Part shown: one piece after another, positions 1 to 33,256 of the stretch
Numbering within the stretch: the stretch's first letter is position 1
Layout of the letters: the number at the start of each line of letters is the position of its first letter
DNA from: a virus
Taxonomy: Duplodnaviria; Caudoviricetes
Strand: one strand, 5' to 3'
Length of the DNA: 33,256 nt
IMG/VR virus record: IMGVR_UViG_3300030095_003260
Span: 1-33,256 of that record
The notes under the pieces: generated by a model
The model's database searches: none
Told to the model about the DNA's origin: nothing
Seen by the model: only the letters and a program-made list of their open reading frames with translations
Made by a program: the position numbers and the translations under genes

Positions 1-78
1 CCTTTTCCGCCAGTACAGTCTGAGACGTTGTCTACTGCACGAGTCCATACTGACTGTTTATAAGTATGCAGTGAGTAA

Positions 79-107
79 ATTATACATTGTTTCATCAGAT
101 AGCGCAA
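79..107 (-). promoter_or_regulatory. sigma70-type promoter reading out of the left edge
   Basis: Minus strand TTGCGC (102-107), 17 nt, TATAAT (79-84), just after the capsid terminator. Confidence 0.5.
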
Positions 108-110
108 ATA

Positions 111-138
111 AAAAGGGGCACTAAAAAGTGCCCCTTTT
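111..138 (-). terminator. Rho-independent terminator after major capsid gene (possibly bidirectional)
   Basis: AAAAGGGGCACT-AAAA-AGTGCCCCTTTT 12-bp inverted repeat with A/T runs at both ends. Confidence 0.85.
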
Positions 139-166
139 ATACTTCTAATAAAAGAAGTTAGTGTTG

Positions 167-1072
167 TTATGCTCCTTCAGAAGCAAACATACCTCTCCAA
201 TCAGAGAAACCGAAGCTGTAACGCTCTCTAGCCTTATACTTCATATTTCCAGTTTCAAAGTCGCCTTCCATAGAGGTAGCGATCGGTGATCTTTGAAAAT
301 GTTTTAGTCCATTAGGCACATCAGTTTTAATAAAGAATGCGTCTGTGTCAGTTAGGTAGTTGTTTACTACATAACCTTCAGGCACCATTCCTTTTGATGC
401 GATAGCGTTGATGTCGTTATCAGCAGTTCCAGTTCTGTTTGCAGACTTCATAAGTCTTTCCGCAGTGAATTGTAACGCTGATGGGATAATCAACTTACGA
501 GCTTTAGCAGCAACTTTTAGACCTCTGTCATCAGCAAAAGCACCAATGTCAATCATTGCTTGCTCTAACGATGTCTCGTTAAGGTCAGAAGCAGTAGCTA
601 GTTCGTTTCTTTGGTTACCAGACGAAGTTGGGTGAGCAGAAGAAAATAGCTCAACACCGTCTCCACCAGTAAAGCTAGAACTGAAACCGTTGTTTAAAAC
701 GTTTGCAGCTTTAACTTGCTTAGTGTGCGCCATAGAACGTGCTAGTGCTTTCGTATAACGAGTACTGATTTTGTCGTAAAGGTTGTCCTCTACAGCTTCT
801 TCAGTAATCTGGAAAGCCAGTGCCACTGTTTCATGAGAGTAACGTGCTGTGAAAGACTCAGTCGCTGCATCAAAGTTAACAGAAGAACCTTCTGGCTTAA
901 CTGATGCTGAACCGAAGCCTGATAACATTACTTCTTCCTCAAAAGCTCTATCAGAGTTTTCAGTGTCAAAGATGTCAGCATGCTGATTCTCATACGTGTT
1001 ATATTCCAATCCGAATAGTGCATTCAAACCGGGTTCCAACTCTTTTGCGAGTTGTGCTCTATTTATAGCCAT
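167..1072 (-). CDS. Major capsid protein (HK97 fold, Mu gpT-like group)
   Basis: 301 aa; MAINRAQLAKELEPGLNALFGLEY start and KARERYSFGFSDWRG end are typical of this phage capsid family; last gene of head module, followed by terminator. Confidence 0.9.
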   Translation of the reverse strand: MAINRAQLAKELEPGLNALFGLEYNTYENQHADIFDTENSDRAFEEEVMLSGFGSASVKPEGSSVNFDAATESFTARYSHETVALAFQITEEAVEDNLYDKISTRYTKALARSMAHTKQVKAANVLNNGFSSSFTGGDGVELFSSAHPTSSGNQRNELATASDLNETSLEQAMIDIGAFADDRGLKVAAKARKLIIPSALQFTAERLMKSANRTGTADNDINAIASKGMVPEGYVVNNYLTDTDAFFIKTDVPNGLKHFQRSPIATSMEGDFETGNMKYKARERYSFGFSDWRGMFASEGA

Positions 1073-1086
1073 AGTTCAAATCCTCC

Positions 1087-1650
1087 CTATACGCCTGTTG
1101 TTAGTTTATACACATGCTCGCCAGTGTTAAACACTACATAAGCATTTGCATTCGCAGAAGCCGTATCAGAGTTATCGGGATCTTTGGAGATACCAATTTG
1201 CTTAAAGCCACCTGAAGTACCAGAAGTAGAAGTAGCAATCTCAGAAGTTGATTGTCCAGTAGTAGTGCTTCCACTAACTCCTGCAAAATCAAAGGCTGAA
1301 TGATTCATAGCCGCTGTTCCAGTTCCGTCATGTTGTGCTTCAAACACGATGTGAGGGTCTGCATAAACATACGCAACAATGTCAGAAGTGTTTACTTGTG
1401 AATAAAATGCTTTGTATGTTGGTTTACTTGTTGTTGGATCAGTATAGAAACAACCTCCAAAAACACCCAGTTGTTGAGTGTCTCCAGCCGCTGCTTGCTC
1501 TATGCCGCCCGCTGCCACTGCCTCTACAACTTGTCCGCTGAAGATGGAAGTGCCGTGGTTAGCTGCGATTGCATACTCTTCAGTACGAATCTCACCACCA
1601 CTTAAATGCCTTGCGGGTTTAAACCCAAAGGCTGCGTCTTTATTTGCCAT
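1087..1650 (-). CDS. Capsid-associated / decoration protein
   Basis: 187 aa, Ala/Gly/Thr/Ser-rich, MANKDAAFGFKP start, directly upstream of capsid gene, strong AGGAG SD. Confidence 0.6.
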   Translation of the reverse strand: MANKDAAFGFKPARHLSGGEIRTEEYAIAANHGTSIFSGQVVEAVAAGGIEQAAAGDTQQLGVFGGCFYTDPTTSKPTYKAFYSQVNTSDIVAYVYADPHIVFEAQHDGTGTAAMNHSAFDFAGVSGSTTTGQSTSEIATSTSGTSGGFKQIGISKDPDNSDTASANANAYVVFNTGEHVYKLTTGV

Positions 1651-1736
1651 AATTATAGTCCTCCTTAGACTAATAAATTATTAGTTATTGTTAATAATCC
1701 AATATTAATTTTGGCAATGAATATGTGTGTTAGAAA

Positions 1737-2201
1737 CTAATCTTGTTTCTTGGCACCGCCAAAAGCTACTCTAGTTTGCCTACTCGGATTGTCTATCGGC
1801 ATACTAGGATGCTGCTCCCGCATCAAATTATTGTCAACAGCTTGTTGTTGATCATTAGTTTGATTTGCAAAATAAGCTCTACGCTCGTTTGCAATTTCAT
1901 TGGGTATTTTGGCTAACAGTAATCCACCTACAGCAACAACGCCTTCGTTTTTTCCGTCCTCAATAGTCGGAGCATCGAAATCACCTAACTCTTCAATTCT
2001 AACAAGTTCGTAACCTTCACGAATACGTGAAGATACATTTTTCTTATCATCTTGACCCATAACTTCAGCGCGTATCCAACGATACTGAAATCCGTCCGGT
2101 GCTTGTGGCGCGTCTAATCTAGATGGTGGTCGCCATGGCTGCCTTTTGGCAGTTTTATCTCTAGTTTGAGATGAGCGTGAGGTCTTATTTACTTTTGTCA
2201 T
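1737..2201 (-). CDS. Conserved head-module protein of unknown function
   Basis: 154 aa, WRPPSRLDAP...YRWIR...REGYELV motif, between scaffold and capsid genes. Confidence 0.65.
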   Translation of the reverse strand: MTKVNKTSRSSQTRDKTAKRQPWRPPSRLDAPQAPDGFQYRWIRAEVMGQDDKKNVSSRIREGYELVRIEELGDFDAPTIEDGKNEGVVAVGGLLLAKIPNEIANERRAYFANQTNDQQQAVDNNLMREQHPSMPIDNPSRQTRVAFGGAKKQD

Positions 2202-2205
2202 ATTG

Positions 2206-3162
2206 CTACTCCTTCACGTATTTAGCATATTCTTCTAATGGCACACCAAGTTTTTTAGCAATCGCAACTTGTGATGGTGTGAGTCTCACTGTGCGTTTTC
2301 CTTGCTTTGAAGTAGACTTTACAGCAGGGGCTACTGTTTGGTCAACAGTTTTCTTGCTTTTTTCTGCTTCAAATTTATTTGGAAATTGTTCTCTAATCTG
2401 ACGATCTATTTCTTCATAATACTCATCTGATTTAGGGTCATAGCCTTGTTCTTCAACTAATTTTCTGTGTACAGCAAACGCCGTATAAGTCATAGCTTCA
2501 TCTTGACCAAACCATACATTCTTTTCCGCCCAAGCATTCGCTTTGGGATCAGGAGGCGGGGCTTGTGGTGTCGGTTGTTGATAAACAGGGGTTTGTGGTA
2601 TTTCTTGTTGTTGAGCAAACCTTTGCGCTTGTGCTTCCAAGGCTTCTTTTTGCATTTTAGCACGTTCTGCATCTAAAGTAGCTCGAGCTAATATGCTTTG
2701 TGCGTCGGTTTGTGCGTTAACATCACCTTCTTCTATCGCTTTTTTTAGCCTTAATTTAGCTTCTTCAACTTGTGAAGTTGAAGCTGTTTCCATACTAGAA
2801 ACATAGTTCTGATTCATAGAACTTAAATTAGCTTCTAATTCTTTTTGCTTGTTTTGTAGACCATTAGCGTATTTTATCGCTGCCTCTTCTCTACGCTCAG
2901 CCTCACGAAGTTTACCAACTAACTTAGAAATTCTAGTGTTAACTTTTTCACTATATTTGTCGTGTTCAGTTTTTTCAGGAGTTTCAGGAGTTTCAGTTTT
3001 TGCTTCGGTGGTTGTTTCTTCAACAACTGGTGTTTCAGCAACCTCTTCTACAGTCTCTTCTACGGGATTAACTTTAGTTTCTTCTAATTCAACATCAACG
3101 GGAGCACCGCTGGTGTCAATGTCGACGAGTCTATCGTCTTGTATTTTTTCTGCCTCTGGCAT
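2206..3162 (-). CDS. Putative capsid scaffolding protein
   Basis: 318 aa; acidic N-terminus, long coiled-coil, C-terminal VRLTPSQVAIAKKLGVPLEEYAK; synteny. Confidence 0.7.
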   Translation of the reverse strand: MPEAEKIQDDRLVDIDTSGAPVDVELEETKVNPVEETVEEVAETPVVEETTTEAKTETPETPEKTEHDKYSEKVNTRISKLVGKLREAERREEAAIKYANGLQNKQKELEANLSSMNQNYVSSMETASTSQVEEAKLRLKKAIEEGDVNAQTDAQSILARATLDAERAKMQKEALEAQAQRFAQQQEIPQTPVYQQPTPQAPPPDPKANAWAEKNVWFGQDEAMTYTAFAVHRKLVEEQGYDPKSDEYYEEIDRQIREQFPNKFEAEKSKKTVDQTVAPAVKSTSKQGKRTVRLTPSQVAIAKKLGVPLEEYAKYVKE

Positions 3163-3199
3163 GGTTCTTGTTCTCCATGGTTAGTTATTGCAAGATGAC

Positions 3200-3706
3200 T
3201 TACATATGTAATATGTCAGTCGGGTCTTGTATTATAGCAAGTATTTCATCATCATTCAAGAGTCTTAAATCGCCTCCATCAATCTTTAATCTCGAACCTG
3301 CATAACGAGCAAAGATTACCCAATCGCCTTGTTTACACCAAGGACCATCAGTAAATTTAGTAGTATCTGCATAAGCGTCAGGACCAGTGGCTAAAACATA
3401 GCCACAAACTGTAGCTAATTGTTCTCTTTCGCGAGTTTGATCAGACAAAATAATGCCACCTTTACTTTTTTCAGCACCTAAATAAGGTAAAATTAAAATA
3501 CGCCAACCAGTTGGTTTTGGTAGTTTTGCCGCAATATTGTCGTCAATATTATCAGGATCTATGTATTTAGAATCACGTTTACCGTAAATATCTTCTACTT
3601 CTTTTTGTTTTTGTTCTATTTCAGCAGCTGTTAATTCTTTTGCTTTTTTAATTTTTTGTTTTTTTCTAGTTTTTTCCATGTGCGCGGGCAATATTAAATC
3701 ACTCAT
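3200..3706 (-). CDS. groES: Co-chaperonin GroES (Cpn10) homologue with N-terminal extension
   Basis: PTGWRILI, KSKGGIIL mobile loop, VLATGP, GDWVIFARYAG, LLNDDEILA match Cpn10 motifs. Confidence 0.9.
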   Translation of the reverse strand: MSDLILPAHMEKTRKKQKIKKAKELTAAEIEQKQKEVEDIYGKRDSKYIDPDNIDDNIAAKLPKPTGWRILILPYLGAEKSKGGIILSDQTREREQLATVCGYVLATGPDAYADTTKFTDGPWCKQGDWVIFARYAGSRLKIDGGDLRLLNDDEILAIIQDPTDILHM

Positions 3707-3896
3707 CGTTTTGTTCTCCTGTTTTAATTATGTCTTGAACTTCGCCTTCCAGTTCTTCTAAAGCACGAAAACGACCTATCATTTTATCATAGTCAAAAGA
3801 TTCCGTAGTTCTCCCTTGCATGACATAGTCAGTCGTTTGTTGTTTTTTATCGCGAATGATACGAAGTATCTTTTCGCTTAACCATATTCCGTCCAT
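3699..3896 (-). CDS. Small conserved head-module protein
   Basis: 65 aa, overlaps groES start; YDKMIGRFRAL motif. Confidence 0.6.
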   Translation of the reverse strand: MDGIWLSEKILRIIRDKKQQTTDYVMQGRTTESFDYDKMIGRFRALEELEGEVQDIIKTGEQNDE

Positions 3897-3902
3897 ATAA
3901 CT

Positions 3903-5657
3903 TTATAGTGTCGATCTTATTTGTCTGTATTTCTCTAATATACCACTTATTCCTGAATGTGCAACATCATCATTGCCCATGTACATAATACTTATTGGTT
4001 CATCTACAAAACCGGTCATGCCACCGTTATCATAACCTATACGTCCGCCGTTAGCCGCAGTTTGGTAAGGAACTATTCGAGGGTATTCGAAAGGATTACC
4101 GGGAAAAGGCATAGGCATAGGATAAGGCATAGGCATTGGCATTGGCCCAAAAAAAGGAGGAGGTACAGGATTTTGTACTTGTACTGGTGCCGTATATAAA
4201 TCTGCTAAAGATTGATTTACGTTGTTAGGAGCACCTATGTTTTGTAAATAATCCATGTAACCGCTGTTATCAAAACCAGTAGGGTTATACATAGCAGGGT
4301 AAGAATTATTGTAAGTCAAATTATATGGATCAGCAGGGAGTTTTTTAGCATTTCTGCCCATAGTGCCGTCTGTGCCGTCTGTGCCGTCTGTGCCGTCTAT
4401 ACGCTCTCCTGTTACTGGATCATATGCGTAATACGGTCGTGTAGCGGTTGGTCCTTGGTTGTCTCTTAAAGGTTTACCATCAGGGCCGACTTCTTGACCT
4501 TGAGCATTGGTTTTTACGTTAAAAGTAGTTTCAAGTCCCGGATCTAAACCAAGAAAATTTTTTACCAAACCAGTAACACCGGGTAGTCCATAATCAGATA
4601 AAAAACTATCTGTGCCAACAGCATTTAAAGTACCAATAACATTACCGTCTAAACTAAGATCGGTTTTCATGTCTCCAAATAAGCCTCTATAAGTGTTGGC
4701 TTTCATGGCTTTAATTTGAGCATCGGTATAACCAGCTGCTTTTAATTTTTCCATGGTTTGTTTGGCACTCATTAAGCCTACGTTTTGACCTACATTAGGG
4801 CTTACTTTAGTTGGATCAATGGCACCAGTTAACGGATCAACTATACCTAACATTTTGTTAGATAATAGCTGTCGGTCACGTTCTATTTCAGCGCGTTTTT
4901 TTTCATCTTCAAATGCCGTTGTTGCAGCTGCTAACTCTTTTGCTTTTATAGCGTCAGCAATTTCTTTATCTTTTTTCTTTTGTGCTGCAGTTCTATTTTT
5001 TTCTCTCTCTGCGTTTGCTTTGTCAACAGCGGCTTTCTCTGCTGCTGCTTGCGCTGCTGCTTGCGCTGCGGTGCTCGCTGCAGTTGGTGTAGTGGCGTTA
5101 GGATTACCCGATAAAGGACCACTACCTGCTACAGCTGCTCCCCCTAAATCCATACCGAAATTTTGACCTGCGTTTGCATTGCCAAAACCACCAGCAGTGC
5201 CACCGGGACCGGAACCTCGTCGACCACCCCCCGCTCTTGCGCCACCGGCGGTACCACCACTATCATTATAGTTTGGGATACCACCCGGACCTTTGTGCGG
5301 TGGGTTACTATCATAGAGATCTAACTCTTCTAAAAGTTTTGCTTCGGGTTCGGTAATGTAAGCTAACTTAACTTTGTGTTCGCCCGCACCATAAAATTTA
5401 GGTACTTTGGTCTTTAATAAATTTTCCGTAATACCAAAACGACGTTGTTCGTTTTCTGTCATATCATTTCCAACACTGCCACCTGTACTAAAACCAGTTA
5501 GTGAACGCATAGCTTGAATTAATTCATTACCACTATAACCAGCAGCCACCAAAGCGCTAGCAAGAGAGGCTATTGTACCTTTACCAACACCATACTTAAC
5601 TTGATTTTTCACATCATCTTTTGCCGGACCGTAAATTGGTCTGTACTTGTCGCCCAT
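3903..5657 (-). CDS. Putative internal virion / ejection protein, low complexity
   Basis: 584 aa; Gly/Ala/Pro-rich; LAYITEPEAKLL...GGIPNY segment; ANGGRIGYDNGG motif; coupled to portal stop. Confidence 0.55.
   Translation of the reverse strand: MGDKYRPIYGPAKDDVKNQVKYGVGKGTIASLASALVAAGYSGNELIQAMRSLTGFSTGGSVGNDMTENEQRRFGITENLLKTKVPKFYGAGEHKVKLAYITEPEAKLLEELDLYDSNPPHKGPGGIPNYNDSGGTAGGARAGGGRRGSGPGGTAGGFGNANAGQNFGMDLGGAAVAGSGPLSGNPNATTPTAASTAAQAAAQAAAEKAAVDKANAEREKNRTAAQKKKDKEIADAIKAKELAAATTAFEDEKKRAEIERDRQLLSNKMLGIVDPLTGAIDPTKVSPNVGQNVGLMSAKQTMEKLKAAGYTDAQIKAMKANTYRGLFGDMKTDLSLDGNVIGTLNAVGTDSFLSDYGLPGVTGLVKNFLGLDPGLETTFNVKTNAQGQEVGPDGKPLRDNQGPTATRPYYAYDPVTGERIDGTDGTDGTDGTMGRNAKKLPADPYNLTYNNSYPAMYNPTGFDNSGYMDYLQNIGAPNNVNQSLADLYTAPVQVQNPVPPPFFGPMPMPMPYPMPMPFPGNPFEYPRIVPYQTAANGGRIGYDNGGMTGFVDEPISIMYMGNDDVAHSGISGILEKYRQIRSTL
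4363..4398. repeat. 4 x 9-bp tandem repeat GTGCCGTCT (DGT peptide repeat)
   Basis: Perfect copies at 4363, 4372, 4381, 4390; in frame. Confidence 0.9.
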
Positions 5658-8113
5658 TATCTACCGCCACCGTTAAAAGGTTTATTAACTTCAGCAATTG
5701 TGTCTTTAACGTTCTCAGTCATCTTTAAGGCTTTGTCCATCATTTTAGCTTGACTGTCGCGTTCGAGTTTTTCTGCACCAATAGCAGAGCGAATAGCCAA
5801 GGCATCTTTTTGTTGTTCAATACGTTCTTTATCCGTAGTTTTTCTATCTTTAGCTTTTTTCTTCTCTAAGTCCAGTTTTTCTTCAGCTTCTTTTGCTTTA
5901 CGTTCTTGTTCGGTCATACGTAAGTTAAGCTCTTCTTTTTTAATTTCCACTAGTGGATCTTGCATCGAATCTTGCATAAGTGTTTCTAGTTCTGCTACGA
6001 ACTCAGCGATCAAATCAGACTCACGTTCAGCCACTCTATTTTGTACATCCATCATCATTTGCTGTTGCATCATTTGTTGTTGTTCTGGTGGCATTTGCAT
6101 CATTTGTTGTTGCACTTCCAACTGCACTTCTTCTTGCGCTTTGATTGAAATATGTTGCATAATGTGTGCTTGAACATTTGCCATAACTTGTGGACTGCCT
6201 TTAACAACAGAACTATTCATTAATGCAAAATGTGCTTCAATGTGGGCATCGTGATTTTGTCCTTGAAACGCTTGGGCTGGTACGCCAGCTAACATTTCTG
6301 CGTTCTCTGTTGCTGGGTCTTTAGGCTGTGGTTGTGGCGGTGGTGGTAAAATTATTTCAATATTTTGTACTCCCATAGCTTCATACATACGACGATAGGC
6401 TTCATGTAAGTTGTGCATTTGTGGGTTGCTTTGTGCAAGTTGTAATTGTTGTTGTGCTAAAGTTACGCGTTGGGTAATAGAAAAAATATTAGGATCAGAT
6501 ACTGGTATTACATCAACTCGAGCGTCAAAGTCTTGTGCTTTCACTGCTTGATTACCGCCCACCACTTGATACGGATACACTGGTGGTAAAGTTTCTGCAA
6601 ACAACGTAGCAAGTAATTTAAACTCTTTACCTTGTGCCATGTGCATTCTTTTGTGAATTGCTGACATAACTTTCATACCACGTTCAAGCAACGCCATAGT
6701 AGTGCCAACTGGATTAACTTCATTGCCTTCACCTAGTTTCATATCCGCAACTGCAGCAAAAGATTTACCGCTTTCAATAACAAAACCTAACAGCTGAAAC
6801 AAAGTAGCTGATGGTTCTTTGTAAGGTAGTGGTACTAATGAGTTTCTAATTTCACCTGCGGGTGCATCAACATCTCTAAACTCGCCGGGAACTAAAGGTT
6901 GGTCGTCATCACGAATACGTAGCCCTCGAGCTTTGAAGCCTGCAGGTAAGTTGGCGAGAGTTCCTGCATCAATAAGTTGTCGTAATATAGAGGTGGCGGA
7001 TTTTGAGAGACCACCGAGCATATGAATAAGGCCAAAACCATAAAAGCCAAGGCCGGGCAAAAATTTGTAATGTACAAAATACTGTTTTTTAATTTTAAGT
7101 GGATCCGTTTCATTCCAGTTTCTTCTAATTGATAATACTTCTCCTGAAGTCTCTTCAATAGTTACAATATATGGTAAACTAATGCCAGTCTCTTCGCCTG
7201 CCTCATTGGCATCTTCATAGCCGGGTAAATCTAAATCGGCATGTATTTCTAGTAATGTGTGAATATCATCTTTGTTGTAAACTTTTCTCTTGCCATCTAA
7301 TTGATCAATCTTATCTTGCACCTCACTTGGATCAGTATTGCTAGCATCACCAATCTCAATGTCACGATAAAAACCTGAGACTTGAAATTTACGTAAAGCG
7401 TTGCCCATCATTTTAACAACGTGAGTAAGACGTGTGCACGTCATCAAATCAGTAGCTTCATACGGCACTACTAGATCTTCTGATGACACAAACTTAGATA
7501 CAGGTCGTCCTAGAGTATTATCAAAATAAATTTTACGGAACGCCGAACCCGAAAGGGGGAGATGAAAAAGCATTTGATCGAGTTCGGGTTCGTATTCCTC
7601 CATGACATGCGTCAGTTGGTAATTCATAAATTCTTTAACGCGATTTGCTTGCGCGTCTACTTGTGGATTAGTTGCACCCATAACTTGAGTTTTTACTGGG
7701 CCACCTGCAGGGAATAATTCTTTATAAGATTGCGCTTGAAACTGTGTGACTGATTCAGCTAATAACGGATGACTTACTCCCGACGAACCCGGAAACGGTT
7801 CGTTACGATCTTCATAATTTAAACCTAGTAAACCTAAACCTTCAGCATAAGTAGACGACCAATCAGCACGAGCGTCTTTGTCGCCTTCGTACGCCTCAAG
7901 TAATTCTCTAGCAATACTATCTAAATCACCGTCATTTAAAAACTCTGCTAAGTTTTCAGTGTGTCCTTCTGACATCTTAACATCAGAACCAAAATTAATA
8001 GTAGCACCACCGTCCGCATCTAGTTGTGGGTCACCGTCCATGACTTCAACATCGGCTGCATTCATATCAAATTTTAATTGTTCTTTTAGCGGCATCTCCC
8101 GATCTATGGCCAT
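5657..8113 (-). CDS. Portal protein
   Basis: 818 aa; HPLLAESVTQFQA, LPLSGSAFRKIY, YKFLPGLGFYGFGL motifs; long Gln-rich coiled-coil C-terminus; downstream of terL. Confidence 0.88.
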   Translation of the reverse strand: MAIDREMPLKEQLKFDMNAADVEVMDGDPQLDADGGATINFGSDVKMSEGHTENLAEFLNDGDLDSIARELLEAYEGDKDARADWSSTYAEGLGLLGLNYEDRNEPFPGSSGVSHPLLAESVTQFQAQSYKELFPAGGPVKTQVMGATNPQVDAQANRVKEFMNYQLTHVMEEYEPELDQMLFHLPLSGSAFRKIYFDNTLGRPVSKFVSSEDLVVPYEATDLMTCTRLTHVVKMMGNALRKFQVSGFYRDIEIGDASNTDPSEVQDKIDQLDGKRKVYNKDDIHTLLEIHADLDLPGYEDANEAGEETGISLPYIVTIEETSGEVLSIRRNWNETDPLKIKKQYFVHYKFLPGLGFYGFGLIHMLGGLSKSATSILRQLIDAGTLANLPAGFKARGLRIRDDDQPLVPGEFRDVDAPAGEIRNSLVPLPYKEPSATLFQLLGFVIESGKSFAAVADMKLGEGNEVNPVGTTMALLERGMKVMSAIHKRMHMAQGKEFKLLATLFAETLPPVYPYQVVGGNQAVKAQDFDARVDVIPVSDPNIFSITQRVTLAQQQLQLAQSNPQMHNLHEAYRRMYEAMGVQNIEIILPPPPQPQPKDPATENAEMLAGVPAQAFQGQNHDAHIEAHFALMNSSVVKGSPQVMANVQAHIMQHISIKAQEEVQLEVQQQMMQMPPEQQQMMQQQMMMDVQNRVAERESDLIAEFVAELETLMQDSMQDPLVEIKKEELNLRMTEQERKAKEAEEKLDLEKKKAKDRKTTDKERIEQQKDALAIRSAIGAEKLERDSQAKMMDKALKMTENVKDTIAEVNKPFNGGGR

Positions 8114-8114
8114 A

Positions 8115-9059
8115 CTACGCTCTCATCATTGACATGATGCCTTCTCTTTTAGGTGACATACCCATATCTCTACGGTCGCCACCCATCATTCTAATAAACT
8201 CTTCTAGTGTGCCTTGAAAACCTTGTTGTACTGCTCGGTCGTAGGCTTCTACTATGTCTGACGGATTAGCGCCCGGCATTGCTGTTTCAATAAGTTTCAT
8301 AACTTCATCAATGTCAGTATCAAAAGTTCCACCGGGATCATCAATGAATGGCGGTGATTTGTAGTCATCATCGTCGTCAGGATCACCTGACGCAATGCGC
8401 ATACCGTCTTGGTAACCCATACGGCCACCATACGCTGCCATCTGTGGTGTGTTAATACTACCCACACCTTGTTCGCTAGCACCTTGAATTTTTTCTTGTA
8501 GCATTTGTAGTTCGTCTCTACTTAATGACGAACGAATAATATTAATACCTTTTTCACCCATGGACTGTAGAATTTGAATTGCCATGTTAATTTTTTTATT
8601 AGGATCTCTTTCGTTTGATAATGCTGCTGCAATACCCGCTTCAGTATTAGCAGATCGACTAGCCATTTGCGGATTAGGGTTTGACATCATTGCCATTTCT
8701 GCCGGACCACCATTTTGATAATTTATTCTGCCGCCATAAGACATGGCTGCAGGAGGCCTGAAACCCATTTGAAATAATTCTGCATCAATAGCAGAAACAT
8801 CTTCTCCTGCGCGTATTAAATCTTTTCGTATGTCTAAAAGTTGACTTACTCTGTTATTGCTCATACCCACTGTGCCTGTTGTTCCTGCTTGAAAACCTAT
8901 ACGTCCACCTTTGTTCATCATTTCTTCGTCTCTTAGACCCATAGCTTCGTCAATTTTAAAACTTATATAATCATCAAATGAAAGCGTATCAGGAATTTGA
9001 TTAAGTTGTCTAGCACTTAAATATTCTTGAAATATTTCTCTACGAAGTTTTTCGTCCAT
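8115..9059 (-). CDS. Putative internal virion protein with three GGR(I/M)x(F/Y) motifs
   Basis: 314 aa, Met/Gly-rich, between terL and portal. Confidence 0.55.
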   Translation of the reverse strand: MDEKLRREIFQEYLSARQLNQIPDTLSFDDYISFKIDEAMGLRDEEMMNKGGRIGFQAGTTGTVGMSNNRVSQLLDIRKDLIRAGEDVSAIDAELFQMGFRPPAAMSYGGRINYQNGGPAEMAMMSNPNPQMASRSANTEAGIAAALSNERDPNKKINMAIQILQSMGEKGINIIRSSLSRDELQMLQEKIQGASEQGVGSINTPQMAAYGGRMGYQDGMRIASGDPDDDDDYKSPPFIDDPGGTFDTDIDEVMKLIETAMPGANPSDIVEAYDRAVQQGFQGTLEEFIRMMGGDRRDMGMSPKREGIMSMMRA

Positions 9060-9134
9060 ATAGTTTTACCCCTTAACGTTAATTTTTAGCATATATTATA
9101 TTTTAATGCTAGTGTTTATCTTTGTCTTCTTAGT

Positions 9135-9419
9135 TTAACATTTCCAACGCCTACGAGCTTGCCTTAATCTAGAATTAGGGTCTGCTGCTGCTTTAGGAAA
9201 TTTTTTCATTTGTCCTGCACTACGTGCACAATAAGATTTACGTCTTTTTGAGTCTTTACTACCTTTTTTGACTTTACCAGTAACTGCTGTTTTAAGTTTT
9301 GATCCCGGATTATCGCGTCTATAGCGTGCAACGCCCGCTTTAGTCATACCGGCACCAGTTTTTGTCGATCTAAAATATTTTTTAGTCTTTGGTGGTTGTT
9401 TATCCTGTTTTCTTGCCAT
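9135..9419 (-). CDS. Small very basic conserved phage protein
   Basis: 94 aa, K/R-rich, RRKSYCARS and RLRQARRRWKC motifs. Confidence 0.7.
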   Translation of the reverse strand: MARKQDKQPPKTKKYFRSTKTGAGMTKAGVARYRRDNPGSKLKTAVTGKVKKGSKDSKRRKSYCARSAGQMKKFPKAAADPNSRLRQARRRWKC

Positions 9420-9437
9420 TTGCTACCTGTATTGGCC

Positions 9438-9743
9438 TCACGGTTTTCTTAATTGCTGTTTATGTCGACTCATGGAACCACCAGTTGCTGCTTTTTTGCG
9501 TTTTGCAAACGTAGCTACGTTAGTTGGTTTACCACCGGGATTACCTGCAGCGCGTTTTCGTCTGACAGCACTCGCCTTTTGCGACTTTGTCATCCGTGTG
9601 GCTTTGGCAAGTGGGACGCATTTGGGATATTTCCGTTTTGAGCCTTTGCTCCGTCCGCAGGGTTGATACTTCCCGTCTTTTTTGGGAGCACCAATGTCCA
9701 CCCATTTATCTTTTACCCATTTCCGTAGCCCGTTCTTTGCCAT
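9438..9743 (-). CDS. Small very basic conserved phage protein
   Basis: 101 aa; GLRKWVKDKWVDI...CGRS...YPKCVP motif; stop/start coupling. Confidence 0.7.
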   Translation of the reverse strand: MAKNGLRKWVKDKWVDIGAPKKDGKYQPCGRSKGSKRKYPKCVPLAKATRMTKSQKASAVRRKRAAGNPGGKPTNVATFAKRKKAATGGSMSRHKQQLRKP

Positions 9744-9973
9744 TAGACATACTTGGTTACTTTACGACGGTCATTCATGACCGCACCACAGCCTCTAGCA
9801 ATACCACCGTTACCAAACTTAATTCTACCACCGTCAGCTTTTTTATTTTTCTTACCGCCCGGTGTTATTTTGCCTGAACATACTCCTGACGCGTACATAT
9901 TAGCATACGCTGAAGGATAAACCTTAAACTTACGCTTTGCTGCAGCTTTACCTTTGGGACAAAGTTTTGCCAT
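9743..9973 (-). CDS. Small basic protein
   Basis: 76 aa; AKRKFKVYPSAYAN motif and ADGGRIKF motif; stop/start coupling. Confidence 0.7.
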   Translation of the reverse strand: MAKLCPKGKAAAKRKFKVYPSAYANMYASGVCSGKITPGGKKNKKADGGRIKFGNGGIARGCGAVMNDRRKVTKYV

Positions 9974-10167
9974 TACTTACCTTTTTTTGTAATTTTTTTA
10001 GTTTTCTTTTTCTTCTTCTTTTTTTTCTTTAGAAGATCGAAATCAGCCTTACTAATTTTACCATCTTTATTAGCATCAAGTTTTACTTGACCGCCTTTTA
10101 GATAGCCTTTTTTCTTTTTATCAGTTTTCATCACAGTAGTCTTCCCTAATTGTGCACGATTAATCAT
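9973..10167 (-). CDS. Small poly-Lys protein with EF-hand-like loop
   Basis: 64 aa; DANKDGKISKADF loop followed by a run of about 10 Lys. Confidence 0.6.
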   Translation of the reverse strand: MINRAQLGKTTVMKTDKKKKGYLKGGQVKLDANKDGKISKADFDLLKKKKKKKKKTKKITKKGK

Positions 10168-10183
10168 GCACTATAGTAATCGA

Positions 10184-10822
10184 TTACTTCTGTTCTTTCA
10201 AGCCGTAAAAATAATTAGTGTCATCACCCGCTGTCCATTTACTTATAGATTCTACGTTATATTCAATGGTAGATACTTTAAAGTCAGGTTGTTTAGGCTC
10301 AGACGGTGTTAACGATTTATCATAAAATAAAGTCCTATTGTTGGGCTGTGCCGCAAAATGCCCGTTATCCAACTCTAAAATATTAAAAGATTTATGTTCC
10401 TCTGGTACCTGTGAATAGTTAATGTTAGGTAAATTATGGTCAGCATGACAGCTATCTATCGTAAACAAATATTCACCTTGATACCATTTTTTAGAGGGAG
10501 ACAAATATTTTGCTCTTGGAGGAACCGTTATTTTTTCAATAACAGTTATATGATAACTAAAAGCATCCCATAATTCTAGCTCCTCTAAACCAATATTTTC
10601 TTTTACGTCTGGTGATGAAACAAAAGCTGAGATAGGAAGTTTGTCGTAAAGTGCTGCATATTCAGGTAAATAAGTTTCAAAGTATAACGCTCTACCTTGT
10701 ATTGATTTGCATGTTGCCCATATGCCTTCAACAAATTCACCATGACCTTTTTTATGGTCATACAAATATTCTTTTTTAACATAAACTTTTATTGGTGGAA
10801 CGTTTGCTACTAAAAATGACAT
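10184..10822 (-). CDS. Conserved phage protein of unknown function
   Basis: 212 aa, coupled to terL stop; VYVKKEYLYD and GHFAAQPNNR motifs. Confidence 0.7.
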   Translation of the reverse strand: MSFLVANVPPIKVYVKKEYLYDHKKGHGEFVEGIWATCKSIQGRALYFETYLPEYAALYDKLPISAFVSSPDVKENIGLEELELWDAFSYHITVIEKITVPPRAKYLSPSKKWYQGEYLFTIDSCHADHNLPNINYSQVPEEHKSFNILELDNGHFAAQPNNRTLFYDKSLTPSEPKQPDFKVSTIEYNVESISKWTAGDDTNYFYGLKEQK

Positions 10823-12300
10823 TAATAAAATACTCTCCTTGTGTTATCGACGGGTTCAGGTTCGTAGTCCATCCGCAATTGAATAAGTCCAGATTGTCTA
10901 AACCGCATCAACGCTTGCGTGACCGTATCTACGTAATCGTCATTCTCACCATACGGGAAAGCTGCACATTCTTCAATAACTTCTTCAGCAAAAGTTCTAC
11001 CTTCAGGATAGTACACACAACCTGATTCAAAAATAGGTGCCACTGAATTGACCCGCGACCGCTTATCATTGCCCCGTGTCGGCGTGTAGTTAGTAACCGG
11101 AATACCCGCACGACGTAGTTCGTCGGTCAAGGGCATACCACTAGACTTGGCTTCAATCAAAACCATTTCAGGTTCCCAGTAATTATATTCTTTCAACGCA
11201 ACATCTTTAAGTTCTGGAAAGTCGTAACGACCACGACGGGCATCTAATAAAATTAACGACGCCCGTTGATCTTCGGGCGCAAACACACCCCACGTGGTAA
11301 TCGCAGAATAATCCGCAGTTTCTTTTTTACTAAAGGCGGTATCGTAACTTTGAATAATGTAATGCAAATCAGGTATTTCTTTTTCTGCCCATGGTCGCCA
11401 CCACTCGCGTTTTAAGATGGCGCCTTCTTCGGAAGTAGGTTTTTGCATCCACTGCGCATTCCATTTAGAAATAGCCAAGGACGCTTTGACTGACTCAAGT
11501 TCAGATACTTTCCAATACTCGGGCCATGTCGGTTCACCACTATCCATAATTGCGGGAAACTCAACTACCTCCCATTGATCCGCTTTGGGTTCGACTTGGG
11601 CTTTCATTAGTTGACCAGTTAAGTCGACCGTCGACCAACGGGTCATAACCAACACAATCGCACCGCCGGGTTGTAGACGTTGTCGTGGACCAGAGGTATA
11701 CCATTCGTAAGCGTTTTCCATCGCTGTTTCCGATAGGGCGTCTTGCTCTGAATGCGGGTCGTCGATAATTAATAAATCCGCACCACGACCAGTAATCGCA
11801 CCACCAACACCCGCAGCAAAATATTCACCACCAGCGTTCGTGTCCCAACGGCCGGCAGCCTTGGAATCTGCTTGTAGTAAAGTTTCTGGAAAAATATGTT
11901 TGTAGTCAGTAGAATCTATAAGCTGTTTAGTTTTACGACCAAACCTTTGTGATAGCTCGGCAGTGTGCGAAGTCTGAATGATTTTGGTCATCGGATTTTT
12001 TCCCATGATAAATGCGGGTAACATGAAAGATGCAAATTCAGATTTTGTATGTCTGGGTGGCATATTCACTATTAATCGTTTTAAGGTACCCTTAGCGATT
12101 CTATCAAATTTTTCGGCTATGATTCTATGGTGGGTCCCTTCTACAAAATGTGGCCACATGTATTTTACAAAATCTAAAAAATTTTCTTGTGCTTTACGGG
12201 TCCCTTCTTTCTTTTGTTTTAACTCAAGGAGTTCTGCGAATAGCTTTCTTTTTTCAGGTTCAAGGTCGGTTAGGTGGTCTTTAAAATCTTTTATGTCCAT
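10822..12300 (-). CDS. terL: Terminase large subunit
   Basis: 492 aa; IVNMPPRHTKS Walker A variant, LIIDDP Walker B, VMTRW, SYDTA and DDYVD RNase H-like nuclease motifs. Confidence 0.93.
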   Translation of the reverse strand: MDIKDFKDHLTDLEPEKRKLFAELLELKQKKEGTRKAQENFLDFVKYMWPHFVEGTHHRIIAEKFDRIAKGTLKRLIVNMPPRHTKSEFASFMLPAFIMGKNPMTKIIQTSHTAELSQRFGRKTKQLIDSTDYKHIFPETLLQADSKAAGRWDTNAGGEYFAAGVGGAITGRGADLLIIDDPHSEQDALSETAMENAYEWYTSGPRQRLQPGGAIVLVMTRWSTVDLTGQLMKAQVEPKADQWEVVEFPAIMDSGEPTWPEYWKVSELESVKASLAISKWNAQWMQKPTSEEGAILKREWWRPWAEKEIPDLHYIIQSYDTAFSKKETADYSAITTWGVFAPEDQRASLILLDARRGRYDFPELKDVALKEYNYWEPEMVLIEAKSSGMPLTDELRRAGIPVTNYTPTRGNDKRSRVNSVAPIFESGCVYYPEGRTFAEEVIEECAAFPYGENDDYVDTVTQALMRFRQSGLIQLRMDYEPEPVDNTRRVFY

Positions 12301-12421
12301 ACTCTATGTGTAGATTGTTATATATATACTAGTATATAAGTAACATACACACAAAAGGGGGTGTCGACAAGTCTGCAAAACACTTTGAGTTTTGAGATAG
12401 TTACAGGTACCCTTAATAGGA

Positions 12422-12607
12422 GGACGCGCCCGAAGGGCGCGTCCGACTATCAGCGAGCGAGCGAAGCGAGCGAGCTTTTCGCCGAGCCACAGGCGAGGCA
12501 CAAGATGTTGTGTCAAGTAAAAAGTTTAACACTACATATAGTAGCGCCCGAAGGGCGCTACTATATCTGGTAGGTACAAGCCGAAGGCCTACTACATATT
12601 GTGTCAA
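12422..12607 (+). repeat. Non-coding cluster A: GAA-loop hairpins, tandem G.A hairpins, two NrdR-box-like pairs
   Basis: Hairpins 12422-12444, 12452-12476, 12481-12499, 12536-12566, 12580-12588; boxes at 12500/12531 and 12560/12591. Confidence 0.8.
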
Positions 12608-12676
12608 GTAATTTATTTACATTAGATAGCAAAATAGTTGTAGCATTTTATAGCAAATCATGCTAGATACTGTGGT

Positions 12677-13627
12677 ATGGAAAGACATGCACATTATAGA
12701 AAGAAAAATAATATGTTACATAATAATATGCATGATATGTCTACTTTTTCATTTCCAGTTGAAATGCAAGAGTTGACTCACAAGATAAACGGCGAGACAC
12801 ATCCGACGAACTATAAGGCAATTGTTCGCACTGATAGCAATCACTTGCTACACGTGGCGGGCGATAAGTATAAGCTAGTTAGTCATGATAAAGTCTTTGG
12901 CGTTTATAACGATCTGATCGCAAAAAGCGGTCTTAAACTAGATAACATTGAAATCAATGATGAAGTATTTGACAACGGGCGCAAAGCGTCCCGCGTGATT
13001 ACTTTCAAGGATCATGAAGTTAATGTTAACGGTAGCGATAACCTAGCGTTACAGTTACAGCTAAAAAATTCATTAGACTCAACTTGGGTTGCATGGTCAG
13101 TATTCGGTGCAATTCGTTTTCTATGTATGAATGGCTGTGTTTTTGGTGATTGGTCTTTTCAATCAAAAAGAAAACACACTGGCGGGTTTAACCCGTTAGC
13201 TGAATCTAAAAAAATAGGCAACGCTGTTGAAGGGTTCAATACTAATTTTGAGCAAGTTCAACAATGGGCAAATACTATGATCTCATGGGAAGATGTTAAA
13301 AAAATCTACTCTGAAACCATAGCTAAGTCTAACCGCTCAACAACTCAACGATTAATTAAAGACAGTACTTCTGATTATTCAGAAAATGTTGTTGATGTAT
13401 TAATGCGACAATGCGAGCGGGATGCAACGAGCAAAAAGCCGTCTCTTTGGAATGTTTACAACGGGGCAACTTATTGGTCAACGCACGCTGGGCGTGAAGA
13501 TGCAGGAACTATCAGAGCCACTGCAGGACTTCACAACGTCCAGCACACTAGACAACAGAAAGTTTCAGCAATGCTGAATTCTGATGTGTGGTTACTTTAT
13601 ACTAACGGACTAAAAACCGTTAATTAA
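12677..13627 (+). CDS. DUF932/DUF945-like protein (true start probably ATG at 12713)
   Basis: AIVRTD, YKLVSH, NSLDS, GAIRFLCMNG, KRKHTG, SLWNVYNGATYWSTH fit the family; AGAAAG SD-like element before 12713. Confidence 0.75.
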   Translation: MERHAHYRKKNNMLHNNMHDMSTFSFPVEMQELTHKINGETHPTNYKAIVRTDSNHLLHVAGDKYKLVSHDKVFGVYNDLIAKSGLKLDNIEINDEVFDNGRKASRVITFKDHEVNVNGSDNLALQLQLKNSLDSTWVAWSVFGAIRFLCMNGCVFGDWSFQSKRKHTGGFNPLAESKKIGNAVEGFNTNFEQVQQWANTMISWEDVKKIYSETIAKSNRSTTQRLIKDSTSDYSENVVDVLMRQCERDATSKKPSLWNVYNGATYWSTHAGREDAGTIRATAGLHNVQHTRQQKVSAMLNSDVWLLYTNGLKTVN

Positions 13628-13651
13628 TCAAATAGCGTGTCTTTCCATATT

Positions 13652-13683
13652 ACGCCACCTAGTGAAAACTAGGTGGCGTTTTT
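13652..13683 (+). terminator. Rho-independent terminator, followed by a second hairpin at 13690-13725
   Basis: ACGCCACCTAGT-GAAA-ACTAGGTGGCGT then T run. Confidence 0.88.
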
Positions 13684-13757
13684 AGTTATCGTACTATCTA
13701 TTCCCTGAAGGGAATAGATAGTGCGGGTCTTTTACGAGAAAACTTTAAAAATTCTCT

Positions 13758-13930
13758 AAAAAAAAAAAATAAAAGCTACAAGCGACAAGCGACAAGCATT
13801 GTTTCACGTGAAACGAGCGAGCGAAGCGAGCGAGTTGTGGCGAAGCCACAAGCGTTCACTATCTGCCGAGCGAAGCGAGGCACTATATGTAGTAGGTCGC
13901 CGCTAGGCGACCTACTATATGTTGTGTCAA
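13758..13930 (+). repeat. Non-coding cluster B: A12 tract, ACAAGCG repeats, parS-like site, G.A hairpins, NrdR-box-like pair
   Basis: Heptamers 13778-13797; hairpins 13812-13836, 13835-13851, 13864-13882, 13887-13920; boxes 13882/13914. Confidence 0.8.
13800..13815. promoter_or_regulatory. parS: parS-like centromere site
   Basis: TGTTTCACGTGAAACG, 15/16 match to consensus TGTTTCACGTGAAACA. Confidence 0.7.
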
Positions 13931-13938
13931 GAACTTTT

Positions 13939-14112
13939 TTAAAGTTCTTTGACTACTGGTACAACTTCGTAGCCTAGTGACTTGATGTGTCCTATGTCCC
14001 AATGGCTCAAGGTTTTGGTACCTGTTAGAACACAGAAGGTTTTAGCTTTTTCGCACATAGGATAAATCAATTCATTACCATACACACTTCGTACTTGCAC
14101 TTTTATTTCCAT
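13939..14112 (-). CDS. 57-aa early protein (not in ORF track)
   Basis: MEIKVQVRSVYGNELIYPMCEKAKTFCVLTGTKTLSHWDIGHIKSLGYEVVPVVKEL; GAGGAG SD and own promoter. Confidence 0.8.
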   Translation of the reverse strand: MEIKVQVRSVYGNELIYPMCEKAKTFCVLTGTKTLSHWDIGHIKSLGYEVVPVVKEL

Positions 14113-14139
14113 ATCTTTCTCCTCGTTTAAATTAACATC

Positions 14140-14168
14140 ATTATAGCATAATGCTATAATGATGTCAA
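14140..14168 (-). promoter_or_regulatory. Consensus sigma70 promoter with TAGCA-N3-TGCTA operator
   Basis: TTGACA-TCATTATAGCATTATGC(17)-TATAAT. Confidence 0.9.
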
Positions 14169-14177
14169 GTATTTATT

Positions 14178-14453
14178 TTAACTTTGAGGTAAGTAATTGT
14201 CTAGGTCATGTTCGTTTTGTAGTTCGTTTATTCTTCGTTCGTATAATTCTTCGTCTTCTCTGCTTGGCTCACCTTTGCCGATCAAATCTTTTATGACTAC
14301 ACCTAGTCTTTCGATTGAGCGTATGTCTGCTCGTTGTCTAAGCAAATCTTCTTTGATGTCTAGCAAAGTTAGAACAGCTACTGTGTTAGTATTAAAAACA
14401 GAGAAACCGTGTTTGTTTTTAAATGTGTTATTGTCTCGTCTTGTCTTGTTCAT
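14178..14453 (-). CDS. Hypothetical early protein
   Basis: 91 aa; GAGGAG SD; own promoter. Confidence 0.75.
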   Translation of the reverse strand: MNKTRRDNNTFKNKHGFSVFNTNTVAVLTLLDIKEDLLRQRADIRSIERLGVVIKDLIGKGEPSREDEELYERRINELQNEHDLDNYLPQS

Positions 14454-14480
14454 TATTTATCTCCTCGTTAAATTAACATC

Positions 14481-14509
14481 ATTATAGCATAATGCTAGTA
14501 CTATGTCAA
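14481..14509 (-). promoter_or_regulatory. Consensus sigma70 promoter with operator
   Basis: TTGACA-TAGTACTAGCATTATGC(17)-TATAAT. Confidence 0.9.
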
Positions 14510-14537
14510 GCATTAATTTAAATTAATTTCGTTAGGT

Positions 14538-14562
14538 GGTGAGAGGGCTACGCCCTCTCACC
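14538..14562. terminator. Intergenic hairpin (terminator or processing/stability stem)
   Basis: GGTGAGAGGGC-TAC-GCCCTCTCACC; the T run is on the + side. Confidence 0.55.
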
Positions 14563-14580
14563 TTTTCCAACGAGGAAACT

Positions 14581-15063
14581 TTATGCCACTCGTACGCTAT
14601 CTGGTATAAGTTTAGCGTAATCATTTAGTATATCGTTCGATGTACAACGGTCAACGTACAATTGTAAACCTTCTAGCCAATCCTCTTGGTCGCCGTCACT
14701 AGATACTGAAATGCTGTCGGTGATCTGCGTAATTGCAATCAACATAGCTACAACGTATTTGTCATATGGTTTTCGTGCTGTCTTACAAAACTCAAACGCT
14801 CCCTTTGAGAACTCTTCGTCGCTCTCGTAGTCGTCCTTCGGTCGTTGCTTTCGAGTTAAATAAAAGGTTTCATGACTGTCATCACCTCTACCATTAAATA
14901 AAATAGAGTCGTAGGTAATGGATAAGTTTTGTGAGTCGGTCGGTTCGTTATCTAGTATAACACCGTGATTATCTTTTAGTATTGTTTTCGCTACCTGACG
15001 AACGTTATCCCATTCGTCTTCGGTTAGGTCTCTAGTCTGTCGCCAGTAATGAGTATATCCCAT
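14581..15063 (-). CDS. Conserved phage early protein of unknown function
   Basis: 160 aa; MGYTHYW, HETF, FCKTARKPYD, SSDG motifs; own promoter and SD. Confidence 0.8.
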   Translation of the reverse strand: MGYTHYWRQTRDLTEDEWDNVRQVAKTILKDNHGVILDNEPTDSQNLSITYDSILFNGRGDDSHETFYLTRKQRPKDDYESDEEFSKGAFEFCKTARKPYDKYVVAMLIAITQITDSISVSSDGDQEDWLEGLQLYVDRCTSNDILNDYAKLIPDSVRVA

Positions 15064-15095
15064 TGTTCTTCCTTTCGTTGGTTAGTTAAAACAAC

Positions 15096-15124
15096 AGTAT
15101 AGCATATTGCTATACTATTGTCAA
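15096..15124 (-). promoter_or_regulatory. sigma70 promoter with operator
   Basis: TTGACA-ATAGTATAGCAATATGC(17)-TATACT. Confidence 0.88.
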
Positions 15125-15128
15125 GTGT

Positions 15129-15359
15129 TTATTTTTGGTAACCTCGTTTTTGTTTTACTGCATAAATCCAATCATTGACAGCCTGACAAAGTTTCCATTC
15201 AGCTTCACACCTTTTTTTATTTTCTTTCAAATGTGGATCACAATCAGTTACAGAATTAAAACTAATATGTGACAATTCATCAGTAATAATCGTTTCTCTA
15301 TCCGCTATGCCTGTACTAATCATATCTAACATTTTTCTAGTTAATACTACTCTACTCAT
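15129..15359 (-). CDS. Hypothetical early protein
   Basis: 76 aa; GAGGT SD; own promoter. Confidence 0.75.
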   Translation of the reverse strand: MSRVVLTRKMLDMISTGIADRETIITDELSHISFNSVTDCDPHLKENKKRCEAEWKLCQAVNDWIYAVKQKRGYQK

Positions 15360-15390
15360 AATCTTACCTCGTTGGTTAAATTAAAAACCT

Positions 15391-15419
15391 ATTATAGCAT
15401 AATGCTAGTACTTTGTCAA
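15391..15419 (-). promoter_or_regulatory. Consensus sigma70 promoter with operator
   Basis: TTGACA-AAGTACTAGCATTATGC(17)-TATAAT. Confidence 0.9.
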
Positions 15420-15476
15420 CAACTAATTTAATTTATTTTTTCTTTCACTAGCTGGTGAAATGTTTCGTTTTGGTTG

Positions 15477-15510
15477 AGAGCCAGAGTCTCGATTTTGAGA
15501 CTCTGGCTCT
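15477..15510. terminator. 14-bp intergenic hairpin
   Basis: AGAGCCAGAGTCTC-GATTTT-GAGACTCTGGCTCT just after the stop at 15521; no clear U tract. Confidence 0.5.
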
Positions 15511-15520
15511 AGTTATTATT

Positions 15521-15826
15521 TTAGTCTTGATATTTAGGGTCTGTCTCCATGTAGTTGCTGTGTGCATCTCCACCAAGAGCATTAAACCTATCTACCAACT
15601 CATTGTTGAGTTTCTTAAACGCATCGATATATTTCTTAGTTAAACCGATTTCGTATCCGTTTGCCTTAGCGTCTTCGATACGAGCTAGCTCAATCTTCGC
15701 AACTTCCATCATTCGAGTAAGTGCCCACTCTTTAGGTGTTCCTTCTTCTGATGGGTTGAAACGCTCCCACTCTATCAACTCAACTAGTTGTGTAGTGTAG
15801 GTGTTTGTTTTATATTCTTTATCCAT
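15521..15826 (-). CDS. Hypothetical early protein (start reassigned to MDKEY)
   Basis: GAGGAG SD precedes ATG at 15826; weaker promoter TTTACA-17-TATACA at 15862-15890. Confidence 0.7.
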   Translation of the reverse strand: MDKEYKTNTYTTQLVELIEWERFNPSEEGTPKEWALTRMMEVAKIELARIEDAKANGYEIGLTKKYIDAFKKLNNELVDRFNALGGDAHSNYMETDPKYQD

Positions 15827-15907
15827 AATTATTCTCCTCGTATTATTTTTATTAATAGCATTGTATACCATAGTCTAGTACAAATGTAAAGAACTATTTT
15901 CACTGCC

Positions 15908-16264
15908 TGTGGATAAGTTTCGTTAGCTAGTGAACGAGCGAGGCGAAGCCGAGCGAGTTGTGGCGAAGCCACAAGCGACAAGCGACAAGCGAGGGCGAAG
16001 CCCGAGCTTCGTTGGATAAGGAACAAGCTCATAATACCCCGCCCTCTTCCACCCTTATACCCTATCATACTTTGCGAACTTTGTCAAGCATTTTCTAGCA
16101 TATAAATGTGGATAAGTTTCGTTATCTGCTGGACGTTGGTCTACGGAAATTAGTCGCTTGTCGCTGAAAGCGACAAGCGACTGAGGGTCTTCACTATCTG
16201 CTGAAAGCCTTCGGCTAACGGACTATGATCGTCGAGGGTGGGTCGAGGTTCACTAGCTAGTGAA
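15908..16264 (+). repeat. Cluster C: DnaA boxes, G.A hairpins, ACAAGCG repeats, 16-bp palindromes
   Basis: TGTGGATAA at 15908 and 16107; hairpins 15933-15959, 15958-15974, 15987-16009, 16152-16182. Confidence 0.8.
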
Positions 16265-16542
16265 CTATGAAAAAGTTTTGGCGGTGAGAGGTCGACGGTC
16301 GAAATCATAATAAATTTCAACCCGTGATTTACCTTGTGAAAAGCAATTTGGTGAGGTGAAAAAAATACAGTTTTGTTATCTCTTGTTATTTTTAATTCTA
16401 CTGTAAAAAAATGACCTCCCGCTACACTGCCTATCAAGTCGGGCATACCTCTACTGATAGAATTTTCTAATCTATTCCAACGAATTTTAGGTGTGTTGGT
16501 TTTCACCATCTGCCATAATTTAGTTTCTGTTTTGGCTTTCAT
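16150..16542 (-). CDS. PD-(D/E)xK nuclease, VRR-NUC / resolvase-like
   Basis: E..LW, RLEN, GMPDL, VELK, SPHQIAFH motif series. Confidence 0.8.
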   Translation of the reverse strand: MKAKTETKLWQMVKTNTPKIRWNRLENSISRGMPDLIGSVAGGHFFTVELKITRDNKTVFFSPHQIAFHKVNHGLKFIMISTVDLSPPKLFHSSLASEPRPTLDDHSPLAEGFQQIVKTLSRLSLSATSD

Positions 16543-16544
16543 TT

Positions 16545-16932
16545 TTCACGATAACAACTTTCGCTGTGGCGATTGTACTCTTATGCCTCTTGCATTCACC
16601 GAGACTAGGTGGCAGGTGGCGACCCTGTCGCTTTCTAAAAGTACAATCGGCATAGCGATTGTTTAGTGGCGATAACTTGGTACGCAAATGTTTGAGTTAT
16701 CATTAAGAGTATTGAACTAGTATTCACCACTACTCACCACTTGTTTACGCCTTTCATTGTCTACTGGTCTCCTTATTTTAAGTGTCTTACGCGACACTAC
16801 TCGAGGGCGGTTTTATCCCTTTTCACAGTAGGTCGAGAGAGCATGCTGAGCGGAAAGCTATTCATGTATAACCGCCTTCTGTACATTCGCATTCGATTAC
16901 TCTCTCTATTAGTCATTATGTACTTAACCAAT
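16545..16932 (-). ncRNA. Candidate large structured ncRNA (~390 nt)
   Basis: No long minus-strand ORF; own consensus promoter; about 10 helices, G-U wobbles mostly favouring the minus strand, GAAA tetraloop, pseudoknot. Confidence 0.65.
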
Positions 16933-16938
16933 ATTTAT

Positions 16939-16967
16939 ATTATAGCACAATGCTACTTACTTGTCAA
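16939..16967 (-). promoter_or_regulatory. Consensus sigma70 promoter with operator, driving the ncRNA candidate
   Basis: TTGACA-AGTAAGTAGCATTGTGC(17)-TATAAT. Confidence 0.9.
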
Positions 16968-17151
16968 CATTTAAATTAATAAATAATTTCTCAAATATCG
17001 GTTGTCCTTGTTCTTCAGTATACTCGGGTTCTTTATATTGTCGGTGTTCTCTATTAGTCCAACGAAGCCATTTAGCAAAATTCCAATCGTAGCTTTGAGT
17101 TTCGTCGTACTCAAAAACAAGGTCTTGTCCGCTATCTACTGTATCAGTCAT
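16957..17151 (-). CDS. Hypothetical protein
   Basis: 64 aa; GGAGG SD; stop/start coupling. Confidence 0.7.
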   Translation of the reverse strand: MTDTVDSGQDLVFEYDETQSYDWNFAKWLRWTNREHRQYKEPEYTEEQGQPIFEKLFINLNVDK

Positions 17152-17336
17152 TACACTACCTCCCGAAACACCGAGTTCTTGAAGTATATTATACCATCCA
17201 CATCATCTATCCTAGCTATGGGGTTTAGTTTCTGTTCTTCATCAGATAGTGTGCCTAACCTACACCAGTTGGTGTGTCTATATTTTCGTTTACATCTTTT
17301 ATCTATAATATCTTTGTGTATATCAACTACAATCAT
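17151..17336 (-). CDS. Hypothetical protein
   Basis: 61 aa; GAGGAGG SD; coupled. Confidence 0.65.
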   Translation of the reverse strand: MIVVDIHKDIIDKRCKRKYRHTNWCRLGTLSDEEQKLNPIARIDDVDGIIYFKNSVFREVV

Positions 17337-17466
17337 CTTCTACCTCCTCAATATCTATGTCATGTTTATCTAAATCATAGTACATAATTGTTCCGTCTCT
17401 TGCGTCGTCTTCATCATCTGCTTCAATGATAAATTCATTGTGAATTGTTATTTTAAATTTTGGCAT
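17323..17466 (-). CDS. 47-aa highly acidic protein (not in ORF track)
   Basis: MPKFKITIHNEFIIEADDEDDARDGTIMYYDLDKHDIDIEEVEDDCS; TAATG coupling. Confidence 0.7.
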   Translation of the reverse strand: MPKFKITIHNEFIIEADDEDDARDGTIMYYDLDKHDIDIEEVEDDCS

Positions 17467-17654
17467 TATTCTACTACTCCCCTATCTAGTATAGCTTTTA
17501 CTTCATCAGCAGTATAAAACGGCACACAAGTTTTGTTATCTAATAGAATTTCTAGTCCTCGTGCTTGAGTTATTTCGTTATCTGCTATAGCTTTGATAAT
17601 CACGTTCAGTTGAAACTCGCAACTATCAAAAAATCTACTATCTACTGTACTCAC
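17466..17654 (-). CDS. Hypothetical protein
   Basis: 62 aa; GTG start coupled to upstream stop. Confidence 0.6.
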   Translation of the reverse strand: MSTVDSRFFDSCEFQLNVIIKAIADNEITQARGLEILLDNKTCVPFYTADEVKAILDRGVVE

Positions 17655-17737
17655 TACAGTCCCGCAATACTAGTAAACGTATACAGACAAATACAAACTG
17701 TAATCGCTATCATCCATAAAACTAAAATGTTTTCCAT
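17654..17737 (-). CDS. 27-aa single-pass membrane peptide (not in ORF track)
   Basis: MENILVLWMIAITVCICLYTFTSIAGL; GAGGA SD; TAATG coupling. Confidence 0.55.
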   Translation of the reverse strand: MENILVLWMIAITVCICLYTFTSIAGL

Positions 17738-17898
17738 TACTCTTCCTCGCTTTCTAAATGGTCTTGCCATGCTTTATGTATTTCTTTTTTTAAATAAATA
17801 ATATCATTTTCATCATTGCAAATATCTACTAATACGTTTGCAATCCATTTGCTATAATCTTCGTCTAAATAGTATTCTACCATTTCTTTGTTTATCAT
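17737..17898 (-). CDS. 53-aa hypothetical protein (not in ORF track)
   Basis: MINKEMVEYYLDEDYSKW...QDHLESEEE; ATGA overlap with upstream gene. Confidence 0.65.
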   Translation of the reverse strand: MINKEMVEYYLDEDYSKWIANVLVDICNDENDIIYLKKEIHKAWQDHLESEEE

Positions 17899-18104
17899 TC
17901 TTCCTCGCTTTCTTGTTTTTCTTCTGCTTCTAATCTAACGTAATCACTATCACCTTCAGTAGCTAGTGTAATTATTACATTCTCGTCGGTATCGACATAG
18001 TATTCGTGAGGTAGGTAAGTTAGTCCATTCCGTACCCCACGAAATATTACTTTGTTTTCAAACCATGCGTTATCTAACAAGTTTTTTAGTTGGTCTACTA
18101 ACAT
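17895..18104 (-). CDS. Hypothetical protein
   Basis: 69 aa; TAATG coupling. Confidence 0.7.
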   Translation of the reverse strand: MLVDQLKNLLDNAWFENKVIFRGVRNGLTYLPHEYYVDTDENVIITLATEGDSDYVRLEAEEKQESEEE

Positions 18105-18490
18105 TATGCCACCACCTTCAACTCAATAGTTTCAGCAGATATGGTAAGAGTAATATCACTACCATTAGCTACACTAGCTAACATAGATGAAGACATTTCC
18201 ACAAACTCACCGAAGTCGTCGCCACTTACTAAATAACTATCTTCCCAAACATTTTCGTTAGTGCTAGGATCATAGCCCTCAGCATAAACAGTAAAACCTT
18301 CCGTGCTTGGAGTTTTACCCTTAGCTAGTGAAAAAGCATTCATTAAATAAATGCCGTCGTCTTTTACAAGATAGACACCTTTTTTAGAAGTCGTCTCGTT
18401 CGTATAAGGTAGCTTAAACTTTTTTGCTTTTAAAGTCTGTTGTGCTAACTTACGTAAGTTATCGTTGCTTTTAAATTTTAAAGTGTGCAT
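18104..18490 (-). CDS. DUF3085-like protein
   Basis: LVKDDGIYLM, YAEGYDP, W....GDDFGE motifs. Confidence 0.75.
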   Translation of the reverse strand: MHTLKFKSNDNLRKLAQQTLKAKKFKLPYTNETTSKKGVYLVKDDGIYLMNAFSLAKGKTPSTEGFTVYAEGYDPSTNENVWEDSYLVSGDDFGEFVEMSSSMLASVANGSDITLTISAETIELKVVA

Positions 18491-18520
18491 TGTTATTCCT
18501 TTCTATTTAATTAAGTTCTA

Positions 18521-18592
18521 ATTATAGCATTTATTAGCATACTGGTCAAACTAGATGTAGTAGGTCGGTTAAAATAAATCACTAAATGTAGT
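18521..18592 (-). promoter_or_regulatory. sigma70 promoter with abutting NrdR-box-like pair
   Basis: TTGACC-17-TATAAT (18521-18549); ACTAGATGTAGT at 18550 and ACTAAATGTAGT at 18581 (31 bp apart). Confidence 0.8.
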
Positions 18593-18593
18593 T

Positions 18594-18761
18594 TTATGGG
18601 TAATACACCATAACTAGTTCATCATCTGCCATAGCTTTTTCTAAATATATTACTGCACTACGAACGTTTTTGCTGACATCTTTCTCATGATGTTTATTAA
18701 CAAAATTACGTAGTATATTTATTGCCTCTGTTAATTGGTCTTCTGTTATGTAGTCTGCCAT
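18594..18761 (-). CDS. 55-aa hypothetical protein (not in ORF track)
   Basis: MADYITEDQLTEAINILRNFVNKHHEK...VMVYYP; AGAAAGAG SD-like. Confidence 0.65.
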   Translation of the reverse strand: MADYITEDQLTEAINILRNFVNKHHEKDVSKNVRSAVIYLEKAMADDELVMVYYP

Positions 18762-18867
18762 AATTATCTCTTTCTGTTTTACTCATAACACCCCAATTTA
18801 GGGGGTGCTATGGGTAGGCTTACTTTCTTTTCGTTAATCCTCGTGCTTCCTACGAAGACTTTTTTCT

Positions 18868-19176
18868 TTATTTGTCTTCTTCTTCTTGTATGGTCTCTGC
18901 TATATGGAAAAACAAATCCAAAGCAGGAGATTCTTCCCTCCATTCGTCAGGCTTTTGTTCTGGTGTTTTTTCTTCCTCATCTATTTCTTTTATCCAATCA
19001 TTATTATCTACTTGAACAACACGATATTCTGCCTGTTCGTAGGCTTCATCCATTTTTTTATCCAACCTGTCCTTCAATTGCTTTAAACAATATTCTTTAG
19101 TACCTTTTTTATCTTTACCAGTTGCCCAAGCCTTTACAAGTCCACTGGAGGTTTTTGCTACAAATGTATATTTCAT
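18868..19176 (-). CDS. Hypothetical early protein with acidic C-terminal half
   Basis: 102 aa; GAGGAG SD; promoter upstream. Confidence 0.75.
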   Translation of the reverse strand: MKYTFVAKTSSGLVKAWATGKDKKGTKEYCLKQLKDRLDKKMDEAYEQAEYRVVQVDNNDWIKEIDEEEKTPEQKPDEWREESPALDLFFHIAETIQEEEDK

Positions 19177-19213
19177 AATTTAGTCTCCTCGTTATTAGTT
19201 AATTACTGTATTT

Positions 19214-19315
19214 ATTAGATATGAATTTTTAACGAATGTCAATAGCATTATGCTATTTATTTTATTATTATGCTATTTAATTTACATTGACATCATTTAC
19301 CACATATAGTAGGTT
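19214..19315. promoter_or_regulatory. Divergent promoters (early island / terS) with operator between them
   Basis: Minus TTGACA-17-TCTAAT (19214-19242); TAGCATTATGCTA at 19243-19255; plus TTGACA-17-TAGGTT (19287-19315) overlapped by ACCACATATAGT. Confidence 0.65.
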
Positions 19316-19398
19316 GCTAGTTATGACACACAAGACAGTTTTTTCCCCTTACACTAGCTTACGAAATAAAATTTCAGCAGAATTATTTTTGTTGATGG

Positions 19399-19452
19399 GA
19401 AGCCACAAGCGACAAGCGAAAGGGACAAGCGCAAGCGAAAGGGACAAGCGAA
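19399..19452 (+). repeat. Cluster D: ACAAGCG repeats in the terS leader
   Basis: Copies at 19405, 19412, 19425, 19444 plus a variant at 19431. Confidence 0.85.
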
Positions 19453-19465
19453 ACAAGGAGGACTA

Positions 19466-19957
19466 ATGGGCGTACCAAGCAGACTTACAGAAAAACAAAT
19501 TATATTCATACAAGAACTTGTTTACAATGAAGGTGAAATTACGGCGACAGAGGCTGCAATTAAAGCAGGCTATCCCGAAGCTAGTGCTAGATCTAAAGCC
19601 TCAATGTTGCAAAACCCTAAGTATTACCCGTTGGTTGCTGAACGTATCAAACAGGAACGCCAAGAACTACAAAAGAAATATCAGATCACGGCTGACAAAC
19701 ATTTTAAAAAATTACAAGAGATACGAGACCGTGCTTTAGAGAACGGTTCTTATTCTGCCGCCGTCAACGCAGAAGTAGCAAGAGGCAAGGCAGGTGGTTT
19801 ATACATTGACCAAAAGATTATTAAACACGGTAAGTTGGATCAATTGACTGACCAAGAAGTAGATGAAAAAATCGCTGACTTGATGCGTGAAATGAAGATT
19901 ATTGACGTACAAGCAGAAGAGATACCAATACCAAAAGACAAAAAGAAAATTAATTAA
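19466..19957 (+). CDS. terS: Terminase small subunit
   Basis: LTEKQ..F...ATEAAIKAGY HTH N-terminus; AAVNAEVARGKAGGLY; AGGAGG SD. Confidence 0.85.
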   Translation: MGVPSRLTEKQIIFIQELVYNEGEITATEAAIKAGYPEASARSKASMLQNPKYYPLVAERIKQERQELQKKYQITADKHFKKLQEIRDRALENGSYSAAVNAEVARGKAGGLYIDQKIIKHGKLDQLTDQEVDEKIADLMREMKIIDVQAEEIPIPKDKKKIN

Positions 19958-20346
19958 GGTTTCTTAATATGTTTTTTCAAATAATCTAAAAACCAGTCGT
20001 TGTCTCTAAACACACCCATCAAATAATTTGTGATTTGATTAACCACTATTTCTTCGTTATCATCTTCTTTCAAGGCACCGTTGGCTTGGTTCAAGCCACT
20101 ACCATACACGCAGGCATGCAACACTTCATGCAATAAAGTATTAGCTTTTTCTTGGCCACCTAGTGAGTTTTGAATCTGTATCACACCTTCTCTAGATTTG
20201 TACTGACCAAAACAATCTGTCAATTCATCTAACTTAAAATCAGGAGCTATCCATTCAATATCAATATCTCGATACCCGACTTTAACTCCTGTAGGCTCGC
20301 CTTTTTCAGGTTCTACCACAGTTGGTTTTTTCTTTTTATTTATCAT
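19954..20346 (-). CDS. HExxH zinc metallopeptidase-like protein
   Basis: G.Y....I.I......NTLLHEVLHA...EE pattern. Confidence 0.7.
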   Translation of the reverse strand: MINKKKKPTVVEPEKGEPTGVKVGYRDIDIEWIAPDFKLDELTDCFGQYKSREGVIQIQNSLGGQEKANTLLHEVLHACVYGSGLNQANGALKEDDNEEIVVNQITNYLMGVFRDNDWFLDYLKKHIKKP

Positions 20347-20438
20347 AGCGTCTCTCCTTTATTTTAACATAATTTTCCTATAGGGAATATAGGGTATATA
20401 CGAGAATTTAATTTCTCTAACTTTAGTTTTGCAAACGT

Positions 20439-20610
20439 AAAATGTATACTGTTCAAAGTATACATTTTGGATACATTTTGGTATACATATTTTGTTAATA
20501 ATTCTTTATATTTCAACATTTTTTAAACATAATTTCCAATGTATCCCATGTATCCGTGTTTATTTTACAAAATATTTATTTTTTAATATTTATTATTTTA
20601 TACCTTATAT
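20439..20610. other. Candidate replication origin (repeats plus AT-rich tract)
   Basis: 12-bp inverted repeat 20439-20468; ATACATTTTGG x2; TGTATCC x2; very AT-rich 20559-20610. Confidence 0.45.
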
Positions 20611-20759
20611 AACATCGTCCCACGCCCGGCGCCCGTCGACCCTCTTACCACGCTCAAAGACCGCAGTTTACAAGGGTTTTTACCAAATTTCGACCGTCAA
20701 TATAGCCGTTTATTACCGCTTAATTATCGTCCAATGTATACCGGCAGTCGGTCGTTGGG

Positions 20760-20927
20760 CTATTGCTCGTGCTTTTTACGTAGCTTCTGATAAAACTCAC
20801 TGTCAACATCTACCCGATCTTCTTTAGGCCGCATTGGGCCACAATCTAGACACAAATCATAGTCATAGCAGTAGTCTAACGTAACAAAATCACGACAACC
20901 TACACATTTCATTCCTTGCTTTCTCAT
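20760..20927 (-). CDS. 55-aa zinc-ribbon protein (not in ORF track)
   Basis: MRKQGMKCVGCRDF...LCLDCGP...KKHEQ; two CxxC; TTGACA at 20957-20962 upstream. Confidence 0.6.
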   Translation of the reverse strand: MRKQGMKCVGCRDFVTLDYCYDYDLCLDCGPMRPKEDRVDVDSEFYQKLRKKHEQ

Positions 20928-21048
20928 AATTACTATATAATGCTATTTAAAACGTTTGTCAATTCTTTTACCATATAATTTTGACCATGCCCAACTGTGT
21001 ACCTTACCCGACCAAATATAAATCTTGTTCACTAGATACCGTAGCACA

Positions 21049-21264
21049 CTATACCTCTTGTGCATAACGGCTCTCACAATATAGTTCGAACGATTTTAAG
21101 CGCTCGCCGTAGTCTGTTAGATGTTGCTCTAACAACAACATTTTATTGTCGTGAATAAATTTGTGACAACTCCAATCGTCGTGAAATGTCTTCAGTTGGT
21201 ACTCACGCTCTAAGTTGTACTCGGTGCCATGAAACATTAATACTATAGTGATTACCCAATACAT
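21049..21264 (-). CDS. Hypothetical protein with hydrophobic N-terminus
   Basis: 71 aa; TAATG coupling. Confidence 0.65.
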   Translation of the reverse strand: MYWVITIVLMFHGTEYNLEREYQLKTFHDDWSCHKFIHDNKMLLLEQHLTDYGERLKSFELYCESRYAQEV

Positions 21265-21401
21265 TATCTGCCTTGGCCTCGATAGGGTTTGAAGCTACGC
21301 TTCTTGTGTTTGTTCATGGTGCTGAGTATCGGATTGCGACCAATCGACGTGCCCTTGTGCGTGTGCTCGTGACTGTTGCTAGCTTGATACTTTTTGACCA
21401 T
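21264..21401 (-). CDS. 45-aa basic conserved phage peptide (not in ORF track)
   Basis: ...KGTSIGRNPILSTMNKHKKRSFKPYRGQGR; coupled at both ends. Confidence 0.75.
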   Translation of the reverse strand: MVKKYQASNSHEHTHKGTSIGRNPILSTMNKHKKRSFKPYRGQGR

Positions 21402-21616
21402 TACAACTCCTGTATTACAATTATTAACCTATATTTTTCTTTTGCTCCGATAATAGTATTCGGCACCAAATCTATTTTACGTATGTCAAACGACGTATTG
21501 GGATTAGATCCAAAACCCATTGGCACTGCTAGCGACACGCGAGCGTTCGCGCCTTCGGGACTTTCACAAAATTTCTCCAATCTTGTCACCAATTCTTTAG
21601 TTGTCCACTTAACCAT
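21401..21616 (-). CDS. Hypothetical protein
   Basis: 71 aa; AGGAG SD; coupled. Confidence 0.7.
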   Translation of the reverse strand: MVKWTTKELVTRLEKFCESPEGANARVSLAVPMGFGSNPNTSFDIRKIDLVPNTIIGAKEKYRLIIVIQEL

Positions 21617-22316
21617 TCAACTCTCCTAAGTTATAATATTTTTCACAGCGTTTCAACCACTCGTATTTATAATCATCCAAGCGATTACCATTGATAGTAA
21701 ACATCTGCAAATTCATGCCACGCGAGGCCATTAAAATTACCCCTGCTTCTATCTTGGTGCCGTACAAAGCGTCGTGAGCCATGGCGTAAGCCGCCAATTG
21801 TAAATAATAATCTTGCACATAACGTTCTTCTTTGGGCTTGTTGGTTTGTTTAAAATCTATAATCGCAGGTTGGTCGCGCCATACTCCGACACAATCTGCG
21901 GTACCACCATAAAACGTGGGGTAGTACAAGGTTACTTCGGTGCCCCAATACTCATCCATAGATGGCAGGGCACTGCGTATAATAAGCTGTGCCATACGCT
22001 TGCCGATAACACCAATGTTGGTTTGATCGTCATAGCCAACGCCTTGAATATGACACTCAATAAACTTATGCATTGCCGTACCTACTGAAGCGGCTTGATT
22101 TTTTATAGCTTCAGCTTGTTCGGCACCGACGCGTTGTTTCCAACGTTCTAGTCCTGCTAAGTCTTCTTTCTTTTTGGTGTTCGATAGTATTGTGGTTACG
22201 GAGGGCAAGAACTTGCCTTCGCCCTCGTAATGCCTGCGCCCATTGACCGTCTTCCGACGCACTTCGTGGTACGGATATTTATCGATGAGCAGTGAAGTTT
22301 TATTTTGAATGGCCAT
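21609..22316 (-). CDS. PD-(D/E)xK exonuclease (RecB/lambda-exo/MGME1-like)
   Basis: PSVTTIL, GTAMH, E, GTAD, IIDFK, QLAAY motifs. Confidence 0.88.
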   Translation of the reverse strand: MAIQNKTSLLIDKYPYHEVRRKTVNGRRHYEGEGKFLPSVTTILSNTKKKEDLAGLERWKQRVGAEQAEAIKNQAASVGTAMHKFIECHIQGVGYDDQTNIGVIGKRMAQLIIRSALPSMDEYWGTEVTLYYPTFYGGTADCVGVWRDQPAIIDFKQTNKPKEERYVQDYYLQLAAYAMAHDALYGTKIEAGVILMASRGMNLQMFTINGNRLDDYKYEWLKRCEKYYNLGELNG

Positions 22317-22482
22317 TCAATTTTAGTGCTTTGGTTTTGTCACTTACTAAATGCTCTATTAGTTTAGCTAGTGATAACGTTGCACCAAATTCTTTTGACA
22401 TAGCTTTCTGTACTAGGGTCAAATCTTGGTACGCCTTTTTCGAAATTGAGACGGACGTGTAGCGACTGATGTCGGGCATCAT
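22300..22482 (-). CDS. Putative ribbon-helix-helix DNA-binding protein
   Basis: 60 aa; YTSVSIS strand followed by two amphipathic helices. Confidence 0.55.
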   Translation of the reverse strand: MMPDISRYTSVSISKKAYQDLTLVQKAMSKEFGATLSLAKLIEHLVSDKTKALKLNGHSK

Positions 22483-22508
22483 TTTACCTTTCTTGTTGTT
22501 TAGTTACT

Positions 22509-22697
22509 TTACGCTGTGTTTTCGTAACGTGGACCAATGGCTTGCGTTAACGAAACTTCTAATTCTTTAAGTCTATCGCGTAACTCTTGGTTCTGCTCAC
22601 GAAGAAATTTATTTTCATCGTGTAACCTTACCGTTGCATTGTCCATTACAGCAAATTGTAACGTTGTATTATCATCAAAAATCATGGAAACCTCCAC
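22509..22697 (-). CDS. Small coiled-coil protein
   Basis: 62 aa; heptad pattern; start may be the internal Met after GGAGG. Confidence 0.6.
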   Translation of the reverse strand: MEVSMIFDDNTTLQFAVMDNATVRLHDENKFLREQNQELRDRLKELEVSLTQAIGPRYENTA

Positions 22698-22715
22698 ATT
22701 TTATTATAATTTACG

Positions 22716-22765
22716 CTATTATATAGTAGAATACTATTGATTGTCAACTATATATAGTATATAAT
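22716..22765. promoter_or_regulatory. Divergent promoters overlapped by NrdR-box-like site(s)
   Basis: Plus TTGATT-17-TATAAT (22737-22765); minus TTGACA-18-TATAAT (22718-22747); ACTATATATAGT at 22747 with half-site 31 bp upstream. Confidence 0.7.
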
Positions 22766-22794
22766 CAATAAAAACACACAGAAAGAACAGAAAT

Positions 22795-23019
22795 ATGAAC
22801 GTTGTAGTACATTTTAATAAACGTAAAACTCAATTTAACTATAGTTATTTAGATTATCCGCATAAATTTACCAAAGCCAACATCAACGCGGCCGTAAATC
22901 ATTACCGCGAAATCATGAGTACAGCTAGGTTTGCGCGTTTAACTAGCGCACAACAAGAATCCGTGGTATGCTTGCGCAGAAAATGGGAAACTTTAAAGTA
23001 CGCTAGGGTATATAATTAA
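22795..23019 (+). CDS. Hypothetical protein
   Basis: 74 aa; promoter upstream; TAATG coupling. Confidence 0.65.
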   Translation: MNVVVHFNKRKTQFNYSYLDYPHKFTKANINAAVNHYREIMSTARFARLTSAQQESVVCLRRKWETLKYARVYN

Positions 23020-23333
23020 TGCGCGTGGAATTAAACAATCGTCGACCTTGTTATAAAGAAACTATTCGAGACAGCAACGGCACACCGTATTTACTAACGG
23101 TGTCTTTTGAAAAAGACACAGTAAAAGAAGTGTGGATCAACGGTGGTGGCAAGGCAGGCACTGAGCGTTTTGATATACTAACTGAATTAGGCCGACTAGT
23201 TTCTGTAGCCTTACAGAACGGCACTCCCATGGAAGACTTGCGTTCTTGTGCTACTTATCATACCGACGGCAGGCCTTCTACTATTGTTGGTGAGGTATTT
23301 AACAGTCTAGAGAAGTTTGATACTACTCCGTAG
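23019..23333 (+). CDS. Stand-alone class II RNR C-terminal (TSCPD/NrdJb-like) domain protein
   Basis: L.NRR, Y.LTV, EVWI.G.K.G, GRLVSVALQ.G.P..L, STIV pattern. Confidence 0.6.
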   Translation: MRVELNNRRPCYKETIRDSNGTPYLLTVSFEKDTVKEVWINGGGKAGTERFDILTELGRLVSVALQNGTPMEDLRSCATYHTDGRPSTIVGEVFNSLEKFDTTP

Positions 23334-23631
23334 TTTCGTCAGGGTCAAACTCAGGATCAAATTCAAAATCAAACTCTAAATCGCTTTCAAAACTAATGTC
23401 TTCTGTGACTTCGTTTTGAAGTTTTTCATCTACCGTAAACATAAAAGATATTTTATTACCCATAGCACGAGCAATACCGATAGGTATGTAAACTAGTTTG
23501 CCGTTTTTGTATTGTTTGAATTGTTGGTTGCATAAAGAACAGAAATAAACATCGTCTTTAATAGGTTTCATTTGCGTTAGATTACGACAATTTGAACACA
23601 CACTTACATTAATAATATTATCATCACTCAC
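23323..23631 (-). CDS. Zinc-ribbon protein with acidic/aromatic tail
   Basis: CSNC...CSLC; tail EDISFESDLEFDFEFDPEFDPDETTE. Confidence 0.65.
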   Translation of the reverse strand: MSDDNIINVSVCSNCRNLTQMKPIKDDVYFCSLCNQQFKQYKNGKLVYIPIGIARAMGNKISFMFTVDEKLQNEVTEDISFESDLEFDFEFDPEFDPDETTE

Positions 23632-25490
23632 TTAGCGTCACCCCAGTTGTCAGCTAGGGCGTAATCAACCTTACTCGGTATATGTAGTTTAACACAGGTT
23701 TCCATTTTAGTCGCAATGTCCTTAGCTTGAGTTTCGTTTTCTACAGATATATTGAGTTCATCATGTACCTGTATATGTGGTATAATACCATCCTCTTCAT
23801 ATAAGTCTACCATTGCTTGTTTAGTTTGATCTGCCGCAGAACCTTGTATTAACTTGTTTAAGGCTTTGTAAGTTCCGGCTCTTTTATATTGACCGTGACC
23901 TTCAGCATCAATTGCTTCTTCTTTAGTTTTATAAAAACCTTTCTTACCAAACTCTCTTGGTTCGTAAAAAGGAAAGCGACACAACCGACCCTGCAAGGTT
24001 TTAATTTTGCCGCGTGCCTCTGCTTCGATCATTAAGTTCTTGGTTAGTTGTTTTACAAACGGCACTCGGCTTTGATAGGTGTTAATAATTTCTTCTGCTT
24101 CTTTACTATCAATACCTAACTCAGTCATAAGTTTGTGTTTACCCATACCATAAAACAAACCAAGATTAATTGTCTTTGCTTGTCCACGTGGTATCTGTGC
24201 AATGTCTGCCACCATCTGATGAAAGTCAGCCTCACCTTGGCGATAGCCTTCTACTATCTTACCAACCTCTAAATTATCCATGTACGCGTAGTGCACCACT
24301 AGTCTTGGTTCTTGTTGTGAGTAATCAAACGTGCCCCAACGTAAACCACGTTCAGGAACAAACAAACTACGGATTAGTTTTTTAATCTTAGGATTACGTG
24401 CAGGTATCTGTTGCAGGTTTGGATTGGAATAACTGAAACGACCAGTGACCGTCCCCCCATCATCACTGCGCATCTGATGTATTTCAGAGTGAATACGGCC
24501 TTTGTGTTGGTGTCGCATGATAGTTTCAATAAATGTACTATTGGCTTTGTTTAGTTCTCTTGCTTCGACAATCTTTTGTGCCAGTGGGTGTTCGTTGTTA
24601 GATAAAAAGTTTTTAGTAAAACTAGGTGCGCCAGTTTTAGGTGTGCGTGGATACTCTATCTTTAAATGATCAAAGGCTTTAGCAATAGAAGCTGCCGCCC
24701 ATACCTCGACGTCGTGACTAGATATTTTCTTTATCTCTCGCATAATAGTTTTCTCTTGTGCGCTCAAAGTTTTACGTGCTTGTTCTGCGGCGTCAAGATC
24801 AACTCGAACACCATGAGCACGCATATCAATTAAACAAGGTTGTAGTCGACGTTCAAGATCATATATGCCTTCTAAGTTTTGTGCCGCAATCTCAGTTTGA
24901 TTGTACAAAAACAAATCATAAGTCAAACGTGCGTCTGCTTCAGCGTACTCACCAACGTGCATAGCGGGTAGTTTGTACATTTCTTTTTTAGGATCAACGC
25001 CATGGTTCTTTGCTGCTTCGATCAATCTGTTTTCGTTCTTGGTTCGTCCTAGTTTATCTTTAGCTAAACTGTTCAAAGTAAACGAATATCTGTTTTCATC
25101 AATTAGTGCACTTGAAATCATAGTGTCGTGTATGATACCATTTACGGTTATGCCCATGTGTCTAAGCCAACCTAAATCATACGACGCATTGTGAAATATT
25201 TTTTCTGCTTTACTGCCAGCAACTTTCTTAAACCACTCCACCACAGTTTTTTTATTAAGATTACCGCCGCCGTGTGCAATTGGGTAATAGCCTTCCCAAT
25301 CTGCCGTAGCGACAGCAATCCCTGTTACATAACCGTCGTTCCGCGCCCAACCTGAACCGTGCGTAATCAAGTTAACGTCGCATGTCTCTAAGTCAATCGC
25401 AATATATTTTTCTTTGCTAAGGTCAGGAAAATATTCTTTCGCTGTCCATTCTATAGGTTCGTTATACGTAAATAAATTAGTCTGATTCAT
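23628..25490 (-). CDS. polA: Family A DNA polymerase with 3'-5' exonuclease
   Basis: Exo DLET, HNASYD, YAEAD; polymerase TGRFS, DYSQQEPR (A), RGQAKTINLGLFYG (B), VHDEL (C). Confidence 0.95.
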   Translation of the reverse strand: MNQTNLFTYNEPIEWTAKEYFPDLSKEKYIAIDLETCDVNLITHGSGWARNDGYVTGIAVATADWEGYYPIAHGGGNLNKKTVVEWFKKVAGSKAEKIFHNASYDLGWLRHMGITVNGIIHDTMISSALIDENRYSFTLNSLAKDKLGRTKNENRLIEAAKNHGVDPKKEMYKLPAMHVGEYAEADARLTYDLFLYNQTEIAAQNLEGIYDLERRLQPCLIDMRAHGVRVDLDAAEQARKTLSAQEKTIMREIKKISSHDVEVWAAASIAKAFDHLKIEYPRTPKTGAPSFTKNFLSNNEHPLAQKIVEARELNKANSTFIETIMRHQHKGRIHSEIHQMRSDDGGTVTGRFSYSNPNLQQIPARNPKIKKLIRSLFVPERGLRWGTFDYSQQEPRLVVHYAYMDNLEVGKIVEGYRQGEADFHQMVADIAQIPRGQAKTINLGLFYGMGKHKLMTELGIDSKEAEEIINTYQSRVPFVKQLTKNLMIEAEARGKIKTLQGRLCRFPFYEPREFGKKGFYKTKEEAIDAEGHGQYKRAGTYKALNKLIQGSAADQTKQAMVDLYEEDGIIPHIQVHDELNISVENETQAKDIATKMETCVKLHIPSKVDYALADNWGDAK

Positions 25491-25695
25491 GTAGCTCTAT
25501 TAATTTCTGTATAAACCAAGTAGATTTTTTTAAGTCTTCTACTTGCTTGCCTTTATGTTCGTAACGCCATAAATATTTCATAGCACTACCTTGTAAATAA
25601 TACTTAAATCCATCACCTAAGCAAGACTTAATAGCGTCAATGCATTCAATATCGCCGCGCTTGTAGTGTTCTGGATGGTTTACTGGATCTTTCAT
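25477..25695 (-). CDS. DUF3310-like protein (T7 gp1.7-related)
   Basis: DPVNHPEHY, IECIDAI, KYLWR, EDLKK motifs. Confidence 0.85.
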   Translation of the reverse strand: MKDPVNHPEHYKRGDIECIDAIKSCLGDGFKYYLQGSAMKYLWRYEHKGKQVEDLKKSTWFIQKLIELHESD

Positions 25696-27188
25696 ATAGA
25701 TAACATAAAGTGCATATTGGTTTGTGGTAGTAATACATGCAACTCTTCCTTGGCTCTAGTGGCACCGACATAAAACACCCGTTGTTCGTCGTCCGCATTC
25801 TTACGATATTCGCTATAAGTCTTTATATTCATATCTGTTGCAAGCAATACTTTATCACATTCGCCGCCTTTTGCACCATGTATTGTGGATATTCTTATTC
25901 TTGGTGTCGCAAATATATCTTCTGAACCGTCATTCAATCTAATTAGATACGCTCTGTCTTGAATATTAATTTTATCTAAAGCCTGTAGCCAAGTACCTAC
26001 ACTGAACGGACCTAGTACTACTTTTAAAGTATCTAGATCGTATAGATGGTTGTCGTTAAGTTTATCAAACTCATCTTGAAAATAATCTTTAGTTTGTTTG
26101 TAAAAAAATATTTTCTTTAAAGTTTTTTTATCAACAGCACGTCCTTCACTTAGTTCTTTCCAACCAATGATAGCATCAAAGACACGCTTAGCGATTGGTT
26201 TGGTAAATTTTTTACGTTCAAGTTTTTCGTACCAAAGACCTTGCTCACGACAAGCGTCCTCTAGTTTTTTTAAAATAAAACGATCACGACCTAGTATCAA
26301 CCAGTTGCCTTGTGAAAAATCTACACCTTCAATAACTTGATGATAGTGCACTTCGCCATCTTCTTTCCGGGCTTCCCATTCTTTCTCTATTCTGTTCTTA
26401 GTTAACTTAATTATGCTTTGCGCAAAATCTTGCACTGATTTTTTTAAACGATATGACTTAGGTAAAATTATTTCTTTGCCATTGTACTCTATAAAACGTT
26501 CAACATCAGCACCTAGCCAACGATATATGGCTTGATCATCATCACCTGCTAAATACAATTTGTTTGCTGTGGTTGCAAAATGCTCTACCATTGCCCACTG
26601 CAATGGTGTTAAGTCTTGTGCTTCATCAATAAAGACCACATCTAAATGTGGTAGTAAGTTTTCGTTGACTGCCTCATACAGCATATCGGTGTAATCAATA
26701 AAACCATTGGTTTCTTTATACGCATCATAGGCTTCAGCTACATAACTTAATTGTTTCCAATTTATATTAGTGGAGTCAGAGTATTTGTTGTAGTGCTCTT
26801 CTAACGAGATACCACGTGCCCGTGCTAAAGCATATTCGTTTAAATAAAAGTTCTCTGATATACCTGTCTCTGAGTCAACACTAGACATATTAAAACCAAT
26901 CTTGTCACCAAACGCTTTAAACTGTTCTTTCTGCATTACCGCACGACCCTCAAGGTCGATGCAATGATAACCGCAAGAGTGCAGTGTCGAGAACCAACGA
27001 AAGTCTTTTTTCTCTAGATTAAATTTTTTAACCGCACGATCCCGTGCTTCCTCTGCGGCTTTTCTAGTAAAAGAAAAATAACCAATCTTCTTTATATCTG
27101 TGGTCAACATAGCTTCTTCTACATAGTTAAGCAAAGTGGTAGTTTTACCGGTGCCCGGCGGCCCAAGAACTTTGATTATCTCTGTCAT
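25692..27188 (-). CDS. Superfamily 1 (UvrD/Rep-like) helicase
   Basis: GPPGTGKT, IDEAQD, GDDDQAIY, STIHGAKGGE, YVGATRA. Confidence 0.93.
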   Translation of the reverse strand: MTEIIKVLGPPGTGKTTTLLNYVEEAMLTTDIKKIGYFSFTRKAAEEARDRAVKKFNLEKKDFRWFSTLHSCGYHCIDLEGRAVMQKEQFKAFGDKIGFNMSSVDSETGISENFYLNEYALARARGISLEEHYNKYSDSTNINWKQLSYVAEAYDAYKETNGFIDYTDMLYEAVNENLLPHLDVVFIDEAQDLTPLQWAMVEHFATTANKLYLAGDDDQAIYRWLGADVERFIEYNGKEIILPKSYRLKKSVQDFAQSIIKLTKNRIEKEWEARKEDGEVHYHQVIEGVDFSQGNWLILGRDRFILKKLEDACREQGLWYEKLERKKFTKPIAKRVFDAIIGWKELSEGRAVDKKTLKKIFFYKQTKDYFQDEFDKLNDNHLYDLDTLKVVLGPFSVGTWLQALDKINIQDRAYLIRLNDGSEDIFATPRIRISTIHGAKGGECDKVLLATDMNIKTYSEYRKNADDEQRVFYVGATRAKEELHVLLPQTNMHFMLSI

Positions 27189-28717
27189 TCGGCTTGATAC
27201 TCCTTCTTGTCTTTCATGTCGGGAGTATTAATTTCAATATCGTCAAACTCGTCAGTAAATTCAGGTATCGACCACACCTTAATTTTCTTTTCTTTATCGT
27301 CGGGTTTTGGCATACGTAAGGTAGTGAGATTACCTTTTAGTTCTTTCTCTAAAATATTAGACATCTTGTTACGATTGTAGACCGTAAACTTTTTCTTTTG
27401 TAGGTGGTCTTCTAACGACGCTAACAAGAAGTAGTGTTTACCGTTGTCACGATAAGGTTTGTTTAAAATAATTTCTTCTTTCACTTGCGCCGCACCTTTG
27501 TTAGTACACCAATCACGTAAGTGTTCTATAAAAATTTCTTTGTTGCTAACGCCCTGTACATCAGGTTCACTAACATTCTGTAGCAATGCTTGAATACGTT
27601 CGCGCCAACGTCCCGGCGGCATCTGTGCTGGCATAGTGTTTAGTTGTTCCATACATTTCTTTTGAAAGCGATTTTGATTTTGCAAATCTTCTGTTTCTAA
27701 TTCTAAGGATTGCTCACCCTCAAGTGATAAGAACCACAATGGTGGTTCAGTGCCGTATTTTTCTAGACCAGTTGCCGCAATCTCCATCTCTATTTGACCC
27801 TTACCATACTTACGTCGCAAACATTCGCGACGATTACAGTTAGAAGCTAAAGGTTCTTTGTTGCAGGCATAGTCGTATTCTTTGCCCGATACAGAACGGT
27901 ATATTTTTTCTATGTCTTGTTGAGATAAGGCTGGATCACACATAGTTTGATTAACGTTCAACAGGTCTAATAAAAATTCTGAGTTCCCCGACTTTTTATA
28001 AAACACAGCTACATTGGTCATGGTTTCGTCACGGCCACCTTCGGGAACGCCGTTGTGGTGTAGTGTGTTTAAACACGGCGGACCGTCTTGAAAAAAATCT
28101 TCTAGCTTTATATAATCAACATCAGCGTTTTGCTGTGCGTACACATCATACAATGTATAAAACTGTTCTAGACTACACGGCTTGCCTTGATCATCAATAG
28201 CATAACGTTCGCCATCTTCAGCATTGAAATAAGGTAGGTTTAAATAGTTTCCTGTTTGGCCTTTGTCCAACAACAACTTTACTTGTTTTGGAAAAATTTC
28301 GCATCCTGCACAACCTAAAAAAGAAGCTAAATCTTTTAATCTAGATTGCACAAGACTTGCTTTCACAGGAACAGTGAAAAACATGAAGACATGAGCGCCA
28401 CCACTTTTAGATCTAAATACGATCAAAGGTAGTCCATGCTTCCGAATCTTTTGTATTAATTCAAGATGATCAAAACCGTTGTATTTATCTATATCAATAC
28501 AACCCCATCGACACTCGTTGTTCTCATCAATAGGTATGGCACCTAAACTTTCGGTGCCGTCTAAATGGTTTTCCCATAACTCATCAGGAAGTCCATCAGG
28601 ACATCTAACAATTTGATTTTTACCTTTGAGTTTACCGTTGTCATCTTTATCTTCGGGTACAAATTTACCGTAGGCACTATTTAACCCTTTAAATATATTT
28701 TTAAACTTCTCTGACAT
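27185..28717 (-). CDS. AEP-type primase with PriCT-like domain
   Basis: CIDID, SKSGGAH, NLPY, GPPCL, EGGRD and Cys cluster; replication module. Confidence 0.78.
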   Translation of the reverse strand: MSEKFKNIFKGLNSAYGKFVPEDKDDNGKLKGKNQIVRCPDGLPDELWENHLDGTESLGAIPIDENNECRWGCIDIDKYNGFDHLELIQKIRKHGLPLIVFRSKSGGAHVFMFFTVPVKASLVQSRLKDLASFLGCAGCEIFPKQVKLLLDKGQTGNYLNLPYFNAEDGERYAIDDQGKPCSLEQFYTLYDVYAQQNADVDYIKLEDFFQDGPPCLNTLHHNGVPEGGRDETMTNVAVFYKKSGNSEFLLDLLNVNQTMCDPALSQQDIEKIYRSVSGKEYDYACNKEPLASNCNRRECLRRKYGKGQIEMEIAATGLEKYGTEPPLWFLSLEGEQSLELETEDLQNQNRFQKKCMEQLNTMPAQMPPGRWRERIQALLQNVSEPDVQGVSNKEIFIEHLRDWCTNKGAAQVKEEIILNKPYRDNGKHYFLLASLEDHLQKKKFTVYNRNKMSNILEKELKGNLTTLRMPKPDDKEKKIKVWSIPEFTDEFDDIEINTPDMKDKKEYQAE

Positions 28718-28731
28718 TCTGTTCCTGTAGT

Positions 28732-28755
28732 AAAAAGGGCGGCTTGCGCCGCCCT
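28732..28755 (-). terminator. Rho-independent terminator after SSB-like gene
   Basis: Minus AGGGCGGC-GCAA-GCCGCCCT-TTTT. Confidence 0.85.
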
Positions 28756-28760
28756 AGTAT

Positions 28761-29555
28761 TTAAGCTGAGTAAGCTGAATTGGTAGGAGTCTGTGGCTCC
28801 TCCCCTTCGTGACTGACTTTAACGTCATTCGTGCCTACGGCTTGCGCGAATGCCTTCGCGTCCTCGTAATGGGCAACATTTTTCACAATGTCTTTTTTTG
28901 TGATGTCCCAACCAAACCAAGTGCCCTTGGAGTTAGATTGAGGCGCTGTTTTTAATGTGTAGATATGACTATACATAGGTGGTCGAAACGACGACCCGTC
29001 TTTTCCTTGTAGTTTTATACCTGCCATCATGGAGTTCCATGCTTTAGATTGTTTTATGGCGGTGCCAGTCATAGTAATTAATGCTTGACTAGAACCTTCA
29101 CTATCTAACAGAGTCACATAATGTTGTGCCGTCTCTTTAATAGTGTTACCGCTTGCCATTCTAAGAACATAGTTAGCGTCTCTAGATGTTTGTCCCAAAT
29201 CAAAATCAGAGCCATGTACTGCAATCAACTTACCTTGTTGATTAGCATCCCACTCAACAAACTCTCGTTTGTATCCGCAAGGAATTACATCTACTCCTTC
29301 TTCGCCATCATATAGTTTCTTTGTAATAGTGTTATAGATCATGCCCGGCTCTGCGCCTTCGACGTATCCATTACTCGTCTTATTACATTGAGCAGACAGT
29401 TGACTTAACACCCTTAAAAAAGGTATGGCCAAGTCGTCAGAAGATTTAAAATTCTCAAATCCACTAACTTTGTCTGCATCAGCAGAAAACATATTGACAT
29501 CTAAAGTTGCTACTGCATTACTTTTTTTGTTCGTTGTTTTTGTTACATTGTTCAT
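28761..29555 (-). CDS. Putative single-stranded DNA-binding protein
   Basis: 264 aa; DLAIPFL, SKAWNS, NSKGTWFGW motifs; position before primase; own terminator. Confidence 0.6.
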   Translation of the reverse strand: MNNVTKTTNKKSNAVATLDVNMFSADADKVSGFENFKSSDDLAIPFLRVLSQLSAQCNKTSNGYVEGAEPGMIYNTITKKLYDGEEGVDVIPCGYKREFVEWDANQQGKLIAVHGSDFDLGQTSRDANYVLRMASGNTIKETAQHYVTLLDSEGSSQALITMTGTAIKQSKAWNSMMAGIKLQGKDGSSFRPPMYSHIYTLKTAPQSNSKGTWFGWDITKKDIVKNVAHYEDAKAFAQAVGTNDVKVSHEGEEPQTPTNSAYSA

Positions 29556-29557
29556 TG

Positions 29558-30139
29558 TTATTTTTTCCTTTGTACTTTTGCTTGCCTACCAACAAACGTT
29601 TTAAAAATCTCTTCGGGTGGTAGTTCCGCACCTTTTTCGTGCAGTTCCCGTAGAGTTGCTTTTAGAGTCATGGGTTCAACTTTTAAATCTTGTTGAACTT
29701 CATACCCATTGGCGGTGGCTAACTTGGAAAACTCCAATGCCTTCCCGTCTTCGTTACGACCGAACCTAGCTGATATTTCATTCTTAATAATATCACCTAA
29801 ATCATGATCACGAAGCCATTGATATGCCTCAGCCCTTTGATCGGGGTCTTTTGGCACACTTATTCCGTAAAAATTTTTAATTTCTATAGAACTTCCATCA
29901 TTCAATTTTAATTGTGTCAAGTTTTTTTCTTGCATAAGAGCAGGTATTTTTTCGTTCCGAACACTTAACATTTGTTCTTTTACATGCTTTAATTGTTCTT
30001 CGAGGGTAGTTGCCTCGTTTTCAAGATCGACCAACTTTTGACAGCAGCTAGCGATACTAAGGATCTCTGAGTCATCTACCTTCCCTAATTGATCTCTTTG
30101 AAAATCAATTGTTCCATAATCGTGATCAAGTTCATTCAT
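29558..30139 (-). CDS. Conserved replication-module protein of unknown function
   Basis: 193 aa; coiled-coil, IPALM, WLR...GDIIKN, VEPMTLKA. Confidence 0.7.
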   Translation of the reverse strand: MNELDHDYGTIDFQRDQLGKVDDSEILSIASCCQKLVDLENEATTLEEQLKHVKEQMLSVRNEKIPALMQEKNLTQLKLNDGSSIEIKNFYGISVPKDPDQRAEAYQWLRDHDLGDIIKNEISARFGRNEDGKALEFSKLATANGYEVQQDLKVEPMTLKATLRELHEKGAELPPEEIFKTFVGRQAKVQRKK

Positions 30140-30482
30140 AATCTTTATCCTCTTTCTGATATAAGTTAATGCTTAACGGATAATACTTTCCAGCTATACG
30201 ATCCCATTTCAATACTTTAAACTTCCCGTGGTTTATATCTGCAACTAATGCCGAAGTCGCGGCAATGATTGCGGGGTCACCAACTAGAAGTAAAAAATCT
30301 TCGTCGTTGAAATCTTTTAATAACTTTCTTAGCTTATTTATTAAGCTACCAGCACTATATACTAGTTGTGCTCGTTCTGTCAAGAGAAACTTTACTTCAC
30401 CAAAAGATAATGCTTTCATCACATTATACTTAGGGTTGCCGTCTGCTGTGCCCGGAGGTTCTTGGATACAATATACAGTCAT
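30132..30482 (-). CDS. Conserved hypothetical protein (start reassigned to MTVYC)
   Basis: VYCIQE, DFLLLVGDP, LKWDR...YYP; AGAAAG before ATG at 30482. Confidence 0.7.
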   Translation of the reverse strand: MTVYCIQEPPGTADGNPKYNVMKALSFGEVKFLLTERAQLVYSAGSLINKLRKLLKDFNDEDFLLLVGDPAIIAATSALVADINHGKFKVLKWDRIAGKYYPLSINLYQKEDKDYE

Positions 30483-30568
30483 ACTTTCTTGACAATACCT
30501 TTTATATAGATTATTTCTGTACATAGAAAGTAATACATTTATGCATTTTATGCAACAACAGAAAGGAT

Positions 30569-32032
30569 TTGAGTCTTATGGACTACAAATTTAAAACTAA
30601 ACCGTATCAACATCAACTTGATGCGTTAAAAAAATGTCATAAAAAACGTAATTATGCGTTGTTTTGTGAAATGGGTACTGGCAAGTCTAAAATATTATTA
30701 GATAATATTGGCATGCTGTACGACGAAGGTAGAATAAATGGTGCCATTATTGTAGCACCAAAAGGTGTATACAAAAACTGGATTGCACAAGAAATACCAA
30801 CTCACTTACCCGATCATATTTTATGTCGAACCTTTCAATGGGTAGCACCTAGTTCGCGAACTAAACAAAATCAAGAACTATTAGATCAGTTGTATACCGA
30901 TACGCGTGATCCAACACTAACTTTGTTTGTAATGAACGTTGAGGCGTTTTCTTCAGCACCCGGACTAGAAGAAGCAAAAAAATTTTTAAGTGCCTACAAT
31001 GCAATGTTTGCAATTGATGAAAGTACGACGATTAAATCGCCCAGCGCCCAACGAACGCAGAACATTATTGCCGTAAGTCGTATGGCAAAATACAAACGTA
31101 TTATGACAGGTAGTCCCGTCACCAAAAGTCCGTTAGATTTATACTCACAGTGTGAGTTCCTCGATCCTGATTTATTGGGCCACAGTTCTTTTTATACATT
31201 TCGTGCACGTTATGCCAACATGCAGACTATTAACGTCGGTGGGCGTTCGGTAAACATTGTTCGACCAAACAATAGCTATCGTAATTTAGGTGAGCTATCG
31301 GACATTGTCAGTGAGTTTTCTTATCGTATTTTAAAAGAAGATTGTTTAGATCTACCAGATAAGGTTTATGAAAAAAGATTGGTAGAACTTAGTCCCGAAC
31401 AACAACGTGCGTATACTACTATGCGACGTATGGCGTTAGCTGAACTAGATGGTGAAGTGTGTTCTACGGTTAGTGTGTTGACGCAACTATTACGGCTACA
31501 TCAAATTACTTGCGGTCATTTAAAAACTGACGAAGGTAATGTTAAAGTATTAAAAAATAATAGACTAAAAGAACTTATGTCAGTCTTAGAAGAGTGCGAA
31601 GGTAAAGTTATTATTTGGGCAAACTATGTACAAGACTTAGAAACAATCTCTAAAGAAATAGAAAAAACGTTTGGACCAAACAGCTATTGCACTTATTACG
31701 GTAAGACAAAACAAGAACAAAGACAGCGAAATATTACACGTTTTCAAGATAAAGACTCAGAAACTAGGTTTTTTATAGGTAACACACAAACTGGTGGTTA
31801 TGGTATTACTTTAACTGCGGCTAGTACTGTGGTATATTATTCAAATAATTATGATCTTGAGAAACGACTACAGTCAGAAGATAGAGCACATAGGATTGGG
31901 CAGGTAAATAAAGTAACATACATTGACCTAATCTGCGAAGACACTGTTGACGAAAAGATTGTAAAGGCATTAAAGAGTAAAATAAATATCGCAAATGAAA
32001 TACTGGGCGAAGAGTTAAGGGAGTGGTTGTAG
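30569..32032 (+). CDS. SNF2-family helicase
   Basis: EMGTGKS, IDEST, MTGSP, GYGITLT, QSEDRAHRIGQ; start may be ATG at 30578. Confidence 0.93.
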   Translation: MSLMDYKFKTKPYQHQLDALKKCHKKRNYALFCEMGTGKSKILLDNIGMLYDEGRINGAIIVAPKGVYKNWIAQEIPTHLPDHILCRTFQWVAPSSRTKQNQELLDQLYTDTRDPTLTLFVMNVEAFSSAPGLEEAKKFLSAYNAMFAIDESTTIKSPSAQRTQNIIAVSRMAKYKRIMTGSPVTKSPLDLYSQCEFLDPDLLGHSSFYTFRARYANMQTINVGGRSVNIVRPNNSYRNLGELSDIVSEFSYRILKEDCLDLPDKVYEKRLVELSPEQQRAYTTMRRMALAELDGEVCSTVSVLTQLLRLHQITCGHLKTDEGNVKVLKNNRLKELMSVLEECEGKVIIWANYVQDLETISKEIEKTFGPNSYCTYYGKTKQEQRQRNITRFQDKDSETRFFIGNTQTGGYGITLTAASTVVYYSNNYDLEKRLQSEDRAHRIGQVNKVTYIDLICEDTVDEKIVKALKSKINIANEILGEELREWL

Positions 32033-32328
32033 GTAAGCAACAGAAGGGTATTCGTAGCGAATTGCTTGCAGCCATAGATTTTTTAGACAAACCATTTAAT
32101 CATGTATATTACGACCTTGGTGGCAAAGGGCCTTGTGATCTAATAGTAGTTGACGCAAAGAAAGGCACCGTAGATTTATATGATGTTAAAACACACAGTG
32201 AACGTGTGTATAAGGGCAAGATGCGTAGAATTAATCGAACTAAAAATAAATCAGCTAAGAATTTAGATGTAAAAATATTGTATGTTAAACAAGTTTCTGA
32301 AATACCCATACAATGCTCAGTAGAATAG
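32023..32328 (+). CDS. Small PD-(D/E)xK nuclease (Hjc-like)
   Basis: KG..SE, PCDLIV, YDVKT. Confidence 0.7.
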   Translation: MVVGKQQKGIRSELLAAIDFLDKPFNHVYYDLGGKGPCDLIVVDAKKGTVDLYDVKTHSERVYKGKMRRINRTKNKSAKNLDVKILYVKQVSEIPIQCSVE

Positions 32329-32515
32329 AGATCGCCGCAAACGACGCTGACGCTCCCATAAACCATGTCATCATCTGACGTAATTCAAACGTGTGTTTGT
32401 TAATTTTTTCTTGTTGTCCTTGAAGTACATCTAGTTTTTCATCTAGCACTTCATGTCTAATTTGACATTCAGCTAAATGTCTCTCCAACGCTCTTCTAGT
32501 ATCCTCGTCGCTCAT
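32285..32515 (-). CDS. Small membrane protein (XhlA/holin-like)
   Basis: HLAECQIR, coiled-coil, one C-terminal TM helix. Confidence 0.55.
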   Translation of the reverse strand: MSDEDTRRALERHLAECQIRHEVLDEKLDVLQGQQEKINKHTFELRQMMTWFMGASASFAAISILLSIVWVFQKLV

Positions 32516-33256
32516 ACTACTGTCCTTGGTTTGCTTCTTAATCTTATAGCTTTTTCTGTTGGCGAAAGCAACGCTTCTTCTGCGGCCGTTAACCCTGTTG
32601 GATTAACTGCTGGATTAACTGGTGGCGGTGCTGCAGCTATTGTTTGTGGAGGTACCACAGGGAAACGTTGAGATATTTCATTAAATAAACTATCTAAATC
32701 ATTTACAGGGTTGTTTTCAATTGAGTTAGATGTGCCTTCTATTATCTCTATAAATTCTTGTTCCGTAGTGCCTTTAACTTTTATATCTCCTACTTGTTTT
32801 ATGCCGTCTATAACTTCTTTATCTTCTGCTGTGTAAAGAACATCATTTAAATTTATTCCATCAACTTTTTTTTGTAACTCATTAATTCTATTAAAATCAA
32901 TAAAGTCATCTACCCGTAGTTCAGGATTTGTTTTTTGTTTTCTTAATAATAATTTATAAAAATTTTCATCACTGTAATTTAATGTTCTTGAATAAAACAA
33001 GTTGTCTATCATGTCGGGTAAAATAGACATTTGACTTCTTTTTTGTTGGTCTAAAATTTCGTTTTCAGTTACTCCTAACAACATAAAATTTGATACATCT
33101 CTTTGTATTTTTTTCATTATTTTAAAACGACTTAAAAGTTCTTTTTTATAAGAATTATAGCTTTTTTGTTTAGTCATACTAATGTCGTTATAAACTTCGC
33201 TTTTAAAACCTGCAACAGAGTTACGTAAAGCACCACTAAAAGACCCTACCTTATAA
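32512..33256 (-). CDS. C-terminal part of a large putative internal virion protein (5' truncated)
   Basis: Frame stays open from 33177 to the window edge; ends in TGLTAAEEALLSPTEKAIRLR. Confidence 0.65.
   Translation of the reverse strand, partial: YKVGSFSGALRNSVAGFKSEVYNDISMTKQKSYNSYKKELLSRFKIMKKIQRDVSNFMLLGVTENEILDQQKRSQMSILPDMIDNLFYSRTLNYSDENFYKLLLRKQKTNPELRVDDFIDFNRINELQKKVDGINLNDVLYTAEDKEVIDGIKQVGDIKVKGTTEQEFIEIIEGTSNSIENNPVNDLDSLFNEISQRFPVVPPQTIAAAPPPVNPAVNPTGLTAAEEALLSPTEKAIRLRSKPRTVV

Follow-up and report, generated by a model that had tools for sequence, protein, structure and literature searches.

A probable cassette array of exchangeable structured RNA modules in ocean phages

We analyzed a stretch of phage DNA of 33,256 nt (the window), on the minus strand of which an earlier note had proposed a single novel, pseudoknotted noncoding RNA of ~390 nt (16545-16932) with its own promoter. 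Judging from sequence comparisons, this region is very probably a row of four separately folding RNA modules, A1+B1, M2, M3, and M4, and such modules are mixed and swapped between related ocean phages like cassettes. A structured noncoding RNA region with its own promoter is retained from the earlier proposal, but the one 390-nt unit is not, as three of the four modules occur separately. We are dealing with a real and apparently undescribed system, an exchangeable array of structured RNA modules.

Predicted RNA modules behind a consensus promoter

The window is a 55%-complete virus record in which an ORF scan revealed genes for terminase, portal, capsid, GroES, primase, helicase, and a family A polymerase. 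The polymerase is 53-54% identical to those of the pelagiphages HTVC023P and HTVC027P, and we classify the window, from its sequence, as an HTVC023P-type marine podovirus. The RNA region sits in an early region rich in small ORFs and with several near-consensus sigma-70 promoters, and the consensus promoter proposed for the RNA was confirmed, matching TTGACA-17-TG.TATAAT at 12 of 12 positions (Table 1); by comparison, ATT lies 4-6 nt after the -10 box in other promoter-led arrays. Near-consensus sigma-70 promoters were noted at seven minus-strand positions (22747, 18549, 16967, 15419, 15124, 14509, and 14168), five with a similar spacer and most with small ORFs downstream, giving the appearance of a PeSL-like shuffling region. 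A 64-aa ORF (16957-17151, minus strand) lies just upstream of the array promoter and has homologs, 37-47% identical, in array-bearing records of two phage families. We also observed GC-rich imperfect repeats of the CGCTTGT and GCTTCGC type (16200-15930, 13900-13780, and 19450-19400), to which repeats in HTVC027P (L198:17349-17700) are related; they carry DNA palindromes, lie between terminase and early genes, and perhaps are genome-end or packaging signals.

No terminator-like site was found within 16545-16932, including between modules. An extended -10 box precedes the downstream nuclease/resolvase-like gene, with identical box and spacing in L011-L013, and the box is also found in L016; by its sequence, it likely is a leaderless promoter of the nuclease gene and the 3´ limit of the array.

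All of the sequence strings quoted in the earlier note were found where it had placed them, and its expectation of novelty was borne out by the lack of any Rfam 15 match in the window (at E ≤ 10, only mir-3910 and AniS appeared, both far below the gathering threshold). The view that the region holds no tRNA or tmRNA agrees with ARAGORN, which returned 0 genes. The minus-strand fold was better than that of shuffled sequences (z -2.8; 1 of 100 shuffles as good) and the plus-strand fold gave z -4.1, and thus the strand is not fixed by folding energy alone. The collection of homologs, which had been put forward as a check, went against a single RNA: whole-RNA searches yielded only an identical copy or nothing, with no full-length homolog in INPHARED (blastn), in 89 loci (nhmmer), or in 26 whole records, and three of the four modules were found apart, with other neighbors.

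Pairing probabilities, computed on the whole RNA with a model without pseudoknots, agreed with several of the proposed helices: GAGAGAGU/GCUCUCUC (0.99), CUACUG/CAGUAG (0.85), and a 14-bp stem (the last pair at 0.54, the other 13 at 0.86-1.0). GAUAACU/AGUUAUC (0.5) completes the four helices that are well or moderately supported. GUGGUGA/UCGCUAU (0.0) and UAGUGGUGA/UCGCCACUA (0.02) were not recovered; UCGC pairs with GCGA instead (0.85-0.98), a pairing kept in seven of seven homologs. A proposed terminal ACAGC/GUUGU hairpin was also lost (0.01) and overlaps the extended -10 box conserved before the nuclease gene. For the GGCGGUU/AACCGCC pseudoknot envisaged between B1 and M2, the 7-bp complement is present, but the pseudoknot itself is unsupported, given that B1 occurs without M2. 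Perfect stems of at least 7 bp number 7, compared with 3.0 in dinucleotide shuffles, part of GGCGG is paired internally in the predicted B1 fold, and the pseudoknot is without covariation support because M2 has no homolog. The UAAGGAG sequence and the short ORF MKGVNKW likewise are present, with an 11-nt spacer, but the ribosome-binding site (RBS) and ORF are not kept together in relatives, where the ORF loses its RBS or stop, and we judged the ORF not to be a gene. On this ground and the ARAGORN result, a tmRNA was rejected. A permuted RNase P RNA, the hallmark of which is a P4 pseudoknot that links conserved regions I and V within a single molecule, was set aside given the lack of an Rfam match and the separability of the two halves, and resemblances to riboswitches, hammerheads, and attC sites were dropped.

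Table 1. Predicted features of the array and associated genes in the window
Feature	Position	Strand	Remarks
Sigma-70 promoter TTGACA-17-TG.TATAAT	16939..16967	minus	12/12 match; transcript predicted to begin near 16932 with 5´ AUU
Scaffold start AATATT and A1 hairpin	16908..16935	minus	8 bp, 16932-16925 with 16915-16908
Module B1	16835..16906	minus	scaffold stem GAGAGAGU/GCUCUCUC around a 56-nt payload
Module M2	16761..16831	minus	multiloop closed by CUACUG/CAGUAG; fold z -2.0
Purine-rich linker variant	16741..16763	minus	follows B-type modules; holds most of the MKGVNKW ORF
Module M3	16665..16741	minus	predicted three-way junction in A position; fold z -2.6
Module M4	16561..16661	minus	outer helix 16658-16655/16564-16561 and 14-bp stem
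M4 inner parts		minus	two 4-bp hairpins with 7-nt loops; pseudoknot 16605-16601 with 16589-16585
Extended -10 box TG-T-TATCGT	16548..16556	minus	5 nt before nuclease ATG
Nuclease/resolvase-like gene	16150..16542	minus	downstream of array
HExxH protein	19954..20346	minus	weak IrrE/PprI-like fold; co-occurs with arrays

A1+B1 (about 16935-16835) is the window's unit of the scaffold grammar described below. In contig X1 record 3, a variant of A1 lies behind the start sequence of an array from another family, and B1 was found with foreign flanks in contigs of runs X1 and X2, being 100% identical in X2; a pattern scan for B1 returned the identical copy and one 19-nt chance match only. M2 is flanked by short GAC direct repeats and carries AACCGCC and the RBS-like site; no homolog was detected, its pattern scan giving the identical copy and 8 unrelated matches, and in X2 record 6, B1 and the linker adjoin without it. 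The linker comes directly after B1 in X2, and in X5 it comes after another module, one ending in CTCTC. M3 was found between foreign flanks in record 2 of X1 and record 8 of X5, and M4 in 7 of the 26 records searched (84-100% identical). Overall, A1+B1, M3, and M4 recur at 84-100% identity in other records, with foreign neighbors each time. Three copies of the sequence TCGCCAC, spaced exactly 50 nt apart, are spread over M3 and M4 (16672, 16622, and 16572, minus strand).

The structure of M4 was derived from an alignment of 7 sequences in which 238 of 238 cells are paired. Two-sided changes were observed at 3 of its 34 pairs, namely C-G to U-A in one hairpin and two in the 5-bp pseudoknot; one A family, a predicted three-way junction, has 5 of 16 pairs changed on both sides (5 sequences). 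These sets of 5 and 7 related sequences constitute support, not proof. As read from the alignment, a pseudoknot with compensatory changes is predicted inside M4, unlike the one proposed between B1 and M2. The closing stems of 40 B modules have 27 G-U and 0 A-C pairs on the transcribed strand, a count biased by the parser, which demanded 6 bp with G-U allowed. We also noted a NUCGCHA loop on an AGG/CCU-type stem in M4 (16627-16613) and in another payload family (L015, L150, and L153), as well as a T-loop-like 7-nt hairpin loop, UGCGAUU, in a B payload family (L092, L142, L157, L164, and L171).

Scaffold grammar and module exchange

The repeat grammar reads ATATT, hairpin A, ATA, GAG-payload-CTC, GYTAA, with one to six units per array and payloads of 9-111 nt. 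One to four units lie upstream of the closest nuclease homologs (L011-L015), and L093 has six in tandem. From a parser output of 45 B and 35 A sequences, from which 5 B and 2 A clusters were dropped by eye as false positives, we obtained 40 distinct B (29 clusters) and 33 distinct A (22 clusters) sequences, some clusters merging by eye; about 8 A modules are minimal hairpins. Family members, judged by eye, made up 5 of 12, 7 of 7, 12 of 46, and 17 of 17 pattern-scan matches. The 7-of-7 scan used a payload pattern, and two of the seven sit in a different slot; the chance background of the scaffold scans (34 of 46 and 7 of 12 matches being non-family) was set aside by eye. In each of the 17 metagenome B-stem matches, several of them near-duplicates, the stem is preceded by ATATT or TAATT and by an A segment that pairs with itself over 2-8 bp, neither of which the pattern required. 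The strict scaffold pattern had 0 matches in GTDB genomes.

Arrays were observed upstream of nuclease-gene homologs in L011-L015, L132, and L161. More generally, arrays precede different genes, or follow a stop codon and face a convergent gene, and every array read either is directed away from a promoter or carries on from the gene upstream. The scaffold is found in three phage families: the HTVC023P type, the HMO-2011 type, whose array records are closest to HTVC033P, and a 33-39 kb podovirus group, near-complete records of which are without an HTVC023P-type polymerase. This last group is not closely related to any record searched: the best matches of its capsid protein are at most 48% identical, and the top 12 do not include HTVC010P.

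None of four cultured pelagiphages has the strict scaffold pattern, so that a host can be named only tentatively. A payload slot common to L103/L104 and HTVC033P suggests, at the level of sequence, a SAR11 host; a nuclease search in genomes returned one bin-labeled contig in which no array was seen, giving no host assignment. In HTVC033P (L199:2069-2290), L103, and L104, a promoter and a hairpin with a U run are followed by this GGGGG/CCCC slot, the payload of which varies between close phages; that of HTVC033P has a UAGCUA hairpin like that of an A family. Unannotated intergenic regions of HTVC027P (L198:17670-18219, minus strand) and HTVC023P (L197:11319-11866 and 14887-15305) contain several hairpins by eye, two beside sigma-70-like sites, and possibly are more module arrays. 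Among unrelated phages, L100:1557-2130 has a twister-like match, tRNAs, and an HDV-like match in one cluster, and in L091:1423-1560 a promoter-like site and a tRNA flank a GAGAGAG/CTCTCTC hairpin.

Exchange was examined in four RNA-library runs, of 24 listed, by comparison with 16400-17100; the contigs have depths of 2.6-4.1, carry no strand or ends, and may be DNA. Seven of 8 contig pieces cover modules at 95% identity or more, with foreign flanks that start at or near module edges. In X1, the A1+B1 unit lies behind the start sequence of arrays from the 33-39 kb phage group, and M3 closes with its first GUGG helix. In X2, B1 leads through the linker to a different A hairpin, skipping M2, while in X5 a different B module is followed by the linker, M3, and other sequence. 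M4 is present in X1 and X2 and, in its 7 of 26 records, lies inside a second array type with CCAAG linkers. Near-identical phages L120 and L146 show whole-module differences at two loci, and the difference between L174 and L175 is a single module flanked by CCAAG repeats. Furthermore, the payload beside the nuclease gene in L013 and a payload in L103 and L104 share 96% identity across 50 nt, and the slot of the latter is also found in cultured HTVC033P, filled by a different payload.

The second array type consists of CCAAG-linked hairpin modules, including M4, behind its own promoter (L120:2140-2660, L146:2140-2600, and around 1400-1800 in L174, L175, and L177). In record G008, the overlapping ends (L200 start and L201 end) carry different cassettes after the same unit, which may reflect strain variation or a chimeric assembly.

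Proposed mechanism and alternatives

We propose that the host polymerase would transcribe the cassette array early as one precursor, that host RNase E would cut this precursor at AU|AUU linkers to give small RNAs, and that each released module would act in trans as a decoy, binding and distracting a host protein or signal; module exchange likely runs by recombination at short repeats. We give this explanation as a whole about an even chance of being correct. For its parts, we lean slightly toward processing by RNase E and place a decoy or inhibitor role of the modules just short of even. Internal linkers behind most B modules read AAU-AUU or GAU-AUU and would fit the RNase E motif RN|WUU mapped in Salmonella (PMC5222698), a short motif that is common in AU-rich sequence. 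Cutting a linker at AU|AUU would yield the same AUU 5´ end as the predicted transcription start. The window's own linkers after B1 lack AAU-AUU, and, with its inner linkers being different, the window precursor may be cut elsewhere or left whole.

The position of arrays before different genes, or facing a convergent gene, argues for action in trans, and an early region with many folds that are unrelated to one another, conserved, and quickly exchanged would be in keeping with selection against a variety of host factors. The about 8 A modules that are minimal hairpins hardly would be aptamers and count against the decoy explanation. A more tentative extension, which we hold to be possible but not the likelier case, is that abundant ocean phages of the three families share a recombining library of natural RNA aptamers on a standard processing scaffold, each RNA neutralizing a different host defense or regulatory factor, as an all-RNA counterpart of anti-defense gene islands.

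Other readings account for parts of these data. The modules could be cis-acting leaders or stabilizers (tandem sensors, nuclease blocks, or processing signals) that tune early genes, as several of the arrays have a promoter on one side and a gene on the other (L014, L120, and L162) and promoters recur in the early region of the window in the manner of PeSL cassettes. We consider this rather unlikely, since payloads are position-independent, with an identical payload before unrelated genes, other arrays end against a convergent gene, and the nuclease gene is preceded by a conserved extended -10 box of its own; the array also is without a terminator-like site. It is unlikelier still that some or all payloads are catalytic, as new self-cleaving or ligating ribozymes that the scaffold only presents: the compact pseudoknotted fold of M4 and the presence of ribozymes in RNA clusters of other phages (the twister and HDV-like matches in L100) would be in keeping with catalysis, but no Rfam ribozyme match was found in array modules, the hammerhead core is present in 0 of 73 modules, and dozens of unrelated folds exceed the needs of a processing role. 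Short direct repeats flanking inserted modules, and the inverted ends of B modules, recall mobile hairpin elements, whether selfish or neutral, that would act as DNA (MITE- or attC-like). This origin is improbable in light of the G-U bias toward the transcribed strand, the covarying inner junctions and pseudoknot, the direction of all arrays read, leading away from a promoter or extending a gene upstream of them, and the finding of 0 integrases or transposases among the 50 window ORFs scanned (in a 55%-complete record).

Equally improbable, in our estimation, is that a phage protein, for example the HExxH protein that co-occurs with arrays, uses the modules as guides or cofactors. Strong matches to this protein are present in 14 of 26 selected records, including five of five near-complete ones and all three families, compared with 0 in 21 other nuclease relatives (1 weak match) and 0 in 4 cultured phages; the 21 comparison records, however, are fragments, G006 has the HExxH gene but no array was found there, and a shared host would produce the same co-occurrence. 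The protein model has a pLDDT of 89 and resembles PprI/IrrE weakly: the best fold match is ssDNA-bound PprI (E 0.015), but none reaches E ≤ 0.001, and the payloads have no common protein-binding box. We regard the HExxH protein as a candidate partner or a marker of a shared host, the latter explaining the pattern equally well. Least probable of all is the one integral, pseudoknotted ~390-nt RNA, in which the B1 loop would pair with M2 and all domains would form one machine. The single promoter, the lack of a terminator-like site between modules, and the 7-bp GGCGGUU/AACCGCC complement fit such an RNA, and an uncut precursor with module-to-module contacts would be compatible with it. Against it, no full-length homolog was found, the 7-bp complement is expected by chance, and B1 was seen without M2, M3 without the UCGCUAU neighbor, and M4 alone in 7 records; by sequence, this separate occurrence of modules largely refutes the integral reading.

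Comparison with known systems

We found no Rfam match on array modules in 12 and 19 loci, and no class core motif or model match of known self-cleaving ribozymes in the modules. No description of such arrays was found in the literature set searched, outside of which most subscription papers lie, and module motifs had no match in the supplements of PMC10690425 covered by the search; single modules may be listed in its other files.

CRISPR-type arrays have one near-identical repeat and unstructured spacers of uniform length, and type III antitoxin arrays have near-identical pseudoknot repeats beside a ToxN-type gene. A CRISPR array or RNA anti-CRISPR was rejected given the two alternating short repeats and the structured payloads of 9-111 nt common to several phages, and a type III antitoxin array given that the units are not mutual copies and that no ToxN-type gene was named among the window ORFs (PHROGs). 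GOLLD, ROOL, and OLE are large multi-domain phage or bacterial noncoding RNAs with a conserved domain order; the marine arrays resemble them as multi-domain noncoding RNA of unknown function with its own promoter, but have independent, reshuffled domains and no Rfam match. Phage RNA decoys (RNA anti-CRISPRs, antitoxin-mimic repeats, and viral sgRNAs) titrate a host defense protein. Like the modules, they are small phage RNAs, sometimes arrayed, and by analogy we propose a similar mode of action here; whereas such decoys mimic one known host RNA, the marine arrays present dozens of unrelated folds on one scaffold.

The shuffling of small protein genes in the early regions of phages is already known. 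Folded RNAs in a standard cassette format common to unrelated phage families would represent a further, new class of elements for host takeover or counter-defense. The arrays would supply dozens of compact natural RNA folds in modules of 30-110 nt that can be directly made and probed, and the homologous slot in cultured HTVC033P (host HTCC1062) would offer an infection model.

The PeSL cassettes of T4-like phages are promoter-terminators that shuffle ORFs in hypervariable early regions (PMC2839356). They have in common with the marine arrays short repeats, modular shuffling by recombination, and strong sigma-70-like promoters; in the latter, the cargo is structured noncoding RNA and the repeats are neither promoters nor terminators. 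TIGR arrays of the stem-loop type (PMC12045711) similarly are phage-borne tandem units with two variable elements and alternating constant parts, and are processed at linkers into unit RNAs, as is proposed here. As spacers they have unstructured guides of 8-12 nt, each set between box C/D motifs, with a Nop-domain gene adjacent (PMC12045711). C/D boxes (RTGATGA plus CTGA, covering snoRNA-type boxes only) were found in 0 of 73 modules, and the Nop domain PF01798 in neither the window's own record (0 of 1) nor near-complete relatives (0 of 5), a Pfam search that a remote Tas could escape. In contrast to TIGR guides, the variable parts of the marine arrays are folded domains of 9-111 nt that are common to several phages.
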